From positions 213,584 to 277,583 of the IMG/VR virus record IMGVR_UViG_3300031993_000004: a stretch of DNA of 64,000 bases; one strand, written 5' to 3'. Source of the stretch: a virus (taxonomy: Duplodnaviria > Caudoviricetes). The stretch's first letter is position 1. Every line of letters starts with the position of its first letter. A program made the position numbers and the translations under genes. Positions 1 through 64,000 of this stretch are shown here, in pieces. The notes under the pieces are model-generated. The model saw only the letters and a list, made by a program, of their open reading frames with translations. It was not told the origin of the DNA and searched no databases.

Positions 1-850
1 CCCAGTTCAACAGCTTTGACAGCAATGTATTCTGCGCGTTATTGACTCTTTCATCAATACTATCTTTGATTTCATTGATGGATTGATTGTCAAGAATCTT
101 GAAATTTTTGTCGTTGATCAATCCCATGCCCATACCGAACAATGTTCCAAATGCTTCTGCATGGCTTCCTGCAGTCTGGAACATTGTTGGAACGAATCCT
201 GCAACCATTTTTGCAGAATCAACTAATGATGCATAAGGATTGTTCTCTACCAGATAATCAAACGTATTTCCAAGTGTCAAGTTACCGCTGTAATCAAACA
301 GACTCCTCTGACGAGCACGTTTGGTTTCCTTGACAGATCCGAGTTCGATAATCTTATCGAGCTTCGAGGAAATCAGTTGCAAAGATGAATTGATATTGCC
401 AAGTGAAGAAAGGATTTCCGAGGTACGGGTGTTCATCGTGGTGATGATTTCAGACGCAGTCATTGCAGACGCTTCTGTTTGCTTACCCGCAATATTATAC
501 AATGAGCTGACGTGTCCCTTTGTGATATCCTTCATGCTATCATAATCGAGAACACGTGACGCAGGTTCGCCGTCATCGTCGCCGCCGAATTTGAAACCGG
601 CATCAAAATCGTCGTCATCATTTTCGAACGATGATCCCTCACCAACTTCTGTACCACGACGGAAGAACCAGTCTGTCACTTTCTTGATACCACCGGAGTT
701 TCGCATCTCACGATACTTATCTTGAGCAGTACGCGCGCCGCCCATAATCGCATCACGTATGCTATCAGCATCCGATTTCAAATCAGTCAGAGAGTCGGGA
801 GCTGCAGCTGAAATGAATCCTTTTGTGAAATCTTTAAACCCATTTGCCAT
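1..850 (-). CDS. N-terminal part of a large virion protein, possibly tape-measure-like; runs off the window edge
   Basis: Read manually because it is absent from the ORF track. ATG at 850 follows an AAAGGGGTG RBS; MANGFKDFTKGFISAAAPDSLTDL... stays open to position 1; it lies downstream of the late head operon. Confidence 0.6.
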   Translation of the reverse strand, partial: MANGFKDFTKGFISAAAPDSLTDLKSDADSIRDAIMGGARTAQDKYREMRNSGGIKKVTDWFFRRGTEVGEGSSFENDDDDFDAGFKFGGDDDGEPASRVLDYDSMKDITKGHVSSLYNIAGKQTEASAMTASEIITTMNTRTSEILSSLGNINSSLQLISSKLDKIIELGSVKETKRARQRSLFDYSGNLTLGNTFDYLVENNPYASLVDSAKMVAGFVPTMFQTAGSHAEAFGTLFGMGMGLINDKNFKILDNQSINEIKDSIDERVNNAQNTLLSKLLNW

Positions 851-893
851 ATATCAATTTCACCCCTTTCAATATATGATAATACCAAAAGAT

Positions 894-919
894 ATGTGTG
901 GGCCCAAGAGCCCACACAT
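894..919. terminator. GC-rich hairpin, putative terminator
   Basis: ATGTGTGGGC-ccaaga-GCCCACACAT just after the stop of 942..1703. Confidence 0.7.
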
Positions 920-941
920 CATCTCTTAGTTTGTTTTCGAA

Positions 942-1703
942 TCAGAAGAATGTGATCAGGTCAATGTCATCGAAATGAAATGTTCCTGTCCACTCTTTTA
1001 CCAGAGCTTTTCGTTCTTCCTCAGCTCCAGACCAAGATGAGATATCCAGTTGGCTATCTTTGAATGCACCACCTGTATGGATCATGTTCTTCAGTTTGTT
1101 GTAAAGTGTACGTTGCACATCCAACGTTGCAAGTTGAATAAACGATTCACGACAAGATTCCGGAATGGTTTCCAGAGAAGGATCATGATCACACTTTGCA
1201 ATGAAGTGCACGAAACCATCATCAGGATGATCATACAATTTGATCTTGTTGAATCCCAACCACTCAGAAGTTTGAGGGCGAGATGTGACACCTGCGTATT
1301 TATTAATCGCAGCGCCAGTCATGGTTGCGTTCAGAATATCCTGCGGATAATATGAACCGAAACCAACGAATGGTGAACCAACTGTGAACGAATTCGCAGC
1401 AACTGCTTGTCCGCCATCTAATTGAGCTGTTGTAAGATATGCATCAGCCCAACTGACATGAGTACGGGTCAAATCAGGAGGCAGAATATAGATGCCTTGC
1501 TTTCTGGCAAATTCACTTGGTGATTGCAGATCCTTGATCGCTGCATCGGATTCACGGATCCACGGTTTGAATTGTGAGAAGGTGTGGACAGATGTTTTGA
1601 TAATTTCCGCCAACACCACCTCAGTGGGTTTATCAAATGGCAATGCGATTGTTTCCAATCCACATGGTTCTTTGATATCTTGAATGACTTCGGAAATATT
1701 CAA
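942..1703 (-). CDS. Putative virion structural protein, possibly head completion/neck
   Basis: 253 aa, TTG start with GAGGAGGTG RBS, in the head operon; function inferred from context and recollection of conserved jumbo-phage proteins. Confidence 0.5.
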   Translation of the reverse strand: MNISEVIQDIKEPCGLETIALPFDKPTEVVLAEIIKTSVHTFSQFKPWIRESDAAIKDLQSPSEFARKQGIYILPPDLTRTHVSWADAYLTTAQLDGGQAVAANSFTVGSPFVGFGSYYPQDILNATMTGAAINKYAGVTSRPQTSEWLGFNKIKLYDHPDDGFVHFIAKCDHDPSLETIPESCRESFIQLATLDVQRTLYNKLKNMIHTGGAFKDSQLDISSWSGAEEERKALVKEWTGTFHFDDIDLITFF

Positions 1704-1723
1704 GCCTCACACCTCCTCATTCG

Positions 1724-1906
1724 TCAATCGATACCGGGACGTGCAAGAATGCTTCCGATTGTTGGTGGCGGTGGATTGTTTTCCTGTACGGTATTTACAC
1801 CGCCATCGTTTGAGCACGACGAACACCACTGATCAAACAGGGTGTTCGTCGTTTCAGCAAACGTTTTGCATGCATTGCATGCTTCTTGATTGAACAATGT
1901 GTCCAT
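1724..1906 (-). CDS. Small Cys-rich putative head protein
   Basis: 60 aa filling the gap in the operon; FNQEA and TVQEN motifs; two CxxC. Confidence 0.5.
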   Translation of the reverse strand: MDTLFNQEACNACKTFAETTNTLFDQWCSSCSNDGGVNTVQENNPPPPTIGSILARPGID

Positions 1907-1908
1907 GA

Positions 1909-2883
1909 TCAGAAGGTGGTCTTCTTACCGTACTCGCGGGCCACCTCATCCTCGGTACCCTTGTGACGGTCAATCTTAGCGGGCTTTTCGCCCTCGACAC
2001 CCTTCAGGTCCTTCTTGACAGCGATATACGCATCAAGGACCTTCTGAGTACCGTTGGAGACCAGCTTCAGAACTTCGCCGACTTTCTGAGAAGCACTCTT
2101 CAGCTTATCGACTTCAGCAGCGGTCAGTGCATAATTTGCATCGACGTTGCCTTCCTTGCGACGTGCAGCAAGCTTCTTTTCAAGAGCCTTTCTCTGCTGT
2201 TCGCATGCCTTAGCCAGCTTCTTCAGTGACTTAATGCACGCGCCAGCGCCCTCGAACGGCGTTTCAGAAGTTCTCTTCCGCTTGCATTCCTTCAGCATTC
2301 TGTCGAACATGTTGTTCCACTTATCCGGTGTGAACTGCTCGCCAACGATATCATACGAATTGATGATGGTATCAATTTCATCGTATGCAATTGTCGGCCA
2401 CTGGACAAGCTGCCACGGCTCGCCAACAGCGGCAAACGTGCAACCATGCTGCTTCAGAACAGCGATGGTCTTCGTATTCTCCTTGGAAACAGTCATGTTC
2501 TTGATGACGAGAGAACCGATCTTACGCTGGAGGAAGTTTGCGATCGAAGACAGGAAGCCCTTGATTGCGTCGAGCAGCTTCAGAGGAAGATCCTTAGCCT
2601 TCTCGAGAATCGTGGAGAACTTACCACCCTTCTTCGCAGCCGCGCCATCACCAGCATCAGCCGCAGGAGCTTCTTCAGCAGACGCTTCGGCCTTTTCCTT
2701 CTTTGCCTCCTGGATGACAATGCCGTCGAACTCGAGCTCATTCTTGGACTCGGTCATGATCTGGACAGACTTGACGTAGGTATCAGCCAGTGCACAGAGC
2801 ACATCACACTCTGCAAACAGCTGGGAAGTCTCGAGCTGATCGAGAGAATCGAGCACAGCTTCCTGAACCATTTCATTAGTCAT
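1909..2883 (-). CDS. Putative internal head protein (propeptide family)
   Basis: 324 aa, strong C-ending codon bias, MVQEA and VIQEA motifs, N-terminus resembles 14980..16281 and 22846..23691. Confidence 0.7.
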   Translation of the reverse strand: MTNEMVQEAVLDSLDQLETSQLFAECDVLCALADTYVKSVQIMTESKNELEFDGIVIQEAKKEKAEASAEEAPAADAGDGAAAKKGGKFSTILEKAKDLPLKLLDAIKGFLSSIANFLQRKIGSLVIKNMTVSKENTKTIAVLKQHGCTFAAVGEPWQLVQWPTIAYDEIDTIINSYDIVGEQFTPDKWNNMFDRMLKECKRKRTSETPFEGAGACIKSLKKLAKACEQQRKALEKKLAARRKEGNVDANYALTAAEVDKLKSASQKVGEVLKLVSNGTQKVLDAYIAVKKDLKGVEGEKPAKIDRHKGTEDEVAREYGKKTTF

Positions 2884-2888
2884 GATAA

Positions 2889-3485
2889 TTACACTCCTTC
2901 GTTAGAATTTTTGTATTGATCGAGTCGATGCATCACCGGGGTGTTGGTATCCCAGAAATGAACCCGATCTTTGACAGGTGCGCATTTCGGATTGACCCTC
3001 GAAGTCTTCGTGGCCAACCAGAGATACAATGACATATCGTCATGATAGACTTTCGCCAGCTTGTTGAACTGGTTGCGAGTCATCGTGGCAAGAGCGGTGG
3101 AATCGACGCCGGGATGTTTCTCCAACATAGATTCCATAACCACTTTAAGTCGTTGTGTCCCTTCAATGAATGATTCATTGATTGACGTCATATCAGCCAG
3201 AGTGATCTGATGACGATAGGGATCATTGACTCCAGTGTTTGCGAACATTGTATCATAGTACTTCTTGGTGGCGGTAATGAGTTTGCCATCGTATTTGTCA
3301 GTACCTTCATCTTTATAGGAAGCGAATCCTTCCAGGAATGCGCACATCTCCTGAAGGATTTTCCCATAATTCATTGATGTGTACATCACATCATCATCCG
3401 GACGAATGAATCTTGAATTCGTTTTGGCAACGTCTTCAAACATCGTCCGGTACTCACAGACAATTTGTTCAATTTCTTTTGCCAT
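2889..3485 (-). CDS. Hypothetical protein in late operon
   Basis: 198 aa, GAAGGA RBS, tightly packed with neighbours. Confidence 0.75.
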   Translation of the reverse strand: MAKEIEQIVCEYRTMFEDVAKTNSRFIRPDDDVMYTSMNYGKILQEMCAFLEGFASYKDEGTDKYDGKLITATKKYYDTMFANTGVNDPYRHQITLADMTSINESFIEGTQRLKVVMESMLEKHPGVDSTALATMTRNQFNKLAKVYHDDMSLYLWLATKTSRVNPKCAPVKDRVHFWDTNTPVMHRLDQYKNSNEGV

Positions 3486-3486
3486 A

Positions 3487-4467
3487 TCAGATCATTCCTT
3501 CCGGGAGTGTGACATTCCGCTTCCAAATGCCTTGCGAACGATTAATCGGTTTGACTTTCAAAATCTGACTCAGAAGCTTATTCAGATCTGTTTGCATCTG
3601 CGTAAGATACTGCTTCGAATGCGGAACGACGTAACGATCATCATTCATATCGAGGCAAGTCAGATAGAAGTCAACCAACTCAATCTTGGAGCAGGTATAA
3701 CCAGCAAGCATCGCTTGGTCATTGGAATCCTGAATGGCGTTGAGCTCGACAGTGATATATGCGACAACATCACGCGGAATCGGCTTCAACTTCTTTGGAC
3801 GACGAGCGAAAAACGCTTCTTGTTCGACGTGTTCTTCGGGATTGAAATCATCATCTTCGAAATCATCATCGTCGACTGGGGACTGATCTTCCAGATTCTT
3901 GATATCGTTGACCTCATGTTTGGTTTCACGAATATCATCCTTCAGATCTGTAGGCAACGATGTATGATCTCTTGTGTCAAGATAATGATCAGTCAACTTC
4001 TCGACTTCAGCATCAGGTTCCTTCAACTGCGTCATGAAGTTGTTACCGTTCTGAACACCGAGATCGATCTCCAATGTTCCATCGTCAGACATTTTACCCA
4101 TGACACCAGTCAGGATAATCTTCAGATGTTTTGGAGTATCGATACCACAACGCGTCATCGCATTGCATGGAAGATTCTGCATCATCACGCCAGTTGCATG
4201 ATTATCCAGCTCTTCAGCATCATCAAAGATTGTACCCTTTGCAATTGCATCAGCAACCGATTCGAGTTGAATTTCGGTTACATCATTTGGATACAGCAGA
4301 TGAATATGGTCCTCTGTTGTATATGCACGAATTGTCGTTCCTTTATAAGAATCAACAATCACTCGACGTTTCCGGTTCGGATGTTTGATCTTGGCATACT
4401 CTGTAATGGCTTTAAACTTTCCATTTTCCAGGAATGCTTTAACCATATCGGATCCAAAACCATTCAT
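3487..4467 (-). CDS. Putative virion protein, predicted to be processed
   Basis: Start moved to ATG 4467 (AAAGGTGGTG RBS); acidic linker followed by VEQEA and a helical C-terminal domain. Confidence 0.7.
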   Translation of the reverse strand: MNGFGSDMVKAFLENGKFKAITEYAKIKHPNRKRRVIVDSYKGTTIRAYTTEDHIHLLYPNDVTEIQLESVADAIAKGTIFDDAEELDNHATGVMMQNLPCNAMTRCGIDTPKHLKIILTGVMGKMSDDGTLEIDLGVQNGNNFMTQLKEPDAEVEKLTDHYLDTRDHTSLPTDLKDDIRETKHEVNDIKNLEDQSPVDDDDFEDDDFNPEEHVEQEAFFARRPKKLKPIPRDVVAYITVELNAIQDSNDQAMLAGYTCSKIELVDFYLTCLDMNDDRYVVPHSKQYLTQMQTDLNKLLSQILKVKPINRSQGIWKRNVTLPEGMI

Positions 4468-4513
4468 TAGCAAATCACACCACCTTTCTATATTATTTTT
4501 GGAGGTAATCAAT

Positions 4514-5023
4514 ATGAGTATTCATATCGACTTGTTCACCGCGTATGTGTTCATCGGAATCATCGGATTCATTTCAATCGTATTCGGTACAACAATGATC
4601 ATCGTGTGCCGTAGACTGAAGAAGATTCGACATCAATTGGAAGACACCAATCGCTTGTTGTATTTCAATTTAAAGTCAAATATGGAAATCCGTGCTCAGA
4701 CAAATGAATGTCAAGAGACTCTCACTGAAATGCAGTCGAATGTATCAGACTTAGCATCCGGATTGCAGATGAAGCTTCACAGAGAAGCCGAAGCTGCAAA
4801 GAAAAAGCATTTCCCAAAACCAGATGAAGTCGATTCAATCGTATCAACAATCAAAGATTTGATTGAGATAGAGTTTATCAAGCGACATAATCAGCGAAGT
4901 CCATTGGGCGGTGCACTACCTGACGTGGCCGAACGTGTAATTGCAACCTATCCTGATATATCTATCGATTATATCAATGACAAATGTATTGTCGTTATGG
5001 AAGAATTCAACGGCGGAATATAA
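4514..5023 (+). CDS. Membrane-anchored coiled-coil protein
   Basis: GGAGGT RBS then ATG 4514; N-terminal TM (LFTAYVFIGIIGFISIVFGTTMIIV) followed by a heptad-rich helix. Confidence 0.7.
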   Translation: MSIHIDLFTAYVFIGIIGFISIVFGTTMIIVCRRLKKIRHQLEDTNRLLYFNLKSNMEIRAQTNECQETLTEMQSNVSDLASGLQMKLHREAEAAKKKHFPKPDEVDSIVSTIKDLIEIEFIKRHNQRSPLGGALPDVAERVIATYPDISIDYINDKCIVVMEEFNGGI

Positions 5024-5026
5024 TGA

Positions 5027-5056
5027 ATGATGGCGGGGGATATCCCCCGCCATCAT
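5027..5056. terminator. Bidirectional hairpin terminator
   Basis: ATGATGGCGGGGGA-ta-TCCCCCGCCATCAT between convergent genes (capsid and 4514..5023). Confidence 0.8.
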
Positions 5057-5083
5057 CATGTCAGGCGTTTTGGTTATGCAGCA

Positions 5084-7345
5084 TTAAGCGTTCTTGGTGT
5101 AGTAGGTGTTAGCAGCCCATGCAGGAGCGACACCAACAACCGCAGTACGCTCACCTTCCTCAGTCGTTGCGACATAGTAGGTGCTGTATGTGGTAGCCCA
5201 GTCAGCCGGCTCGGTCTGGATTGCAGAACCACCAGTTGCAGCGGTGAAGTAGAACTTCGTGGTGTCGAACTCAGGAGCAACTGCAGTCACAGCCTCCATT
5301 GCAGTACCAGCCGCGTTCAGCTTCCAGTAGCTGGTGTAGGTGGTAGCCCAGTTTGCAGGCTCAGAAGTGGTCACAGTGTAACCCTCGGTCGGATCAACCG
5401 GAGGAGTCGGAGAACCGCCAGAGATCAGACCAGCGTTGGAATCCGGAACAAGAACGGTGTTCTTGCAGATCAGGCGAGCCTGGATACCCTGGATTGCGAT
5501 GGTGCGATACTGGCTGGAAGTGGTAACCAGAACAGCTGCGCCACCAGGATTCTGAGCATCTGCATACGCTGCATTCTCCGGGCTGTTCGTCAGGTGACGA
5601 GCAAAGCGGAGGTGCTTGTAGGAGATGTGGAATTTATCCATCGGGTAGCCGACGATTTTGTAGAAATATTCACGGGAGACATCGCCTTCCTGTGCGCCGT
5701 CCTGATACGGTTCGATGTTGATGTAAGCATCGACACGGTTGGAAGCAACAACACGGATCGGAACATCGGTATCAGTCATGACACCGAACGCGTGGTTCAT
5801 CATGACGCCGCCGATTTCAGTGGACTTCTGAACAGTCCATGTGACGAACTTCTGCAGCAGACGAGCAGCCTTCGGGTTCGCATAAACAACGAAGCCCAGG
5901 TTGTCGAGCTTGCCGCGATCGCACAGCTCATAGATGAGGGATGCAATGCCGTTGTGGATGATGTTGGTTCTGTACTCGAACGGATCGCCAGCAAAGCTCG
6001 GAGAGATTGCGGTCGGATCGAGGTCGACGTACTCAGTTGCGGTATAGGACTCGAGGCCCCAGATATCGGACTCAGCGCCGTCATACTTGTTGAACTCTTC
6101 ATCCAGGAACTGCAGGATGTACTCATCCTCGAACATTTCCTGAGCAGTGATCAGCTCCTGCACCAAACGGTTGTACAGATTGAAGTTCAGCGAAGAGTTA
6201 GCCTCGACGAAGTCTTCAACGGTGAACGGAAGCTGGAAGCGAACGCCATCAGCGATCTGGAACTTGCGGATTTCCGGATACTCGCGGAAACCGATGGTGC
6301 GCAGGTTGGTTTCGTTGGAAACGTGACCGCTCACATAGATACCAGTGATGGATCCGCAGGAAGTTGCAGTGATGGTACCCTTGATGAAGTCGATGACACC
6401 GGAGAGACGATCTGCGACGCCAGTAACAACTTCACCGGTGGTCTTGCCGTTAGCATCAACAACAGCAAGCTTCATGTCCTCGGTGATACCACCATTGAGG
6501 AATACGCCGCCGGTCTGGATATCGATCTGAATACCGCCGTGAGGCAGGCGAACCTTCTTGCCATCGATCTGGACATACTGAATGCCGAAATCGTAGGACA
6601 GTCTGGTGCGGACGTTCGGGGTGACAGTGGTAGGATTGCCGTCATCGTCGAGCAGCCAGTTGAACAGGGAATACTTCTTATTCGTTGCAGCCTGGATAGT
6701 AGACAGCGGAAGAACGGTGTTCTCGTTCAACCGCAGGCCCTTACCAGCGTTCCACAGCTTTTTCCAGATCGGCTGACCATTCTCATCCTTCTGGAAGTAG
6801 ATTGCCGGGGTCTCATACTCTTCACCGGTCTGGTTGTTAACCAGATACTTGATGAAGATTCTCTGCTCGATATTGACCGAAGACGCGGTCTGGACCGGGA
6901 TCAGGTCCTTACCGAGGAAGCGGATATACTGCTTAATGAGGGCCGGGAAATCCAGCGTGCTCAGCGGCAGATAGTTCGCGACGTTATAAGACTCCTGGAC
7001 CATGAAGGACTTCACGGAAGTGTCCCATGCCTCTTCGAGCTGATCTGCGACAGACTCGAGGTGAATGCGCTCAGTTTTGTCCTCGGATGCGTTCCGAAGC
7101 TCATCGAGCAGCGGTTCGAGAAGCAGCGTCTTATACTCCATCATGACGTTCTTGTCACCCAACATCTTCTTGACGTCGGTCATGACATTGACGCCCATGC
7201 GATCCTGAATGACTCCAACAGCGGTTTCAAGCTTGGAATCGAACGTGTCACGCATAGTCAACAGCTCAGAATCAGATGCGCTGTTTACGAGGCTCTGCTG
7301 TTCCTGGAACCAGTTGTGGGTACCAGCGTTTCTGCTGAATGCCAT
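5084..7345 (-). CDS. Major capsid protein precursor with C-terminal decoration repeats
   Basis: ~753 aa from ATG 7345 (AAGGAG RBS); strongest codon bias in the window; propeptide with WFQEQ and MVQES; C-terminal ...YRTIAIQGIQARLICKN resembles jumbo-phage capsid ends; near the prohead protease. Confidence 0.8.
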   Translation of the reverse strand: MAFSRNAGTHNWFQEQQSLVNSASDSELLTMRDTFDSKLETAVGVIQDRMGVNVMTDVKKMLGDKNVMMEYKTLLLEPLLDELRNASEDKTERIHLESVADQLEEAWDTSVKSFMVQESYNVANYLPLSTLDFPALIKQYIRFLGKDLIPVQTASSVNIEQRIFIKYLVNNQTGEEYETPAIYFQKDENGQPIWKKLWNAGKGLRLNENTVLPLSTIQAATNKKYSLFNWLLDDDGNPTTVTPNVRTRLSYDFGIQYVQIDGKKVRLPHGGIQIDIQTGGVFLNGGITEDMKLAVVDANGKTTGEVVTGVADRLSGVIDFIKGTITATSCGSITGIYVSGHVSNETNLRTIGFREYPEIRKFQIADGVRFQLPFTVEDFVEANSSLNFNLYNRLVQELITAQEMFEDEYILQFLDEEFNKYDGAESDIWGLESYTATEYVDLDPTAISPSFAGDPFEYRTNIIHNGIASLIYELCDRGKLDNLGFVVYANPKAARLLQKFVTWTVQKSTEIGGVMMNHAFGVMTDTDVPIRVVASNRVDAYINIEPYQDGAQEGDVSREYFYKIVGYPMDKFHISYKHLRFARHLTNSPENAAYADAQNPGGAAVLVTTSSQYRTIAIQGIQARLICKNTVLVPDSNAGLISGGSPTPPVDPTEGYTVTTSEPANWATTYTSYWKLNAAGTAMEAVTAVAPEFDTTKFYFTAATGGSAIQTEPADWATTYSTYYVATTEEGERTAVVGVAPAWAANTYYTKNA

Positions 7346-7406
7346 TATAAACACTCCTTTTTTATTATTGAATTTGATGCGGATGCATCATGTTGTGTAA
7401 ACCAAG

Positions 7407-8012
7407 TTATTCAGAATCTTTCTGAAACTTCTTCAGAACAGAATCGATTTCTGCTTGCAACAAGGTGTACAAACTGTCGAGTTTCTGAAATTCACTCAGA
7501 TTCTCTCCGTAACTCAAATTCACGAACCTGTTGAGTACATAGTCCTTTGAATGATTGAGTGCGCGGTTCAATCGATTGATCGATTTGTCGTTTTGAGCAA
7601 CGACATCACTTGGAAGAATAGGCAAGATCGCCTGAAGATTATCAAGTGTCTCCTGAATCTCATCGTTCTTCGTCAACCATTGCTGGTAAAGCCTCTGATT
7701 CATTATATCATTGGCTTTCTGAGAAAGATGTTGATTCTGGGGTTCACCATTCTCACCGTCTTGTGAGTTATCTCCATTCTGGTCTTCGCCTTCACCTCCA
7801 TTTTCATCGAAGCTTAAATCCTCCATTCCGCCACCGGGTTCTGGTGGAAGATCATCAGCTCCCATGTCAGTCGGTGTTTGTTCGTTTGTCTGACCTTGTT
7901 GCTGATCTGATGCTTCTGCTGGAGGATCTTCTGAAGGTGTGAATGGTTCAAGCAGATCCCCGTCTGCTTCCATAACAGAATAGAACAAGTTCATATCATC
8001 CATCCTGAACAA
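7407..8012 (-). CDS. Acidic prohead/scaffold-like protein
   Basis: 201 aa, VMEA motif, acidic low-complexity N-half and helical C-half, directly upstream of the capsid gene. Confidence 0.55.
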   Translation of the reverse strand: MFRMDDMNLFYSVMEADGDLLEPFTPSEDPPAEASDQQQGQTNEQTPTDMGADDLPPEPGGGMEDLSFDENGGEGEDQNGDNSQDGENGEPQNQHLSQKANDIMNQRLYQQWLTKNDEIQETLDNLQAILPILPSDVVAQNDKSINRLNRALNHSKDYVLNRFVNLSYGENLSEFQKLDSLYTLLQAEIDSVLKKFQKDSE

Positions 8013-8027
8013 TCACCTCTTTCATGT

Positions 8028-10817
8028 TTAGTACGCCGATTTCGGATTCGCGAACCGTTGTTTGTGAGCAGCTGAAGACATATCAACAAGTTTCTGACGC
8101 ATACGCATCAGTTTGTACAACTCTTGGCGATCTGCCTCTGATTGCCGTTCACCCCATCTGCTTCCGCTTTTCAGATATTCGATCTTTTCATCGATAATCT
8201 GAATCTCAGTTGCAATTTCTCGATTTGCCTCTTTACGCAGGCGATCACGATCAAGCAGTTTTGCTCCTTCGACGCCAAGATCTAAGACGCCAAGCCAAGG
8301 AGCGATGGAATAGAACAATGCGAACTTTCCAGTTTTAATTGCCAATCTTGATACCTTATAAAGCGCAGACCGGTAAGATGGATTTTCGACCAGATCCGCT
8401 TTCACACGGTCTTCATCTCTCTTGATGAAAGAATCAACCGTGGTGCGCAACCAATCTTTGGTTCTCCTTATCGGTTTCCTGATTGCTTTGCCGGTGTTCA
8501 TGACTTTTTGTACACCGCGTTTCAGAGTTTGCTGCGCAGGTAGCGTAGCTCTGTCAACGTCCATAGCGGTCGTCAACATATCTCCCTTCGGAGGGTTGCC
8601 AGAAACCGATTCAACAAATAGGGGCTCTTCGGAATTCAGAAGTGCGAACACCTCTTGAATACTTCTTCCGGTAGAAAAAGTATTTGAATCCTTAGAATTT
8701 GAAGAAGGTCTGGTATTATCTTTATTGTTTGTGGGTGTATTATTAGAGGTGGGATTTGTCTGCTGATGAGAAGACAAATCATTGTGATTTGTGACATTTG
8801 ACGTCTTTGATCTGTTGGACAGATCGTTGTTCGTCGTTGTATTGTGAGAATTTGTGTAGTTGTTCGTGATGTTGTAAACAACCGTACCAGGCCCAGCTTG
8901 TGAAGCCGGTTTCACTTCGCCTTTGTAATCCGCTCCAAGCATATCTCCGAGCGATTTGGCATTAACATCCAATCTCGCGTCGATAGATGCTGCTAAATCT
9001 TCCGGTTTATTTGCAGGAATGTCAGGAGGAAGCTGGATGTCCGTAATCATCGGATCAATCTCACCAGTTGCATCCATTCGATTCCGCATATATTCCGGAA
9101 CTTCGATGTCATCATCGTCATCGTTGTCATCAGCATATGCAGAAGCCGTAGAACGTTTCTTCTGTTGCTGTTTAGGTTCCTCTTCGACTTTCTTGCGTTC
9201 GTCAGAGAGTCCGAGACGGGCTTGGATGTATCGTGGCATCTCACCATTCTCTGCAGCTTCCTGAACCAGAGAATACGATTCGGTCGTCAGCCACTTTGCA
9301 ATTGTAATCGCAGACGAACCCATGTTGTACAATGTGTCACCGATTGTCTCGATGTCTGCGTCAAGTGCATCATGGAATGATTCACAATATCTCATATCAG
9401 AAATCGAAAGGTCGCCAAGTTCCTTCATAATTTGCAACGCATATTCGGCAACCTGTGAAGAACCTTCGATCGAAGTCTTGGTTTCCTTTTTCTTTTGATA
9501 TGGATTCACGGCATGCGAATTCTGATTGATTCTGCCACGAATACGTTTGATGAATCCATCCAGTGTCTCAGCTTCTTTCTTCTTCTCATCCATCACATGA
9601 TACAGGATCGTGAAATAGATATGTGAGTCAAAGATATTGAACGTGGTGAGCAATGTGTTATTTGAGATGATCGCGTTCTCATTGTTTGCCAAATTCAATT
9701 TGAAGAAGTCTTCCAGGAATTGGATTGTTCCTTCCTTATCCGTTTTGAACGTAGAGAACAAATCGATTCTTCCAAATCGCTTTGCTCCTTCATTCTGACG
9801 CATAATGGATGTATACGATTTCGTGTAATCCTTGAATTCAGCCTTATCGGTTTCCGCAACCTTATCAGGATTCACGAATACACGAACAAGAATTGCAGGA
9901 ACGACAGCATCTCTGAATGCACCAGGATTAATCGTTGCCGTTTTAAATAGTGCAGCCAGATCATCCGTGTCGTCACATGCACGCAGACGATGCAACATGT
10001 CATCAATTGATGCAGTGAACTGCTTTGAGACGTGCCACTTTCCTTTGCTATACCGGATTCCTTCAACCGCAGTTGTGAAGTAATCGATCTTCGCAGCTTC
10101 CTGAACATTCTCATTGATTACAATAGTGCAGTTCTCCAGATCACCAAATGACTGAAACCGTTGGATTTCAGTATCAGGTTCCATCTCTTCCGGAAGCTTG
10201 ATTTGATCATTATCAAAGACGCTGTTGATGTAGTCTGCGGCATCAAACAACTTATATTCACCGGGAAGCTTTGCAATTGATTCAAGCTCCGGCATCGGAA
10301 TCGGAGATGTGAATGTCGTGATTGCTTCACGATATCCGGAAGGTTTGGTAAACAACTCGAATGAATAGATACCATTCATCAACGATTCATATTTGTCAAA
10401 GTTGTTGGTGATGTACTGAAGCACTTTGAAACCGATAAATGCATGGAACATATCAGATGCACTCTTATCATCACCGGATATGATCTGCACCCATGGATTC
10501 GTGGCATCACCAGGTTCTTCCTCAACGGCTTCCTTGACGCCCTCATCGGGTGTTACCGGAGTAGGAGTTGCGGCTTTCTCCGTTACGAGACGCTTCAATG
10601 TATTCAGCGTTTCAACTGCTTTATTCGGATCTTCAATCCAAGATGGTTCAACGTTGTTCAGCCATGACAATGTACGTGCCATGATACGATCCAATTCGAA
10701 ATCGTTGTCAACAACGGGAAACGATTTTGTTTTAAACCCAGATGCAAAGAAGTTGTTCATTGAATCAATTGCAACTTTGATGTTATCAAAGTACCGTTTA
10801 TTGATAACAATCTGCAT
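8028..10817 (-). CDS. Large internal virion protein, predicted multiply processed
   Basis: 929 aa; NVQEA, LVQEA, SIQEV and FVES motifs; Asn/Thr-rich linker; C-terminal hydrophobic hairpin plus coiled coil. Confidence 0.7.
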   Translation of the reverse strand: MQIVINKRYFDNIKVAIDSMNNFFASGFKTKSFPVVDNDFELDRIMARTLSWLNNVEPSWIEDPNKAVETLNTLKRLVTEKAATPTPVTPDEGVKEAVEEEPGDATNPWVQIISGDDKSASDMFHAFIGFKVLQYITNNFDKYESLMNGIYSFELFTKPSGYREAITTFTSPIPMPELESIAKLPGEYKLFDAADYINSVFDNDQIKLPEEMEPDTEIQRFQSFGDLENCTIVINENVQEAAKIDYFTTAVEGIRYSKGKWHVSKQFTASIDDMLHRLRACDDTDDLAALFKTATINPGAFRDAVVPAILVRVFVNPDKVAETDKAEFKDYTKSYTSIMRQNEGAKRFGRIDLFSTFKTDKEGTIQFLEDFFKLNLANNENAIISNNTLLTTFNIFDSHIYFTILYHVMDEKKKEAETLDGFIKRIRGRINQNSHAVNPYQKKKETKTSIEGSSQVAEYALQIMKELGDLSISDMRYCESFHDALDADIETIGDTLYNMGSSAITIAKWLTTESYSLVQEAAENGEMPRYIQARLGLSDERKKVEEEPKQQQKKRSTASAYADDNDDDDDIEVPEYMRNRMDATGEIDPMITDIQLPPDIPANKPEDLAASIDARLDVNAKSLGDMLGADYKGEVKPASQAGPGTVVYNITNNYTNSHNTTTNNDLSNRSKTSNVTNHNDLSSHQQTNPTSNNTPTNNKDNTRPSSNSKDSNTFSTGRSIQEVFALLNSEEPLFVESVSGNPPKGDMLTTAMDVDRATLPAQQTLKRGVQKVMNTGKAIRKPIRRTKDWLRTTVDSFIKRDEDRVKADLVENPSYRSALYKVSRLAIKTGKFALFYSIAPWLGVLDLGVEGAKLLDRDRLRKEANREIATEIQIIDEKIEYLKSGSRWGERQSEADRQELYKLMRMRQKLVDMSSAAHKQRFANPKSAY

Positions 10818-10836
10818 TGTGATATTTCAACTCCTT

Positions 10837-11328
10837 TCATGTATAACTGTCGATGTATTTGATTCGGGTATACATCTGACCCAGTTGGTTGTACGTAATA
10901 CCGACAACAACATTCTGCATATCTTTTTGATGATATGTGAGTGTTTCGGATCCGGAGATCCGAATAATCAGTGCAGGATGTCCATCTTCTGTAATGTCGT
11001 TATATACATCAACCGTGATTCCAACATAACCAAGTACGTTCAGCTGGTCATCCAGCTTACTTTTGATCGTGTTTGGAATTGTTCTGTCATCGGAATATTC
11101 ATGCAGATATTGTTCAATGTCGATCCCCAGTTCGGGGATCGAAGGAAATTGTCCTGGTTTCATTTTGAGCAACATCAGAATGGAATTCACGCACATTTGG
11201 AATGTCGACAAAACCTTGGGTTTGCTCATTTCATCGGCATCAAACAACACGTCATATCCGAGGGTCTGTAAAACCCTCGGATATTTCGTATCAATTTCTG
11301 CCAGATAGATACCAGTCTGATCAAGCAT
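10837..11328 (-). CDS. Baseplate wedge protein, T4 gp25-like
   Basis: LLKMKPGQFPSIPELGIDIEQYL matches the gp25 pattern (LxxxxGExxxxPxFG); start set at ATG 11328 with GAGGTG RBS. Confidence 0.75.
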   Translation of the reverse strand: MLDQTGIYLAEIDTKYPRVLQTLGYDVLFDADEMSKPKVLSTFQMCVNSILMLLKMKPGQFPSIPELGIDIEQYLHEYSDDRTIPNTIKSKLDDQLNVLGYVGITVDVYNDITEDGHPALIIRISGSETLTYHQKDMQNVVVGITYNQLGQMYTRIKYIDSYT

Positions 11329-11338
11329 GAGGATCACC

Positions 11339-12226
11339 TCATTTGAGACCAGCATTCATCAGAATGCTCAGAGCTTCACGGCGGATTTCACCACGAAGCG
11401 GAATGTGCATCTTGCTGCCGTCATTCTGCTCAACGACAATTGCTTCATTCTGCAGTCCCATGATTTCTGCAGGAGAAATCTGGAAGGATTCGCAGATTGC
11501 ACGCATGTCTTCAGACTCTTCTGCGCAATACTTTCCGAGTTCCTTCAGGAAAATGACGCATCCTTCTGCATCAGGCTGGAGAATTGCGCTTTCCTGGTGA
11601 ACAATCGGAGAGATATCGCCGTCAGCACCTTCGTGAGATGGATAGTCAACAAGGTCGTAGCAGATGACCTTTGTGACACGCATGTTCGGCTGATTGTAAC
11701 CGGCATTCGGAATCATAGTTCCGAGCAAACGAACAGAGAAAGACGGAACCATTCCCAGGTCGACAATCTCTTGTGCAACCTGGCGACCGCATTCACAACC
11801 AGGATCGGTTGTAATGATTGCCTTATACTTACTGCCTTCGAGACGATTGTTCCGAATGATATGGGAACAACGAGTCGGTTCCGGAATTGTCATTCGGATA
11901 TCGGTGAGACGTTGGCCGGCAATTTCCGGATTCGGGTGATTCAACTCACCCCGCCACTTGTTATGGCGCTTCAGCTCAGCAATGCGTTCGTCCTTAGCGA
12001 CGACAGCACAGTAGTTGACAGGGTCGTATCTGCGGTGCATTCTGTTGTAACAGTCAAAAGTTTGAACAGTTGAGTCAAACTCGACATATGCATGCCCGTC
12101 CACTGAACGGAACAGCTTGTATCCACGCGGATCAACTCTGTAATCCACGAGACCACACTCAACAGGTGCTTCCTGAACATAGCATGCTGTCTCATACTTG
12201 TTCGTCTGTGTGCTTTTCAATGGCAT
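11339..12226 (-). CDS. Prohead core protease, T4 gp21/peptidase U9-like
   Basis: NRxxRxY, WRGELNHP (catalytic His), SHII, PSFSVRLLG (catalytic Ser), YDLVDYPSH; self-cleavage-like YVQEA and VHQES; AGGAGG RBS before ATG 12226. Confidence 0.88.
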   Translation of the reverse strand: MPLKSTQTNKYETACYVQEAPVECGLVDYRVDPRGYKLFRSVDGHAYVEFDSTVQTFDCYNRMHRRYDPVNYCAVVAKDERIAELKRHNKWRGELNHPNPEIAGQRLTDIRMTIPEPTRCSHIIRNNRLEGSKYKAIITTDPGCECGRQVAQEIVDLGMVPSFSVRLLGTMIPNAGYNQPNMRVTKVICYDLVDYPSHEGADGDISPIVHQESAILQPDAEGCVIFLKELGKYCAEESEDMRAICESFQISPAEIMGLQNEAIVVEQNDGSKMHIPLRGEIRREALSILMNAGLK

Positions 12227-12251
12227 AACCTTAACCTCCTTCTTTATAGTA

Positions 12252-13535
12252 TTATACTTCGGACGATGCATTCAGAAGTTTGTCAACAACGTCATTGATT
12301 CGCTGCATGATATACACCGCAACAAAGCAGATGTATGCTTTGACAATAACGTCATTTGGTTCACCGTATTTCCGCTGCATCGGAATGATAACCGGTCTGC
12401 CGGGAATGGCACGGTCAACCGCCGTTGGAAACTTTGTAATGCGTCCCATGTATTTGCTGGTGTTAATATCGACAAGACGATTTCCTTCCTTTGTAATGAA
12501 TACAAATAGGATCAGATCAATCAGTCTGCCGATATCTTGTTTTTCGACTTTCTGCGCAAATTTGTACAGAACTTCCGGTTGTTTGATTGCTTTCAGATTG
12601 CAGACGGCTTTGTACGAAGGATTCATTCTCCGGTACAAGTCATCACCATTTGAAATACGCCGCAACAAATTCACACGGATCTTTGTCAGTTCCAATGTTT
12701 CAACCGTTGTCGTATCGTCCGTATCTTCTGCAACAGAATTATTTGCTTCAACGTCGGCGTAGTAACGTTGTGCAAGTGTTCTCATGTTTTGGCGGAATGT
12801 GTTTCGAACACGATTCAACATATCGGCCAAAATCTGAGGAGTCAAACCCAGACCAATCCGGGTACGATAGAATGCATAACATGTTTCAATGGATTCACCA
12901 ATCCACGTGACCATGTTCTCATCCTTCACGATGTTCCACGAACGGTCGAGGTGCATGTAAGTATACTCCATAACAGACGGGATTGGAGGTGAAGGGAATG
13001 ACATTGCAAATGACATCTGGTATGACGTCAAACCGTATTGCTGACGTGCGGAATCACGCAAACGATTTCGTCCACGATTTCCGTCGCGTCCAATCGTAAG
13101 CGTATCATTCTTTGGATCGACCGCCGTAATAGAATCCGAATAGATCAACGCCATTACGTGAATGATGTTCGTCGGATACGCAACGATCGAATTCCAGTCA
13201 GATGCATTGACGTGTTTCTGAAGAATGTCCTTGATGAGTTTCTTCATCTCAAGTGGAGTGAATCCAAACAATCCCAACACATCATCAACATATCGACGAG
13301 GATAGATAACCTTCGTAGTTGGAAATTGTTTTGCAAGCATTTCAGCATTGAGATCAATGAACTCATTTCCCAAATCCAGATATTTTTTCAATCCAGATGG
13401 AGATTTCAGAACCTTGATAACAGGATCCAACAGTTTCTCTTGGATCTCAATGCGTCCTTCATCGCTCAGTGTAGACTCTTGGATGAAATGCATTGCCTCC
13501 TCTTCAGATAAAAAGGATTGCTCCATGACAAACAT
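12252..13535 (-). CDS. Putative virion protein of unknown function
   Basis: 427 aa, FVMEQ and FIQES near the N-terminus, in the late operon. Confidence 0.65.
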   Translation of the reverse strand: MFVMEQSFLSEEEAMHFIQESTLSDEGRIEIQEKLLDPVIKVLKSPSGLKKYLDLGNEFIDLNAEMLAKQFPTTKVIYPRRYVDDVLGLFGFTPLEMKKLIKDILQKHVNASDWNSIVAYPTNIIHVMALIYSDSITAVDPKNDTLTIGRDGNRGRNRLRDSARQQYGLTSYQMSFAMSFPSPPIPSVMEYTYMHLDRSWNIVKDENMVTWIGESIETCYAFYRTRIGLGLTPQILADMLNRVRNTFRQNMRTLAQRYYADVEANNSVAEDTDDTTTVETLELTKIRVNLLRRISNGDDLYRRMNPSYKAVCNLKAIKQPEVLYKFAQKVEKQDIGRLIDLILFVFITKEGNRLVDINTSKYMGRITKFPTAVDRAIPGRPVIIPMQRKYGEPNDVIVKAYICFVAVYIMQRINDVVDKLLNASSEV

Positions 13536-13556
13536 ATTGGATCATCCTTTCTGAAC

Positions 13557-14102
13557 TCAGCGGCGATTCTTCTTCTTTTTACCGTAGTATGGTTTCTCTT
13601 CTTTGGTCTCCTCGACAGGAGTTTCCTCTGCCGGAGTTTCTTCGATCACGTCGACTGCTTCGAGCGACTCTTCGATTGCCGGAGCTTCCTGCTCTTCAGT
13701 GAAAGTTGTGATTTCCTCTTCCGGAACATCAACGATCTCTTCAGGCTCGACAGCAGGTGCCGTCTCTTCAACAGCAACTTCCGGAGTGAGATATGGCGTG
13801 AGAGTCGGAACCTCGAACTTCGGTTCTTCCGGGACAGGTTCGACCGGAACTTCACTCTTCGGAACGACAGCCGATGCAACGACCGGTGCCGGAGTTTCTG
13901 CAGGTTTGGCGGTCTTTTTCGCGGGAGGTTTTGCTTTCATAAAGTATCTCGGCGTAATCAGCTCGCCAGTGGTAGCAGAGTAGACCTTAACACCGTTCAT
14001 ATTCAGCAAGCGACGAATGCTGTTCTCATTGAGATCAACACCACGTGCCGGAAGAATGCCGATGCCAGCGATAGCTCCGCGTCCAGTAACGTTAACTTTC
14101 AT
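13557..14102 (-). CDS. Small domain plus Pro/Glu-rich tail and basic C-terminus
   Basis: ~50-aa N-domain, PEVA-rich linker, ends YYGKKKKNRR. Confidence 0.7.
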   Translation of the reverse strand: MKVNVTGRGAIAGIGILPARGVDLNENSIRRLLNMNGVKVYSATTGELITPRYFMKAKPPAKKTAKPAETPAPVVASAVVPKSEVPVEPVPEEPKFEVPTLTPYLTPEVAVEETAPAVEPEEIVDVPEEEITTFTEEQEAPAIEESLEAVDVIEETPAEETPVEETKEEKPYYGKKKKNRR

Positions 14103-14118
14103 GATTAACATCCTTTCT

Positions 14119-14871
14119 TTAAATAGATTCTCGATTGATATCCTTCATGTTCGCATGAAGTCTTTCAATGCTATAGTAAGATTCTGAAATCAGATCTGTC
14201 TTGATGCCCATGGCAGCAAGATACAAATCTGTCTGCAGCACAGTTGGCTTATCATAGACACCCGTCTTGATATCTTCCAACTTCACAGATCCCGTTCGAG
14301 AGATCTCTTCGAGCATATTATCATACTCTGTGACGTTGTCTCCACGTGCTCCAGAGATTTCAGACAGAATCACATCGGCACCTGCACCTGCAAGCAGTTC
14401 ATTCTCAACACCTGTCGTGGTACCTGCTTTGGAATCACCCTTAACAGCACCAGTATTTTCATCACGATCCGTATCAGTGATCGTCAGACCCGTCTTCTTC
14501 ATGACCATCTGCTGCGGACGTTTTATGTTGAGATAACCGACAAGCACAGGCTCCTTGGTTCTTACAGGTCGGTTGGGGTCAGATGACAAGTGTGGCATGT
14601 ATACATACTCGAAAAGTGGAATCCCGAGAATATTCGCAGCATTCTCGATGTTCTCGAATTTCAATCTTCGAGACTCCGGGCCAAACTCTTCGATATCCAC
14701 ACGAATATTTGATTTCGGATCCGCAAGGAATCCTCTGATCCATTGGTCGAATTGTTCATCTGACATAGGCTGGAACATTCGACGATATTTCTCAGCATTC
14801 TTTCCAGAAATATCCAATGCCCGCAAAACTTTGTCGATCAACTCTTCAACTTTCTTCCGTTTGTCAGTCAT
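14119..14871 (-). CDS. Phage RNA polymerase beta subunit, C-terminal fragment (probably virion RNAP)
   Basis: VGYLNIKRPQQMVMKK...TGAVKGDSK...ENELLAGAGADVILSEISGARGD parallels RpoB region I (VGYMYMLKL..K...TQQPLGGK...[23 protein letters not shown]); AAAGGAGG RBS; late promoter upstream. Confidence 0.85.
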   Translation of the reverse strand: MTDKRKKVEELIDKVLRALDISGKNAEKYRRMFQPMSDEQFDQWIRGFLADPKSNIRVDIEEFGPESRRLKFENIENAANILGIPLFEYVYMPHLSSDPNRPVRTKEPVLVGYLNIKRPQQMVMKKTGLTITDTDRDENTGAVKGDSKAGTTTGVENELLAGAGADVILSEISGARGDNVTEYDNMLEEISRTGSVKLEDIKTGVYDKPTVLQTDLYLAAMGIKTDLISESYYSIERLHANMKDINRESI

Positions 14872-14896
14872 TTGTACTCCTCCTTTCGTACAAAAG

Positions 14897-14910
14897 TTAC
14901 TGAAACGTTT
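14897..14910 (-). promoter_or_regulatory. Putative late promoter AAACG-N6-TAA
   Basis: Minus strand AAACG TTTCAG TAA; one of 8 copies upstream of virion genes. Confidence 0.75.
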
Positions 14911-14933
14911 CATAGTATAATAGTGTGATATTA

Positions 14934-14957
14934 CAGAGAGGGCCGAAGCCCTCTCTG
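14934..14957 (-). terminator. Hairpin terminator with cUUCGg loop on minus strand
   Basis: CAGAGAGGGC-cgaa-GCCCTCTCTG. Confidence 0.75.
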
Positions 14958-14979
14958 CAAATAGTACTCGTATCAGAGC

Positions 14980-16281
14980 TTAAGTTTTGTTGAGCTTTCT
15001 TGCCAACTTGACAACGAGATTATATCGTTTAGATGAGAAATTTTCCTTGAGGTCCAGCATGATCTGATTCCAGTCGTCTTCTGTCATATCTTTGGTTGGG
15101 TTTGTTGGAATAGATTCGACATATTTTCCATTCTGGTATGGCTCAAATAACCATTTGTTGGGTTGTTTACATGCCAACATGATATCTTTTACAATACCCG
15201 TCGCTTGGGGATCCGCGTATAATTGGAAGCATATCAATTTACGGAGTTCGTCTCCGTTTTTCTCCTTTATCCATTTACGAATGGTAGGAGTCAACCCATC
15301 TTCAGAAATTTGGTCATTATCGTCAGATGTTTTTTCAACACCAGGTTCACGCATGATATCATTAATGTCATCATCAAAATCGGGATTATCAGGAACATCA
15401 TTGTTATTAACATAAGATATTAATTGCAGATACAGCGACATCCACCGAATTTTCAGCATGATATGTTTGTACATATCCGATACGTATTTATCAATTGCAC
15501 GTATCATTCTCTCTTTCGAAATAGTTTGTTTCCCCATATCTAACACATCATGAGTATCTCCATATTGATCCAAATCATCATGCGTGATCGTGTCAACGAC
15601 AGCATTAATCTTTTTCACAACCTTAATAGATGCATCAAAATTTTGTTGCATTTCTGCGATGGAATGAATAAATTGCCCTTTTGTGACTAATTTAAAATAG
15701 TTCGGATTGGGCGGATGTCCATTCTTTGCGTTTTGTAAGTCATTCTCCAAATATGCTATGCCGTCTTTCATAGTACTGAGAGAGCTGGACCAGCTTCCAT
15801 CAAAATTATTTTGGAATAATCCGGCATAAACTTGATCAATGAATATATCATTGAATACGAAATTTTTGTCAATTTTGTTCAGAAATTCCTGCTGCTTCTC
15901 TGTATCATTTTTAAAATCATTAAAAAATTCATCATTCAATGGAACGGGAATTATCGGCGTATCATCAGGCACGTTATATCTCTTAACAATGGCTTTCGCA
16001 GTTCTATTTAATTTAAACTGAGAAAGCTTGATGACGATACGTTGGCACATTTGCTTGATAAAACGTACCAGTTTTGCGATGATGTTTGTTTTCCGGATAG
16101 TTTTCGAACCATCGGTCGTTGCTTCTTGAAAAATGCCGAATGCGCTCAAGTCATCATCTTCAGCATATTCCATCAACACAAGCATCTTGTCATATGATTC
16201 AATCAATGACTCATATACTGCGTCTTCAGCTTCTGTAGCTGCAGTTTGAATGTCATCAATTTTCAATAACAGTTCATTCAT
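14980..16281 (-). CDS. Putative internal head protein (propeptide family)
   Basis: 433 aa, shared N-terminal propeptide ending IFQEA; AT-rich body; own promoter and terminator. Confidence 0.7.
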   Translation of the reverse strand: MNELLLKIDDIQTAATEAEDAVYESLIESYDKMLVLMEYAEDDDLSAFGIFQEATTDGSKTIRKTNIIAKLVRFIKQMCQRIVIKLSQFKLNRTAKAIVKRYNVPDDTPIIPVPLNDEFFNDFKNDTEKQQEFLNKIDKNFVFNDIFIDQVYAGLFQNNFDGSWSSSLSTMKDGIAYLENDLQNAKNGHPPNPNYFKLVTKGQFIHSIAEMQQNFDASIKVVKKINAVVDTITHDDLDQYGDTHDVLDMGKQTISKERMIRAIDKYVSDMYKHIMLKIRWMSLYLQLISYVNNNDVPDNPDFDDDINDIMREPGVEKTSDDNDQISEDGLTPTIRKWIKEKNGDELRKLICFQLYADPQATGIVKDIMLACKQPNKWLFEPYQNGKYVESIPTNPTKDMTEDDWNQIMLDLKENFSSKRYNLVVKLARKLNKT

Positions 16282-16310
16282 ATTGAAGAGCTCCTTTCAT
16301 GAGCAAATTT

Positions 16311-16324
16311 TTACTAAACCGTTT
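16311..16324 (-). promoter_or_regulatory. Putative late promoter AAACG-N6-TAA
   Basis: Minus strand AAACG GTTTAG TAA. Confidence 0.75.
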
Positions 16325-16329
16325 GATTA

Positions 16330-16353
16330 TGATGGGGGCTTTCGCCCCCATCA
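16330..16353. terminator. Hairpin terminator
   Basis: TGATGGGGGC-tttc-GCCCCCATCA. Confidence 0.75.
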
Positions 16354-16361
16354 CATCATTT

Positions 16362-18590
16362 TCATTGAGCCGATTCAGTGACCGTGATATTGTTGTTCTT
16401 CACAACATTGTGCAGATGCTGATCGAGATCCTCAGATTCTTTCGGATCAATCAGATTTTTGGCATACGTTGTTCCAATGTCTGTTTCTTCCAACTGCGAG
16501 AAGTTTGCGACAATCCATTCGCAATACTTCTTGACATCAGGATTGAGTTTCTCCCCAGAGTTTAACAGTTTCTTTGCAACGATCAACGAAGAATATGCGC
16601 GCTCTTCAGCCGATGGATGTGGATCGAATGACAATTTTCCGATCTCACGTTCCAACGTGACAAGCTTCTGAAGACGACCGCTGTCCATATTATTCGCAGT
16701 GAATCCTCTGAAGTCTGGACCCAGATTCATGATGACTGGGAATTGATACATTGAAGCAAACAAATCCGCATAGTATTCGTCTTTGTCAGTCTTTTTCATC
16801 CACTTCTCAAGTTCATGTGTCATGATTTCTTCAGACACAGGATCATTCGGAACGACATTACCACCAATGAAGATGAACATCAATCCCAATGGAACATGCT
16901 TCATTGGAATCAGTGCAAAGCCAACAATTGCCAAACCAATACCAATGATTTTGCGGATAATATAACCAGCTTTCTTGGCTTTAGTTTGACGAGCTTTCTT
17001 GGTCGGATCATTTTCTGCCACATATTTCTCAGCGGCAGCAATGTATTTATCAAGAACTTCAATGTTTGAAGAATCATTGATAACGACATTCTTCAGATCA
17101 GTAAGCTGACTCTTGTCATACTTCGTGGATGCGATTGCCAAAAGACGTTTTGCAAGCTTTGACTTCGTTGAACCCTTCATCTTCTTGGTACTCAACGAAT
17201 CAAGCGTGTTCACACAGTTCGAGATGATTGTGCGGCGCAGCTTCTTGTTGTCAGTTGACGATGCCATTGCAAGTGCGGATGAAAGCGTGAAGACAAACTC
17301 ACCGTTTTCCTTTTCCAATGAGCAAACAACATTGTGCCAAATCTCATGGAGGATGTACGATGTGACAACCTGGCCGAACAATTCACGATTCTTTGTTGCA
17401 GGATTCAGTCTGAAGACTTTTCCAGCAAAGTCAATATCGATCGGGGTTCCATGCAGTTGGAAACCTTTTGACTTTGAAACCGTGATTGGTTGGTTGATGT
17501 CATTTGCCCATGTTGTAGATGCATCGACCATTTCCCGACCCTTTTCGTCTCTGGTGTCATAAAAACGAATGGCAAGATGACAATCAAATTGTCGTTCGAT
17601 GCATCGAATACCTTCTTTGAATTTGTCATTTCTGCAGATGTCTTTCAAGGAAGGCTCGGTTTCCATAAAGGATAACCGAGCCGCATTAAAAAGGCTGACC
17701 GCCTTCATGATGTTGGTATTATCAAAACGCATGTGCTTCAGATCACTGATCGGGGGTTGTACAGACCCTGTCTCTGATTCCTGAATCATTGCATGTGTCG
17801 GTTGGACAAAATCAAATCCAGTTGCATGGAGAAGATCATATCCGAGCGTCGTTGTACCATCGAACTTGTCCATCAGATCCATGAAGTATGCGGACTCACC
17901 GATTTTCATGGAAAGGTCATTGGCAGTCTTGTCGATATCCATCTTGATATCATCATTGGTTTTAACACCTTGCATGATATCAGCTTCCTCGTCAGAGAAA
18001 TATGAACTCTTCTGAGGTTCCGGGGCCTTATCAGGTTCAGATATGAAATCAGGAATCTGCTTGGAAGATCTGAGTTCACGAACCTTTGCAAGTGCTTCCG
18101 GGCTGTTGTTCATATCCACCAATCCAGATGAATACGCAATGATCTCGCTGCCGTCAGCTGCAGTAAATCTGCCAACAACTTCACCCTTTGAAGGATCTGC
18201 CTGTCGTTGTGATTCAATCGCCTTATTCTGTGCGATCATGTTTGCTTGATATGTATTCAGCTTCTGATCGATACGTTGAGAAATATTATCAAGTACTGCG
18301 CCGATCGCACATACGATTGCTTTCGTATTTGCAGATGGATTCTTCATGTCCGGTGTTGTAATACAATCACCGGACACGCTGATCTGCTTTGCGCGATCAT
18401 CAACGATGATATTCGACGCAGGAATCTGATACATTGCAGCAACAGATTCCAACGCTTCAACAAGCGTGTTGGACTCTCTGATTGCTTTCTCAACAGCTTC
18501 TTTTGTAGGTGTGACAGAGTTTCCCTGCAATGTCACATTTGGTGCTCCGCTGTTAACGGGCAACGGGTTTCCTGCTTGATCAAGTGCCAT
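16362..18590 (-). CDS. Virion-associated zinc metallopeptidase, M48-like
   Basis: YILHEIWHN (HExxH), DEYYADLFA (third ligand E..AD), HPSAEER, two TM segments, MIQES processing site. Confidence 0.75.
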   Translation of the reverse strand: MALDQAGNPLPVNSGAPNVTLQGNSVTPTKEAVEKAIRESNTLVEALESVAAMYQIPASNIIVDDRAKQISVSGDCITTPDMKNPSANTKAIVCAIGAVLDNISQRIDQKLNTYQANMIAQNKAIESQRQADPSKGEVVGRFTAADGSEIIAYSSGLVDMNNSPEALAKVRELRSSKQIPDFISEPDKAPEPQKSSYFSDEEADIMQGVKTNDDIKMDIDKTANDLSMKIGESAYFMDLMDKFDGTTTLGYDLLHATGFDFVQPTHAMIQESETGSVQPPISDLKHMRFDNTNIMKAVSLFNAARLSFMETEPSLKDICRNDKFKEGIRCIERQFDCHLAIRFYDTRDEKGREMVDASTTWANDINQPITVSKSKGFQLHGTPIDIDFAGKVFRLNPATKNRELFGQVVTSYILHEIWHNVVCSLEKENGEFVFTLSSALAMASSTDNKKLRRTIISNCVNTLDSLSTKKMKGSTKSKLAKRLLAIASTKYDKSQLTDLKNVVINDSSNIEVLDKYIAAAEKYVAENDPTKKARQTKAKKAGYIIRKIIGIGLAIVGFALIPMKHVPLGLMFIFIGGNVVPNDPVSEEIMTHELEKWMKKTDKDEYYADLFASMYQFPVIMNLGPDFRGFTANNMDSGRLQKLVTLEREIGKLSFDPHPSAEERAYSSLIVAKKLLNSGEKLNPDVKKYCEWIVANFSQLEETDIGTTYAKNLIDPKESEDLDQHLHNVVKNNNITVTESAQ

Positions 18591-18607
18591 TATTCACACC
18601 TCCTTTA

Positions 18608-21600
18608 TTATTTTTGCTCTGTTCCTGGAGCTGGAGCAACCGGAGCTTGCGGTTGCTCCTCAGGCTTCACATAGTTTCCACTTTGATAACCCTTAAGGAT
18701 TTCAGTGTAGATCCTGTATGAAGTATTGAAGAAAATGTTCGTGATTGCGTTCATCACATTGATATGATAAATCTGCGCACACTGCTGGAAGATGTCGAAC
18801 AGTTGCTGTGCACGGCTCGTTGTTCCGCCATTGTTGTTGTCAGCTTCCTGGAAGAGATCGCCATTCACATCAGGCTCGGCCGACTCTGTTGTTGCCGGCT
18901 TCTGTGCAGCGGCTTCTTCCTTTTTGCGAATCTGCTCGAGAACCTTCATACCGTCCTGCAGAGACTTCACCATGACCTTACAGGTTTCATCAACAAGCTT
19001 CTGCGAATTCATGAGATCATTGACGAGCGTGTTCCATTTATCCACAGGAAGAGCACCACTGAACGACACATCTGCACCAGGATTGATCTTTCCATACAGC
19101 GTGTAATTCTGAACAGCTTGGGCCAATTGCTTTGTATCCGTCATCGCAGCAAGCTGTGCTCTTGTGTTATCATCACCTGGAAGAATCTCCTTCTTGATTG
19201 CGACAGCATCAACCGGAGTATCTTCGTCCTGATATGTTTGAAGTGCATTGCGGACAGCATCTGTTCTGCTCTTAATATCATTGAGCGGAATGTTGTACAG
19301 CGGGAAATTCTTCATAATCGGAGAGAACCGGTTATTCTGAATTGCTTTCGAGACTTCATCGTTTGTCTTCTTATGCGCATTCACCCACTGAACTTTCGCG
19401 CCATTGATCTTAGAGAACAACGGAGAGATATTTGCAAGTTTCTTCTGAATCCACTCGATGAATTGACGCATAACCGTTGCGAGTTTATTCAGAACACCAG
19501 TCTTCGGTACAGTCTGTTGACCGGTCTTCTGATCTGTGAACGAAACGGTTGGAGGATCAGGTTTTGCACCAGCTGTGGTACCATCTTCCATATAGACGAA
19601 GGATTCGCAATATGTATAACCAGGAATCATTGTATCTTTCATATCATCAGAATATGTGATGATTGTGCAGTGGTTATCATAAAGCTTGATGACATTGCGC
19701 GTGAAGCATTCGCCGAGAACTGCAAGGATATCTTTCACGAGATCCTTGTTTGCACAGTTCCAAGGCTGTTCATTGATCACTGCCATCATGACACCAGCAA
19801 TCTTCATCAGATTATTTGCCAGCTCTTCGTTTGTCTTCAATGAGCAACCACAATACATGCGATGCAGCATCTTGAGCGTGATTGCGATCGGATGACGATT
19901 CTCGTTTCCGAGCGTATCCATACGATAGTTGCCATCCATGAAGTTGTTGCCGTACGCGATCTTGTCGAGCCAGTTCACGTCCGTCAGGAATCCTGCACGA
20001 TCATATTCAAAACCGAGCGGACCATTGTGATTACCACAGCACGGACGGAAGTATGGTTCGAACATTTGCAACGTTGAAGAGCAGCTGAATCTGTCAGGAA
20101 CTTTCTTAACGGATGCAGCTTCAACGAGCATTGCATGAATCGGTGAGCGGGAGTCTTTCATGATGAAATGCAACGCGCTTCTCGTGTCTTTGAAGTTCGG
20201 TGTGCAATCTTGCAGAACGATGTTACGCATATTGCAATCAAATGGCATGCGAGAATGAATCCGCATATCTGGTTTGATGATGCAGAACTCAGTCACATAT
20301 TCAGAGAATGTCTTTGTGTCTGCATTCTTTGCAAACCGCTTCAGACGAGTTGTAACTGCAGCGGAATCATACATAGTGCACGGTCCCTCATACAGTTTCA
20401 CAAATTCGTTCGAATTCATGTTTGCAAGCGCCTTAGACATATCATCCGGAGACGGAGAAGCCTTGTCAGAAATCTTTCCGATGAACTCACCAATGATAGA
20501 GTTCACGAATGCCGAGCAGATCTTCTTGTTGTTATCGGTAGACTCCGCAGCATTGTCATTGAATGCTTTCTTTACCAGCAAACCGAGATCATATTTTGTC
20601 TTACCAGAATCAATGCGATCCTTGATAGCCTGCTTCATGTCATTGACAGAACGATTTGGTGCATAGAATCCGTAAACGCAAATCTCACCGGCGATGTTGT
20701 TCAGCATCTTGATGGATTCACGACGGAGACCCTGTGATGCCGGGGCATATTCGGTTGTCGCGAATGTATAGGAATACAAATGCTCGAGACCAGGATCGAA
20801 TGAAATTGCAGCATGCGACCATTTGGAATTTGTGAACTTCTTAATGGTCTTGGAGACGATGTTCGTTCCAGAAACCAGAACAACGTACACCGGCTTATTA
20901 CCGCGCGTAGAAACACTTTCCTGTGTGACAACATTTTCCTTATCCTTACGGAGGTATGTTGTCATCGGTTCACAATAACCGATCATTTGCGTCAGCATAC
21001 ATGTGTTCAAGCTGACAGTAAACAGGATGAATGTTTCAATGTAAGTCATTACCGTCTCACAGTTGCAGCATACAAACGATGCATTCTCTTTCATGGACGT
21101 TTTGATGACATCAGGAAGTTTGTTGACGATTGCCTTCATCGTTGCGCCGAAATGCATCTTGTTGATCGTCTCGTAATCCTTCTTTGCATCCTTTGCACGA
21201 CCTTCCATTTCATCCTGAGAGTACACGCATCTGTCGAAGAAGGTATTCTCGGTTTGAACCAGAAGATCCATGAGTGTCATGTTCCGTTCATCTGGATATG
21301 TTCCCTTTGCAAAGACATTATCCGGTGCAACGCAGTCGCCCATGTTCTTTGAAATGAACACTTTTGCCATTTCAACGGAGAATTTCTCCAAGTCAGCAAT
21401 GTCGCATGCGACCAGCTTCATGGAGATTGCAGTGAACAATTTCGAAATATATTCCGAAATATCGTTCGGCGTAATATACCGCATGTCGTAGCGGCAATTG
21501 CAGATGCCGTATTCTTCGCTGAATCCTTTGCCACTGACCAAACTTTGAAGATGGTCCAGTGTATCATCATATGTTTTGATAGCCTTTTCAAATGATGGTT

Positions 21601-21682
21601 TGAATTCAGGCGAGAATTCAACAGCTGGTTTTCCATCGAACTTGTTGTGATCCACAACAGCCGTTGTCTTAGTATCAGCCAT
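18608..21682 (-). CDS. Large virion protein containing a permuted papain-like NlpC/P60 (YiiX/C92-like) domain
   Basis: SKTIKKFTNSKWSHAAISFD...KYDLGLL...ICSAFV...SPDD in His-before-Cys order; VTQES, VTEF, YMED and LFQEA motifs. Confidence 0.75.
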   Translation of the reverse strand: MADTKTTAVVDHNKFDGKPAVEFSPEFKPSFEKAIKTYDDTLDHLQSLVSGKGFSEEYGICNCRYDMRYITPNDISEYISKLFTAISMKLVACDIADLEKFSVEMAKVFISKNMGDCVAPDNVFAKGTYPDERNMTLMDLLVQTENTFFDRCVYSQDEMEGRAKDAKKDYETINKMHFGATMKAIVNKLPDVIKTSMKENASFVCCNCETVMTYIETFILFTVSLNTCMLTQMIGYCEPMTTYLRKDKENVVTQESVSTRGNKPVYVVLVSGTNIVSKTIKKFTNSKWSHAAISFDPGLEHLYSYTFATTEYAPASQGLRRESIKMLNNIAGEICVYGFYAPNRSVNDMKQAIKDRIDSGKTKYDLGLLVKKAFNDNAAESTDNNKKICSAFVNSIIGEFIGKISDKASPSPDDMSKALANMNSNEFVKLYEGPCTMYDSAAVTTRLKRFAKNADTKTFSEYVTEFCIIKPDMRIHSRMPFDCNMRNIVLQDCTPNFKDTRSALHFIMKDSRSPIHAMLVEAASVKKVPDRFSCSSTLQMFEPYFRPCCGNHNGPLGFEYDRAGFLTDVNWLDKIAYGNNFMDGNYRMDTLGNENRHPIAITLKMLHRMYCGCSLKTNEELANNLMKIAGVMMAVINEQPWNCANKDLVKDILAVLGECFTRNVIKLYDNHCTIITYSDDMKDTMIPGYTYCESFVYMEDGTTAGAKPDPPTVSFTDQKTGQQTVPKTGVLNKLATVMRQFIEWIQKKLANISPLFSKINGAKVQWVNAHKKTNDEVSKAIQNNRFSPIMKNFPLYNIPLNDIKSRTDAVRNALQTYQDEDTPVDAVAIKKEILPGDDNTRAQLAAMTDTKQLAQAVQNYTLYGKINPGADVSFSGALPVDKWNTLVNDLMNSQKLVDETCKVMVKSLQDGMKVLEQIRKKEEAAAQKPATTESAEPDVNGDLFQEADNNNGGTTSRAQQLFDIFQQCAQIYHINVMNAITNIFFNTSYRIYTEILKGYQSGNYVKPEEQPQAPVAPAPGTEQK

Positions 21683-21736
21683 GTCGAAAATCTCCTTTAC
21701 ATAAATTTGATCAAAACCCTCTGCACAATGAGAGGT

Positions 21737-21750
21737 TTAACAGTTCGTTT
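21737..21750 (-). promoter_or_regulatory. Putative late promoter AAACG-N6-TAA
   Basis: Minus strand AAACG AACTGT TAA. Confidence 0.7.
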
Positions 21751-21806
21751 TCATATAATATAAAGGTATTCTTTTTCGTGAAAATTTTTTGATTTTTGAA
21801 ATATAT

Positions 21807-21989
21807 AATCATTCCCAGGAATGATTTCATATCATAATTCTTGGTAGTGTTATGGAAATTCTGCCAGGTCATTATAATTGGGATTATTTTTGATTTTTCG
21901 TTTGTCCGGGAAGCAACATTGGATTGACATCCAATGTTGGAAATAATAAAAATTTCGTTCACTTCGTTCACATCATTTTTATTATTTCC
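21807..21989. repeat. AT-rich inverted-repeat cluster (9-, 11- and 15-bp arms, plus TTCGTTCAC x2)
   Basis: AATCATTCC-ca-GGAATGATT (21807-21826); CAACATTGGAT-tgac-ATCCAATGTTG (21914-21939); GGAAATAATAAAAAT...ATTTTTATTATTTCC (21939-21989). Confidence 0.85.
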
Positions 21990-22087
21990 GGAAGATTTTA
22001 TAAAAGAATATCCGTCAATTGGTCGACAAAAATTTAATCTATTTTAATAGAATAGATGGAATCAATAGAAAGGAGGTTGCATATTCT

Positions 22088-22831
22088 ATGCGCAACACTC
22101 GTTGTCCTTTTTGTGGAAAGATATTTAACGATAAGCACAAGTATTGTGATCATATTGCGTTGAAACATAATGAACAGATACCTGACGATCAACAACCTCT
22201 TGAGTTTGCTTATTCATTATTGGTGCATAAACCAGTTGGCCGAATCTGTGTGATTTGTAGAAAGAATCCTGTCAGATTTAATAATGAGACATTGAAGTAT
22301 GACAGACTTTGTGACAATCCTACATGTAAAGATGAATATGTCAAACTCATGAAAGCCCGAATGGTTCGTGTACATGGGCAAGAGCATCTTCTCAATGATG
22401 CAGATATGCAACGTAAAATGATTTACAATCATCACAATGCAAAAGACTTTGTATGGGACGATGAACACAAGTTCCGGATCATAGGAACTTACGAAGAAGA
22501 CTTCTTGAGAAAGTTGAAATCAATTGGGTGGTCTCCAAATGACATTATCGCACCATCTCCAAACAATTACTGGTACAAATGGAAAGATGGTACAACGCAT
22601 TTGTACATCCCAGATTTCTATATTCCATCGCTCGCTCTGGAAGTTGAAATCAAGGAATCGGATAATCAACATCCGAGAATGGCACATGAGCGTGAGATGG
22701 AAGCGCTCAAAGACAAACGTCTTGCTGACGAAGAAAAGAAGACGAATATCCATTACATCAAGATTGTTGACAAAAAATATGATGATTTCATGCGAGACTA
22801 TGTTAAGTCCGATGAAAATAAACCTGATTAA
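22088..22831 (+). CDS. Zinc-finger PD-(D/E)xK nuclease, TnsA-N/T4 gp4-like
   Basis: CPFC..H...H C2H2 finger, a second CxxC...C....C cluster, YIPDFYIPSLALEVEIK; AAGGAGGT RBS before ATG 22088. Confidence 0.75.
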   Translation: MRNTRCPFCGKIFNDKHKYCDHIALKHNEQIPDDQQPLEFAYSLLVHKPVGRICVICRKNPVRFNNETLKYDRLCDNPTCKDEYVKLMKARMVRVHGQEHLLNDADMQRKMIYNHHNAKDFVWDDEHKFRIIGTYEEDFLRKLKSIGWSPNDIIAPSPNNYWYKWKDGTTHLYIPDFYIPSLALEVEIKESDNQHPRMAHEREMEALKDKRLADEEKKTNIHYIKIVDKKYDDFMRDYVKSDENKPD

Positions 22832-22845
22832 GGAGGATCATTAAA

Positions 22846-23691
22846 GTGGAAGGTAATTATATTTTGGAGGCTGTTGAGGCTATCGACAATTCAAGTATTG
22901 AGGCGGAGATCAATATTATTGATTCACTGATCAATGCGTATGTGAAGGAGTATACAATGCTCCAATACACTGATTCAGCTGTTGTCCAGGAAGCAGGCGG
23001 CATTAAGCTTCCGCCAAAAGATAAGGTCGTTCCGCCAACGGGAAGAAAAGGTGAATCTCTCATCAAAAAGATCGTCTTGTTCATTCCACGGCTGCTTATC
23101 AATGCTATCGTATTGATTTTGCGAGGTGTCGACAAGTTTGCTAAATTCATTTCCGGTTCAAAGAAAACTGACGAAATGCCGGTGCAGGTACCTTTCGTTT
23201 ATGAATTCTACATCTCGATGGCTGCATTGGATGAACCGGATGCGTGGCTGCGAGGCATGGTCGAAATATTCTGTGATGCTGATGTAATTGACGATATATT
23301 TGTTAACGAAGACGGTGATACATTTGCAGACAGACTCTTCAAAAGCACCACATCAACCCAGGTTAATATCTTGGATCTCACAGAAAAACTTATCGAAGAC
23401 ATGCGTGAATCTGGCAGTGATGAAGACATGACCAGAATGATACCATGGACTGAGGATCTACATAACCAACTGGTTGCATCAAACCAAGGTCTTGCTGGCC
23501 AACCGCGAAATATCGCGCGTCAAATGCGTGGTATCATTATGAAGCTGAATGCAATAAACTCAGAAATGAAGGACAGCAATCTTTATTCGGATGCAACTCG
23601 TGAAAACATCATGAAGCTCAGAAACGATATAATGTATATCGTAAATGTATATAACAAAGCAAACCAGGCATGTAATCCGCCAAAGGCTTGA
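22846..23691 (+). CDS. Putative internal head protein (propeptide family)
   Basis: GTG start, AGGAGG RBS; propeptide ending VVQEA followed by an amphipathic helix. Confidence 0.65.
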   Translation: MEGNYILEAVEAIDNSSIEAEINIIDSLINAYVKEYTMLQYTDSAVVQEAGGIKLPPKDKVVPPTGRKGESLIKKIVLFIPRLLINAIVLILRGVDKFAKFISGSKKTDEMPVQVPFVYEFYISMAALDEPDAWLRGMVEIFCDADVIDDIFVNEDGDTFADRLFKSTTSTQVNILDLTEKLIEDMRESGSDEDMTRMIPWTEDLHNQLVASNQGLAGQPRNIARQMRGIIMKLNAINSEMKDSNLYSDATRENIMKLRNDIMYIVNVYNKANQACNPPKA

Positions 23692-23729
23692 TCAGATTCT
23701 ATTCATGTAAAAAAAAGGAGGAATAACAC

Positions 23730-25958
23730 ATGGCGAAGCCGAGAAAAACTGAACTTCCGGATGAAGTTTTGAAATGGATGAATCCGGATATGGAAGATGA
23801 GACTACGTCGGGTAAGGGAGACGACGAAGATCTCGAAGTAACTCCCGAAGGCGTCGGTGCTGGAGGATTCACAAATTCTCCATTGGTGACATATACGAAG
23901 CTGTCACCATTCAAGAACTCACCGCGTAATCAACCGATCTCGAAGATCATCATTCATCACATGGCAGGCGTTGCATCAGTCGAATCATTCGGCGAGATTG
24001 TTACCGCTCCTGGTCGTGAAATGAGTGCAAACTATGCTATCGGTAACGATGGACGCATTGGTTTGTATTGCTCGGAAGAAGACAGATGCTGGTGCTCATC
24101 TTCTGCATGGGTTGACCACCGCGGAATTGCAATTGAAGTATCAAACTCCAAACTTGGAGAACCTTGGCCAATCTCCAAGAAAGCATGGGATTCTATGATC
24201 AATCTGTGTGCCGATATCTGCAAACGTAACAACATTCCGAAGCTGGTTTACACTGGTGACAAAACAGGTTCACTATGCTTCCACAGATGGTTTGCTGCGA
24301 CAGGTTGTGTTCCGATTGATACAACCGAATTGCTCACCGAAAAGGGCTGGCAATATCTGCGCGATCTGAAGATCGGTGATAAGGTCGCAACAGTAACTAC
24401 GAAAAACTTCTGCATCAAGTTCAATCCGATCGAGAACATGGTCACTCCGAAGTTGGATACGGTATACCATGTCGGTGATATGACGATCACACGTGATCAC
24501 AGAGTTCTGAATCAGGATCCTGGAAAAATGGACGGATACAACCTGAAGCAATATCAGCTGATTTGCGATGGTCCATTCTCCGTTCCGTGCGCAGGTTACA
24601 CTACATTCCCGGGACTGGACATCTCTTCTTCCGAGATGGTCTTCCTGTTGGAAATGCAGCGCATCGGAAATCTGTCTGACGATGGGAAAACTCTCGAGTT
24701 CTCATACATCACAGAAAATCAAGTTGGATACTTTGATACCCTGGTGAAGAACTGTGGGTTTGAATGCACCCGCACGCAGGATGATCTCGGACCGGTGGTT
24801 TTCCGCGTCACATCAATTCGCGCATTGTCTCTGGTGAATCGTTTCTTGTCTGGAAAAGACTTCACTTGGGAATGGCTGAAGATGAATCCGACACAGTTCT
24901 CGTATTTCATCTACAAAGTCACGACGCATGAAAATGGTACATGGAACAGACATTATCATTCTGCGTCGAATGTCAATGTTGATGTCGTTCAGGCAATCTG
25001 CGCATTGAACGAGCGTGCCACGAAGTACGATCCAATCGATGGCATCCTGTACGTGTCAGACACTGGAAGCCGCAGTGTGAATCCACGGGAATCTACAGCA
25101 CAGGAAAACATCATGGTTTCCTGTGTTACCGTTAAAGGTGAATGCTTCCTGATGCGCCAGAACGGAGTTACCACTTTGACCGGCAACTGTCCTGGTGAAT
25201 ATATCTTCTCCCGCGCACAGCAGATCTGTGATGAAGTTAATGCAAAACTTGAGGAGCTTCGTGATGAAGAAATGCAAGAAGCTCTGAAAGAGCAAGCTAA
25301 ACAGAAGGAAACTGCAAAACAGGAAGAAACACTTCCAGAAGTCGTTCCGGTTAAACTGGCAACGGGATGCATGGTTAAGTTCAATTCGCCGGATGCGACG
25401 TATTACACAGGTGCTCCGATTCCTGCATGGGTGAAGAATCAGAATTGGTATGTCACAAGCGTGATTGGTTCACGGGTTGTTCTCGGACGAAATGAATCCA
25501 ATAACGCAAATATCAATTCCCCGGTTGATGCAAAGTATCTGACAGTGATTGAAAATGCTGCCGCACAGCCGGAAAAGAAGTTTGTTCCTTATACGAAGAA
25601 ATTCATACAGGGAACAAAAATCTATGATATCAGCACCAAGATCGCAATTAAGATGATCACCGTTGCCGGCGTGTACACCATCGTCGATGAGGCTGTCACT
25701 GATGGTGTGAAGTACGGCAAACTGAAATCTGGTGCAGGCTGGGTGGTTTTGTCAGCAAATCCTAACATCACCAGCAATATCATCTGTGAAGGTGACACCG
25801 TATCGGTTATCAAGCCGATTACTTACGATGGGAAGGCATTCAATGTCTATGAGAAGTCATACAAGGTTCTCCGTGTCGCCGGAAACCGTGTCGTGATTTC
25901 TTCTGATGGAAAGAATGTCACCGCAGCTGTACAAGCATCGAATCTGATCAAACTTTAA
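23730..25958 (+). CDS. N-acetylmuramoyl-L-alanine amidase (Amidase_2-type endolysin) interrupted by an intein, with C-terminal cell-wall-binding-like domains
   Basis: IIIHHMAG, SANYAIG, IAIEVSN, HRWFAATG|intein|CPG; C-terminal IPAWVK..W and YTIV...YGKLKSGAGWV segments. Confidence 0.88.
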   Translation: MAKPRKTELPDEVLKWMNPDMEDETTSGKGDDEDLEVTPEGVGAGGFTNSPLVTYTKLSPFKNSPRNQPISKIIIHHMAGVASVESFGEIVTAPGREMSANYAIGNDGRIGLYCSEEDRCWCSSSAWVDHRGIAIEVSNSKLGEPWPISKKAWDSMINLCADICKRNNIPKLVYTGDKTGSLCFHRWFAATGCVPIDTTELLTEKGWQYLRDLKIGDKVATVTTKNFCIKFNPIENMVTPKLDTVYHVGDMTITRDHRVLNQDPGKMDGYNLKQYQLICDGPFSVPCAGYTTFPGLDISSSEMVFLLEMQRIGNLSDDGKTLEFSYITENQVGYFDTLVKNCGFECTRTQDDLGPVVFRVTSIRALSLVNRFLSGKDFTWEWLKMNPTQFSYFIYKVTTHENGTWNRHYHSASNVNVDVVQAICALNERATKYDPIDGILYVSDTGSRSVNPRESTAQENIMVSCVTVKGECFLMRQNGVTTLTGNCPGEYIFSRAQQICDEVNAKLEELRDEEMQEALKEQAKQKETAKQEETLPEVVPVKLATGCMVKFNSPDATYYTGAPIPAWVKNQNWYVTSVIGSRVVLGRNESNNANINSPVDAKYLTVIENAAAQPEKKFVPYTKKFIQGTKIYDISTKIAIKMITVAGVYTIVDEAVTDGVKYGKLKSGAGWVVLSANPNITSNIICEGDTVSVIKPITYDGKAFNVYEKSYKVLRVAGNRVVISSDGKNVTAAVQASNLIKL
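24306..25187 (+). mobile_element. Intein, 294 aa, with probably degenerate homing endonuclease
   Basis: Block A CVPIDTTELLTEKGW, block B TRDHRV, block F/G VSCVTVKGECFLMRQNGVTTLTGN followed by +1 Cys; removal restores HRWFAATGCPG. Confidence 0.92.
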
Positions 25959-25970
25959 CCAAAAAAAAAT

Positions 25971-25995
25971 AGATGGGGGCGCGAAGCCCCCATCT
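25971..25995. terminator. Hairpin terminator with U-tract on minus strand, between convergent genes
   Basis: AGATGGGGGC-gcgaa-GCCCCCATCT preceded by an A-run. Confidence 0.8.
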
Positions 25996-25997
25996 GT

Positions 25998-26282
25998 TCA
26001 ATTCGTATATGTCAACTCAGAGACGTCACCGTCCCTGATGCATCTGATCGATATCTGGCACATCCCGTTGTTCGAATTATCGAACTGGGTGTACCATCCG
26101 ATCAGGATGGTGTCCATCGTCTCTGTATCTATAACAATGGAACGCGAATTCGTCCGGTAAACCCAGTTGCCCCGGACGAATTCTATGATCTCTAACGAGC
26201 TTCCGTAACGGAACTCGATTCTATTTCCCGGGACTGTGAATGCACACCCCAGGATATATAACGGAATATATTTATATTTCAT
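25998..26282 (-). CDS. Hypothetical protein
   Basis: ~94 aa, GAAAGGA RBS before ATG 26282. Confidence 0.55.
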   Translation of the reverse strand: MKYKYIPLYILGCAFTVPGNRIEFRYGSSLEIIEFVRGNWVYRTNSRSIVIDTETMDTILIGWYTQFDNSNNGMCQISIRCIRDGDVSELTYTN

Positions 26283-26327
26283 TTGTTTCATCCTTTCCTT
26301 TTCCTTTATTTTTTCTTTCAAAAAAGA

Positions 26328-26351
26328 ACGGCTGTGCGTGTGCGCAACCGT
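26328..26351 (-). terminator. Intrinsic terminator
   Basis: Minus strand ACGGTTG...CAGCCGT followed by TCTTTTTT. Confidence 0.6.
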
Positions 26352-26369
26352 CCCTTTTCAACTGCGGGA

Positions 26370-26936
26370 TTAGAACCCACAGTTGACCGAGCCCTTAAGC
26401 CCGGCGGTACCACCTGCGTCGATCGTCGCAGGATCGATTCCATCGACGTCGATGTTGACGCCGCGCTTGGACTTGGACGTGGCAACGATAGTCATGGCCG
26501 TCAGGCCGCCGACCATGGCAAGACCGGCAACGGCAGTCCCGATCAAGACTCTACGTCCGACACGGGCGTTTTTGACAGCTTCCTGCTGGGTGATAGGGAG
26601 AGCTTCAAACTCAGCCTTTCTTGCCGCGCGCCGTTCCTTGCGGCTCGGCTTCAATGCCTTAGCGGCTTTGCGCTCTTCGCGAGCAGCCTTACGCTCAGCG
26701 CGCTTTTCAGCGCGTGCAGCCTTCTTGTCAGTTGCGGTTTCTGCAACGACGTCGTCGGCTTCTGCAGCGTCGTTCATCTCGGTGTTGAGATCTTCGAAGA
26801 CCTCAACTGCGTTCTCAGCAGTATCTGCTGCAGCTTCCACTGCGATTTCATCCGTCGTTGTGACGATCTCGGCTTCCTGCTGCACCTGCTGTGCCTTGGT
26901 GGTGGCTTTCTTGGTATTGGTAGTATTCTTTTTCAT
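26370..26936 (-). CDS. Putative early membrane-anchored Ala/Glu/Lys-rich protein
   Basis: ATG 26936 behind the conserved leader; acidic then basic helical blocks and one C-terminal TM (VLIGTAVAGLAMVGGLTAMTIVA); GC-rich biased codons. Confidence 0.75.
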   Translation of the reverse strand: MKKNTTNTKKATTKAQQVQQEAEIVTTTDEIAVEAAADTAENAVEVFEDLNTEMNDAAEADDVVAETATDKKAARAEKRAERKAAREERKAAKALKPSRKERRAARKAEFEALPITQQEAVKNARVGRRVLIGTAVAGLAMVGGLTAMTIVATSKSKRGVNIDVDGIDPATIDAGGTAGLKGSVNCGF

Positions 26937-27002
26937 AATGGTCCTCACTTTCTCCTCTTACGAGGTTGCGGCGACGCTAAGCTTCTGCGCCGCCTAAATC
27001 AA
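26931..27002 (-). promoter_or_regulatory. Conserved structured 5' leader, copy 1
   Basis: TTGATTTAGGCGGCGCagaagcttaGCGTCGCCgcaaCCTCgtaaGAGGagaaagtgaggaccattATGAAA; 43 nt identical to the copy at 63915-63986. Confidence 0.85.
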
Positions 27003-27055
27003 ATTTTATTATGAATATTGGAAGTTGTTTTTACACTTCTTCCTTTATTCATAAT

Positions 27056-27063
27056 AATAATAT
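27056..27063 (-). promoter_or_regulatory. Putative early promoter ATATTATT
   Basis: TATATATTATTATTATGAA shared with the 63866-63885 region; followed by a 5' hairpin. Confidence 0.7.
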
Positions 27064-27112
27064 ATATATGAAATATTAGATTTTCCGCAGAATTATTCCT
27101 TTCTGGATACAC

Positions 27113-27120
27113 ATATTATT
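27113..27120 (+). promoter_or_regulatory. Putative early promoter ATATTATT for the replication operon
   Basis: ACATATTATT followed by a CCCG...CGGG hairpin upstream of the polymerase gene. Confidence 0.6.
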
Positions 27121-27196
27121 TGCCCGATGACCCCGGGACTATCTAACAATCCATATTGGGTTTATCATGAAAATTCAGGAAAGTGAGGAATTGTTT

Positions 27197-29047
27197 ATGG
27201 CTGAGCTTATCCGTTCAAATCCCCCGAAGCCTATGAATTATTCCACGGATTCGGTATTATTTGATGTCAGATATTACCGGCAATCCAGTCAAAATAAAGA
27301 GTGCTTTGAGGTTATAACTTGGAATCCTTTGACACGTCAATTGGAAGTGAACTATGAAGAACCGATCATTGATATCTGGTTCTTGAAACCGGAATTCCGC
27401 ACAAACACATATCAGATTGCACAGGTGAACAAAGATCAATGCTATCCATTCTATTGCAAACCGTCTCAGGTTTCACGAGTAATTGCCCAGGAGATTGGTG
27501 GAGAATGGGAAGACTGGTATATGACCAATCGAGACCAATATGACAGAAATGATGTGACGAAACATATGTGTGAATGCCCATGGGTATTTGCAGCAGACTT
27601 TGAACCAACTGTGCACTTCCGCCTTAGATGGTTTGAGCAATATGGAAAGACCATCGATCTGACAAAGGTCAGTACAGCACAACTTGATATTGAGACCGAT
27701 GTCATTGACAGACCCGCTGATCCGAAAGATATCTGGAATTCTCCCAATCCGATCAACGCAGTGTCATTGATACTCCCTCATGTCAAGATTGCAGTATTGT
27801 TTGCATTGGGTCCGCGTCCGAAACATAAGATTGATCAGAAGTTTTGGCCGTATCTGGAGATGCAAGAAAAGGAATACAAGTGGCTGTGCGAACATCAGGA
27901 TGAATTTAAACGCATGATGCGTGAAGATGATCCTGACAACATGAAATGGTTGGAAGGATTCGATATCCGATTGCACATCTTTGAATATGATGATGAAATC
28001 AAAATGATCAAAACCGTATTTGATTACATCAACAAATATCGTCCGATGTTCTTGGAATCATGGAACGCGAAGTTTGACCATCCGAGACTGTGGCACCGCA
28101 TTGAATATCTTGGATATGATCCGAAAGATTTCATCATCCCGAAAGATTTCAAGACGAACAGAATCTTCTATCAGGAAGATCAGTCTGGCAACTTCCAGAT
28201 GAAAAACTCTCGAGATTGGTTCCAGACATCAACGTACACAATCTATATCTGCCAAATGAGATTGTTTGCGGCAATTCGGAAGTCACAACAAGAACGCCGT
28301 TCATATTCGTTGAATTCTGTCGGCAAAGATATGTGCAACATTGTGAAATTGACAGATACGAAATCCGGATCATTCCGCACGTTTGCATACACAGACTATC
28401 TGAAGTTCCTGCTATATAACTTCCGTGATACGGTTGTTCAATATGCAATCGAGCACACGACAAACGATTGTCGTACGTTGGTATCACGTTCATTCAACTT
28501 TGCGACGATATATTCCAAGTGTTTCCAAGAGACACACATCGTACGAAATGCGCGTGAGTATTATTACCGCAAATTTTCGAATACGGTACAAGCGTGTCGT
28601 TTGATTGTTGACAGAGATCTCGATACTGCATTCAAAGGTGCATTCGTTGCGCCGCCTGAAAAGAATGCACCGACTGGTTTGATCTTAAATGGTAAGAACC
28701 ACAATAACATCATATTCGGTGCATTGGATGCTGATGCCGCATCCTACTATCCATCCACAAAAATGGGTATGAACATGGATCCAATGTCCTTGCTGTACAA
28801 ATGTATCATTCCAAACAGTGTATTTGAAACGGGCGAGTGTGTAAACCGTTCATTGAATCAGGTATACGAATGGAATGACTCGAAGAACAAGCCACACCCA
28901 GAAGATATGTCGGGACCAATTATCAATGCATTCAAGAACAGAAATGTGTGTGCATTGATGAATAACTGGTTTGGTCTTCCAACGATTACTGAGTACATTG
29001 AATACTTGGATGCATGTGATACAAAAATAACAGAAAGAAGGATGTAA
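27197..29047 (+). CDS. Family B DNA polymerase, N-terminal subunit (3'-5' exonuclease plus motif A) of a split enzyme
   Basis: ExoI LDIETD, ExoII WNAKFD, YSLNSV, ExoIII YNFRD, FKGAFV, motif A DAASYYPS; motifs B and C are absent. Confidence 0.88.
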   Translation: MAELIRSNPPKPMNYSTDSVLFDVRYYRQSSQNKECFEVITWNPLTRQLEVNYEEPIIDIWFLKPEFRTNTYQIAQVNKDQCYPFYCKPSQVSRVIAQEIGGEWEDWYMTNRDQYDRNDVTKHMCECPWVFAADFEPTVHFRLRWFEQYGKTIDLTKVSTAQLDIETDVIDRPADPKDIWNSPNPINAVSLILPHVKIAVLFALGPRPKHKIDQKFWPYLEMQEKEYKWLCEHQDEFKRMMREDDPDNMKWLEGFDIRLHIFEYDDEIKMIKTVFDYINKYRPMFLESWNAKFDHPRLWHRIEYLGYDPKDFIIPKDFKTNRIFYQEDQSGNFQMKNSRDWFQTSTYTIYICQMRLFAAIRKSQQERRSYSLNSVGKDMCNIVKLTDTKSGSFRTFAYTDYLKFLLYNFRDTVVQYAIEHTTNDCRTLVSRSFNFATIYSKCFQETHIVRNAREYYYRKFSNTVQACRLIVDRDLDTAFKGAFVAPPEKNAPTGLILNGKNHNNIIFGALDADAASYYPSTKMGMNMDPMSLLYKCIIPNSVFETGECVNRSLNQVYEWNDSKNKPHPEDMSGPIINAFKNRNVCALMNNWFGLPTITEYIEYLDACDTKITERRM

Positions 29048-29050
29048 CCT

Positions 29051-31327
29051 ATGTCAGTTATGTGCTTTGATGATGATATTCCGTCGATCAATCTTGGAGA
29101 AACTTCCAAACGTTACATGTCATTATATGGTATGAATATCATATTGCAACGTGCGATTCCTATGTTGACTGATGGGTTGAAACCGATCCATCGCCGTATC
29201 ATCTGGGCAATCAAACGCGCATCAAACGGTGATCAGATGAAGGTTGCTGAGATTCAGGGTGATACGATGAAGTTCTCTCCGCACTCTGAACTCGGAACTC
29301 GTTTCATTGTTGCTGGATTGGCACAGCCGTTTGCCAATAATGTCCCGTTGTTGGCGTCTTCATCTGGATATGGTACACCGACTTGTGGTGATGATGTTGC
29401 TGCTGCCAGATATTGGAGTGCGGGTATATCCAAATTCGCGATGGAAGTATTCTTCAAAGAATTTGACCCGAATGTAAACATGAAAGACAATTATGATGGG
29501 AAATATCGGGAACCGATTACGTTTCCATCGAAGTTTCCAACGATTCTGTTGAACGGCTCCCATGGTATTGCATACTCCATGTCATCTGATGTGCTCCCAT
29601 ACAATATCAATGAAGTCGCAGACGCAACAATCAAGCTGCTGAAGAACCCGCAAGCAAAAGTAAACTTGATTCCAGATTCACCGACAGGTTGTGATGTGAT
29701 TAAGCGTGACGACACAACGTTCATCTTCCAGTCTTCATATGAAGTGGACAATGTTAACTATACAATCACGATTAAGAACACTCCGGTCGGTGAATATCTG
29801 ACCGATATCGATAAGAAACTTCGTGAGATCCAGTTGTCGGCAAATCCAATCAAAGAGATCATGTCTGCAGACAATGAATCCGATTTGATTGAAGGCGGTT
29901 TCCGGTATGTCATTCGTTGTAAACCATGCAACCTGTATCAGGTGATCAATACGTTATTCCGTCGCGTACCGGGATTCCGGATTACTGTGTCAACACGTAA
30001 CTGCAGCGTAGTTGACGCGAATAACCAGGTGCAATATTACAATGAACGACAAATCCTTTTGTCATGGATTGCCAACCGTTTGATCGAAAAGCGTGCATGG
30101 TATCTGAGACGTCTCGTTCTGGTGTCTACAGAATACAATATGCTTGACGGCAAGCGTTTCATGTTGTCTCCTGAGAATTTGTCAAAGACCATTCGAGTAT
30201 TCCGAAAGTGTGAGACTGAAGAAGAAATCATCCAATCGTTGGTTGATGCATATAATGGTAAAGTCTCAACATCACAAGCAAACTTTGTCTCTGGTCTGAA
30301 GATGTCAAAACTGACAAACGGTGAGTACAAGAAAACAATTGCACGAATCGAAGAGATCTCCGAAGACATTACGAATTTGAAGGCAATCGTCAATGATCCG
30401 GAATGTGTTCGTGACAAAATCATTTCTGACATCAAAGATATCAGAAACAGATTCGGAAATCCGAGACGTTCAAAGATTCTGAACAATCAGGGTGGAGAGA
30501 ATGTCAATATCGGAATCTGCCAGATCTTGACAGATGGAACGGTCTTATTCTCAGAGACAGAAAATCTGAACCATTTTGCATCAGATGTGACACCTATCGA
30601 TGGTGATGAAGTGTGTCTCATTGATCAATATGGTAAATCGTTATGGGTTAATGTCAACCAAGTCCCGCATGACACACCTATCGCATTGACGGCTATCGGG
30701 AAAGAACCGATGGGTGCGTGCATCGCAGTAATTCCCCGGTCGTCACGATCAATTGTGATGCTGTCGAATCATGGCCGCATTAAACTGATGCCGATCGAAA
30801 AGATCCCGTCCAACCAGTCCAGAAAAGCATTAATGCCTCTGAATGATGGTGAATACATCGTGTCGATTCTGAATGTTGATCAGAATTCTGAAGACCTGTT
30901 GGTATATACCTCGGATGGATATGGAAAACGATTCTCTGTATCTGATCTGAATTCTGTCAATTCTCCGGACGCGCAAGGTCAATTCATCGTGAAGGGGTAT
31001 GAGGTTGCTGGAATATTTGCAGTAAGTTCCAGTAAACCGTTCATTTTCTATGCTACACGGCTGGGACGAGTTCGTTTGAACAATGCCCGCTTCCTGGTTA
31101 CAGGAAAGAAATTTGCAGGAGTGAAGCCAATCATCAAGCTGTCGCAGCAGGATGATTTGGTATCCGTATTCTGCGCAGATAAAGATCAGAGTGTGACATT
31201 GTATCATGCGGATGGACGGAGTTCCACTATCAATCTTGAATCATTGGATGTCGTCACAACAAATACCCCGCCGGCCAAACCGAAGCATGTTCCCGCAGTG
31301 AAAGTCATCAGAGCAACATTGTCATGA
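29051..31327 (+). CDS. gyrA: Type IIA topoisomerase subunit A (GyrA/ParC-like)
   Basis: RAIPMLTDGLKPIHRRII, SPH, catalytic AAARY, FPTILLNG..GIA, C-terminal beta-pinwheel blades. Confidence 0.92.
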   Translation: MSVMCFDDDIPSINLGETSKRYMSLYGMNIILQRAIPMLTDGLKPIHRRIIWAIKRASNGDQMKVAEIQGDTMKFSPHSELGTRFIVAGLAQPFANNVPLLASSSGYGTPTCGDDVAAARYWSAGISKFAMEVFFKEFDPNVNMKDNYDGKYREPITFPSKFPTILLNGSHGIAYSMSSDVLPYNINEVADATIKLLKNPQAKVNLIPDSPTGCDVIKRDDTTFIFQSSYEVDNVNYTITIKNTPVGEYLTDIDKKLREIQLSANPIKEIMSADNESDLIEGGFRYVIRCKPCNLYQVINTLFRRVPGFRITVSTRNCSVVDANNQVQYYNERQILLSWIANRLIEKRAWYLRRLVLVSTEYNMLDGKRFMLSPENLSKTIRVFRKCETEEEIIQSLVDAYNGKVSTSQANFVSGLKMSKLTNGEYKKTIARIEEISEDITNLKAIVNDPECVRDKIISDIKDIRNRFGNPRRSKILNNQGGENVNIGICQILTDGTVLFSETENLNHFASDVTPIDGDEVCLIDQYGKSLWVNVNQVPHDTPIALTAIGKEPMGACIAVIPRSSRSIVMLSNHGRIKLMPIEKIPSNQSRKALMPLNDGEYIVSILNVDQNSEDLLVYTSDGYGKRFSVSDLNSVNSPDAQGQFIVKGYEVAGIFAVSSSKPFIFYATRLGRVRLNNARFLVTGKKFAGVKPIIKLSQQDDLVSVFCADKDQSVTLYHADGRSSTINLESLDVVTTNTPPAKPKHVPAVKVIRATLS

Positions 31328-31331
31328 AAGG

Positions 31332-31562
31332 ATGAGATCGATGAAATTGAAGGCCTTGCTTACGAAGAAGATTGTTTTGCCATCAAAGATTCAGAAGAAA
31401 GGTGGACACAAAGTTCTGACCAAAACCGAGGATTTCCGGCTGTATGCGATTCGTGATAAGAACGATGAGATTCTCGGTACAATACTTCTGACAGATGGAC
31501 AGTTTGAAGTGTTAAACAACGCCATCAATCCGGAAGGAATATTTGTCACGACAGGGAAGTGA
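31332..31562 (+). CDS. Hypothetical protein
   Basis: ~73-76 aa filling the gap in the operon, AAGGA RBS. Confidence 0.6.
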   Translation: MRSMKLKALLTKKIVLPSKIQKKGGHKVLTKTEDFRLYAIRDKNDEILGTILLTDGQFEVLNNAINPEGIFVTTGK

Positions 31563-31567
31563 GTTAA

Positions 31568-33097
31568 TTGTCATTCAAAGTGACAATTCGTGCGACGTCC
31601 ATAACGGTGCAACCGGGAGAGGAAGCAATGCTCCCGTTAGCACCGTTATTGGATATGCATGAATACGAAAATGAATACCAGGAAACAACCAGTGTGTTGG
31701 GATACATGTATGATGAAGAGCATGACACATTGTATTTCCACAAGGGAGTTGATCTGGATTATCTGCGTCGTCTGTTGGGTGACGTTGAATTTGCATATGA
31801 CAGATTTGACGAATACAAACAGATGAACTACCAGTTCGAAGAAGCTTTCTCTCCGCGTGATGATGACCAGCAGGACGTCATCGATTTCATTTCTGCCAAA
31901 CCGCCATACCGAGATAATATCGCTGAACCACAAATATTTGTGGTGAAAAGAGGTGGATTCGGCAAGACATATTGTGCTGGATATGGCATGGGCGTTCTCG
32001 GAATGAAAACGCTCATTATCATGCACAGAGACACATTGCGCACGCAATGGATGAACTCATTGTACGATTTGAATGGATACCCATCATCTGCAGTGTATGA
32101 ACTCACATCATCTGCTGAATTGGACGCCATTGCGCGGGGAGAACTTAAACTTGATTATGACGTGTATCTGATGACACATGCAACATTCCAAGCCGCGTGT
32201 AATCGGCTTCGAGATTGCGAGTTAATCAGAAACATCACGAAGAATCTGTACATCGGATTTAAGATTATTGATGAAGCCCATCTGTATTTCAAGGATACGC
32301 TGTTGATGGATTTTCTTTTCAATGTGAAACGGAATCTGTATCTGACAGCAACAGATGGCAGATCATCAAAAGACGAGAACGCAATTTTCCGTCATGCATT
32401 CTCAAAAGCAATCTTTTACCGAAAGCAGTCAATAACTGGTGAGAAGCATCCATCTAAATGGGTTGAATATATCACGGTTGATATCGATACACATTGCAAA
32501 CCAAACGTGTATAAATATCGTGTGAACGGCGGTCGTGGAATGTCCGCAATCACGTATGGCAAATGGGTGATTCAATACGACAAAAAACAAACACACTTCA
32601 AAGTGTGTCGCGATATCATCAAAGAAATCTATGCACAAGAACCTTCTGCAAAGGTTATTGTCTTCATGCCACTGATTGATCTGTGCACAGATTGTGCCTA
32701 TTTTCTGAATATGGAATTAAGTAATGACGAATCATTCGAGTATTCGCTTGACATCAAAACAGTCAATTCTCACAATTCCAAATCAGAAAATGATTACAAT
32801 AAGCATCACGCTGATGTTATTGTAACGACGGTTCAATCGCTTGGTACCGGTCAGGATATTCATGGTATCACTGACATCATATGTTGTTCACCATTGGTTT
32901 CGAAGATCACAACGCAACAGGTTCTGTGGCGTATTAGATATATCCCGAAACCTTGTCACTACTACGACATCGTAGACACATCTGTACCAGCTGACAGATA
33001 CTGGTGGCAATCTCGTTCAAAGACATTGAAAGCAATGACAACGAAGTATACACACATCTCATGGAGCGAGGAGGTGACGAATAATGACACCGATTAA
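31568..33097 (+). CDS. Superfamily 2 helicase, UvsW/Rad25-like
   Basis: GFGKT (I), IIDEAH (II), LTAT (III), SLGTGQDI (V), QVLWRIR (VI variant). Confidence 0.88.
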   Translation: MSFKVTIRATSITVQPGEEAMLPLAPLLDMHEYENEYQETTSVLGYMYDEEHDTLYFHKGVDLDYLRRLLGDVEFAYDRFDEYKQMNYQFEEAFSPRDDDQQDVIDFISAKPPYRDNIAEPQIFVVKRGGFGKTYCAGYGMGVLGMKTLIIMHRDTLRTQWMNSLYDLNGYPSSAVYELTSSAELDAIARGELKLDYDVYLMTHATFQAACNRLRDCELIRNITKNLYIGFKIIDEAHLYFKDTLLMDFLFNVKRNLYLTATDGRSSKDENAIFRHAFSKAIFYRKQSITGEKHPSKWVEYITVDIDTHCKPNVYKYRVNGGRGMSAITYGKWVIQYDKKQTHFKVCRDIIKEIYAQEPSAKVIVFMPLIDLCTDCAYFLNMELSNDESFEYSLDIKTVNSHNSKSENDYNKHHADVIVTTVQSLGTGQDIHGITDIICCSPLVSKITTQQVLWRIRYIPKPCHYYDIVDTSVPADRYWWQSRSKTLKAMTTKYTHISWSEEVTNNDTD

Positions 33098-33452
33098 AAC
33101 AATTACTGATCTTTTGTCACGACATTCAATTCGTGTACGATCGGCTGCGTTGTCAATGATCTGTCCGTGGCTTGTGTATTTCATACTGGATTCATTCACG
33201 GATATGTGGTATATATACCAGGCAGCGATTTCATTTGCATCGTTCATGTTGTTGTATCAGATCATCGTCGCTATGACAAAACGAAACTTGAAGATGGATC
33301 TGATTGCATACAATAAACAGCGCGATGAAGAGAACCACGAATTCATTACGATGATCCTGGATGGGAAACTTTATACCGATAATCATATAATGGATGCAAT
33401 CGAAGCTTTGGTGAAAGAGAAGCAAAAACGTGAGACAGATGGACAAGATTGA
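33084..33452 (+). CDS. Small membrane protein with 2 TM segments
   Basis: 122 aa, GGAGGTG RBS, two hydrophobic segments. Confidence 0.65.
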   Translation: MTPIKTITDLLSRHSIRVRSAALSMICPWLVYFILDSFTDMWYIYQAAISFASFMLLYQIIVAMTKRNLKMDLIAYNKQRDEENHEFITMILDGKLYTDNHIMDAIEALVKEKQKRETDGQD

Positions 33453-33477
33453 TAGCGGGGCAATGCCCCGCTATCAA
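33449..33477. terminator. Bidirectional hairpin terminator
   Basis: TTGATAGCGGGGC-aat-GCCCCGCTATCAA between convergent genes. Confidence 0.8.
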
Positions 33478-33483
33478 ATCTCA

Positions 33484-33963
33484 TCATTCATCTTCAGGAG
33501 GAGAATCATCATTGGTAACAACACTCGGAGGTGCAATAAACTCAGGGAACTCAATCGAAGGATCCAGTTCATGGATTTTGTTTTCCAGCCATGCGCGGTA
33601 ACGCTGGTCGTCGACGGTGACCCATGTTATGAGTGAGGTCAACCTCTTGTTGAGATCGTCGACGGTCTTCTCGAGATTCTTGTTCGAATTCTGGAGATCT
33701 TCCACCTGTTTATGCAAGCTTTCAATCTCTGCGGATGCGGACTCTTTGAACTCATTGTATTGGCGTTTAGTTTCTTCATTGAGCTCTTTGAACGACTGCT
33801 TGATGTAGTCCATCTCAGTCTGTTCATTCTTGATACGAAGAGCATCAGCCTCTGCTTTGTACTTCTTCTTTGAGAAGAACATAGTCAGAATACTTGATAC
33901 TCCGCTACCACCGATAAGTGCACCAATGATTGCGACGATTGAGTTGAGTTTTTCTGTTTCCAT
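33484..33963 (-). CDS. N-terminal TM plus coiled-coil protein, possibly lysis-associated
   Basis: IVAIIGALIGGSGVSSILTMFF followed by a long heptad helix; near the holin. Confidence 0.65.
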   Translation of the reverse strand: METEKLNSIVAIIGALIGGSGVSSILTMFFSKKKYKAEADALRIKNEQTEMDYIKQSFKELNEETKRQYNEFKESASAEIESLHKQVEDLQNSNKNLEKTVDDLNKRLTSLITWVTVDDQRYRAWLENKIHELDPSIEFPEFIAPPSVVTNDDSPPEDE

Positions 33964-34107
33964 GCGAATTACCTCATTTCTTAAGATTAAATTATTAGAA
34001 CATAGTGCATCGTGAAATTTTTGTTTTCACTTACATTTGAGTTTTCTGACATACAAACACGTTAACATGTCGGCGACATGTAAATCAAACTTTTCTAGGA
34101 GGGTTAT

Positions 34108-34356
34108 ATGAGAAAAGGCACCAAGTTTATCAAAGTGGAAATTGAAAAGAACGGCATGCGTGCATACGTAATCGACAAGCACCAGCAGGTTTCAAAATTC
34201 GACCTGACCCGAAGACAACGGAAAATCTTTGAACAGTATTTCCTTTCAGATTTCCTTGATCGAGTTCGTGCCGAATTCAATGCTGATGTAATTGACGAGA
34301 ACTTTGTCATTACAAACGAAGGCAAAACCGTATATCCCATTTCTGATGACGAATGA
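34108..34356 (+). CDS. Hypothetical protein
   Basis: 82 aa, AGGAGGG RBS. Confidence 0.7.
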   Translation: MRKGTKFIKVEIEKNGMRAYVIDKHQQVSKFDLTRRQRKIFEQYFLSDFLDRVRAEFNADVIDENFVITNEGKTVYPISDDE

Positions 34357-34359
34357 GCA

Positions 34360-34383
34360 AGGTGGGCGCCGAAGCGCCCACCT
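34360..34383. terminator. Bidirectional hairpin terminator, UUCG loop on minus strand
   Basis: AGGTGGGCGC-cgaa-GCGCCCACCT. Confidence 0.78.
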
Positions 34384-34388
34384 CTTCA

Positions 34389-34850
34389 TTAATCAATTTC
34401 ACCGTTTTTGTCGATCTGTTCGTCACCAGCGTCATCATCCGACAGAAATCGAATCGTTGCATCTATCAGTTCAAGATGCTCTTCATTGTCGTGTGTGGGT
34501 GCGTTGACGTCGTCTTCATCATCGGCATCTTCGTACAATTCATCATCATAATTGTCATCGGTGTCAGAAGGTTTCTGCAACTGTTTGACAACTTGATGAT
34601 AGCCGGTTGCTGATGCGCCGCTCGCAAAACCGATGAATACTGCTTCGACTACATTTTTGCCCATGTCAACATCGGGCATAAAGAAGCCGATGATTGCCAG
34701 AATCACACCGAATGCAAGTGAGAACAGAGGAATGAAACGTTTGATCTTTTCAACTCCGGTCTCTCCACCAATTGCATTGGCGATAATTTTGACAATCTCG
34801 TTCGCGGCCACAACAAATGCGGCAAGAGTAAACATGCTGAAATCTGCCAT
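34389..34850 (-). CDS. Holin with long acidic C-terminal tail
   Basis: KRFIPLFSLAFGVIL...AVFIGFASGASATGYHQVVKQL, a 3-TM Firmicute phage holin pattern. Confidence 0.8.
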   Translation of the reverse strand: MADFSMFTLAAFVVAANEIVKIIANAIGGETGVEKIKRFIPLFSLAFGVILAIIGFFMPDVDMGKNVVEAVFIGFASGASATGYHQVVKQLQKPSDTDDNYDDELYEDADDEDDVNAPTHDNEEHLELIDATIRFLSDDDAGDEQIDKNGEID

Positions 34851-34934
34851 AAAAAATCCTCTCCTTTACATATATATGATGTATTCGATATCAACATCAG
34901 TATGTCGATATTAATAATTCGTGGAGGTGTTATT

Positions 34935-35141
34935 TTGGATAAAGATACTATCCAAACAACATTGGCACAAGTACGGGTTTTTGAGAAAAGAACCATGACA
35001 AAAGGTCGAGACAAAAGAAACGAAGTTCTGACTGATAAAGTGGGTAAGTCGGAAATCAAAAGAACAACACGAAAGGATGGTCCGAAACATGAGCTTGGAT
35101 CCGAGAATCGCGAAGAAGCTGTTTCAGGATGTCACGAGTGA
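34935..35141 (+). CDS. Small basic hypothetical protein
   Basis: GGAGGTG RBS then TTG 34935; overlaps the next gene. Confidence 0.45.
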   Translation: MDKDTIQTTLAQVRVFEKRTMTKGRDKRNEVLTDKVGKSEIKRTTRKDGPKHELGSENREEAVSGCHE

Positions 35142-35688
35142 TCGTGATGTCTCTGATGCAGTTCAGGAACATGATGAAGACATGGCGGAATTCGAGATTG
35201 ATGGGGTTCCGAATCAGATGCCTATTGATGCAATACCTAACCTCAACAACGAGGATACAATCGTATTTCGCTCAGTCGATCACACCCAATATTTAATCAA
35301 CAGAAAAGCTATTGATTGGGCGGCGATGTCAGAAGGCATGGAAGCAATGACACAGAACTGGAATGCAATCCATACTGAAATCGAGAATCTGATCTATCTG
35401 AAGACGACCGGAGGAGATTGTCAAGAAGATATCGATTTCGTATTGGAGACCGTGCCAAATCTGATAAATTCATTTGTTAAGCCTGACTATGATAGAGTCT
35501 ATCCGAACCTCGATGACCATACCAGAGCAATTCTGTATTGCATCGACTTCCAGGTTTTGGTGGGTATCTTAATGCGCGAAGTCGCAGTGTTCAATGTAAG
35601 CAAATCGCTCAGCGATCTGTTCAATATTATTTCACAGGAGGGTACACTTTATGGAACTCAAGAAATTCGAGAAAATCCTGCCGAATGA
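35077..35688 (+). CDS. Hypothetical protein
   Basis: ~200 aa acidic ORF in a plus-strand operon. Confidence 0.7.
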   Translation: MVRNMSLDPRIAKKLFQDVTSDRDVSDAVQEHDEDMAEFEIDGVPNQMPIDAIPNLNNEDTIVFRSVDHTQYLINRKAIDWAAMSEGMEAMTQNWNAIHTEIENLIYLKTTGGDCQEDIDFVLETVPNLINSFVKPDYDRVYPNLDDHTRAILYCIDFQVLVGILMREVAVFNVSKSLSDLFNIISQEGTLYGTQEIRENPAE

Positions 35689-36526
35689 TATCCCGAAGGA
35701 TGTCCGGAAGGTATGCGAGCATCTGCTCGTAAAGGAGGGAGTCGACGGTGAGAACACTGAACTCACGATGTACTTCCCCGCAGCTGAGGATCCGGTCACA
35801 AAGGTATTCAAATTCGTGATCATTCCGGAGTCAAAGTTCGGCTCTCTCACGATCGTCACGCAGGACATTATGAGATTCATCTTCTCTGATAAAGCTGTGG
35901 ACATCATCCCGACAGAAGATATGCAGGCTGTTATCAGTGCTTGCACGGTCGGCGCTGGTGAACTGACATCAAAGGTGCAGGAAGAAAGCAAGGATCACGC
36001 GGACAAGATCTTCTATCATCTCATGAATGGGCAGGTTCTTGTATCTGACACCAAGGAGTTTGACTGGAGTGAAAACATCAAGAACATGCACAGAATCTCA
36101 TTTGCAGAAGATCGTATCCGTCAGCTGATCATGCTGCTGGTCACGCAGGAAGAAATTGATGTCATGCCGCCTCGCTCTGAAGATGATACGGATGAAACTC
36201 CACGTACACCTGTTAAGAGAAAGACGGTTGATGTTGCAAAGGATGAGATTGCACTCTTCCAGGAGCAGTATCAGATCAATCCGGATTACTCTATCTTCGA
36301 GAATGACAGAACGACTGAACGTGAGATTCTGATCATGAAGCTGATCGATATGATCGAAGTTCATCAGCAGCTGCTGTCGGCGACGGTTCTCATAAATACA
36401 CAGTCGCAGATCATCGCGTATTATGAGGATCAGTTCAGAAAGATCAGAGAAGCCGCAGAACCCGCAGCGGATGCACCTGCTGTTGAAGAAGTCACTGATC
36501 AGCTTGCAGATGCGATTGAGGAATAA
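35651..36526 (+). CDS. Hypothetical protein
   Basis: 291 aa, AGGAGGG RBS, biased codons. Confidence 0.75.
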   Translation: MELKKFEKILPNDIPKDVRKVCEHLLVKEGVDGENTELTMYFPAAEDPVTKVFKFVIIPESKFGSLTIVTQDIMRFIFSDKAVDIIPTEDMQAVISACTVGAGELTSKVQEESKDHADKIFYHLMNGQVLVSDTKEFDWSENIKNMHRISFAEDRIRQLIMLLVTQEEIDVMPPRSEDDTDETPRTPVKRKTVDVAKDEIALFQEQYQINPDYSIFENDRTTEREILIMKLIDMIEVHQQLLSATVLINTQSQIIAYYEDQFRKIREAAEPAADAPAVEEVTDQLADAIEE

Positions 36527-36542
36527 TTATGAAACGGATGAA

Positions 36543-36568
36543 ACGGGCAGTCGAACCTGACTGCCCGT
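36543..36568 (+). terminator. Hairpin terminator
   Basis: ACGGGCAGTC-gaacct-GACTGCCCGT-attt. Confidence 0.7.
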
Positions 36569-36605
36569 ATTTCGTTGAAAACTGATTCGAAAGGAGCCAC
36601 TAACC

Positions 36606-37610
36606 GTGTCTTTTATTTTTCACCATGATGATGATGATGGAAGATGTGCTGCAGCCATTGTCTACAATGATATGTGTCAGCGGGATCCGTTCATCGAAGA
36701 TAATATCTACGAGTATACATACGGTACGGAGATGCCGTCGATCGACATCGATAAGATCCATCCCAGTGATACGTTGTATTTTGTAGACATCTCGCTGTCG
36801 ACAGTTGTGTTCCAATTCATCAAAAGTATCCTCATCAAGTTCCCGGCAGTGAAAGTTGTGTATATCGATCACCACAAAACGACCAATGATTATCTGGAGT
36901 ATACTACATTCTCCAAAGAATCTCTCGATATATTGCAACGGATCACATTCTTCATCAAGCAGGGTGTGTCTGCTTCTATACTTGCGTGGGTGTATTCGTG
37001 CATGAGTAACGAAGAGCGGAAAAATCCGAATAAATATGTGTGGGATGCAACTGCGACATATTCACACATTGGCATCGGTACTGATCTTGATTCACTGCGC
37101 GAATATCGTGTCCCGATGGTCGTCAGATTTATCAACGATTGGGATGTGTGGAACCATGAGATCTCCGGAACCAGAGCATTCCATTACGGATTTATGACAG
37201 AAACAGATAAGTCTCCTTCAAGCAAGCTGTGGGTGAATCTGATCTATAATGAGGATTCAATCAGCATCACTCGGAAGTATCTGACTCCTGGTGAGACAAT
37301 TGTTGCGATTAAGGACGGAGAATCGAAACATATCATTGACACTGGATGGGAATATCCGATGTGTTTCAATGGTGAAATGATCAAGATCTTTGTCGTGAAT
37401 GCACGTGGTGACTCATTCATGTTCGGAGATAAACTCGATAAATATCCGGCAGTTTGCATGTTCTGGCGCACAAAAGATATGTGGGAATATAGCTTCCGTT
37501 CTAATGCTATAAATGGCATTGATGTTTCGAAGCTGTGCAAATCTCTCGGCGGCGGTGGACATATTCATGCAGCTGGTTTCAAATCAAAAGACCTGATGTT
37601 TGTACTGTAA
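36606..37610 (+). CDS. DHH/DHHA1 family phosphoesterase
   Basis: HHDDDDG, FVDIS, IDHHKT, GGGGHIHAAGF. Confidence 0.9.
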   Translation: MSFIFHHDDDDGRCAAAIVYNDMCQRDPFIEDNIYEYTYGTEMPSIDIDKIHPSDTLYFVDISLSTVVFQFIKSILIKFPAVKVVYIDHHKTTNDYLEYTTFSKESLDILQRITFFIKQGVSASILAWVYSCMSNEERKNPNKYVWDATATYSHIGIGTDLDSLREYRVPMVVRFINDWDVWNHEISGTRAFHYGFMTETDKSPSSKLWVNLIYNEDSISITRKYLTPGETIVAIKDGESKHIIDTGWEYPMCFNGEMIKIFVVNARGDSFMFGDKLDKYPAVCMFWRTKDMWEYSFRSNAINGIDVSKLCKSLGGGGHIHAAGFKSKDLMFVL

Positions 37611-37619
37611 TGTGAGAAA

Positions 37620-37647
37620 GAATGTGGGGGCCGAAGCCCCCACATTC
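37620..37647. terminator. Bidirectional hairpin terminator, cUUCGg loop on minus strand
   Basis: GAATGTGGGGGC-cgaa-GCCCCCACATTC. Confidence 0.8.
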
Positions 37648-37649
37648 CA

Positions 37650-38000
37650 TCTCCAACGAGGTAGAGTTCTTACGATTGTTACTAGAAATGCTTTCTCGTG
37701 ACATTACTGACCGAATTCCAGAATACATAGAAGGAGTAAACTGGTCGACAACATTCAGTCAATAATCGGGAGTATATGTATAAATCACATGATAAGTTCT
37801 TTCACATCAACGCTCCGGAATCTGCGTGCGTGTCACAGATTGATGGCCATCTTAACCAGATTCATATGGTTCATATTAAGAAAATAATACGTGAGACTTA
37901 TTTTTTATCGACACAACCTGTCAGAGCTATCTCTGGTATTATCGACGTCACATGAAACATATTACATGATGTGAACGAGGGCATTACCATGCAATTGTCA
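37650..38000 (-). ncRNA. Candidate structured non-coding RNA of ~350 nt, family unknown
   Basis: ORF-free gap with nested stems, including a 14-bp helix (37703-37716/37753-37766) whose two G-U pairs form only on the minus strand and a 9-bp long-range helix enclosing four hairpins. Confidence 0.6.
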
Positions 38001-38005
38001 ACATA

Positions 38006-39925
38006 TCAGGCTTTTACAACCTTTTCCAGTGGTGTCATTGTTGGTTTGATTCCATCGATTGTTTGAGTCAAACCAACATTGATTGCGGAAGAGATATCTT
38101 GGAACAGCAAACCTTGCAGGATACCTGCGCGCTGAACTGCTACACGATATTGTTCCTTATCATACGACATCGGATCGACACCACCCTGTCCGAATTTCAA
38201 CGCAAACGATTTGCCTCCGGAACGGCATACACGGCGTGCGATAATTTCGTATGTGATCGAAGGACCGGTCAAATCGATTTTATTGATCTCCAGACAGCGG
38301 AACATCATTTCTGTCATCATATTATATGGAATTTGTGCAGTCTTTGAATACAAATATATCTGATTGATAAAGAACTCAACATTCTTAACGGATTGGCGAA
38401 TTGCAACGGAGCAGATCTTTGATTCAGGCTCATATTGGAGAATGAAGTAATCCGGATCTTCTTGGACGTCTTCATAGATACTGAAGTCCAATGTGGTAGG
38501 AACAGTCATCCTTGTCGACAGGACTTCTTTTCCTGAATTATCATAGAACTTCACGGGTACAACACCAAATGAAGAACACGTTGTAGCCTCCAGCGAGAAG
38601 CCTTTGAACTCATCAAACATTTTCGGAATGAAAATCTTCATCGGAATTCTGTTCACGATGAAACCTTCCTGAATATCGAAGTAATTATTCTGTTGCTCAA
38701 AGATCCATTTCTTGTCAATAATTGATGCGGACTGTGACAAGTCATGCTTCGATTTCAGTTTCAGGTTCAAAAGCTTCTGCGTGATAGAAGTGACCAGCAA
38801 ACCGATCTGTGTGACTTCCAAGTTATGGAACACACGGCCTGCACATTTCCCACAAATTGCATCATGTGTGCAACATTGTGGGGAATACATATTGACGGTT
38901 TTTCCAACGAATGAACTGATGTTGTCCAATGTTGTCAAAACTTTCTTACCGCCTTCGTTGATGTAACGGAACAGCATATACTGCTTATTGCTGTCAGTGA
39001 TCGTAATCGGGATTGTTTGTGTAGTACCACAGTCAGATTCTGGATCTGGATCAATATGAATAGACTGCAACAATGCAAGAATAATCTTTGCCATATAACC
39101 AGCATCTGCGGTACCAACTGCTGAAGGATATGCACCAGCAACAACAGAGTTTGCAAATGACGGAATATCTTTCTTGTTAATGCCATCCATCAGAGATGAC
39201 TCTGAGATATCAAATCGACCGGTCAAGTTATTAAAGACTGCTCCACGCATAACATTGATCGTCTTGTAGTTGTTATCAAGGTTGCCATCACCAGATGCAT
39301 ACATGTCGTATCCATAGTCGTTTTTCAGATTCTGACGAACAAGAGCCATCAGTTCCTTTTCAACTGCATTAGATGCGAGCAGCTGTTTCGTCGGGTCTGT
39401 TGAATGCAGATCATCATGGTATTTCTCCAACAGTTGCAGCTTCAGCTGTTTCACATTATTCATCGGACGAACCAATGAAGGAGAAATTGTGGATGACAAA
39501 AATGATGCGGATTGGAACCCGAGCTTATCACGTCTGTCAATGAATAAACCAAGCGTTTTTGTATCAATCTGGGATGTAATGACCAAATTGTTAACAAGCA
39601 TGTTTAATCTTCCAAGTCCCTTTTTGTGAAGCGGAATATTCCAATACCCCAAGAATTTGATGATTCCGGTATACTCTAATAGATACCTATTCATGAACAG
39701 CATTCCAAGGGATGTTTCGACGTCTTCTTTCACGTATTCATAGTCTGCATGTGTCAACATAATGTGATCATTTGCATTAAATGCAGATTGCTTTTGCGTA
39801 TTTGTTGTTTTATCGAAATAGGATGCAAAAAGACTTTCCAAAAAAGCCTTGTTGAACTCTGTTATATTAGCGCTGAGGATACGCTGTTTTCCAACCGATG
39901 CAGTGGATGATGTTGGCTGCGCCAT
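38006..39925 (-). CDS. Phage RNA polymerase beta' subunit, C-terminal half (probably virion RNAP)
   Basis: Bridge helix AVGTADAGYMAK, DCGT, Zn site SPQCC....ICGKCAG, trigger loop IGLLVTSITQKLLNLKLKSKH; no DFDGD; late promoter upstream. Confidence 0.88.
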   Translation of the reverse strand: MAQPTSSTASVGKQRILSANITEFNKAFLESLFASYFDKTTNTQKQSAFNANDHIMLTHADYEYVKEDVETSLGMLFMNRYLLEYTGIIKFLGYWNIPLHKKGLGRLNMLVNNLVITSQIDTKTLGLFIDRRDKLGFQSASFLSSTISPSLVRPMNNVKQLKLQLLEKYHDDLHSTDPTKQLLASNAVEKELMALVRQNLKNDYGYDMYASGDGNLDNNYKTINVMRGAVFNNLTGRFDISESSLMDGINKKDIPSFANSVVAGAYPSAVGTADAGYMAKIILALLQSIHIDPDPESDCGTTQTIPITITDSNKQYMLFRYINEGGKKVLTTLDNISSFVGKTVNMYSPQCCTHDAICGKCAGRVFHNLEVTQIGLLVTSITQKLLNLKLKSKHDLSQSASIIDKKWIFEQQNNYFDIQEGFIVNRIPMKIFIPKMFDEFKGFSLEATTCSSFGVVPVKFYDNSGKEVLSTRMTVPTTLDFSIYEDVQEDPDYFILQYEPESKICSVAIRQSVKNVEFFINQIYLYSKTAQIPYNMMTEMMFRCLEINKIDLTGPSITYEIIARRVCRSGGKSFALKFGQGGVDPMSYDKEQYRVAVQRAGILQGLLFQDISSAINVGLTQTIDGIKPTMTPLEKVVKA

Positions 39926-39952
39926 ATCATTCCCTCCTTTATAAGATACAGA

Positions 39953-39966
39953 TTATCGTTCGGTTT
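39953..39966 (-). promoter_or_regulatory. Putative late promoter AAACC-N6-TAA
   Basis: Minus strand AAACC GAACGA TAA. Confidence 0.65.
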
Positions 39967-39993
39967 CGTATACTATTTTTAATTTCTATATGT

Positions 39994-40001
39994 ATATTAT
40001 T
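39994..40001 (+). promoter_or_regulatory. Putative early promoter ATATTATT
   Basis: Followed by an AACAGG...CCTGTT hairpin and the GAAAGTGAGGACC RBS motif. Confidence 0.7.
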
Positions 40002-40060
40002 GGATTGAACAGGGAGAATCAACCTGTTTAAAATAAAATTTGAAAGTGAGGACCTTTACA

Positions 40061-40708
40061 ATGATCATCTCCGACAACCTGCTCGAGCAAATTGCTCAAC
40101 AAAACCTTGACATGCTATTCGCGAAAGGAACATTCAAGGTACGATTTGAACACATGGAAGAAAAGACATCGCCGAGTGGAAAACACCGGATGGGAAGAAT
40201 TCTGATGCGGATCCATAAGAATGACCTCCATGAAGAGCTTTTAAACGTTACACTTGAAATCAGAGTTATACCCAGCAGAAATCTGATGAATATCATCGGA
40301 TATGAGTTCTATTGCGAAGACGTAAACGACACATTCCTGGATTTTGTGAAATGTGTCAAAGAGATTCAAGATAAAATCAACAGCCTTTCCACATACTCGA
40401 CGATCTACTATGAGGGACCCGATTCGGTCGTTGTGAACTTCAATGAGATCGGGATCGAATCCCTCGTGGGAGATGAAAGCCGTGACCTTATCGTCAAACG
40501 AAATGGTGACATTTCATATATCACATTTGATGACAAGGGATTGGCAACCACAAAACCTATGACGGAAGAGGAATTCAAGGCAATGATCATTCAATATCTA
40601 TCTGATGACAACAAACTTGTCGACTTCTGTGGAGCTACTCAAATTATGTTTGTCGATTATGACAGATACGAAAATGCCGATATCAAAGATACTGATGATA
40701 TGGAATAA
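40061..40708 (+). CDS. Hypothetical early protein
   Basis: ATG 40061 after GTGAGG; stand-alone promoter-gene-terminator unit. Confidence 0.75.
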   Translation: MIISDNLLEQIAQQNLDMLFAKGTFKVRFEHMEEKTSPSGKHRMGRILMRIHKNDLHEELLNVTLEIRVIPSRNLMNIIGYEFYCEDVNDTFLDFVKCVKEIQDKINSLSTYSTIYYEGPDSVVVNFNEIGIESLVGDESRDLIVKRNGDISYITFDDKGLATTKPMTEEEFKAMIIQYLSDDNKLVDFCGATQIMFVDYDRYENADIKDTDDME

Positions 40709-40714
40709 GATATT

Positions 40715-40736
40715 TGCGGGGGCGAAAGCCCCCGCA
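40715..40736. terminator. Bidirectional hairpin terminator with GAAA loop
   Basis: TGCGGGGGC-gaaa-GCCCCCGCA. Confidence 0.78.
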
Positions 40737-40745
40737 TATACCCGT

Positions 40746-41183
40746 TTATTTTTTGAAAAATACGTATTTTGGTTTTTCTTCTCCAAAAAACTTCCATCTG
40801 TAGAAGTCGTCCAACAGAATGGCGACAGCAGACAGAATAAACCAGTAGCAAGTATTCCTCAAACAGATTTGGCCGTAGAAGTTCATGAATCTGTCGGAGT
40901 AATCCCACACATTCCATCCGAGTTTGATATTCACGATGTAACCGGATATCAATTCCAATGCAGTGATGACGAATGTTCCGATACCCATCTGAATGAGAAA
41001 CGGCATGGACCAAGTGTACCATTCATTCAACAAACCGATGATGACGAAACATAAACCACCGACAATGAACATTGACCAGTGTGTGAATCCACGTCCGATG
41101 ATTTCCATCAACGCGTAGATGATTCCGCCGACAATGAAAAGGACAAACTCACGGAGTGTCCACTTCATCACTTTCTTCAACAT
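40746..41183 (-). CDS. Membrane protein of the CmpB/putative ABC-transporter-permease (DUF1361-like) family
   Basis: GGIIYALMEIIGRGFTHWSMF...ELISG...VWDYS...GQICL, 4 TM; a family often seen after clostridial phage tail genes. Confidence 0.75.
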   Translation of the reverse strand: MLKKVMKWTLREFVLFIVGGIIYALMEIIGRGFTHWSMFIVGGLCFVIIGLLNEWYTWSMPFLIQMGIGTFVITALELISGYIVNIKLGWNVWDYSDRFMNFYGQICLRNTCYWFILSAVAILLDDFYRWKFFGEEKPKYVFFKK

Positions 41184-41589
41184 TTTGGTCACCTTCCTGA
41201 GCGCCCACAATGTTCTGACTCACATATCTGAAGATGTTTGCAAACAGAGCTGTGATCTTATCATGGGCGGCGATTGAGCTGATGTTTCCGATGTTTTCCT
41301 GTGTTGTACCGATGGATGTGATTGTCATTGTTGCAATGCGGGCAGCACCCATACCAGGCAGGTCATCAGTGTTACACGCAACAACAACTGATCCTCCGGC
41401 AAGTGCTTCATTCAGCATGACCATGATCGTCATGTCGTCGAGCTCGACCATGTACGTGAGATCTGCAGTATGTTGCATCGTGGCATCCATTGTATCCTCA
41501 ACAACAGTGACCACTGCATCAAATGTAACGTACTGGCGCTCCAGATCGGACACGAACGTGTCCATTCTTGTTTGAAGTTCCTGTCTCAT
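41149..41589 (-). CDS. Hypothetical protein
   Basis: 146 aa, AAGGAGG RBS. Confidence 0.65.
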   Translation of the reverse strand: MRQELQTRMDTFVSDLERQYVTFDAVVTVVEDTMDATMQHTADLTYMVELDDMTIMVMLNEALAGGSVVVACNTDDLPGMGAARIATMTITSIGTTQENIGNISSIAAHDKITALFANIFRYVSQNIVGAQEGDQNVEESDEVDTP

Positions 41590-41604
41590 AGATAAAAATC
41601 CTCC

Positions 41605-42294
41605 TTAGATTAAATCAACCGCCGGAGCCGGAACATCTTCGTTTGCGAAGTCTCTCTGCGGATGTATAATCTTGTCATAGTCAAATGGATCATTAATTTC
41701 TTCCTCGAAATGAACCTGGGTTGTTGCAATGATTTCTTGCATCTGTTGGTTCAGTTCGTCATCAGCAATTGGTGACCCATACTTGAAGTTTTTGATTGTG
41801 TCAAAGTCTGAAAGTGAATTGATATATGCTTGTGCAAAGTTGTTATATGTCGTGTGGTATGTAATCCATGCCACGCCGACTGTTGACAGTTGGATGATTT
41901 CTTCCGGTGTATAATGTCTACAGAGCTTTCCGTCTGCGTGATAGAACAGCGGCAGATCTGGGAACATCATTGCCTGTGTTGCAAGCTTTGACAAATTCAT
42001 CTGATCAGTTGCATCCAGAGAATAGTGATCATCACCGATCTGAACACCGGCTTCGATTACCATGTGGCATGTTTCTGAGATGAATTTATTTTTTATCTGC
42101 TTGGCTTCGCGGATGTGTCGTTCATCGGCGTCTGCTCTCAGAATGAAGTTGCCTTCGTAGTATTTGTATGAGAAGATGTCTTCCAAGATGTCAGGTGGGA
42201 CGACGAGAACCTCACAACAACCCTCGTCATTTGGATCTCCACCCACGGTAATTGCTTCGATGATATTATACTCATCGTCGAGTCTGAGAATCAT
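41605..42294 (-). CDS. Tail fibre assembly/accessory protein, DUF4376-like
   Basis: YSLDATDQMNL...YHADGKLCRHYT directly downstream of the fibre gene. Confidence 0.7.
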   Translation of the reverse strand: MILRLDDEYNIIEAITVGGDPNDEGCCEVLVVPPDILEDIFSYKYYEGNFILRADADERHIREAKQIKNKFISETCHMVIEAGVQIGDDHYSLDATDQMNLSKLATQAMMFPDLPLFYHADGKLCRHYTPEEIIQLSTVGVAWITYHTTYNNFAQAYINSLSDFDTIKNFKYGSPIADDELNQQMQEIIATTQVHFEEEINDPFDYDKIIHPQRDFANEDVPAPAVDLI

Positions 42295-42306
42295 TTCGTT
42301 ACCTCC

Positions 42307-45300
42307 TTAATACAATCCATAGATTCTAATGATACCGACGTTTCCATCGGTTTGGTGCGTGAATCGAATCTTTCCGTCATTCACCCATTGAACGAGCATC
42401 CGTGTTGCTGATGATGATGTACCTGTGTTTGATGGATTGAAACCTTCACCAACATAATATCCCGGATCACCACTTTGTCCATACCGTGAATTTTTCTTGA
42501 CATACTGGAGTGGTACGACGAAATTGTAGTTTGTCGCATTTGTTTGTGACGAACCAGATTTGAATGTTGAATTCTGGATGCACACATAGATTGCTTTCCA
42601 TTTAAAGAACAAATCGGATATGGAGCATTCAACATATGTCGTTGCTGCCGAAGAAGTATACAGCAAAGGTTGATCCACATTTGCATCATCTGGCATCATT
42701 CTGGTCACGTTATTACCTGTCGGATATGACGCCACACCACTTGTCAATCCGTACAAATTCCATGTAGAAGAACCGACATATGATGAAAGGTTCATCTCAT
42801 GTATTTCAGAAACAGAGATTGACTGATAGCGTGCTAGATCACACTTAACCCAGATACCAATTTCGCTAAACGGTGTCGATGTGGATGTATCTGCCGTATG
42901 TGTAACTACGACAGTTTCATTATTGATGATATCATCACTATATACCCATTTAAGTCTGTAATTAACTAAAGCAGTATTCGTCGCATAAAATTGTACAAAG
43001 AGGATACCGATTCCTGAACGTGCTCCGGTTGACGATTTGTAGTTGGATGTGATCAAGAATACCGTTGTGAGATACAAATTTCCTGACGTCGAATATTTGA
43101 CACTGGCAACATTACCCCACGTGGCACTATTCCATGACGTCGAATTGTTGTAAAATGTTCCCGCACGATGCTTCAGTCGCCATGCGAATTGTGTTGTCGC
43201 AATCTTCGTACTTGAGTCTACAGATGACAATACATTTTGTGTCACACCGGTTGTGGTTGAATCAATCGTGCCGATTAACTTGCCGGAAATATTGGTAAAA
43301 TAACCATAGTTCCAACGTTTGGACGATGCGCCAATCGAATAGGTATTATCATTCCATGGTCGAAGTGTGCCAGCGTTAGACCAGATGAATGTCTTTAGAT
43401 TTGTACCCTCAGTATGAGCAGATGTCGTCAACGTGTTCGCACCGCAAACGAAGTACAGATCTGTGTCAGCAGCCATTATCAGATCCTCTGAGTCATACGC
43501 CTTTGCGCTGCTATATGGAGTTGTCGATGAGTCCATAATGGTGTTCTTAAGCGACCTTGCAGCTTCACCACCGCCAATTATCGTTAAACCACCAGACGAC
43601 TCTCCGATGATGATACCACATCCATATTGCGACGAGGATGGATAACACGAGATAACTTGTCCATCCATTGACAACACGGAAGATTTGTAAACCAGTGACC
43701 AACCTGCATCGTTTGAATCGTCGATTTTGAAGTTGGTTTCACCTTTCACTGTGAATTGAGTTTTCTTGAACGAATACCATGGACTTATATAATCATCACC
43801 CATGTAGTATTCGACATCAGCGGCAGTCGCACTGGCGCTGCCATAGAAACCGATCTGACCGAGTATAGTTGACCAGTCACCCCTGTACACTGTTATGGCG
43901 CGAGCGAATCCCGTGGAATTCGCTACCTGAATATTGAAACCTTGGTTCGTGATTCTTGTAGCGCCGCCGGATGCTCTCGGGAATATGAGCGTCACGTCAT
44001 TGTTCATTGATCCACCCGCAAGAGGTACGTAAGTATCATTCAGCAATGATTTATTTCCAGTATGGATCAAATCATATGTCGTACCACCGTTATTAGCAGC
44101 ATTTGGAACAACGATCTTGACAGTACTGTTACCAACGCTATTTGTGGCATCATATCCTGTTGAAATATATGTACCACCGACGTGATGATGCGTATTTGTT
44201 TGTGTAGCTCCAAGCCAGAAGTTTGATCCATTGTACCAAACTCCGCCAAATTCCGCATTATTCTTATCTGTCAACAACAGTCCGGCGCTATTCTTCGAGA
44301 TTTTAATATAATCCGGAGATGTTAAGACGCCATTCGCTGCAAAGAGCCATTCCTTATGATCAGTATTACTGTACGTACCGATATTTTGACCATTCGAAAT
44401 AATATGGACGTCGGTATCCGCACCGAGATACAAATCTTCGTTTTCAGCAGTTGCCAGATTGTCGTAACCTACTGAATCCGTACCGGTAGAATCTTTTCTT
44501 GTGTATGCATTCGTCGCAAATTCTCCCGCACCGATAACAGTATTTCCTCCACTTTGCATCAATAAAACTTGTCCACTTGTAGTCAGCGGATACGCATAAA
44601 TTGCTGCAGAAGAACATGCTTTCCCCGATGCAGATGTTTCAAAACGGACGCAACCATATCCAGAAGATGTCAGTAACAGATTGGTGTAAGTGCTGTTTGA
44701 CGACTGAAGAACCAACGAATTGACCGAAGCGTATATCCGGTAATCATAGTTATTTGTCGATGTTGCAGTCGCATGGAAATCGATATACTTACCAATTTCC
44801 AGCACACCACTAGCGTCGATTTTTGGAACGGATGACCACCATGCACCTGATGTAGGTTGTGTGACAGCCAACGGTTTTCCTGCCGAGAAATAAACTGGAC
44901 ATGTAGTAGAACCAGCAGAACCAATGTCTGTTCGTGTTGAATAGATCTTCCATACCGGTGAATATGCGCTTCCATTACACCAGTATTCAAGAACCTGTGC
45001 GGCATCTAGCAATGTGTATCCTTGCGTCGGGGTGACACCGGTTGCTCTGTGTGGTGCTGTATGAATTACGAGACGGAACACGCCGGTATTATATGATGTA
45101 GCATAACCGGTAAATTCAATTGTACAACCCGCGAGGAAGATCTGATAATTTTCACCATTTGCAGTAAACAGTAAGTAGTCATTATCGGCATATGACCAGG
45201 TTGTTGTCAATACAATATGTGCATACACACCAGACGGAATGTATTTGTTCGTAATCAACCAAGCCATCAACGTCTCTAAGTCAATAATACTCTTCTTAGT

Positions 45301-46524
45301 AGTTGAATCTGTCTGAATAGCAAATGCTGTCAAACCTCGACCAGTTGTCCAAATGACACCAGATGATGGTTGGCAGTAAATGTTAGGTGTCATAATGGTA
45401 CCCGCAGTTGTTGTTGCCGGTGTGAATGGCTTTGTTTGATATGATGCATTTGACATGATCAACGGACGATAACTCGTATATGTAGAGACATCAGTTACTG
45501 CAGTCTGTGTAACCTTTGTGTCTGTATCTGACCCAGGGATACCCAGTGCAGTGATGTCAGCTTTTGCAACCGCTGTGGTTGATGTGATATGACCGTTAGC
45601 ATCATATGCAACCTTGTAGAGCCCAGCAGTTTGCTGAGCCGTCACACTGTTCGTATGGCTAATAGTGATTCCGACGGGAACTTGTTTAGACCATATTACA
45701 CTTTGTTTTTTACCATCAACGAGTTCCTCACCGCTCCAATGCAAATTGTAATTAACCGGAGTGAGTGTCATAGACGAGTCTGAGCATGTGATGTCGGTCG
45801 CTCGGATACAAGCATGCCAATTCTGATTAAACGTATCCCAGGTTACGTCACCACTCCATCCTCGGAATCCCAGACTGCTTCGGAAGAATACATGATCATT
45901 GTCACCAAGAAGCATAAGCTCACCGTGTGCACATGCTCCTTTATTTGTGGCAAGCATGTGGATGCCAACCAATGGATGTACAAGATTCGTTGGATCTGAG
46001 CTCCAGTTCGATGAACCGGGGCTATAATACTCGCCTAAATAGTCCTTATGATCGGAAGGATCGGCATATTCAGGAATACATTCGTCGATATTGTCATCAA
46101 TTATCCAATTCGTGCTGGTGTCAATATTATACCCTTTAATTCCAGTATGTGCGTGTGTTGCCAATGCAAATGTTTTTTGATGCATAATCAGGTCGCCAAT
46201 CTGCATGTTGGGATAAGTTTCAGAATATAGCTCAAGATCCCACGTGGTTGCCGTTGAGATATAATTTACGGCGTATTCGCTGTAATCACCTACTGGCAAT
46301 GGTTCAAGAGCTACCGGTATATGCCAAAATGCAGGCGGATTAAATACCCATCTTGAGAAATTCGCATACCATGAATGGATCTTTCCAAGGCCGATTGCCA
46401 AATCTTCTGTTTGGCTAAGATTTGGACCCAGCATTTCATGACCCCAGTTCGTATCCGATGGATCATCTGTCCATGGTTTCAATGTGACAGGAATGACTGT
46501 ATCGTAGAAATGTTTCTCGCTCAC
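42307..46524 (-). CDS. Tail fibre / receptor-binding protein, distal
   Basis: 1405 aa, Ser/Thr/Gly-rich; GLYKVAYDANGHIT, EIGKYIDFH, YSIGASSKRW and KIATTQF fibre motifs; internal duplication. Confidence 0.82.
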   Translation of the reverse strand: MSEKHFYDTVIPVTLKPWTDDPSDTNWGHEMLGPNLSQTEDLAIGLGKIHSWYANFSRWVFNPPAFWHIPVALEPLPVGDYSEYAVNYISTATTWDLELYSETYPNMQIGDLIMHQKTFALATHAHTGIKGYNIDTSTNWIIDDNIDECIPEYADPSDHKDYLGEYYSPGSSNWSSDPTNLVHPLVGIHMLATNKGACAHGELMLLGDNDHVFFRSSLGFRGWSGDVTWDTFNQNWHACIRATDITCSDSSMTLTPVNYNLHWSGEELVDGKKQSVIWSKQVPVGITISHTNSVTAQQTAGLYKVAYDANGHITSTTAVAKADITALGIPGSDTDTKVTQTAVTDVSTYTSYRPLIMSNASYQTKPFTPATTTAGTIMTPNIYCQPSSGVIWTTGRGLTAFAIQTDSTTKKSIIDLETLMAWLITNKYIPSGVYAHIVLTTTWSYADNDYLLFTANGENYQIFLAGCTIEFTGYATSYNTGVFRLVIHTAPHRATGVTPTQGYTLLDAAQVLEYWCNGSAYSPVWKIYSTRTDIGSAGSTTCPVYFSAGKPLAVTQPTSGAWWSSVPKIDASGVLEIGKYIDFHATATSTNNYDYRIYASVNSLVLQSSNSTYTNLLLTSSGYGCVRFETSASGKACSSAAIYAYPLTTSGQVLLMQSGGNTVIGAGEFATNAYTRKDSTGTDSVGYDNLATAENEDLYLGADTDVHIISNGQNIGTYSNTDHKEWLFAANGVLTSPDYIKISKNSAGLLLTDKNNAEFGGVWYNGSNFWLGATQTNTHHHVGGTYISTGYDATNSVGNSTVKIVVPNAANNGGTTYDLIHTGNKSLLNDTYVPLAGGSMNNDVTLIFPRASGGATRITNQGFNIQVANSTGFARAITVYRGDWSTILGQIGFYGSASATAADVEYYMGDDYISPWYSFKKTQFTVKGETNFKIDDSNDAGWSLVYKSSVLSMDGQVISCYPSSSQYGCGIIIGESSGGLTIIGGGEAARSLKNTIMDSSTTPYSSAKAYDSEDLIMAADTDLYFVCGANTLTTSAHTEGTNLKTFIWSNAGTLRPWNDNTYSIGASSKRWNYGYFTNISGKLIGTIDSTTTGVTQNVLSSVDSSTKIATTQFAWRLKHRAGTFYNNSTSWNSATWGNVASVKYSTSGNLYLTTVFLITSNYKSSTGARSGIGILFVQFYATNTALVNYRLKWVYSDDIINNETVVVTHTADTSTSTPFSEIGIWVKCDLARYQSISVSEIHEMNLSSYVGSSTWNLYGLTSGVASYPTGNNVTRMMPDDANVDQPLLYTSSAATTYVECSISDLFFKWKAIYVCIQNSTFKSGSSQTNATNYNFVVPLQYVKKNSRYGQSGDPGYYVGEGFNPSNTGTSSSATRMLVQWVNDGKIRFTHQTDGNVGIIRIYGLY

Positions 46525-46550
46525 ATAATCTCCTCCTTATATAGTAAAGA

Positions 46551-46564
46551 TTACCTTAGCGTTT
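46551..46564 (-). promoter_or_regulatory. Putative late promoter AAACG-N6-TAA
   Basis: Minus strand AAACG CTAAGG TAA. Confidence 0.75.
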
Positions 46565-46580
46565 TCGACCATATGTGAAA

Positions 46581-46605
46581 TACACGGGGGCGATGCCCCC
46601 GTGTA
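46581..46605. terminator. Hairpin terminator
   Basis: TACACGGGGGC-gat-GCCCCCGTGTA. Confidence 0.75.
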
Positions 46606-46616
46606 CCTCTGGGTTT

Positions 46617-48524
46617 TTATGATCCAGCAACAACATGAAGAATGAGTGTATCTGCTGTAGTAACAGGATCGTCACTCCACGTTCCATCACCACGGAGATA
46701 GTGACGTGAATTCTGTCCTGATGCAGGAGCGGGAACAAGACCATGCTTACCAGCAGCACTGGAACCGGCTCCAACCATATCATGGCTGGTTGAAGTAAGG
46801 TCTTTAATCCATGACCAAGCAGCAGTTCCAGATGCACTATTCCGCAGAATCTGATCAACAGTACCACCTGATGGAATGTGCTTATTACCAGCTGTCGTTG
46901 GGTGAGCATAAACGGTAACATCAGCGGAAGGTGTTCCATCCGTGTAAGACACCGTGATCGCACCATTGCTCTTGTAAACAACATTTGCAACAGCAGAGAT
47001 TGTTGGTTGCTTCAGAGATACGAATGCGGAACCGCCCCAACGGTATCCTTCTGCGGGTGTCACGCTCAGATCAAGATAAATCTTATCGGATTCACCAGCA
47101 ATTTCGTGTGAAGTCGTTGCTGTTGAAACATATGCCGTGCCATTCCAAGTATACGATGCGTTTGAATTCCCTTTGTCAATGTAGAATGTATCTGTATCTG
47201 GTGTGATTGGTGTTGTATGATCAGAGTCTTCATAGAACGTTCCGCTGTAAAGATAGCCATCGACGACAGGCCAGTCATAGAATTTTCCTGTTGCATGCGA
47301 ATAGTATCCTTCAATCACATCATCAACAAACGATGGGAGATACTTGGTATCAACAACCATGTTTGCATCGAGGAACGCAGTAGAGCCATCTGGCTTTGCC
47401 GGAACGAATGCCGTTGTTGCAGCATATGCAGCCGATCCAAGTCCGTGAATTGAGACAGTTTGCGCGGAACCGCCGGATGGTGTGACACTGAACGCGCCGG
47501 CTGTGTTTCCTTCTGCAAATGTATATGTTGTATCCGATCCTGGGATGCCCAGCCCTGTAATGTCAGATTTTGCAACTGCAGTTGTACCAGTGATATGGCC
47601 AGTTGCATTATATTTCACTTTGTACAAACCTGCTGTAGTGATTGCGGTCACACTATCTGTGTGATTGAACACGTTTCCGGTTGCGAGTGTCAAACCGGTG
47701 CCAGCCGAATATGTCGTATCCGTGAATAATGCATCACCAGGAACAGCTTTTCCGATGGAATAGCCGTTGACAGTACCAACGAAGTTCGTTGCTGTAACAG
47801 TTCCTGTTGATGGGTTTGCATAGATGCCAGTTGCGCGGTTTGCTGCTTCCGCAGTAGTCGTTGAAGACGATGTCTCATAGTACGAGAGCAGCAGCGGATA
47901 ATTCTTGTTGTCTGATTTGATATTCTGCGTAACCTTGTCATTACCGGTTCCGGCCGGAGCATACAGCTTTACGTCTGTTCCATCAATCGTCAGTGTACCA
48001 ACTTCAGCACCTGTCAACAATGTCGGCTCGAATGCAACCGTTGACTTTCCAGCAGCAAGATCATATGCAGACTTAACCGCAGAAGGAGTTGCCGCAAGAG
48101 TTGTTGATGTTGAAGACGTTGACGATGACAGCTTTGTGATACCGTATACACTTGTCGTTGCTGTTGGCACCGTTGATGTTGTTGCTGACCCGGAAGACGG
48201 TGTCAACGTTGTCACCCATGTATCATTATTTGATCCATATGCACCAGACAGAGAATATGTTGTGTCTGTAAACACTGCTCCGGAAGGAACATTCGTAGCA
48301 ATTGTCTTGCCGTTGACTGTTGCAGCATTACCTGTCCACACAACAGAATGCCAATTGTCATACCAGTTTTGGATCTTACCAAATGCAAGTGCGAGGTCTT
48401 GCTCGGTTGGTGATCCCGAAATATTTGACGCGTGATTATTACCGCCTTCGACAGTAACGTCCGACGTTGCCTTCGAAAACGCCATTGGAATTATGACGTT
48501 AGTAAATACCTTTTCACCAGCCAT
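46617..48524 (-). CDS. Tail fibre protein
   Basis: 635 aa; phage tail-fibre repeat ATTSVYGITKLSSSTSSTSTTLAATPSAVKSAYDLA, LPSFVDDVIEGY, GLVPAP...LRGDGTW. Confidence 0.82.
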   Translation of the reverse strand: MAGEKVFTNVIIPMAFSKATSDVTVEGGNNHASNISGSPTEQDLALAFGKIQNWYDNWHSVVWTGNAATVNGKTIATNVPSGAVFTDTTYSLSGAYGSNNDTWVTTLTPSSGSATTSTVPTATTSVYGITKLSSSTSSTSTTLAATPSAVKSAYDLAAGKSTVAFEPTLLTGAEVGTLTIDGTDVKLYAPAGTGNDKVTQNIKSDNKNYPLLLSYYETSSSTTTAEAANRATGIYANPSTGTVTATNFVGTVNGYSIGKAVPGDALFTDTTYSAGTGLTLATGNVFNHTDSVTAITTAGLYKVKYNATGHITGTTAVAKSDITGLGIPGSDTTYTFAEGNTAGAFSVTPSGGSAQTVSIHGLGSAAYAATTAFVPAKPDGSTAFLDANMVVDTKYLPSFVDDVIEGYYSHATGKFYDWPVVDGYLYSGTFYEDSDHTTPITPDTDTFYIDKGNSNASYTWNGTAYVSTATTSHEIAGESDKIYLDLSVTPAEGYRWGGSAFVSLKQPTISAVANVVYKSNGAITVSYTDGTPSADVTVYAHPTTAGNKHIPSGGTVDQILRNSASGTAAWSWIKDLTSTSHDMVGAGSSAAGKHGLVPAPASGQNSRHYLRGDGTWSDDPVTTADTLILHVVAGS

Positions 48525-48539
48525 AATATCAGTCCTTTC

Positions 48540-51128
48540 TTATTGATTCGGGGTTATCACATGTAAAACGAGATTCTGGTAATCGGGAATCGTGACTTCA
48601 CCCGATGTAACTTGAAAGTCGTTTGAAAATTGAAGCACTTCGGATGTTATACCATCTTCAACGACTTGAAGATTACTGCCATTCATCTCAATATGTGTCA
48701 CACCCGTATTCGTAATAACATATTTTCCGATCTCGATTGGCCATGAGATTTCGCAATACGACAAATCATTTTCATCAATCACGGTTTCATTCGATTTTCG
48801 CAGTATGATACGAACATACTGTGCATTTTGTGGTCGTGTGTCATCGCCAGAAATGGTTTGCCAAGTTGATGTCATCGAAATAAAATTATGCGATGAATCG
48901 TAAAATGCTGCTTTCCAAACCATGTCGATTGAATCCGTATCTTGTGCAGACACATTGACCATCTGTGTTAATCCGGTTTCTATGAATGGGGAACGAATCG
49001 CCGTTGTAATCAAATCGTCATTTTCACCATTCACGTGTGATATGGAACCCTGCTCCCATGCCAATGATGTGATATCATTTGTTGTGTCACCTTCATCAAT
49101 AGATATTCCATCACCTGCAACATATTCGGTACCGCTTCCACCACCGCCAACAGAATATTGTGTATCGCCGTCTTTGTCAGTGACAGTCATCACACCATTC
49201 GAAACACTTACACCCAGGACACCTGTATTGGTGACTTTCGTTTTCACATGACTGTCGCCAACAGGGAATTTTTCGGTATACGTTCGACGCGCAGTCGGAA
49301 CCACGGCACTGTCTTGTTCATCAATGAGAATCCAATCGTTTGTTGTTGTCAACGCATATACAACCCATTTTGAAGGGTCACGGTTACTCGAGTCATTTGC
49401 TGTCATGAAACGATAACCCGAAATGGTTGACAACACGATTGTCGATGGAAGTGTCATGTCAATACGAATACCGCTGCCATTCCAGTTGCAGCACATTTTT
49501 GTTGATGATGAACCGTCAAACAATTTGCTGACATCTTCTCCAGATCCAGGATATGTAATTGGATTTGAGGTATCACCAATATATCCTGCAACATTCGAGA
49601 AGGTAATCACATTGTTCGATGAATCCTGGAACTCCAGTTCGGCAAATTGCATATAGCTATCGCCACCGGATCGCCGATCCGTGATATAGAATCGCAATGC
49701 TGTGATTTGAATCTCTTCTACAACGACATCCAAATCAATACCGGGACCTTCGACAAGTCCAACTGAAGCTCCGCCACCACCACCGGTTGTTGACAAAACG
49801 CCATCTTGATCGATCATCAGACCGTCGCCGACTTTGACACCACCCAATGTAGACTGCGATGCAGTCGGAAGAACATACTGCTGTGCATCAGCAGACAATA
49901 CACCGTTTGCATCAATTGAAAGATTTGATCCAATCTTCACACCACCGAGTGTATTGTTACTTGCTATTGGTAGTGAATATGGTGCATGTGTAGACAATAC
50001 ACCGTTTGCATCAATACTTAAGTTTGCACCGACTTTGATACCGCCAAGTGTGGATGCATCTGCGATAGGCAGAGTATATATGGTATCTGTTGCAGACAAA
50101 ACGCCGTACGAATCAATCGTCAGATTGTCGCCAACTTTAATACCACCCAATGTATCTGCCGCTGCAATAGGCAATTGATACGGCGGGGCTAATACTGCCG
50201 ACAGCACACCATTTTCATCAATGGACAAATTATCGCCGACAATAATACCGCCAAGTGTTTCCGTCGTAGCCGGCTCGATAGATCCAGCTGATGCGGATTT
50301 CCATGTCCCATCACCGGAAAGAAACTTATTTCTATCGGCAGAAGTTGGAGCAGGAACAAGTCCTTCACTACCATTTCCTGTCGCAGTTGCTCCTTCAAAT
50401 GGCGTATAATCATGTAGTGAAGCCAGTTTTTGTTTTTCTTCTGTCGTATAACTCGCATTTGTCTCATTCAATACGTCAATGTTGTTATGTGTATGCGCCT
50501 TAGCGGTCAATGACGCGATGTCCGATTTGATTTCTGAATCATCATAGTTTTGCAAATCACGAAGCTTGACTTTTTCGGCTTGTGTGTATGGTGCATCTGT
50601 TTGATCCAATACGGATTTGTTTGCATGTGTATGTGCAGCAAGCTCAAGCCTGTTTACAATCGGCATGATTTCTTTCTTTTTCACATATTCAGAAAGATCT
50701 GCATCAAAGATTCCGCCAAGAGCAATCCATCTGGAATCATTCCAGAGATATGTTGCGGGATCTTGTGAACCTGGATTTGCAACAAATCGGATCTCACCGA
50801 GTTTATTACCAGTTTTCGGAAGCAATTCTTTATTTGGGTAGATATTTGTTGAAGGAATTGAAACGGCTTTCAGATTCGTAATGATTCTGTCGATTTGTTC
50901 CTTCGTATAGTAATTAGAGAGATCTCCGCCGTCTCCACCCACATATGGCAATTGACGATAGAATTTGTTTCCTTCGCCAACTTTCAGTTTTGTGATTCCA
51001 TCTGGAAAGAGTTCTATACACAGAACACCACGCGGTATTGCATAATTGCAGATCGCTCCTTCATTCCATTGCGCTGACGTTCGAATGATATGTTCAAAAT
51101 TATCGAACTGAACATTCTGAGAAGCCAT
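48540..51128 (-). CDS. Tail or head fibre protein with five ~30-aa repeats and a discoidin/CBM32-like domain
   Basis: N-terminal KLKVGEG....QLPY anchor-like motif, HxH motifs, 5x LPxAxxxTLGG[IV]K[VI]GxxLxIDxxGVLS, QFAELEF..KLFDG..YRFMTAND..RDPSKW. Confidence 0.8.
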   Translation of the reverse strand: MASQNVQFDNFEHIIRTSAQWNEGAICNYAIPRGVLCIELFPDGITKLKVGEGNKFYRQLPYVGGDGGDLSNYYTKEQIDRIITNLKAVSIPSTNIYPNKELLPKTGNKLGEIRFVANPGSQDPATYLWNDSRWIALGGIFDADLSEYVKKKEIMPIVNRLELAAHTHANKSVLDQTDAPYTQAEKVKLRDLQNYDDSEIKSDIASLTAKAHTHNNIDVLNETNASYTTEEKQKLASLHDYTPFEGATATGNGSEGLVPAPTSADRNKFLSGDGTWKSASAGSIEPATTETLGGIIVGDNLSIDENGVLSAVLAPPYQLPIAAADTLGGIKVGDNLTIDSYGVLSATDTIYTLPIADASTLGGIKVGANLSIDANGVLSTHAPYSLPIASNNTLGGVKIGSNLSIDANGVLSADAQQYVLPTASQSTLGGVKVGDGLMIDQDGVLSTTGGGGGASVGLVEGPGIDLDVVVEEIQITALRFYITDRRSGGDSYMQFAELEFQDSSNNVITFSNVAGYIGDTSNPITYPGSGEDVSKLFDGSSSTKMCCNWNGSGIRIDMTLPSTIVLSTISGYRFMTANDSSNRDPSKWVVYALTTTNDWILIDEQDSAVVPTARRTYTEKFPVGDSHVKTKVTNTGVLGVSVSNGVMTVTDKDGDTQYSVGGGGSGTEYVAGDGISIDEGDTTNDITSLAWEQGSISHVNGENDDLITTAIRSPFIETGLTQMVNVSAQDTDSIDMVWKAAFYDSSHNFISMTSTWQTISGDDTRPQNAQYVRIILRKSNETVIDENDLSYCEISWPIEIGKYVITNTGVTHIEMNGSNLQVVEDGITSEVLQFSNDFQVTSGEVTIPDYQNLVLHVITPNQ
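49788..50280 (-). repeat. Five degenerate coding repeats of ~30-33 aa
   Basis: TLGGI/VKV/IG.NLSID.NGVLS x5 inside 48540..51128. Confidence 0.85.
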
Positions 51129-51151
51129 AGTACTCCTCCTTTCTTACAAGG

Positions 51152-51165
51152 TTACTGAAACGTTT
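51152..51165 (-). promoter_or_regulatory. Putative late promoter AAACG-N6-TAA
   Basis: Minus strand AAACG TTTCAG TAA, identical to the 14897 copy. Confidence 0.75.
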
Positions 51166-51171
51166 TATGAT

Positions 51172-51194
51172 GTGCGGGGGATAAACCCCCGCAC
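51172..51194. terminator. Hairpin terminator
   Basis: GTGCGGGGG-ataaa-CCCCCGCAC. Confidence 0.72.
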
Positions 51195-51199
51195 CCATA

Positions 51200-51886
51200 T
51201 TATTCATCTTTGATTGCGATACAGCCATCGGTATAATACTTCTCGTCGTTGATCTCGATCAAACCGTCGTAGCTCTTGAACTGAGAGAACGGCATGAAGT
51301 ATGTGTTGACAGAATGGTTACCATCAGCGCTTTGTGTCGGAATTGCACACAACGCACTGAATGATGGGTGTGCAACCCCTTCAAGTGCGACAGACGAGAA
51401 TGTAGGTTGATCACCCCACGCGATATAATATCCGGTCCAGATAGAGTTTGATGAACCGGACGTTGTACCATATCTGATGTAAACACCGGTTTCCCCAGAC
51501 TTCGTTTCGGTGAAGAAGATGCATCCTTTTTGGGAAGTAGATCCACCAGAGCTCGACGTTTTAAACATCACACCATGTTTGCAAACGATCATTCTGTAAA
51601 TGTACTTCGCTTGAGCAGTTGAGCTAGAGCTCGATCCACTCCATGTATCTGATTGAGAACCATACAATGTCGGTACGAGGTTATATCCTGCAGCCAGATT
51701 TCTAAAGTCTGCAATCAGTTTATTGCCATTATAGAACTTAAGACTGTCGTCGGTGGATGAATCACCCGTATATTTTTCAACACGGGTGAAGACTGTGATA
51801 TCACCACTGTTGATATATTTATTGATCAGAGTATACAACTCGTCGATCGTAGACGATGCGTAGTTTTGTACACTTTCAACATACAC
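51200..51886 (-). CDS. Putative virion protein, beta-rich
   Basis: 228 aa, GTG start, AAGGAG RBS. Confidence 0.65.
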   Translation of the reverse strand: MYVESVQNYASSTIDELYTLINKYINSGDITVFTRVEKYTGDSSTDDSLKFYNGNKLIADFRNLAAGYNLVPTLYGSQSDTWSGSSSSSTAQAKYIYRMIVCKHGVMFKTSSSGGSTSQKGCIFFTETKSGETGVYIRYGTTSGSSNSIWTGYYIAWGDQPTFSSVALEGVAHPSFSALCAIPTQSADGNHSVNTYFMPFSQFKSYDGLIEINDEKYYTDGCIAIKDE

Positions 51887-51899
51887 AACAAATCACTCC

Positions 51900-52265
51900 T
51901 TACATTTGTTCATAAGTCTCGACAACGGATGCGAAGACATAATTTGGTGTTGGATAACTATATCCCCACGGTACGTTGTATTTTGTCGGATCGGGTTCCG
52001 GATCGGGTCCGGGACCAGGTGAAGGTCCCCCACCGCCGCCAGGTTTCAAATCGGGGAACAGATCATAGAAATTATTACCAGTGACAGGTTTTTTATTGGA
52101 GGTTTGTGTGATGTAGTATTTTGGGAAGTTCAGCAAAGTCTCAATCTGTTCCGCCGTTGCGACGAAACCTGAAACGGGGTTGGGTTGATTGATCACAGCG
52201 ATGTTGATGTTATTATCAGGAGATACACTAACATCAACAACGTCGATTTGCAAAGTATCAGCCAT
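51900..52265 (-). CDS. Putative virion protein with Gly/Pro linker
   Basis: 121 aa, PGGGGGPSPGPGPDPEPDP. Confidence 0.65.
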   Translation of the reverse strand: MADTLQIDVVDVSVSPDNNINIAVINQPNPVSGFVATAEQIETLLNFPKYYITQTSNKKPVTGNNFYDLFPDLKPGGGGGPSPGPGPDPEPDPTKYNVPWGYSYPTPNYVFASVVETYEQM

Positions 52266-52285
52266 TTCAACTCAACCCCATTCTC

Positions 52286-53461
52286 TTATTCTTCAGACGG
52301 CACAGGAACAAGTTTACCATCAAGAACATCTGTCTCCAGAGCTTCCTCAACAGTAACTGATTCATCGTTCGTCGTCGTATATGTCAGCGTAGTCTGGTAC
52401 AGAGTTCCCGGGAGTATCCATACAAGTGTGCCCTTCTTGTATGTCTTGCCCTTGCGGTATTCGTCGCAAGTTAGATACAGATTATTGAGCTGATATTGCA
52501 TTTCAGCCATCTGGAGCTTCATTGCTTCGATCTCCTGCATCAGCTGTGCAACGATTTCTTCTGTCGGGTTGAACAGAGCCTTGTAGATTCCATAAGAATC
52601 GCCAGCCATGATCGTGTTCGACATGTACACGGTGAAGTTGATGCGAAGCCGTGTTGTAACATTCAGCTGAACGGCAACGCTGTAATTCATATTAACAGAG
52701 CCGATCATCAGCTGTACATCCGGCTGCGTGGAATCAATCGTGTCGTGCTGGACGGCGACGTGTGTGTTGTTATTGGTCCACTGATAGTATGGATTCAGAT
52801 TGTCTGTCACATGATCCTTCGTATTAATCACATTCACAAATGCTTCAACACGGTCAATGGACAGATTATACAGACCGGCATAATCAAGCTGTGGGATGTT
52901 CGTAACTGCGATGTTCTTGAATGATGTCACGAAGAAATCATTGATGTCAGTATAATGGAACAGATGATTCGGACAGGTCGAATCAACATGGCTGGAGTAT
53001 GCGACACCGCCGTTTCTGTCACGCAGCGTAAAATAGAAACGGAATACGACACTTGATTTCTGAATCGGAAGCACGCGGTCAAGTGTTTCGTATTGTGACG
53101 CGATCACATTCTCGATGAATGACTTCCATACAGTATTCGTGATGATGTCACCGGTCATATCAATAGATCCGGTCAGATTGATACAGGCCGGATCCGGTGA
53201 CTTCGACAGCCGTGTGTACACATTCTCGGACACGCTCAGCTTGGTTCCGTAGTTTGTCGTTGTGTTATCGAGCAAATATGGTGTGCTGTTGATCACCATG
53301 TATGCGTTTTCCTGCATGTAACCAGACACAGGATATTGTGCTGTGCTCGGCTGATGCATTGATGTGCAACAATCACACTGATACATTGCTCCTCGCGTGA
53401 AAGGATACGTAATGAATGAAGGAACCTGACCTCCGCATCCACCACATCCGATGTTGTTCAT
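52286..53461 (-). CDS. Putative virion protein with coiled coil and C-terminal CBM5/12-like module
   Basis: 391 aa; Cys-rich N-terminus; YRKGKTYKKGTLVW..GTLYQ. Confidence 0.65.
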   Translation of the reverse strand: MNNIGCGGCGGQVPSFITYPFTRGAMYQCDCCTSMHQPSTAQYPVSGYMQENAYMVINSTPYLLDNTTTNYGTKLSVSENVYTRLSKSPDPACINLTGSIDMTGDIITNTVWKSFIENVIASQYETLDRVLPIQKSSVVFRFYFTLRDRNGGVAYSSHVDSTCPNHLFHYTDINDFFVTSFKNIAVTNIPQLDYAGLYNLSIDRVEAFVNVINTKDHVTDNLNPYYQWTNNNTHVAVQHDTIDSTQPDVQLMIGSVNMNYSVAVQLNVTTRLRINFTVYMSNTIMAGDSYGIYKALFNPTEEIVAQLMQEIEAMKLQMAEMQYQLNNLYLTCDEYRKGKTYKKGTLVWILPGTLYQTTLTYTTTNDESVTVEEALETDVLDGKLVPVPSEE

Positions 53462-53474
53462 AAAGTAGACCTCC

Positions 53475-54755
53475 TCATTTGATTTTCAATGTTTGTTTGA
53501 TAATGTATATGACAATCGGTGTCCAGAGGAACACTTCCTGTGACAAGGAATTATCAAACAATTGATCGCCCGTATAGAGCGACAGATCCTGAATAGAGCG
53601 CAGCTTGCCATGAATATAATCATGAATCAATGAGATATAATCATGACGTGACAGTTTGATTGCGCGGATGCAAGTGTCCCTGCATTTGCAGCATGGACAG
53701 TCGCATTCTTTACAATCACGAATATCATTTTCCGCGGCAAGAATGTTGTATACTTCCATCGGGAAATACAATCCCTCGCCAGGATTCAGACACCATTCAT
53801 CACCTGGAATCATGATGTCAACATCATATCCGTAATTTGCAAACGAGGAATCAGGGAAATCCGATCCCTTGACTGTGCGGTATTTGAATGTCGAAAGATA
53901 CCGCAATGGTGCATCACGTTCAATCCACTTATAAGGAGAACGCTGATAATGGTATGCCATAGAACCATCACGGATCTTATTCGGATTCAAAACAATGTTG
54001 TTGTTTCCATTGTCCCGAATAATGACAGCATTGTTTGCCATGAACATATTTGCACACATATCAAACAATGTACGTCCATTCAGATGCAACAGAAAACAGT
54101 TGTGTGTCTGATCGTAATAGTTTGCGACATAATTTTCAACCATGTCATCAACCATTTTGATCAACCGGTGTCTGAGCTCATAGTCTTCTTTGCCGATAAC
54201 TGGTGTCAGATCTTCACCACCGATTGTTTGTAAATCGGTCATGTATTCTCCGACAACTTGTTTCTCAAGATACTGCAGATCCTTTGGATTAGTCGAAAAC
54301 AGACTGTACGTTATTCGGTATGATCCATCCGTGTTCAAACCATCTTGTGTGACTTCCGTCACTCTGAATAGATGTGTCATTCGGAGATGCTCAATAACGA
54401 TAAAATCGTTTTCTTTTGGCATTGCCGTTCCAGGAACAGTAAATGATTCACCATTCAGATCATAATTACGAATCGGCGTAGAACCCGTAGTAGTATTTTC
54501 AGGATTTAACGGAGAAAATCCAATCAACGGGAATCTATGAATCTTCCGATAACGTAATGGTGAATCTGGTCCGAGAATTTGATATGCATCATTCAATCCA
54601 AGAGAATCTGTCGTGTTGACCTCGTCGATGTTGTAATATGTGACGAGCACACGATTTGCGTCAGTATATTTGTTGATGCGGGAATGCATGTATTTGTCAT
54701 ATTTGTATATTTGACCATCAACAAGAGCATTCTCGTCATAGATCAACTGCGACAT
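53475..54755 (-). CDS. Putative virion structural protein, possibly head closure/neck
   Basis: 426 aa, beta-rich N-half (VTYYNID, DSPLRY, PKENDF, LFRVTEV), late promoter upstream. Confidence 0.55.
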   Translation of the reverse strand: MSQLIYDENALVDGQIYKYDKYMHSRINKYTDANRVLVTYYNIDEVNTTDSLGLNDAYQILGPDSPLRYRKIHRFPLIGFSPLNPENTTTGSTPIRNYDLNGESFTVPGTAMPKENDFIVIEHLRMTHLFRVTEVTQDGLNTDGSYRITYSLFSTNPKDLQYLEKQVVGEYMTDLQTIGGEDLTPVIGKEDYELRHRLIKMVDDMVENYVANYYDQTHNCFLLHLNGRTLFDMCANMFMANNAVIIRDNGNNNIVLNPNKIRDGSMAYHYQRSPYKWIERDAPLRYLSTFKYRTVKGSDFPDSSFANYGYDVDIMIPGDEWCLNPGEGLYFPMEVYNILAAENDIRDCKECDCPCCKCRDTCIRAIKLSRHDYISLIHDYIHGKLRSIQDLSLYTGDQLFDNSLSQEVFLWTPIVIYIIKQTLKIK

Positions 54756-54798
54756 ATTATCACCAACTTTCTGAAATATAATAAACGCAGTCCAACGT

Positions 54799-54812
54799 TT
54801 ACAATGCGGTTT
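54799..54812 (-). promoter_or_regulatory. Putative late promoter AAACC-N6-TAA
   Basis: Minus strand AAACC GCATTG TAA. Confidence 0.65.
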
Positions 54813-54840
54813 AATGAAAATATTTTATTCCATAACACAT

Positions 54841-54848
54841 ATATTATT
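54841..54848 (+). promoter_or_regulatory. Putative early promoter ATATTATT
   Basis: Followed by a TGCACG..AAAGT-aatc-ACTTT.CGTGCA hairpin. Confidence 0.7.
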
Positions 54849-54900
54849 GGCTTGCACGGAAACAAAGTAATCACTTTACGTGCAGAAAGGACTGATCGAA

Positions 54901-55527
54901 ATGGTCAAATTCAAAATCTTAGACGCATCACAATCGGATGTATCAGATCTGCTGGTAAAAGGCTGGCATATCATGATCTTCAGAGGGGATTCTTCATGTG
55001 AAGACTTCCTCGTCGTATCGAAGAAAGGAGTGAAGTTCTTTGTAAAGATCGTTGACAAATGGGGATATAACGTCATCGAGATTACAAAGTATATTGACGG
55101 TGTCAAAAAGGACATGAAGCAATTCTATGATCACAGGTGTGGACTCAATGGAACGTACAGTATTTCGGAAGGAAAGAGTGATGATCTGTCATATATGTTC
55201 TTCCGGAATGAAAGCTTGACAAAACTGATGGATGAGTTTGGTTTGAAGCGTGTGATGTTTCCGAGAGAATCGTGTGAACGATTTGAGAAGGACGTGTATC
55301 TGGATATGGATAAGTCAATGCAATATAATGGCAACGCATATAAGAATATCCCGTTCTTCCATACAGACGGCGAGTATGCACAGGTTGAGTCTGAAGTTCC
55401 TGGAAGTGCGAAATGGCATATCTCGAATGCGAAATACATCTATGAGTATAACACAAAGACGCTGACAATCCCCCAGTTGTACAACGTTGAAGATGTCAGA
55501 CAGTGGCTCCATGAATTAACCGAATAA
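54901..55527 (+). CDS. Hypothetical early protein
   Basis: ATG 54901 after GAAAGGA. Confidence 0.7.
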   Translation: MVKFKILDASQSDVSDLLVKGWHIMIFRGDSSCEDFLVVSKKGVKFFVKIVDKWGYNVIEITKYIDGVKKDMKQFYDHRCGLNGTYSISEGKSDDLSYMFFRNESLTKLMDEFGLKRVMFPRESCERFEKDVYLDMDKSMQYNGNAYKNIPFFHTDGEYAQVESEVPGSAKWHISNAKYIYEYNTKTLTIPQLYNVEDVRQWLHELTE

Positions 55528-55543
55528 ACAAGGAGGGTTTTCG

Positions 55544-56707
55544 ATGGGAATTGAATACAATTATTCCGTCGATAAGTTGGATGATCTTGTATCGAAAATA
55601 TATGAGCAAGGTCTCTCTCCGATCATGACAGACGATCTTCGTGCAGAAGTTGAGTTACGATATCAGGAACTGATGCATCCTGATGTGGATGACGATGATC
55701 CGGATTATGAGGATTTTCGTACCGCAAAACAGAAGCATGAAGACGCGATGCGGAATATCGAAGCACAACGACGGAAGTCTCATTCCAGAAATGTCATGAT
55801 CATTGAATTGACGGAAGAACAAAAGGCGGAAATCCGAGCGTCGGTTTCGACGGCGTATGTGAGATCGAATCCCAACTCCGAATATCATATTCCGGATTCT
55901 GTGTTGAATGAAGATGCGGAACGCGCACGTGTCATGAAACAGCTGCAGAGTCTGGGTAAAGTATATTATCATCAGGAAGACTTCAGGAATGCAATCAGAA
56001 TCATTACGAATGCAATTGAATTCTCTCTGAGAAACGATTATCCGTGGATGACATATGAAGAAGCCCGCAAAGAATATGAAGCAGGCAGAATCAAATTCAC
56101 GTATATGACGCTTCCAAGATTGCTGATTGATTATAATACCGAGATTTCGGATCCGACTGTTCTGAAGGGTGTTGTTACGGGAGAGATCAATCTTATCGAC
56201 AAGGATCAGGAACCTGTCAAGAAGAAAAAGGTCAAATCGAATCCGGTCGTTATGCCGTATACAGTTATTACGCCGCAAGAACACGAGCAGATGGCGAGAA
56301 TTCATCAGATGGGTTACAACACCGACATCTCCACGATTCTCAAATCGTGTTCGACAATCTACAATCGATATGTTATTCCGACATCGTTCGCAGCGTCCAT
56401 CAAACGTGGAAAGGAAGCACCGCAGATCGACTGGATGCGACCGGATGCAGGTCAACTCTATTTCGATGCGTTGCATGATGTCAAACACAATCCAACGACA
56501 GATGTCATTAGTTTGTTGAACGCACATAATGATCGCAAGTTGAATCATGTGATTGGCAGTAGTCTGCGTGAATTCCCTGAACGATTCAAACCGGAAGAAC
56601 CGAAGAGTTTCAAAACAATTTCTACGACACTTGAACAGAATCAGGAAGCAGTTGCGATTGAATCCAAACTGCTGAATCTGATACGACAGACAAATCCGAA
56701 CGTGTGA
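55544..56707 (+). CDS. Hypothetical protein
   Basis: 387 aa, AGGGAGGG RBS. Confidence 0.78.
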   Translation: MGIEYNYSVDKLDDLVSKIYEQGLSPIMTDDLRAEVELRYQELMHPDVDDDDPDYEDFRTAKQKHEDAMRNIEAQRRKSHSRNVMIIELTEEQKAEIRASVSTAYVRSNPNSEYHIPDSVLNEDAERARVMKQLQSLGKVYYHQEDFRNAIRIITNAIEFSLRNDYPWMTYEEARKEYEAGRIKFTYMTLPRLLIDYNTEISDPTVLKGVVTGEINLIDKDQEPVKKKKVKSNPVVMPYTVITPQEHEQMARIHQMGYNTDISTILKSCSTIYNRYVIPTSFAASIKRGKEAPQIDWMRPDAGQLYFDALHDVKHNPTTDVISLLNAHNDRKLNHVIGSSLREFPERFKPEEPKSFKTISTTLEQNQEAVAIESKLLNLIRQTNPNV

Positions 56708-56781
56708 CAGAAAGGTAAGTCTATGGCACGTGAATAGGGCACGCGTGTCATATGACAACTTTTCCTTTCTGAAGATGGATA

Positions 56782-56804
56782 ATGGCGGGGCAATGCCCCG
56801 CCAT
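56782..56804. terminator. Bidirectional hairpin terminator
   Basis: ATGGCGGGGC-aat-GCCCCGCCAT followed by a T-rich tract. Confidence 0.78.
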
Positions 56805-56818
56805 ACATCCTTTCTTTT

Positions 56819-59800
56819 TTATTGAATTTTGATTGGGGTTGTCGCAGGAATTGTGGAATGCAACCACATTCCTTCAAAACGATCGTCGATAATCACGTGT
56901 GTGCCTGGTGCAATCATTGGAATGATTTGTTGTGTTTTCGAATCGTCGTCAATTACACCATGCCGTGACGTCGAGATATACAATGTGAAATACTCGTCAG
57001 ACAGTCCAGTTGCATACACATCAAAACCATCTTCGACTTTTTTCACATGCAGTGTTTGTGATTTTCCGATTGTGTCAACATACATTGCCATGTGTTTAAA
57101 CGGAGTGACACCATTCAAGCCTTCGAACTTCCAAGTCTTATCGAATTCTTTGAGGATTCGATTCGTTGGAATTTCTTGCAAGCCAAGATCAGCAGTTGAC
57201 AGATTAAACAATGGAACGCCGTTGATTGTCGGAACGTTATGAAGTTGATTGTACGATGTGATTTCCGCAGTTTGCACATACGACATGATGTCTGTTTCAT
57301 AATCATGGTTGTGAGAATCGCGAATCTTATCATACAGATACGTGTCCATATCCGATCTTGCATCTTGATAGAACATATATCCAACAGATTCCTTCACGAT
57401 GTTCGCACGGTGTTTCAACACGTCGAAATATGAATTGTATGTGTTTCCATCGAAATCAACGTAGATTGGTCCAACACGATTGATGACATTAACCGCGGCA
57501 TCATCGACGAGTTCTACAACATCGAGGTTTCGCAGAGATGTCATGTTCCGGAGTTGGAATGACGTTGGAGATAGAATGATGATTTGTTCCGGATCTGAAA
57601 CATATCGACCATTCACCCAGAATTCATACCGATCTCGTGTCAGTGGAGTCGAGATGTATCCAGTCAAATCGATCACGCCATCTTGCGGAATCTTCTGTGT
57701 TGCATACCGACAAATTCCAAGATAGTTTGAACGAATGGATTCGACATCAGTGTTTTCCGCCAAATCAATTGCCAAACGTTTCTGATGAGAATTCGTCAGC
57801 ACGTCACCAACAGGGTATCTGATGTCATGCTTTGTATCATAATAGTATACGTACAAATCATCATGACCAGAATTGTCGGTTTCCACTTGATGTGACGTGT
57901 TGCGTGCATACTGATTACACAGTTTCAACTTGGTTGTTGCATCCAGTGTTACACCGGATTTTGCAACCAGTGCAACGCGTTCCGGAATCAATCTGTACTC
58001 AGTGGCAACATCATCCAAATAAAACCAGTCAGGGATTTCGTCATATGTTGTCACAGTGGTCGTCACTGTGACATGATATACACCACCGATGATTGGATGC
58101 GAAGCATCCGGAACAATCGTGCATGTGTATGTATGATCTTCCACAGTTTCGACGGCGGCATTCTCAATTACGATTCCATCGTCTGTTGTAATTCCTTGGA
58201 ACATAACAGACGATGCGGTTTTATCAAATGATGCAAAGTCATCATTGTTTACTGCAATCAACGTAACTCGATGTCCTGGTTCCATATGATCTGCATCATG
58301 AATTGTGGAAACGGCATACGTTGTCGATGTCTTTGTCTGTGGGGTTGTGACATCAATCATTGGGTCTGGAATATAAATATCGAAGTCTTCATATGTGTAT
58401 TCATTTCCAGTTGTCACAACCTTCATATCACCAAAACGAATCGGAGATCCATTTGTGAAGTATCCACTGCGGGAAGGTCGTGTGAAAATGAATCCAGTTA
58501 CTTGACCGAAAGCGTCCCCGAGTGGTTCGAGTTTCGATACAGTATAGATTTCATTCTCGTCATAATGCTTTCTGAGTCGAATATGATCATATGGATCATA
58601 AACATCTGCGATATTCTCGCGGTATACAGTCAGCACGGGCTGGAAACGAACAACGCATTGCATGTCATTCATCGGAATGTCATCAAAGATGTCGGATGTC
58701 TCGTATACGAAATAAATCAGCAACCGTTTTGAACGATATGATTCATCGTTGAATACGATTTTCATTGTTGTCAACACATTATCAGTGTTTGCATCTGTAA
58801 CAGGATCGATCGAAACGTTGTCATCCGTCGTTGTCTCGATGCTGTACACAGTCGGATTCACCCATTCTTTTTTCTCCCAGTCATACAGCAGAACGTTCAA
58901 CTTGTCAGCATACGCGACATCCATGATGTATGGCTGGAATGTTCTTGCAAGATGAGCTCGTCCATTGTTGATATATACCAAGGCATCATCATATGCTCTG
59001 ATATTATACCACGTAGAAGCACATTCCAGTTGTTTCAGATACTCGTCCATGCGATTGGTATAGTCTGCCCAATATTGATACTTCAACTGCATGTCTTCAA
59101 TCTCGAGACGAATCTCTTGACGTCGTTGCTCGGTTTCGGCAAGTGGTAAGATATGCCACAGATAATTGATTCTAGAAACGCATTCCATCGAGTGCGTAAC
59201 ACCCTTGGAAGCTTCCGCTGCAAACACACGCCGTTCTTCAGCCCATACAGAATGATCATCTGGTTCAGAACGCAATACGGGATACAATTCGGGAAGAGTG
59301 TACGAGTTGAAGTTGTGATTGATCATATTGATCATGATGAAATTATCATCTGTCACAATCTGTCCATCGCCCATATACACGAAATGATGACGAACATCTG
59401 CAGATGTGTTGAATCGATTCGGAATGTCATTGGAAAACATCCATGCAATCCGTGCATACACATATTCCTGATTGGTAGAAACGAACACCGGATCGCCGGG
59501 GAGTTCTTCCGGGATCACAGTATCGGTTGATGGAATAATGTATGCTGGTCCCATATAGTCGGTGAATTCATCCAGGAAGTTCCGAATGTTATCATCGACG
59601 ACAGTGCATTCGATGTTTGTTGTGAGATACTTATGCATGACCGAATCATCATGAGTTTCGAACCATTTTGTATGCTGCAGGTCGACTTTTGCTTCAATAA
59701 AGCCTCTTTGTAATGAATGGTCGATTTTGGTGATAATAATAGGGAATAAAGACAAGCCATCATCTGTCACGGCATAAACCGTTTGGCCTTCGAAGTACTT

Positions 59801-62800
59801 ACCACCGATTGACGTGATCACATCATCAACCGGATCAATATGGAATACTTCGCATGCACGGAAATGCATGGTCTTCGTTGGTTTATTTCCTTCATCGACT
59901 ACTGACAAGCGGTTCATCTGCTCACATGACAAATACAACTTATCGATCGGACCTTGAAGTTCATTGATAGCAGGCGCGCAATATTCTGACATATGATCAA
60001 GCGGCGTGAAACGATTTCCACACAGCAGCTCATAATGCAGATCGGCATGACGTGTTTGAATAATGTCAGAACCATCGGTGTTGAATGATTCATGAACATT
60101 TTGAACTTCAATCGGAATGTTCTGTGCATTCAAGTATCTGGTAATTGTATTCCGGATGTCTGAAGATACACCAATCTTCGTGAACGAAACGGGGATGTCG
60201 TTGAACAATTGAATCTGTGCACCATCCGCCCCATAGATTGCGACTGAGACAGTCGTATCGGTTCCATCACAGAACGCGTTTTCACACGTTGGGATGATTT
60301 CGGTGATTTGATACGATACGCCTGTATATTCGTATTTCACCTGTGCAAGCATCGCATACGTTTTGTCTGCAACAGGATCAATATCCCATGCAACTTGTGG
60401 TGCATTCGACGAGATCTGAATCTCTGCATATGCCGGTTGGGAATTGATTTGCTGCGAGAATGGAATCTTATTCATGACAAAAAAGTCAAAGATCCAATTC
60501 TGCATTACATCATCGCAGTATGCCACCAACGTATCAAGATATCCCTGCAAGTTATCGAGCAGAGAATCCAACGTTGGTTGAATCTGTGAAATACGAGACA
60601 TTGCAACATCACGACAATCCAGAAGCTTGCTGACGGCAGCATTGATCGCTGACGCCGGATACAGACGATTTGGATTTGTTGACAGATAATCTGTGATATT
60701 TGTCAACGTATCGACATCGAGATTATTCATCCATTGCTCATATTCATACAAGCTCATCGATTGATTCAATTTTTTCATTTGCAGATAGAGACGACGAAGC
60801 CGACGGATTGCGTACCGATCGAATCCCGTATTTTCATACGTTTTCCGAATCATCGTCAATACATCTTGATTCGTTTTGATCAATGTGTATATGATGTCTC
60901 TGCCTTGCTCGTGAACGGTCAATGTTCCCTTTGCATAATTCAGCAGTGTTTCCAGATCAACCATCTTACCGTACACGGGATTGGATTCTACTGGAGAATT
61001 CATGAACCAGTCTACGATTGTTTCTGCATTTGTTGCATGGAGTTGCAATGCAGAACCGCGTCCGACGACGTATTTCCGGATATCATCTGTCCGCTTTTCG
61101 ACAGTGTGCTTGATGGATTTGATCAGAGACTGCGGATTCCAAGTCGTCTTGTAATTTGTGACGAGCCCAGAAATACCATCATATACTTCTGCCAAGAAGA
61201 TTGAAACCAGCGATGCAATTTGAGCATCATCGACATATGTTGTTGTCGGATGTGTTCCCATCACACTGTTGATTGAAGAAAATTTTAGATAGTATTCTTC
61301 ATCGATTCCTGTCGGCGTCAACATGTAAAATGGATTGTACGAGTTATACACATTGAAGACGAACGGATATCTGACAATATTTCCGCTCGGATCGTATGCG
61401 ACAAACGTCGATGGGTTCAACGGAAATTGAATACCAGCCCATGTTTTCAGATCAGAGGTATCTGGCAATGAAGATATGTCACGGTCCGGAGAAATTGTCG
61501 TTGTTGGAGAATAAGAAATAACAGAATAATTGATATATTCCGTCTTCAAATCCGGATGAAGATCTGACAACTTCAAATCGGAATAACGTGGATAGAACTT
61601 CTTATTGGTCAACATATGCAACAAGTAAGTTTGCATCCTATTCCGATGACCATAGAACAATGACAATGTATAGAAGAGGAAGTTGATTGCAAACGGAGCA
61701 CGCATTGATGTTTCTGTGTAATTGGCAATGTTATCGGTTGTCACATTTGACAATTCATAGTTCACATCAGAAGCATACTCAAGGAAGATATCACCTTCCA
61801 ATTTCTTCTTCATAATCTTTGCCAGAATTGAAAGCTCGGTTGTTTCATCATGCCGATGATAAAACATCTCGGACAATTTCATCAGGCGATTTGATACGTC
61901 CCAATATCTGACGAAACCGATGTGACGATCGACTTCCTTTGTGAATGCGTCAAAATCAATCAACTGCTCGTCTGTCATAGAATACATATTCTTCTCGACT
62001 GGATTCTCTGTATCCGTGTATAGATACATAAACTTGAACAGTTCATTTCCTTTCAGATCCTCATCGACGTAGAACACGTTGTCAATGCCGTGGAAGTGTT
62101 TGATGTTCGGCATATCGAATACCCAACACCCAGGATCTTCATCCGTGTTATACTTCATGGAGATGAAGCACTGTTCGGAGATTGGACGGTTGACACAAAC
62201 TTCCATCTCCGGGAAATAATCCGGAAGTGAGATCTTTCCGAGGGTAGAGAACGGAGCTTGTTGCAATGGTTCACAAATCTTCTTGATGAAGTTGTCATAG
62301 TTATCGCCATACAGCAGATCGAATTCTGCAGGATGCGTTTGGATACTCTGATAATTCGGCTCTGCATTTGACAATGTCAGGAATGATTCAATCGTTGTTC
62401 TGAAGTATTGAACCATATCCATCGAGATCAATGTTGTCAACATTGCAGCATTGGCATACTTTGTATATGCCAAATACAGCGTGTTATAGATATTTCGAGA
62501 CAATGCCAACACATTCACACGGTACCAACCTTCCAATGTTTGTTCTCCGTGGAACGTCGGGTTCTTTGTGTTTCTGCGTTGACCGAGCATCTTGACACCG
62601 TATGCCACTGATTGCAATGCTTTTGGAACAGATGCGCAATCCGTAATGATACGATGGCGATCGTCGTCTTGTGATACACGTGACAATGAGATTGGTGGTG
62701 TGCATACAGGGAGTTTCGCATCGATGCGAGTATCCTGTAAAACAATACGATCTTCATCACCGTTGTCAACATGGTTGTATCCTTCGGTATAGACGTATTT

Positions 62801-63802
62801 TGATGACATCATGTCATAATAGTTTACCGCAGGAAATACTCCAGGAACCTCGCGAAGATACTTCACGACATAGATTCGTAGCATTGCATTCTTCGATTTG
62901 AAGTGTTCCAAATCTGTCATGGTTTTCTGTTGCAGATTTGGAATCTGCAAACCACCTTCTGTGAAGTAACCGAAGTTCGGAGCGATTGTAACTTCCTTAC
63001 GAACGATAGAATCAGAGATTTGGATGATGCAGTTGCGTCCAATCAGATCCGTTGGATCAATCTTGAGATCTTCATATGAATAGATACGAGTCGGCCGGAT
63101 ATCATTCGTCGGAATTGTTGTTTCCAGAACGCGAGATTCATCCAGTTTCATGATCATCAGTTCGACATCCGAAGAATATCTCCATCCAATCTTGAACCGG
63201 AATCCCTGTTCTGAGATGCCAACATACCAATCATCTGACATGAATCCGTTTGTGCAACAGATAATCGTGAATCCCAGAATCTTTGAGATTTCATCCGAGC
63301 AGAATCTGTCTGACGGCATGAAATATTTGCTTTCCGTTTCATAGAACGCATGAAGCTTCTGACGAACAAATTCATCACGTTCTCCGAAATGCATTTGCGC
63401 AAACGGAACCTCGATGATATAGTAATGGTCATACTTGTCATGAGACACATGACGTTTATCATCCTGCCAATATTTGGCGAGAACGCAGTGGGTATTGACC
63501 ATCATATTACCCATAGCATTTTGCAACGTTGTGCGATACGTCTCGATCAGTGATTGATCAATATCTGCAAATGTATAATTCGATGTCTGCATCAAATCGT
63601 ACAGTTGTTGGAATCCTGCATAGTTTCCGACAATGTTATATGGTTGCTCATCTAACAGAGAAGACATGGTCTCTGCCAGTTTTTCATATCTGGCATTGAT
63701 CGTTTTCCACTTCGTATCCAGATATCCACGAGTACCATTCCGTGATCCTGTCAGATACTTATGGTATTTATAAAACCAATCATGGTAGTTCATAGTACTC
63801 AT
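56819..63802 (-). CDS. Very large virion structural protein, probably baseplate or tail
   Basis: 2327 aa, late promoter, AAAGGAG RBS, C-terminal YEFWVNGR beta-rich module. Confidence 0.7.
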   Translation of the reverse strand: MSTMNYHDWFYKYHKYLTGSRNGTRGYLDTKWKTINARYEKLAETMSSLLDEQPYNIVGNYAGFQQLYDLMQTSNYTFADIDQSLIETYRTTLQNAMGNMMVNTHCVLAKYWQDDKRHVSHDKYDHYYIIEVPFAQMHFGERDEFVRQKLHAFYETESKYFMPSDRFCSDEISKILGFTIICCTNGFMSDDWYVGISEQGFRFKIGWRYSSDVELMIMKLDESRVLETTIPTNDIRPTRIYSYEDLKIDPTDLIGRNCIIQISDSIVRKEVTIAPNFGYFTEGGLQIPNLQQKTMTDLEHFKSKNAMLRIYVVKYLREVPGVFPAVNYYDMMSSKYVYTEGYNHVDNGDEDRIVLQDTRIDAKLPVCTPPISLSRVSQDDDRHRIITDCASVPKALQSVAYGVKMLGQRRNTKNPTFHGEQTLEGWYRVNVLALSRNIYNTLYLAYTKYANAAMLTTLISMDMVQYFRTTIESFLTLSNAEPNYQSIQTHPAEFDLLYGDNYDNFIKKICEPLQQAPFSTLGKISLPDYFPEMEVCVNRPISEQCFISMKYNTDEDPGCWVFDMPNIKHFHGIDNVFYVDEDLKGNELFKFMYLYTDTENPVEKNMYSMTDEQLIDFDAFTKEVDRHIGFVRYWDVSNRLMKLSEMFYHRHDETTELSILAKIMKKKLEGDIFLEYASDVNYELSNVTTDNIANYTETSMRAPFAINFLFYTLSLFYGHRNRMQTYLLHMLTNKKFYPRYSDLKLSDLHPDLKTEYINYSVISYSPTTTISPDRDISSLPDTSDLKTWAGIQFPLNPSTFVAYDPSGNIVRYPFVFNVYNSYNPFYMLTPTGIDEEYYLKFSSINSVMGTHPTTTYVDDAQIASLVSIFLAEVYDGISGLVTNYKTTWNPQSLIKSIKHTVEKRTDDIRKYVVGRGSALQLHATNAETIVDWFMNSPVESNPVYGKMVDLETLLNYAKGTLTVHEQGRDIIYTLIKTNQDVLTMIRKTYENTGFDRYAIRRLRRLYLQMKKLNQSMSLYEYEQWMNNLDVDTLTNITDYLSTNPNRLYPASAINAAVSKLLDCRDVAMSRISQIQPTLDSLLDNLQGYLDTLVAYCDDVMQNWIFDFFVMNKIPFSQQINSQPAYAEIQISSNAPQVAWDIDPVADKTYAMLAQVKYEYTGVSYQITEIIPTCENAFCDGTDTTVSVAIYGADGAQIQLFNDIPVSFTKIGVSSDIRNTITRYLNAQNIPIEVQNVHESFNTDGSDIIQTRHADLHYELLCGNRFTPLDHMSEYCAPAINELQGPIDKLYLSCEQMNRLSVVDEGNKPTKTMHFRACEVFHIDPVDDVITSIGGKYFEGQTVYAVTDDGLSLFPIIITKIDHSLQRGFIEAKVDLQHTKWFETHDDSVMHKYLTTNIECTVVDDNIRNFLDEFTDYMGPAYIIPSTDTVIPEELPGDPVFVSTNQEYVYARIAWMFSNDIPNRFNTSADVRHHFVYMGDGQIVTDDNFIMINMINHNFNSYTLPELYPVLRSEPDDHSVWAEERRVFAAEASKGVTHSMECVSRINYLWHILPLAETEQRRQEIRLEIEDMQLKYQYWADYTNRMDEYLKQLECASTWYNIRAYDDALVYINNGRAHLARTFQPYIMDVAYADKLNVLLYDWEKKEWVNPTVYSIETTTDDNVSIDPVTDANTDNVLTTMKIVFNDESYRSKRLLIYFVYETSDIFDDIPMNDMQCVVRFQPVLTVYRENIADVYDPYDHIRLRKHYDENEIYTVSKLEPLGDAFGQVTGFIFTRPSRSGYFTNGSPIRFGDMKVVTTGNEYTYEDFDIYIPDPMIDVTTPQTKTSTTYAVSTIHDADHMEPGHRVTLIAVNNDDFASFDKTASSVMFQGITTDDGIVIENAAVETVEDHTYTCTIVPDASHPIIGGVYHVTVTTTVTTYDEIPDWFYLDDVATEYRLIPERVALVAKSGVTLDATTKLKLCNQYARNTSHQVETDNSGHDDLYVYYYDTKHDIRYPVGDVLTNSHQKRLAIDLAENTDVESIRSNYLGICRYATQKIPQDGVIDLTGYISTPLTRDRYEFWVNGRYVSDPEQIIILSPTSFQLRNMTSLRNLDVVELVDDAAVNVINRVGPIYVDFDGNTYNSYFDVLKHRANIVKESVGYMFYQDARSDMDTYLYDKIRDSHNHDYETDIMSYVQTAEITSYNQLHNVPTINGVPLFNLSTADLGLQEIPTNRILKEFDKTWKFEGLNGVTPFKHMAMYVDTIGKSQTLHVKKVEDGFDVYATGLSDEYFTLYISTSRHGVIDDDSKTQQIIPMIAPGTHVIIDDRFEGMWLHSTIPATTPIKIQ

Positions 63803-63827
63803 ATGGAGCAGCTCCTTTCATTTAAAG

Positions 63828-63841
63828 TTACAGAACCGTTT
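63828..63841 (-). promoter_or_regulatory. Putative late promoter AAACG-N6-TAA
   Basis: Minus strand AAACG GTTCTG TAA. Confidence 0.75.
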
Positions 63842-63869
63842 GTCGTCAGTAATCATGATTTCTGTATAT

Positions 63870-63877
63870 ATATTATT
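63870..63877 (+). promoter_or_regulatory. Putative early promoter ATATTATT
   Basis: Followed by a TGAAGG...CCTTCA hairpin and the conserved leader. Confidence 0.7.
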
Positions 63878-63914
63878 ATTATGAAGGAAGATAATATCAA
63901 CCTTCAAAGAAAAA

Positions 63915-63986
63915 TTGATTTAGGCGGTGCGAAGATCTGGCGCCGCCGCAACCTCGTAAGAGGAGAAAGTGAGGACCATTATGAAA
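63915..63986 (+). promoter_or_regulatory. Conserved structured 5' leader, copy 2
   Basis: TTGATTTAGGCGGTGCgaagatctgGCGCCGCCgcaaCCTCgtaaGAGGagaaagtgaggaccattATGAAA. Confidence 0.85.
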
Positions 63987-64000
63987 CGTTACACAGAAGA
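63981..64000 (+). CDS. Start of an early gene (MKRYTE...), truncated by the window edge
   Basis: ATG at the same position in the leader as for 26370..26936. Confidence 0.6.

Follow-up and report, generated by a model that had tools for sequence, protein, structure and literature searches.

An intein within a cattle-gut jumbo-phage endolysin: a stranded homing element at a zinc-ligand cysteine?

Inteins are mostly known from replication, repair and packaging proteins, and our full-text literature searches found no report of a natural intein in an endolysin. What such an element would be doing in a cell-wall amidase, and whether it serves the phage as a control on lysis or persists as a selfish element, is the question raised by one locus in the 64,000-nt window analyzed here, which comes from an uncultured 277-kb jumbo phage of the cattle gut. 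A first-pass annotation of this DNA had proposed that a 294-aa intein splits the amidase and that splicing yields a lysin of 448 aa. The 742-aa ORF indeed contains the junction strings (HRWFAATG running into CVPIDT upstream, TLTGN running into CPGEY downstream) and an internal TRDH, and the exteins joined come to 448 aa. The locus is laid out as follows.

23730..25958, plus strand: endolysin precursor ORF P0001, 742 aa plus stop (Amidase_2, E 6e-15; PHROG endolysin families, E 8e-41)
23730..23870, plus strand: 47-aa acidic N-terminal extension
23871..24305, plus strand: N-extein, aa 48-192, bulk of the Amidase_2 catalytic domain
24306..25187, plus strand: whole intein, aa 193-486, 294 aa
24306..24602, plus strand: N-terminal Hint part, intein aa 1-99, with invariant Cys1 (C193) and block B T254-x-x-H257
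24603..25019, plus strand: LAGLIDADG-fold ex-endonuclease domain, intein aa 100-238, motif 1 QRIG and motif 2 HENG
25020..25187, plus strand: C-terminal Hint part, intein aa 239-294, with invariant C465 (block F:4-like) and T484-G485-N486
25188..25190, plus strand: Cys+1 codon (C487), predicted splice nucleophile and, after splicing, third zinc ligand (H185 + 8)
25188..25955, plus strand: C-extein, comprising the last amidase-fold helix (about aa 487-510), a charged linker and cell-wall-binding modules

In the N-extein, H76/H77 and H185 are the candidate zinc ligands and Tyr102 is conserved, while the wall-binding part of the C-extein consists of three beta-rich SH3/KOW-like modules after the charged linker. 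In relatives, the counterpart of the 47-aa extension is an ORF of its own (43-46 aa) overlapping the start of the lysin gene (ATGA); in the studied phage, the extension is fused in frame to the lysin. By eye, no hydrophobic or signal segment is evident at the lysin N-terminus.

The insert and the amidase zinc site

Searched by sequence against Pfam, NCBIfam and the PDB, the insert has no match. This includes the Pfam intein models, with which the first-pass annotation had suggested checking its reading, and the Hint fold is shown instead by Foldseek on an AlphaFold model of the insert (pLDDT 95.4, pTM 0.91). The top matches of the model are the endonuclease-bearing inteins TliVMA, PhoVMA, PI-SceI and PI-PfuI (E 5.8e-11 to 1e-5, probability 1.0), and besides inteins its Hint fold matches the autoprocessing domain of hedgehog (probability 1.0). 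Pfam models miss these lysin inteins, and annotation of such genes shows merely "Amidase_2" or "hypothetical". A PF14890 search of the 277-kb genome found no further intein, and the insert is single-copy.

Nine residues never vary across 50 homologues (G192, C193, H257, T484, G485, N486, C487, P488 and G489), and at least 90% of these sequences share T254. Our sample comprises 249 related lysins, 98 of which carry an intein at the Cys site, and the equivalent of C193 is present as Cys1 in every one (98/98). TxxH, the Gly-Asn pair and Cys+1 are likewise retained in all classes of the sample. Intein-free alleles, a search for which had also been suggested, do exist: 127 of them read ungapped through H-x7-CPG exactly at the insert start and end, so that the boundaries agree to the residue. 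The penultimate His (block G:6) is absent, as had been noticed at first pass, and the Gly in its place (Gly485) proves invariant across all four intein classes. Every class also has an invariant Cys (C465) at a block F:4-like position. The structure model and alignments confirm aa 193-486 as a genuine class-1-type intein, which is predicted to splice, and the intein signal in the lysin is far beyond chance.

We also considered a class 3 intein. Class 3 inteins have no position-1 nucleophile and use a Trp-Cys-Thr triplet (PMC5050341, PMC6195587). With blocks assigned by eye on the strands of the model, only C465 (F:4-like) and Thr484 fit the pattern Trp(B:12)-Cys(F:4)-Thr(G:5); the presence of Cys1, together with Val259 rather than Trp at B:12, rules this class out.

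The extein belongs to the same family as the Amidase_2 endolysins and T7 lysozyme (PlyL, 1yb0/2ar3; XlyA, 3rdr; Clostridium perfringens amidase, 7f5i; Ts2631, 6fhg) and shares their His / His-x7-Cys zinc site; unlike the cattle-gut phage lysin, all of these are without an intein. The PF01510 (Amidase_2) match to the lysin scores 56 bits (cut-off 26) over aa 67-171 and ends at position 112 of 131 in the profile, and in intein-free alleles the coverage runs from 2 to 129-131 of the 131 positions. The predicted structure of one such allele, P0131, resembles PlyL, XlyA and the C. perfringens amidase (TM 0.71-0.80). Because a PDB phmmer search with an intein-free allele found no match and a PDB profile search reached just AmpDh2, covering the central part of the domain, we mapped the zinc ligand via T7 lysozyme: hhalign, with weak statistics (E 0.11), aligns the lysin H...C with H123/C131 (Met numbering), that is, His122/Cys130. 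The identities of the zinc ligands are taken from PMC4573324, in which the C139S variant of the Ts2631 endolysin lost activity. H76/H77, Y102, H185 and C487 are conserved in the 50 homologues. The first-pass placement of the insertion at the third zinc-ligand Cys of a T7-lysozyme-type amidase is thus upheld by Foldseek, by hhalign and by the Pfam coverage of intein-free alleles.

The 742-aa precursor would have no contiguous catalytic site. In the expected reaction, Cys193 would begin an N-S acyl shift, the N-extein would pass to Cys487, Asn486 would cyclise, and the 448-aa product would recover H185-x7-Cys-Pro-Gly and the last amidase helix. It is a sound inference from the sequence that the lysin would be inactive until spliced, and enzybiotic cloning of such lysins would yield a precursor needing to splice.

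Intein classes, inheritance and the homing endonuclease

The 98 inteins fall into classes that differ in their endonuclease. Class A (63 inteins, including the one studied here) has lost the first catalytic Asp, class B (26 inteins) has intact LAGLIDADG motifs, and the remaining nine are shortened (7 of 223 aa) or mini-inteins (class D, 2 of 145 aa). A single site in one enzyme family in metagenome phages is seen empty, invaded by an intein whose endonuclease is active, and occupied by fixed inteins with a dead endonuclease, by shortened inteins and by mini-inteins, which amounts to the whole intein life cycle.

In the extein tree, 59 of the 60 placed class A rows lie in one clade that holds one empty allele (P0131). 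By this topology, class A has evidently gone to fixation in a single lysin clade and is passed on vertically there, and the first-pass view of the intein as retained and probably non-mobile agrees with a clade of 59 intein-bearing alleles and one empty one. Class B requires 22 changes for 24 rows, and its empty sisters are near-identical; this scatter among near-identical empty alleles suggests that class B is actively homing. Such near-identical natural alleles with and without the intein make the choice between a selfish and a regulatory element directly testable, in an enzyme that is easily assayed by lysis. Empty alleles also occur in sister 240-280-kb jumbo-phage contigs, and together with P0131 they show that the intein is dispensable. 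Contigs from three other cattle-gut runs, belonging to two other studies, span both junctions and retain the intein; no joint skipping exactly 24306-25187 was found in contigs of four runs, which is weak evidence since contigs drop rare variants. In IMG/VR, no close DNA relatives were found. An endonuclease gene upstream (22019-22831) was considered as a free-standing homing partner and rejected; it is conserved at 75-89% and syntenic in 7/7 related loci.

The secondary structure of the model resolves two LAGLIDADG helices in the ex-endonuclease domain, in an alpha-beta-beta-alpha-beta-beta-alpha fold that occurs twice, and Foldseek relates the domain to I-DmoI, I-SceI and I-Tsp061I over 164-176 columns. 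The motifs are degenerate, as the first-pass annotation had remarked. Motif 1 reads QRIG, with Ile in place of the catalytic Asp of the class B QADG, while motif 2 reads HENG, with a Glu where most class A relatives have Val and class B has YDGC. None of the 62 class A members in the alignment, from which P0067 was left out, retains the motif 1 Asp; Ile, Val, His, Leu, Phe or Met stands in its place. The Pfam LAGLIDADG models do not match the studied insert; the class B member P0111 passes LAGLIDADG_3 (24.9 bits, cut-off 22.5). Because the first catalytic Asp is gone class-wide, the class A homing nuclease is, on its sequence, predicted to be dead.

Constraint on the intein and competing explanations

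The ex-endonuclease domain keeps a length of 138-142 aa across the 50 homologues, at a mean identity (0.60) above those of the Hint parts (0.50-0.53) and the wall-binding domain (0.52). In class A, it changes less than Hint in 94% of pairs, and in class B, the order is reversed; the corresponding HEN/Hint rate ratios are 0.81 and 1.35. The closest strain pair differs at 3/139 positions in the ex-endonuclease domain versus 12/155 in Hint. These comparisons are limited to dN and identity, as dS was >1 or undefined in all informative pairs for the regional dN/dS. Conservation in class A is relaxed in the loop after motif 1 and in the Hint segments flanking the endonuclease, and the net charge of Hint is -5.3 in class A versus +6.7 in class B. 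Where the LAGLIDADG active site stood, class A has its own invariant residues (T398, H400, W405 and R407). The core of the dead endonuclease is still conserved although its DNA-contact segments are relaxed. The rate reversal was examined as proof of a new function and set aside, being partly due to the relaxed Hint flanks.

The account that we consider probable is that of a stranded selfish element which has stayed competent to splice because the phage needs its lysin, and which probably splices constitutively rather than as an evolved lysis timer. The class A nuclease would be dead and the intein passed on vertically, with the class B sister still spreading into empty alleles. The loss of DNA contact, seen in the relaxed class A segments and the shift in Hint charge, counts for this account; the conserved core would not be expected of a stranded element that evolves purely neutrally. 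It invites the suggestion that the ex-endonuclease has acquired a new job, such as protein or ligand binding, in the precursor or as a free 33-kDa intein, with no gating of the lysin required. This is unlikely in our judgment. The low class A ratio, the agreement of the closest strain pair and the class-A-specific residues that replace the LAGLIDADG active site all speak for it, as does a charge shift that argues against retained DNA binding, but the ratio stems partly from relaxed flanks rather than added constraint on the domain, and the core would also be conserved if splicing needs its folding. A free 33-kDa intein would be released one-for-one with the lysin. That the endonuclease is instead still active, as a nickase or through unconventional catalytic residues, and the intein still mobile seems very unlikely, even though motif 2 of the studied intein is acidic, the domain is full-length and conserved, and the histories of N-extein and intein differ (94% versus 46-60% identity to L007): the motif 1 Asp is lost throughout the aligned class A, the motif 2 acid has mostly become Val, the intein is net acidic, and the clade is saturated (59/60 occupied) with no scatter. 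Least credible, and extremely improbable, is a permanent Hint-like insertion that does not splice and leaves the 742-aa protein as the mature enzyme. The failure of the Pfam intein models to find the insert would fit, but it would then be hard to see why Cys1, the His of block B, Asn and Cys+1 never vary in >90 homologues of four length classes, and the insert cuts the catalytic domain off from its last helix and one of its zinc ligands.

The first-pass annotation had gone further and proposed a lysis timer or a redox/zinc sensor, a role that is not supported. A domesticated conditional intein would be held back by zinc, bound between extein His and Cys1, Cys+1 and Cys465, or by a disulfide, and its release late in infection would gate the lysin; we regard this as improbable. 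Its attractions are that the intein is fixed across deep divergence with its splicing residues all invariant, that all classes share the additional invariant Cys (block F:4-like), that purifying selection acts on the ex-endonuclease core, and that Zn- or redox-sensitive inteins are known elsewhere, an example being the mycobacterial DnaB intein, which is described as an oxidative-stress sensor (PMC6195587). Three Cys (Cys1, Cys465 and Cys+1) adjoining two extein zinc His could make splicing metal- or redox-sensitive. However, the mobile class B has the same Cys pattern, which is thus no class A adaptation, and empty alleles lie both inside the clade (P0131) and in the sister jumbo-phage contigs. 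Nor is the insertion site telling, as inteins commonly sit at active-site nucleophiles. Lysins without a signal sequence stay cytoplasmic pending the holin; with none evident here, the lysin would await the holin in the cytoplasm anyway, and lysis would already be gated. Finally, a penultimate Gly is fast-splicing in the one tested phage intein (PMC5050341). Full domestication of the class A intein in a gut jumbo-phage lineage, with the ex-endonuclease core selected for a new role and splicing controlled by Cys1, Cys465 and Cys+1 as a post-translational lysin switch, is likewise doubtful.

Comparison with known inteins and endolysins

TliVMA/PhoVMA (7qsu, 7qss, 7qst), PI-SceI (1vde) and PI-PfuI (1dq3) share with the lysin intein both the arrangement of a Hint fold with an inserted LAGLIDADG-fold domain and the set of Cys1, TxxH, C-terminal Asn and +1 nucleophile, at a sequence identity of just 7-13%. 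The lysin intein differs from them in the loss of the motif 1 catalytic Asp, in a penultimate Gly rather than His, and in its host, which is a peptidoglycan amidase rather than an ATPase or polymerase. It also carries Cys instead of Asp, the usual class 1 residue, at the block F:4-like position.

The closest parallel for the penultimate Gly is another phage intein, that of mycobacteriophage Bethlehem gp51, in which splicing is complete and fast and is slowed by changing Gly to His; other phage class 1 inteins without the penultimate His are also documented as splicing (PMC5050341). A penultimate His is accordingly usual in class 1 inteins but not required. By analogy, the penultimate Gly of the lysin intein is compatible with fast splicing. 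The Bethlehem intein differs in having an active endonuclease, toxic in E. coli, and a recombination directionality factor (RDF) as its host, and the main text of PMC5050341 mentions no lysin, endolysin or amidase. The mycobacterial DnaB intein DnaBi1, with a catalytic block F Cys and splicing described as responsive to oxidative stress (PMC6195587), exemplifies the kind of mechanism that the first-pass annotation had proposed for the lysin intein, but it is a class 3 intein with a Trp-Cys-Thr triplet and no position-1 nucleophile, whereas the lysin intein has Cys1 and a Val at B:12. Among endolysins, post-translational processing has been proposed as a trigger for CD27L and CTP1L, by autoproteolysis (PMC4110038), which is a cleavage between domains and not the protein splicing predicted for the lysin intein.

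An intein at the zinc-ligand cysteine of an amidase

The insert and the lysin that carries it have the following coordinates.

23730..25958 (+), lysin ORF, 742 aa
24306..25187, insert within this ORF (lysin aa 193-486), 294 aa

The strings quoted in the first-pass annotation are present in the ORF, and the sizes it gave, 294 aa for the insert and 448 aa for the summed exteins, are borne out. The sole Pfam domain found in the lysin is Amidase_2 (aa 67-171), which ends at profile position 112 of 131, and PHROGs points to families of endolysins (best E 8e-41). On its own, the insert draws no sequence match from Pfam, NCBIfam or PDB and is thus invisible to sequence models, so the proposed check with Hint-domain HMMs came out negative at the profile level and positive in structure: an AlphaFold model built from the homologue alignment (pLDDT 95.4, pTM 0.91) has as its top Foldseek matches in PDB the endonuclease-bearing inteins TliVMA (E 5.8e-11), PhoVMA, PI-SceI and PI-PfuI, followed by the hedgehog autoprocessing domain, the LAGLIDADG enzymes I-DmoI and I-SceI, and mini-inteins.

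A search with the insert only returned 50 proteins, all of them Amidase_2 proteins with the same insert (47-81% identity, full coverage). Invariant in their alignment are G192, C193, P195, H257, R258, T484, G485, N486, C487, P488 and G489, while T254 is conserved in at least 90%; among these residues are Cys1, TxxH of block B, the C-terminal Asn and Cys+1. The intein-free alleles that the first-pass annotation suggested looking for do exist, and in these homologues both insert boundaries collapse to a gapless H-x7-/CPG (slash, junction). We identify the insert as an intein of the known class-1-type LAGLIDADG kind, a new member in an unusual host protein.

Several observations back the earlier placement of the insertion at the zinc-ligand Cys of the amidase. 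Coverage of the Amidase_2 profile is 2-131 in intein-free alleles versus an end at 112-117 in intein-bearing ones. In a short and weak hhalign alignment (E 0.11) of the intein-free sequences with T7 lysozyme, the His and Cys fall on H123 and C131 with the initiator Met counted, which are His122 and Cys130 in the literature numbering. Finally, the structure predicted for P0131, an intein-free allele, has pLDDT 86.7 and resembles PlyL, XlyA and amidase endolysins of clostridia (TM 0.71-0.80); in it the Cys precedes the final helix of the amidase fold. The zinc site of T7 lysozyme consists of His17, His122 and Cys130, plus Tyr46, and the equivalent Cys variant of the endolysin Ts2631, C139S, loses activity (PMC4573324). 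Because the site is the zinc-ligand Cys before the last helix, the intein sets the final helix and the third ligand apart from the other parts of the domain, and from sequence and model the precursor can soundly be expected to be inactive before splicing. Position H185+8 of the precursor is taken by the intein's own Cys1, so a His-His-Cys site formed with Cys1 is conceivable, if speculative.

Four intein classes and the traces of homing

The lysin set was enlarged to 249 proteins by C-extein searches (near and shorter lengths), of which 127 are intein-free and 98 have an intein at the CPG zinc-ligand site. These same-site inteins fall into four classes, all of which share Cys1, TxxH, the block F Arg-Gln, [TVI]-Gly-Asn and Cys+1.

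Classes of inteins at the zinc-ligand site
Class A: n = 63, the window's intein included; 290-298 aa; motif 1 Q-[RK]-[IVHLFM]-G, motif 2 H-[EVLHC]-x-x
Class B: n = 26; intact motifs QADG and YDGC
Class C: n = 7; 223 aa; endonuclease partly deleted
Class D: n = 2; 145-aa mini-inteins

One class B member passes Pfam LAGLIDADG_3. An atypical class-B-like intein caught by the class A pattern (P0067) was excluded from per-class statistics. As the first-pass annotation had it, the window's intein has no intact LAGLIDADG motif, the class A motifs being degenerate relative to QADG/YDGC of class B.

In a 219-row tree computed from the extein columns alone, 59 of the 60 placed class A rows form one supported clade, within which P0131 is the sole empty allele; this agrees with the earlier reading of the intein as retained and probably non-mobile. 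Class B requires 22 changes for 24 rows, and its members neighbour near-identical empty alleles (e.g., P0069/P0065, P0066/P0068 and P0084/P0080; branch lengths 0-0.04). This distribution is the pattern expected of a homing cycle, in which class B is currently spreading or undergoing loss and class A is nuclease-dead, fixed and vertically inherited.

The lysin gene itself appears mosaic, which points to intragenic recombination. Between window 23871-25187 and the related lysin locus L007, identity is 94% in the N-extein but falls to 46-60% in the intein and 59% in the part that binds the wall. Divergence at the DNA level in close strains (runs X2-X4) is 9-16% for the N-extein versus 2-3% for the intein.

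Conservation of the dead endonuclease and the proposed timer

The dead endonuclease domain of class A keeps a length of 138-142 aa across 50 proteins. Pairwise identity averages 0.60 in this domain; the Hint parts have 0.50 and 0.53, the wall-binding domain 0.52 and the N-extein 0.72. Distances in the ex-endonuclease domain fall below those in Hint for 94% of the class A pairs (median ratio 0.81) but for only 6% of the class B pairs (ratio 1.35), and the closest strain, P0251, differs from the window's intein at 3/139 positions in this domain and 12/155 in Hint. dS is saturated in all DNA pairs, which precludes an omega estimate, but with dN of 0.18-0.5 selection on the domain is clearly purifying. 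A profile by segment qualifies this contrast in rates: in class A, the relaxed segments are the post-motif-1 loop and the endonuclease-flanking Hint (intein aa 71-100, 121-130 and 241-270), while conservation of the helical core is maintained. The Hint net charge shifts from +6.7 to -5.3 in class A. The simplest reading is that catalysis and DNA contact have been lost and that the core is retained since splicing requires a folded intein; the domain may have acquired another function.

The first-pass annotation had raised the idea that the intein acts as a lysis timer or as a redox or zinc sensor. The dead domain shows no decay, the intein has been kept as extein identity fell to ~50%, and C465, an invariant Cys aligned with block F:4, adjoins two extein histidines together with Cys1 and Cys+1, all of which leaves room for such a role. 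Other points speak against it. The penultimate Gly noted in that annotation is confirmed, but as a trait of the entire family, mobile class included, and the Bethlehem RDF intein splices completely with its native Gly, whereas Gly-to-His slows the reaction (PMC5050341). Moreover, the lysin is functional without the intein, given the empty alleles within and beside the class A clade, and it should await a holin anyway, since no signal sequence was seen by eye.

Genome, neighbouring genes and other lysin inteins

The virus record (277,583 bp, rated complete) encodes a multisubunit RNA polymerase and DNA polymerase, topoisomerase and helicase genes. The genome is present in cattle-gut metagenome runs, and close-strain contigs from two other studies have the intein in place across both junctions. 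A Firmicute host is likely, as cultured phages with related lysins infect Faecalibacterium, Ruminococcus, Clostridium and Streptococcus. Seven class A loci from IMG/VR, on contigs that measure 24-263 kb, are collinear: an endonuclease gene, an ORF, the lysin, a small ORF and the DNA polymerase gene follow one another. Some 243-279-kb contigs have empty lysin alleles. Around the lysin we observe the following.

22019-22831 (+), endonuclease-like gene (phrog_15137, weak HNH match), ~900 bp upstream of the lysin in an AT-rich stretch
23730-23870, lysin aa 1-47 (MAKPRKTE... with an acidic tail)
25998-26321 (-), 107-aa ORF right after the lysin with a lipobox-like start (...YILGC); 31-53% conserved at the same place in relatives
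26370-26948 (-), 192-aa Lys/Ala/Glu-rich ORF with a single C-terminal hydrophobic helix

The endonuclease-like gene was considered as a sporadic homing gene and rejected, since it is kept at 75-89% in the same position in 7/7 related loci and is thus a core gene. In relatives, lysin aa 1-47 corresponds to a separate 43-46-aa ORF with an ATGA overlap with the lysin start (L004 2414-2554 and L008 2423-2554), while the two are fused in frame in the window and L007. The 192-aa ORF has no match in PHROG and falls within a local patch of high GC (0.54-0.56 versus ~0.44 nearby).

Literature searches confined to open papers turned up no natural intein in either an endolysin or an amidase. As leads only, an ESM Atlas structure search with aa 193-486 of the window's precursor gave similar full-size inteins (TM 0.83-0.88) in viral clusters of other Amidase_2 lysins, of Peptidase_M15_3 lysins, and of Metallophos, NrdD, DNA polymerase A, epimerase, helicase and RNR small subunit. 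Finally, a distant 921-aa Amidase_2 reading frame on a 95-kb phage contig (L010 1711-4473) contains two inteins, one before the conserved GVEHE strand with canonical Cys...Ser-His-Asn/Thr and Pfam LAGLIDADG_3, and a second, class-B-like one with intact QADG/ADG motifs at the CPG zinc-ligand site.

Follow-up and report, generated by a model that had tools for sequence, protein, structure and literature searches.

What does a virus gain by placing the same RNA leader ahead of unrelated genes? The question arises in the final 64 kb (the window, meaning the whole 64,000-nucleotide stretch that was analysed) of IMG/VR record IMGVR_UViG_3300031993_000004, which at 277,583 bp represents an uncultured rumen jumbo phage of 277 kb. 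An earlier note had described a duplicated leader here, at 26931-27070 on the minus strand (copy 1) and 63866-63986 on the plus strand (copy 2), with 43 nt identical, and this description was borne out. A repeat search paired arms 26931-27010 and 63907-63986 (80 nt, 86% complementary) and a second pair of arms, 27043-27068 and 63865-63890 (26 nt, 92%), the two copies share an uninterrupted identical run of 43 nt, and BLAST of copy 1 against its own genome recovered copy 2 at an E value of 5.8e-29.

The phage encodes a phiKZ-type RNA polymerase beta-like subunit (phrog_2962, E 1e-57; one subunit found), and Pfam and PHROG searches also assigned a family-B DNA polymerase and a gyrase A-like protein. 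The ends of the record overlap by about 240 bp (window 63757-64000 against genome 1-243, with one TTA unit of difference in the TTA run of the promoter), so the nominally linear record is a circularly closed assembly and the apparent copy at genome 112-230 is the copy 2 locus itself, whose gene crosses the record junction. Relatives of the phage are numerous in ruminant-gut metagenomes; the GenBank phage collection yielded no relative of the leader and none of the neighbouring 2327-aa protein. The genome contains 1799 GATC sites, where its base composition predicts about 1046.

The module runs in a fixed order: an early promoter, a hairpin (HP1) at the transcript start (+1), an AU-rich spacer, a second hairpin (HP2, with an 8-bp GC stem), 4-7 nt, a third hairpin (HP3), AGAAAGTGAGG and the start codon. 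The hairpins of the original two-hairpin description are all present, and what it had missed were the promoter class, the position of +1, the additional hairpin located there and the palindromic nature of the HP2 loops. In the window, the parts of the leader are as follows.

27051-27073, minus strand: copy 1 early promoter of AR9 type (virion RNA polymerase), with core ATATATTAT at 27057-27065 and N6 at 27051-27056
63860-63882, plus strand: copy 2 early promoter of AR9 type, with core at 63868-63876 and N6 at 63877-63882
27013-27050, minus strand: copy 1 HP1, a 5'-terminal hairpin from the predicted +1 G (27050), -9.4 kcal/mol, z -5.1
63883-63905, plus strand: copy 2 HP1 from the predicted +1 G (63883), as folded
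26970-26994, minus strand: copy 1 HP2, 8-bp GC-rich stem, loop AG-AAGCTT-A with the palindrome at 26979-26984, -14 kcal/mol
63923-63947, plus strand: copy 2 HP2, 8-bp stem, loop GA-AGATCT-G with the palindrome at 63933-63938
26954-26965, minus strand: copy 1 HP3, CCTC-GTAA-GAGG, abutting the Shine-Dalgarno (SD) tract, -4.5 kcal/mol, z -7
63952-63963, plus strand: copy 2 HP3, CCTC-GTAA-GAGG, as folded
26942-26953, minus strand: copy 1 extended purine SD tract, AGAAAGTGAGGA
63964-63975, plus strand: copy 2 SD tract, AGAAAGTGAGGA
39992-40063, plus strand: an 'empty-site' early leader with promoter, +1 G at 40007, HP1 and the common flanks, lacking HP2 and HP3

Copies 1 and 2 and a further copy at 55.8 kb all read ATATATTAT-TATTAT-G, and the motif ATATATTAT-N6-G occurs about 20 times in the genome. 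The early promoter consensus of phage AR9 is AAATATATATTAT-(6N)-G, in which the G is the experimentally mapped start site (PMC5312081), and the module promoters satisfy the AR9/phiKZ-type virion RNA polymerase consensus (AA)ATATATATTAT-(6N)-G drawn from the same study. By this likeness, transcription is predicted to start at the G of GAA. The two phages share the ATATATTAT-(6N)-G consensus (PMC5312081) and probably also split multisubunit RNA polymerase genes, of which one phiKZ-type beta-like subunit was found here. AR9 also has long untranslated regions with an unexplained conserved motif in the early ones (PMC5312081). The leaders themselves differ, in that AR9 has neither a hairpin at +1 nor an HP2/HP3 module: of the strict promoters, 10 of 13 in this genome and 10 of 19 from relatives are followed by a stable hairpin starting at most 2 nt from +1, compared with 0 of 30 in AR9. 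Because it is common in these phages and absent from AR9, HP1 is an RNA feature of the clade rather than a requirement of the promoter type. The promoter and HP1 of copy 2 are identical over 50 nt to those of the 55.8-kb copy. We rejected a leader peptide, since the sole upstream ATG includes the predicted +1 G and its frame is closed in copy 1 and open in copy 2.

HP1 can itself carry other sequence. Four relatives have a second portable block nested within it (L048:1448, L065:1980 and L082:1460, both on the minus strand, and L136:10902), a hairpin whose stems vary and covary around an invariant loop, CCAGGTGATAGCGG, that displays AGGTGAT, complementary to the 3' end of 16S rRNA; this block is not present in the genome studied here. 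At L076:560-830, about 200 nt are inserted into the HP1 loop while the outer GAATA/TATTC stem is intact, indicating that the leaders tolerate large nested insertions. On the plus strand from genome position 85709 onward, a 7-bp hairpin at +1 comes after a perfect early promoter and leads into over 100 nt of GC-rich sequence that has no ribosome-binding site close by, possibly a stand-alone early RNA.

Searching the whole genome and its relatives, as the earlier note had proposed, produced a third full copy, a decayed copy and seven copies in relatives. The third full copy lies at genome 55792-55912 on the minus strand, and all three full copies of this genome fold alike. With a covariance model built from them, two related IMG/VR genomes proved to have full modules. 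L065 and L136 emerged from pattern scans, L074 and L076 were reached through homologues of the copy-2 protein, and L279 came from the DNA polymerase locus of the sister genome. Full modules outside this genome are therefore those in G002, G006, L065, L074, L076, L136 and L279, all related rumen phage contigs, which brings the total to 10 copies, spread over four genomic sites. Viral contigs were also searched with peptide patterns from the copy-1 and copy-2 proteins and with a promoter-plus-SD pattern, and neither approach returned anything. The decayed copy, near genome 66256-66278 ahead of a small gene (region about 66180-66305; L046:81-208), retains an AGATCT loop, and we rejected it as a true member because a C-C mismatch or a shifted register disturbs its stem and only CGTAAG is left of its HP3. 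Its decay implies that at least one gene can do without the module. The early gene at 39992-40063, noted earlier for having the flanks and lacking the hairpins, is confirmed as such, with a partial covariance match of 20 bits.

Are these copies held together by anything more than recent common origin? Across nine aligned copies, all 131 of 131 pair cells are standard pairs, double changes affecting both sides occur at 8 of 15 pairs, and controls with slid partners were paired in only 25-53% of cells. The stem differences between copies 1 and 2 are, as first described, exchanges of G-C for G-U; the two G-U states would be wobble pairs only on the transcribed sense strand, which favours a constraint at the RNA level. 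Pairing rather than sequence is conserved in all three hairpins, and the existence of just two HP2 stem versions and three loop versions means that few independent events underlie the pattern in HP2. A recent neutral duplication would fit the 86% identity over 80 nt between the window copies, but diverged copies retain every pair through double changes while their spacers and loops differ, and simple duplication without covariation, the outcome that the earlier note had named as fatal to its own proposal, is contradicted by the 8 of 15 doubly changed pairs. We regard neutral duplication as very improbable.

Nor does the module belong to an Rfam family. The earlier note had not recognised it as one, Rfam 15 gave 0 matches in the window at the gathering threshold, and loose E values added only chance-level matches. 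The best of the sub-threshold matches, to cow-rumen-4 (RF02948), scored 21.6 bits against a threshold of 48.5, and membership was rejected on that score. The match covers the promoter and HP1 (window 63830-63896), not HP2 or HP3, and the cow-rumen-4 metagenomic motif may derive from promoter-leader regions of such rumen phages.

HP3 combines a free choice of sequence with a strict choice of place. It has 4-5 bp and at least seven stem and loop versions among the copies, with loops GTAA, TATC, ACA, TTCA, ATCA, ACAAA and GTCAA, and it stands directly against an SD tract whose first nine bases (AGAAAGTGA) are identical across the aligned copies. Among leaders of the clade, hairpins ending exactly at an RGAAAG tract number 21 at distance 0, against a background of about 6. 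These observations bear on the idea, central to the earlier reading, that CCTC pairs with either of two GAGG elements, the second being the ribosome-binding site. Such an exchange could occur in copies 1 and 2, but the 5' arms of the other copies (GCTCC, CCCGC, GCCGC, GCCCC and GTCCC) cannot pair with the SD, and the alternative pairing is missing from every HP3 version except CCTC. An SD-sequestering switch, whether thermometer or riboswitch platform, was rejected for this reason, and we give it as little chance as neutral duplication. What survives of the original interpretation is a discrete, insertable, cis-acting leader with structure-preserving substitutions ahead of several early genes; the CCTC switch does not.

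Other regulatory candidates also failed. An intrinsic terminator or attenuator was rejected, since no T-run follows the hairpins, HP3 leads into AGAAAG and a terminator scan of the leader was empty, and a riboswitch was rejected because the loops vary freely. The guanidine-II (mini-ykkC) riboswitch resembles the module in having two small tandem GC-rich hairpins just 5' of the SD and a mechanism that includes loop-loop kissing. It requires ACGR tetraloops on both hairpins, however, whereas the HP2 loop of the phage module has 9 nt and the loop of HP3 changes from copy to copy, and with no ACGR tetraloops and no Rfam match it too was rejected.

The genes behind the leader and the way in which it travels are a further line of evidence. 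The window contains the following cargo features.

26370-26936, minus strand: copy 1 cargo, a 188-aa gene with a charged N-terminal part and a C-terminal hydrophobic helix, no Pfam or PHROG match
26320-26351 (approximate), minus strand: terminator-like imperfect hairpin and T-run ending the inserted cassette, read from the sequence; a consensus terminator scan did not call it
25998-26291, minus strand: resident small gene, whose homologue in relatives comes immediately after the promoter (by translation and blastn against G002)
63981-64000, plus strand: start of the copy 2 cargo, a 272-aa gene that continues at genome 225-1043, no database match

The 10 copies precede at least six unrelated gene families, and the six cargo families have no Pfam or PHROG assignment. 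At the DNA polymerase site, relatives have only promoter, HP1, SD and small gene, lacking HP2 and HP3, whereas here the leader, the 188-aa gene and the terminator-like hairpin are inserted upstream of the resident gene; elsewhere the gene behind the module changes from genome to genome, with one site holding different cargo in G000 and G002. Where the gene stays, the module may stay with it, as in homologues of the copy-2 protein at 71% and 30% identity, which retain it. The blocks also move separately. Copy 2 is a mosaic whose left 50 nt match the 55.8-kb copy and whose right 43 nt match copy 1, and in the sister genome copies 1 and 2 both have HP3 as GCCCC-ACAAA-GGGGC in place of CCTC-GTAA-GAGG and keep their distinct HP2 loops, a shared replacement that amounts to concerted change. 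These sequence comparisons show a cassette whose blocks re-assort, whose copies are homogenised within genomes and which can be inserted as a unit.

In this respect it is much like the promoter-early stem-loop (PeSL) of T4-type phages, a composite of about 100 bp that likewise joins early promoter, stem-loop, SD and ATG (PMC2839356, PMC4122927). PeSLs are also repeated in variable regions before genes that lack database matches, and their copies act as homology patches for gene insertion, deletion and replacement, a role to which the evidence here is comparative only. The PeSL promoter is sigma-70-like, however, and the one here is of the AR9 virion RNA polymerase type. In addition, the PeSL stem-loop, a terminator or attenuator, has no set place around the promoter, unlike the three hairpins described here, which lie downstream of +1 in fixed order, none with a U-tract.

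We propose that the module serves a clade of rumen jumbo phages with AR9/phiKZ-like split RNA polymerases as a portable cassette for early-gene expression, a reading to which we assign a probability of roughly 0.6. At the DNA level the cassette would start with a virion RNA polymerase early promoter, and its RNA would be built from separable blocks, with HP1 at the extreme 5' end, the AU-rich spacer, HP2 as a GC clamp with a self-complementary loop, and HP3 set against the SD tract. The hairpins would protect early mRNA from decay that depends on the 5' end, given a host RNase set that we assume from the strong SD usage, and would keep the ribosome-binding site exposed regardless of the gene downstream. 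With its mRNA protected and its ribosome-binding site exposed, any captured gene could be strongly expressed right after infection. Stabilisers of this general design are familiar from Gram-positive bacteria and their phages: the aprE and ermC leaders, the cryIIIA STAB-SD and the SP82 polypurine stabiliser each have a strong, purine-rich ribosome-binding sequence close to a stem-loop that lies at or near the 5' end, as here. Those are single-gene elements, whereas the phage leader is a multi-block cassette common to many genes and has an extra hairpin with a palindromic loop.

That extra hairpin counts against the cassette proposal as stated, since stability and insulation alone leave its palindromic loop unexplained. 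In all 10 copies the HP2 loop has 9 nt with a 6-nt palindrome (AAGCTT, AGATCT or TGATCA) at loop positions 3-8, a new observation, and the three copies within this genome have three different palindromes. The loops had previously been said to diverge; their sequences do differ, but each keeps a palindrome at the same positions. The alignment model did not contain the palindrome pairs, and these nevertheless covary in 3 of 3 cases with no exception. Among hairpins with the same stems taken from unrelated viral contigs as controls, 0 of 22 and 2 of 80 had such a palindrome (2 of 102 in total); a broader scan for any palindrome-bearing loop was too noisy, being dominated by perfect-palindrome terminators. 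The same purine always occupies loop positions 1 and 9 (A..A or G..G); at position 2, five versions have A or G and L076 has U. Diversity among the 10 copies comprises six stem-loop combinations, with two stem versions and three loop types; G-CGG-G is invariant in the stem, and the sequence after the stem reads GCAA, GCGA, GCATC or TTAAACC, with GC following directly in 9 of 10 copies. Two simple explanations of the loop were rejected: restriction-site avoidance, as the hexamers occur at 0.87-1.09 of expectation genome-wide, and pairing with the 3' tail of 16S rRNA, which TGATCA fits partly and AAGCTT not at all. In L049 and L073 (G004:145032-145085, minus strand), a homologue of the gene behind the 55.8-kb copy has CCTC-GAAA-GAGG beside the SD and, in place of HP2, a perfect 14-nt palindrome, GAGTCTTAAGACTC.

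One possibility, which we put forward tentatively, is that HP2 is a kissing-loop homodimerisation element through which two copies of the same early mRNA pair by way of the palindrome. The kissing dimer would form a stacked helix of about 22 bp and so might alter mRNA fate, by concentration-dependent shut-off, RNase III processing or clustering. The 10 of 10 palindromes against 2 of 102 in controls, their covariation outside the model, the matching purines at positions 1 and 9 and the use of three palindromes by the three copies of one genome all speak for such pairing. The hexamer of each HP2 is not repeated elsewhere in the same leader and thus has no intramolecular partner. Predicted dimer gains of -10 to -13 kcal/mol, compared with about -6 for shuffled loops, also favour it, although these are extended-duplex energy estimates and suggestive only. 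Set against this, just 2 of the 6 palindrome pairs are G-C, the estimate for a 6-mer duplex comes to only about -4 to -5 kcal/mol, there are effectively three loop types on two stem types to judge from, and one copy has U at loop position 2.

We know of no dimerising bacterial or phage mRNA leader, and the closest likeness is to the HIV-1 dimerisation initiation site (DIS), to which HP2 is unrelated by descent. The DIS has a 9-nt apical loop with a 6-nt self-complementary core and flanking unpaired purines (PMC7357161), on a GC-rich stem of about 7-8 bp like that of HP2, and the two nucleotides 5' and one nucleotide 3' of the phage palindrome agree with its description (PMC7357161). The phage palindromes are nonetheless A/U-rich (2 G-C of 6), and the DIS acts in a packaged RNA genome while HP2, a putative dimerisation element, lies in the mRNA leader of a DNA phage. 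Early mRNAs might homodimerise through a DIS-like HP2, with AAGCUU, AGAUCU and UGAUCA serving as incompatible 'addresses' that separate messages; we consider this possible and still doubtful.

Rather than another RNA, a protein could read the leader. T4 RegA and coat-protein operators are precedents for translational shut-off, and HP2, HP3 or both could be an operator for a phage-encoded RNA-binding protein that shuts off or times early-gene translation. The hairpins do adjoin the ribosome-binding site of several early genes, and the invariant G-CGG-G of the HP2 stem and the GC after it (9 of 10) would suit sequence-specific contacts. This proposal is unlikely in our estimation, however, given that HP3 stems and loops are almost freely variable, three HP2 loop types would be unusual for a protein operator, HP2 is missing from many early leaders, and no candidate binding protein was found.

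It is also conceivable that HP2 works as DNA, as an inverted-repeat site for recombination or protein binding whose central palindrome sets the exchange partners, which would explain the mobility of the cassettes. They clearly recombine, and copies in one genome that differ in their central hexamer would be less prone to deletions between them. For PeSLs, one crossover was mapped inside the loop of a stem-loop, and its authors speculated on a DNA-binding recombination factor (PMC2839356). Four features of HP2 make this improbable: the G-T states of copies 1 and 2 correspond to wobble pairs on the sense strand only, the palindrome is half a base off the symmetry axis of the stem in all copies, the hexamers are common in the genome and not avoided, and position and orientation are fixed relative to +1 and the SD tract.

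We retain the portable expression cassette as the preferred reading, with the HP2 loop probably contributing something beyond the protection and insulation that the hairpins would provide, either an RNA-RNA (kissing) contact or a role in factor recognition. In jumbo phages that carry their own RNA polymerases, early genes evolve fast, many of them probably serving host take-over or counter-defence, and how such genes are acquired and function immediately is little understood. The cassette looks like a ready-made 'plug' that would give any captured gene a promoter, protection of its mRNA and ribosome loading, and it recombines among sites and genomes. Its sequence also offers a way to find early accessory genes in uncultured relatives, and the combination of a hairpin at +1 with an insulator hairpin abutting the SD could be tried in expression design. 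If mRNAs do dimerise through the HP2 loop, a bacterial virus would join the very short list of natural RNA homodimers, and regulated mRNA-mRNA pairing would extend to a DNA phage.

Follow-up and report, generated by a model that had tools for sequence, protein, structure and literature searches.

We found that the minus strand of positions 37621-38005, immediately 3' of the stop codon of an RNA polymerase (RNAP) subunit gene in an uncultured phage of a rumen/gut jumbo-phage clade, encodes a conserved, strand-specific RNA structure under purifying selection. The element is most likely the 3' domain of the late RNAP-subunit mRNA, and two copies of it probably pair with each other through a palindrome. 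We prefer the explanation that this folded, dimeric 3' domain would act as a riboregulator pairing with Shine-Dalgarno (SD) sequences, and we give the explanation as a whole about an even chance (roughly 0.5). Positions are those of the window, the whole stretch of 64,000 nucleotides that was analysed, which forms the final 64 kb of a jumbo-phage record of 277,583 bp rated 100% complete by CheckV.

The gap between the RNAP subunit gene and the convergent DHH gene measures 395 nt and terminates in a UUCG-capped hairpin (Table 1). An earlier note on this DNA, made without database searches, had described an ORF-free gap bounded by the RNAP stop codon and a cUUCGg hairpin, and this description was borne out. 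The stop codon lies at 38006-38008, and the small ORFs within the gap (23-110 amino acids) shift frame and length between homologues, with no ORF conserved among them and no SD sequence seen before the in-gap ATG of the window; a small protein gene was therefore rejected. Stop-codon read-through was rejected as well, the frame being open for 34 codons in the window, similarly open in the relative L003, and closed in L001, where the RNAP gene ends in the double stop TGATGA. The same type of hairpin closes every homologous element. A scan for simple U-tract terminators did not call the window's hairpin, as only 4 of the 8 nt in its tail are U. Hairpins of the type GGGGC-UUCG-GCCCC also occur at several other sites of the genome, on G000:C1 at about 7036, 75219, 125727, 155337, 157993, 195914 and 197213, as expected for a standard phage terminator.

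Judging from protein comparisons, the gene upstream probably encodes a virion RNAP subunit. Its product matches phrog_2962 ('RNA polymerase beta subunit') with E 1.2e-57 and, through the C-terminal half, phrog_2926 ('virion structural protein'); it also matches chain 7S00_D of the AR9 nvRNAP (non-virion) with E 3.5e-9. No Pfam match was found for the protein at E < 0.01, and in tblastn searches it was ~30-35% identical to RNAP genes of AR9/PBS1 and Staphylococcus jumbo phages. The 38006-39925 product is thus RNAP beta/beta'-like over its N-terminal two thirds and matches the 'virion structural protein' PHROG over the rest. The DHH gene lies downstream in most relatives, whether the element is present or absent.

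Homologues were collected by searching IMG/VR, JGI metagenomes and ENA/Logan assemblies with the RNAP protein. We found 18 further versions of the element at the same junction, in gaps of 340-520 nt and beside RNAP subunits 65-90% identical to that of the window. One RNAP search gave roughly 40 clusters in this identity range, of which 14 were looked up. The carriers fall at 77-90% RNAP identity (L001, L003, L019, L020, L039/L040, L043 and L044), 71-74% (L045, L054, L052 and L042/L053), 72-73% (L041 and L046) and 65-69% (L047, L063, L075 and L076). The element is absent, with a gap of 27-49 nt, from L048 (64%), from L055, L056, L059, L060, L064 and L004 (60-62%), and from most relatives at or below 59%; wherever these short gaps were read, they hold the terminator hairpin only. 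Four loci of low identity have longer gaps (L057, 61%, 231 nt; L065 and L068, 51%, 140 nt; L070, 48%, 457 nt), and none of the four gaps matched the covariance model R1. At L057 (3212-3445) the gap occupies the same junction, between two different terminator hairpins, and its content is unrelated to the element.

With model R1, for which five sequences were used, the scores were 125 bits for L043, 122 for L039, 62 for L044, 36 for L052, 32 for L045 and 25-26 for L053, L042 and L054 (window, Table 1). L041, L046, L047 and L063 fell below its threshold, and L075 and L076 lay outside the R1 search; these six (groups C and D) were assigned by position and shared motifs only and are less certain members. 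In the 277.6-kb genome the element is single-copy by both BLAST and the covariance model, and it always sits at the same junction, for which reasons a mobile element (MITE or IS remnant) was rejected. Neither this genome nor the records of L004 and L005 contain a paralogue, and blastn of the region against 50,697 phage records gave no match. A scan of IMG/VR for the motif GATGGCCATCNNTCNGTGA returned known relatives only, plus two chance matches (L014 and L015). A 22-nt degenerate core motif found a single match among 185,579 GTDB genomes (L038, a Cellvibrionaceae MAG); chance alone would give about one, and this match was rejected by the covariance model. Its presence in one clade at a fixed junction, and its absence from more distant relatives, indicate that the element is lineage-specific and point to a single origin at the base of the clade followed by vertical inheritance in place. 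Since relatives live without the element, whatever it does is dispensable.

Evidence for selection on an RNA structure came from covariation. In a plain MAFFT alignment of domain 1 from five versions, RNAalifold gave 61 base pairs, with 90.5% of the cells paired. Compensatory change was found in 18 of the 61 pairs, compared with 8.4 ± 2.1 in column shuffles (none of 500 reached 18) and 2-8 in controls with slid partner columns. When 10 versions were aligned to R1, an alignment that is fitted to the model and hence leans towards it, 90.7% of the cells paired and 36 of the 61 pairs showed compensatory change; shuffles gave 19.2 ± 2.6, with none of 500 reaching 36, and slid partner columns gave 9-14. 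A search of alignment A6 for extra covarying helices or pseudoknots found none beyond the known helices. The structure is also strand-specific. G-U pairs account for 43 of 296 paired cells, and pairing stands at 90.5% on the minus strand versus 77.7% on the plus strand. Without the terminator, the 351 nt fold with z = -2.54 on the minus strand (2 of 100 shuffles were as good) and z = +0.57 on the plus strand; with the terminator, the values are -4.76 and -3.03. Covariation is the stronger evidence of the two. Furthermore, domain 1 is 73-78% identical between versions versus 51-53% at third codon positions of the adjacent gene, and the element is therefore as constrained as protein-coding DNA. 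The earlier proposal of selection on the minus-strand RNA, made from the G-U pairs, thus held both when the folding energies of the two strands were compared with shuffles and when homologues at the RNAP locus were examined for covariation.

Table 1. Positions of the element, its parts and its neighbours in the window.
Feature	Position	Strand	Basis or remark
DHH/DHHA1 phosphoesterase gene, convergent (context)	36606..37610	+	phrog_4771, E 5.6e-33; weak Pfam DHH, DHHA1
GC-rich UUCG-capped hairpin AAUGUGGGGGC-UUCG-GCCCCCACAUU; 3' boundary common to the convergent DHH gene	37621..37646	-	Sequence, MFE fold
Purine-rich single-stranded tail, GAGAAAGCA in the window, CAAAGGAAAGCA in most relatives	37689..37697	-	Alignment A4 and homologue sequences
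Domain 2, long hairpin	37703..37766	-	Individual folds of 12 homologues
Domain 1, three stacked closing helices P1-P3 and branched core, 233 nt	37773..38005	-	RNAalifold, pair counts, R1 213 bits
P1	38001-38006/37774-37779	-	Pairs the last base of the stop codon
P2	37983-37996/37783-37795	-	Consensus fold
P3, UUCACAUCA/UGAUGUGAA	37967-37975/37801-37809	-	MFE and consensus fold
Hairpin GACA-GGUUG-UGUC (NNCA-GGUUR-UGNN in the family)	37910-37922	-	Covariation
Small hairpin	37864-37876	-	Consensus fold
Helix 6, UCUGG/CCGGA	37856-37860/37814-37818	-	5/5 pairs compensatory
Self-complementary GAUGGCCAUC, candidate dimerisation site	37842..37851	-	~15-nt bulge between helix 6 and hairpin 7
Hairpin 7, enclosed by helix 6	37819-37841	-	Consensus fold
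Jumbo-phage multisubunit RNAP beta/beta'-like subunit gene, 639 aa	38006..39925	-	PHROG match
Late-promoter-like motif AACCGAACGATA (AACC-N6-TA)	39954..39965	-	29 nt upstream of the RNAP gene ATG

Besides the hairpins of its core, the region inside P1-P3 holds an A-rich stretch. Helix 6 encloses hairpin 7 together with a bulge of ~15 nt that contains the palindrome. The helix 4 proposed by RNAalifold was poorly supported (76-82% paired) and was set aside for the hairpin NNCA-GGUUR-UGNN, which covaries better. Domain 2 is modelled from single-sequence folds because MAFFT could not align it structurally. Its 3' strand, UCGGUCRGUARUGUC, is conserved and its 5' strand is variable in a compensating manner, the closing pairs reading GACAC/GUGUC, GACAU/AUGUC, GGCAU/AUGUC, GCAUU/AAUGC or GAUAUUG/CAAUAUC in different versions. 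Conserved single-stranded motifs are GUAAA, which precedes the palindrome, UCGGUCRGUARUGUC, and CAAAGGAAAGCA. A pairing between the purine-rich tail and the pyrimidine loops, compared by eye, was inconsistent and was not retained. Extra GC hairpins and poly-A tracts follow the tail in some relatives, and the terminator hairpin comes last.

This fold shares part of its helices with those drawn in the earlier note. The 14-bp stem 37753-37766/37703-37716, with two G-U pairs and an inner CCAG/CUGG, is present in the MFE fold and is the stem of domain 2; the pairing now called P3 recurs in the MFE fold, as does AAUCUG/CAGAUU. The CAGAG/CUCUG pairing and the idea of a CUCGU/ACGAG contact found no conservation among homologues, nor did CUUAA/UUAAG with ACCA/UGGU, which conflicts with the covarying helix UCUGG/CCGGA. 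Several of the earlier helices are thus specific to the window, and that account lacked the two most informative features, the palindrome that covaries and the family's anti-SD-like loops.

The element belongs to no Rfam 15 family and, as far as its sequence and predicted fold indicate, is a member of none of the 3'-domain or ornate-RNA families with which we compare it below. The 4227 Rfam models, among them those for 6S, tmRNA, RNase P, group I/II introns, ROOL, GOLLD, OLE, raiA, HEARO, pRNA and ribozymes, gave no match at gathering thresholds in the 64-kb window or in 16 homologous loci. At E <= 10, the interval 37400-38300 had sub-threshold hits only; most fell on the terminator hairpin or in the adjacent upstream coding sequence, and none came near its gathering score. 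ARAGORN found no tRNA or tmRNA. These searches agree with the earlier impression that no tRNA, tmRNA, RNase P, SRP or hammerhead signature is present; together with covariation and purifying selection, the lack of an Rfam family supports the claim of a new multi-domain ncRNA. A group I or II intron was rejected: the RNAP protein ends in …EKVVKA, and its last residues (…KA) are the same in L004 and L021 (53-60% identity, no element). No exon is missing, since the end of the protein does not change with the presence of the element, and no match to RF00028 or RF00029 was found even at E <= 10.

Next, we considered how the element is transcribed. Between the RNAP gene and the element, neither a hairpin terminator nor an AAC-N7-TA motif was found in any of the 19 versions. 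An own promoter was rejected, there being no AACG/AACC-N6-TA before P1. A CA-ATTACA-TG string in P2 resembles the AR9 form AACA-N6-TG only in L001 and is explained by pairing, and sites found in a scan for sigma-70-type promoters were no commoner than in shuffles. Upstream of the RNAP gene, the AACC-N6-TA motif resembles the late promoter consensus of the AR9 nvRNAP, AACA-N6-TA/G (PMC5312081), as well as the AACG-N6-TA sites that precede other minus-strand genes, and we regard it as a putative promoter. With no promoter motif or terminator between gene and element, the element would be read as the 3' domain of the late RNAP mRNA, which is the most likely arrangement and makes late synthesis together with the RNAP subunit, as earlier claimed, plausible.

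The leader AAACCGAAC-NN-TAAT (39951-39966, minus strand) was conserved upstream of the RNAP gene in 14 of 14 element-bearing relatives examined, with the same position kept in L001, L003, L039, L041-L047, L052, L054 and L063, and it is absent upstream of the RNAP gene in L048, which has no element. An AAGGAGG SD sequence is found in the leader of all 14 element-bearing versions examined. The leader is almost invariant, a conservation that exceeds the need of a 12-nt promoter. Elsewhere on the minus strand, AACG-N6-TA (mostly AACG-N5-GTA) occurs at 16312-16323, 21738-21749, 34052-34063, 46552-46563, 51153-51164 and 63829-63840. These motifs resemble the AR9 late promoter, and their distance to the ATG of the minus-strand gene that follows is 25-31 nt in four cases and 56-90 nt in two; AACG-N6-TA is not enriched in the whole window (16 found versus 22 expected).

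In 19 of 19 versions a palindrome of 6-14 nt stands at the site that corresponds to the window's bulge between helix 6 and hairpin 7, 140-171 nt 3' of the stop codon. Seven spellings were found: GAUGGCCAUC, GAUGCGCAUC, GGUGGCCACC, AUGAUGCAUCAU, UGACGUCA/GACGUC, UCGACGUCGA and CCGGCCGG. The changes between them are symmetric and include the central four bases, and GAUGGCCAUC occurs once in the 277.6-kb genome. At the level of sequence, a self-complementary site has therefore been kept across evolution at a homologous position, as is looked for in homodimeric RNAs. Since the central four bases stay self-complementary, which a hairpin does not need, and since the 8-nt forms are too short to fold back, intermolecular pairing is the most economical reading, and two RNA copies probably pair through the palindrome. 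Palindromic pairing is a documented RNA homodimer interface in HYER1/5 and in the ARRPOF bulge (PMC12990946; see also PMC12286853). The MFE dimer computed by RNAcofold uses the palindrome in 7 of 10 versions, but this support is weak, since a bulge-bulge contact lies outside the model of RNAcofold and a 10-bp GC-rich palindrome always scores well.

Most versions also present an anti-SD-like sequence, CCACCUC(C/U) or CUCCUU, in a hairpin loop. A scan of 17 versions detected it in loops of 13; L075 has it as well, L076 does not. Group B has CACCUCCU in the loop that caps hairpin 7 (in three versions, 0 of 300 shuffles), and this apical loop reads CCACCUCC(U), an 8-mer common to the 3' end of Firmicute 16S rRNA. 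CCACCUC stands in hairpin loops at other positions in L019, L020, L047, L063 and L075. The window has CUCCUU (37731-37736) in the apical loop of domain 2, as has L043, and this 6-mer is not significant alone (P = 0.18). L039 and L044 do not have the motif, and L001 and L003 have a weak form of it. In the phage genomes G000 and G003, extended targets of these loops were limited to the element's own opposite strand, the remaining matches being generic SD complementarity of 5-8 nt. Duplexes between the element and its cognate 5' UTR were no better than swapped ones (-21.5 versus -22.4 kcal/mol), indicating no co-evolution with the own 5' UTR. From the loop sequences we infer that they may bind SD regions and control translation.

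In the explanation that we prefer, a transcript would run from the AACC-N6-TA motif at 39954-39965 through the RNAP gene to the GC hairpin at 37621-37646. Domain 1, beginning at the last base of the stop codon, domain 2 and the purine-rich tail would fold as the covariation shows, and two copies would join via the bulged GAUGGCCAUC. The pyrimidine-rich apical loops (CUCCUU here, CCACCUCC in relatives) would be exposed in a form resembling the 16S rRNA 3' end. The folded and probably dimeric 3' domain would then serve as a riboregulator that pairs with SD regions and damps translation late in infection, which is the weakest step; its target might be the mRNA to which it belongs, or it might work in trans, with or without prior processing. 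A more daring extension, which we hold only tentatively and consider unlikely, is that the element represents a new large phage RNA class, made as the tail of the virion-RNAP subunit mRNA, in which a symmetric homodimer joined by the bulged palindrome and presenting two loops that resemble the 16S 3' end would act either as a bivalent clamp on SD sequences or as a decoy for a factor directed at the ribosome or at rRNA.

Part of the data would also fit a purely cis-acting 3' UTR, whose fold would protect or insulate the RNAP mRNA by blocking exonucleases or antisense read-through from the DHH gene, with no trans target and no functional dimer. We think it rather improbable that this is the full explanation. 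The position between stop codon and terminator hairpin at a convergent junction would suit such a role, own promoter and specific target were not seen, and Firmicutes offer examples of long 3' UTRs with a function (PMC3868564, PMC5737220). However, relatives at or below 64% RNAP identity have a bare terminator hairpin at the same junction, and since that hairpin suffices there, protection does not need 350 nt. The conserved bulges and loops, the covarying palindrome and the recurring CCACCUC loop would likewise be superfluous for a mere roadblock.

Somewhat less probable still is an RNA that binds protein or scaffolds an RNP. It might bind the phage RNAP as a 6S-like decoy, enter the virion together with its RNAP, or serve as a decoy for a factor of the host defence or one directed at ribosomes. 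RNAP binding, packaging and anti-defence had been put forward in the earlier note, and our analysis gave no evidence in favour of any of them. Such a role could account for the linkage to a virion-type RNAP subunit gene in every version and for the conserved single-stranded motifs named above, and loops that mimic the 16S 3' end could decoy its binder. Like the element, 6S RNA and phi29 pRNA are structured RNAs of bacteria and phages; they measure 170-200 nt and bind a large enzyme, and pRNA oligomerises by intermolecular loop pairing. The likeness ends at the fold: in the element, P1-P3 enclose a branched junction that has four or more internal hairpins, not a rod with a central bubble, so that 6S RNA was rejected. 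No 6S or pRNA Rfam match appeared even at E <= 10, the jumbo-phage context is unrelated, and the pRNA ring uses two different complementary loops where the element has one self-complementary site. By eye we found no promoter-mimicking AAC-N7-TA or template-strand motif in the element, and nothing links it to virions.

The remaining readings fit the data poorly. An element acting as DNA, with the palindrome or inverted repeats as sites for a dimeric DNA-binding protein or as an origin or packaging signal, is very unlikely: although a perfect 10-bp palindrome lies in an intergenic region where transcription converges, the pairing and the significant folding energy belong to the minus strand, and the palindrome occurs once per genome. 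Its sequence is almost wholly changed between versions, too variable for a protein recognition site, yet it stays self-complementary up to its centre, so that base pairing fits better than protein recognition. Most improbable of all is a decaying, functionless remnant of an inserted gene, intron or mobile element, as the restriction to one clade, the empty junction in more distant relatives and the variable length and interior (an insert in L003, replaced segments in L039 and L043) might suggest, but compensatory evolution, purifying selection equal to that on neighbouring coding sequence, the lack of a shared ORF remnant or paralogue, and an RNAP that ends in …KA with and without the element and shows no intron match all speak against it.

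Taking up the preferred riboregulator again, we compared the element with known systems. The 3' domain of S. aureus RNAIII is a regulatory domain that pairs with SD sequences. Firmicute 3' UTRs that regulate by pairing with SD regions include the S. aureus icaR 3' UTR (PMC3868564) and the 5'/3' UTR interaction of B. subtilis hbs (PMC5737220). Like these, the element is a structured region 3' of a coding sequence with C/U-rich, anti-SD-like hairpin loops, part of an mRNA and potentially a riboregulator. Unlike them, it has no sequence or structural homology to any of the three, its SD pairing is predicted, and no cognate 5' UTR co-evolves with it; compared with the icaR motif it is far larger, with a more elaborate fold and a putative dimerisation site.

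Large, intricate ncRNAs conserved by covariation are rare, and several have proved to be ribozymes or RNA-only assemblies. ROOL, GOLLD, OLE, ARRPOF and raiA are large ornate homo-oligomeric RNAs of bacteria and phages (PMC12286853, PMC12990946), and HYER ribozymes dimerise via palindromic pairing (PMC12990946). The element resembles this set in exceeding 300 nt, in its multiple domains and covariation, in its association with rumen/gut phage DNA and in its predicted self-complementary pairing. In contrast to ROOL, GOLLD, OLE and raiA, it has no Rfam match, is smaller and is attached to an mRNA where those are free-standing genes, and its oligomerisation is predicted from sequence. The palindrome itself may be likened to a further case. 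The HIV-1 DIS is a GC-rich palindrome in a hairpin loop of the genomic RNA and serves packaging; both are short, GC-rich, flanked by adenosines, and variable between lineages yet self-complementary, whereas here a phage with a DNA genome carries the palindrome in the 3' domain of an mRNA, at a bulge or junction. Taken together, these comparisons suggest that in function the element is most like the structured regulatory 3' domains of Firmicute mRNAs, and that its size and likely self-association resemble the ornate rumen/gut phage RNAs.

Whatever its function, the element is a solid new RNA motif for databases, new to Rfam and with a clear phylogenetic onset within an uncultured rumen/gut jumbo-phage clade. 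Homodimerisation through the palindrome and the display of anti-SD loops are two hypotheses that arise from the sequence. If co-transcription is as we propose, mRNAs of bacterial viruses can carry long functional 3' domains, and if the extension to a bivalent homodimer were true, a functional RNA quaternary assembly would have a role in taking over or protecting translation in rumen jumbo phages.

We also observed that the element is modular. An 83-nt insert of two hairpins separates domains 1 and 2 in L003 (5155-5237). The helix-4 region is expanded in L039 (~3500-3530), and the A-rich middle of domain 1 is replaced in L043 (~3525-3575). Between domain 2 and the terminator, L003, L019, L039, L043, L047 and L063 have a GC-rich hairpin followed by a run of 7-13 A, a module that the window does not have. 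In L019, CCACCUC stands in the loop of this extra GC-rich hairpin.
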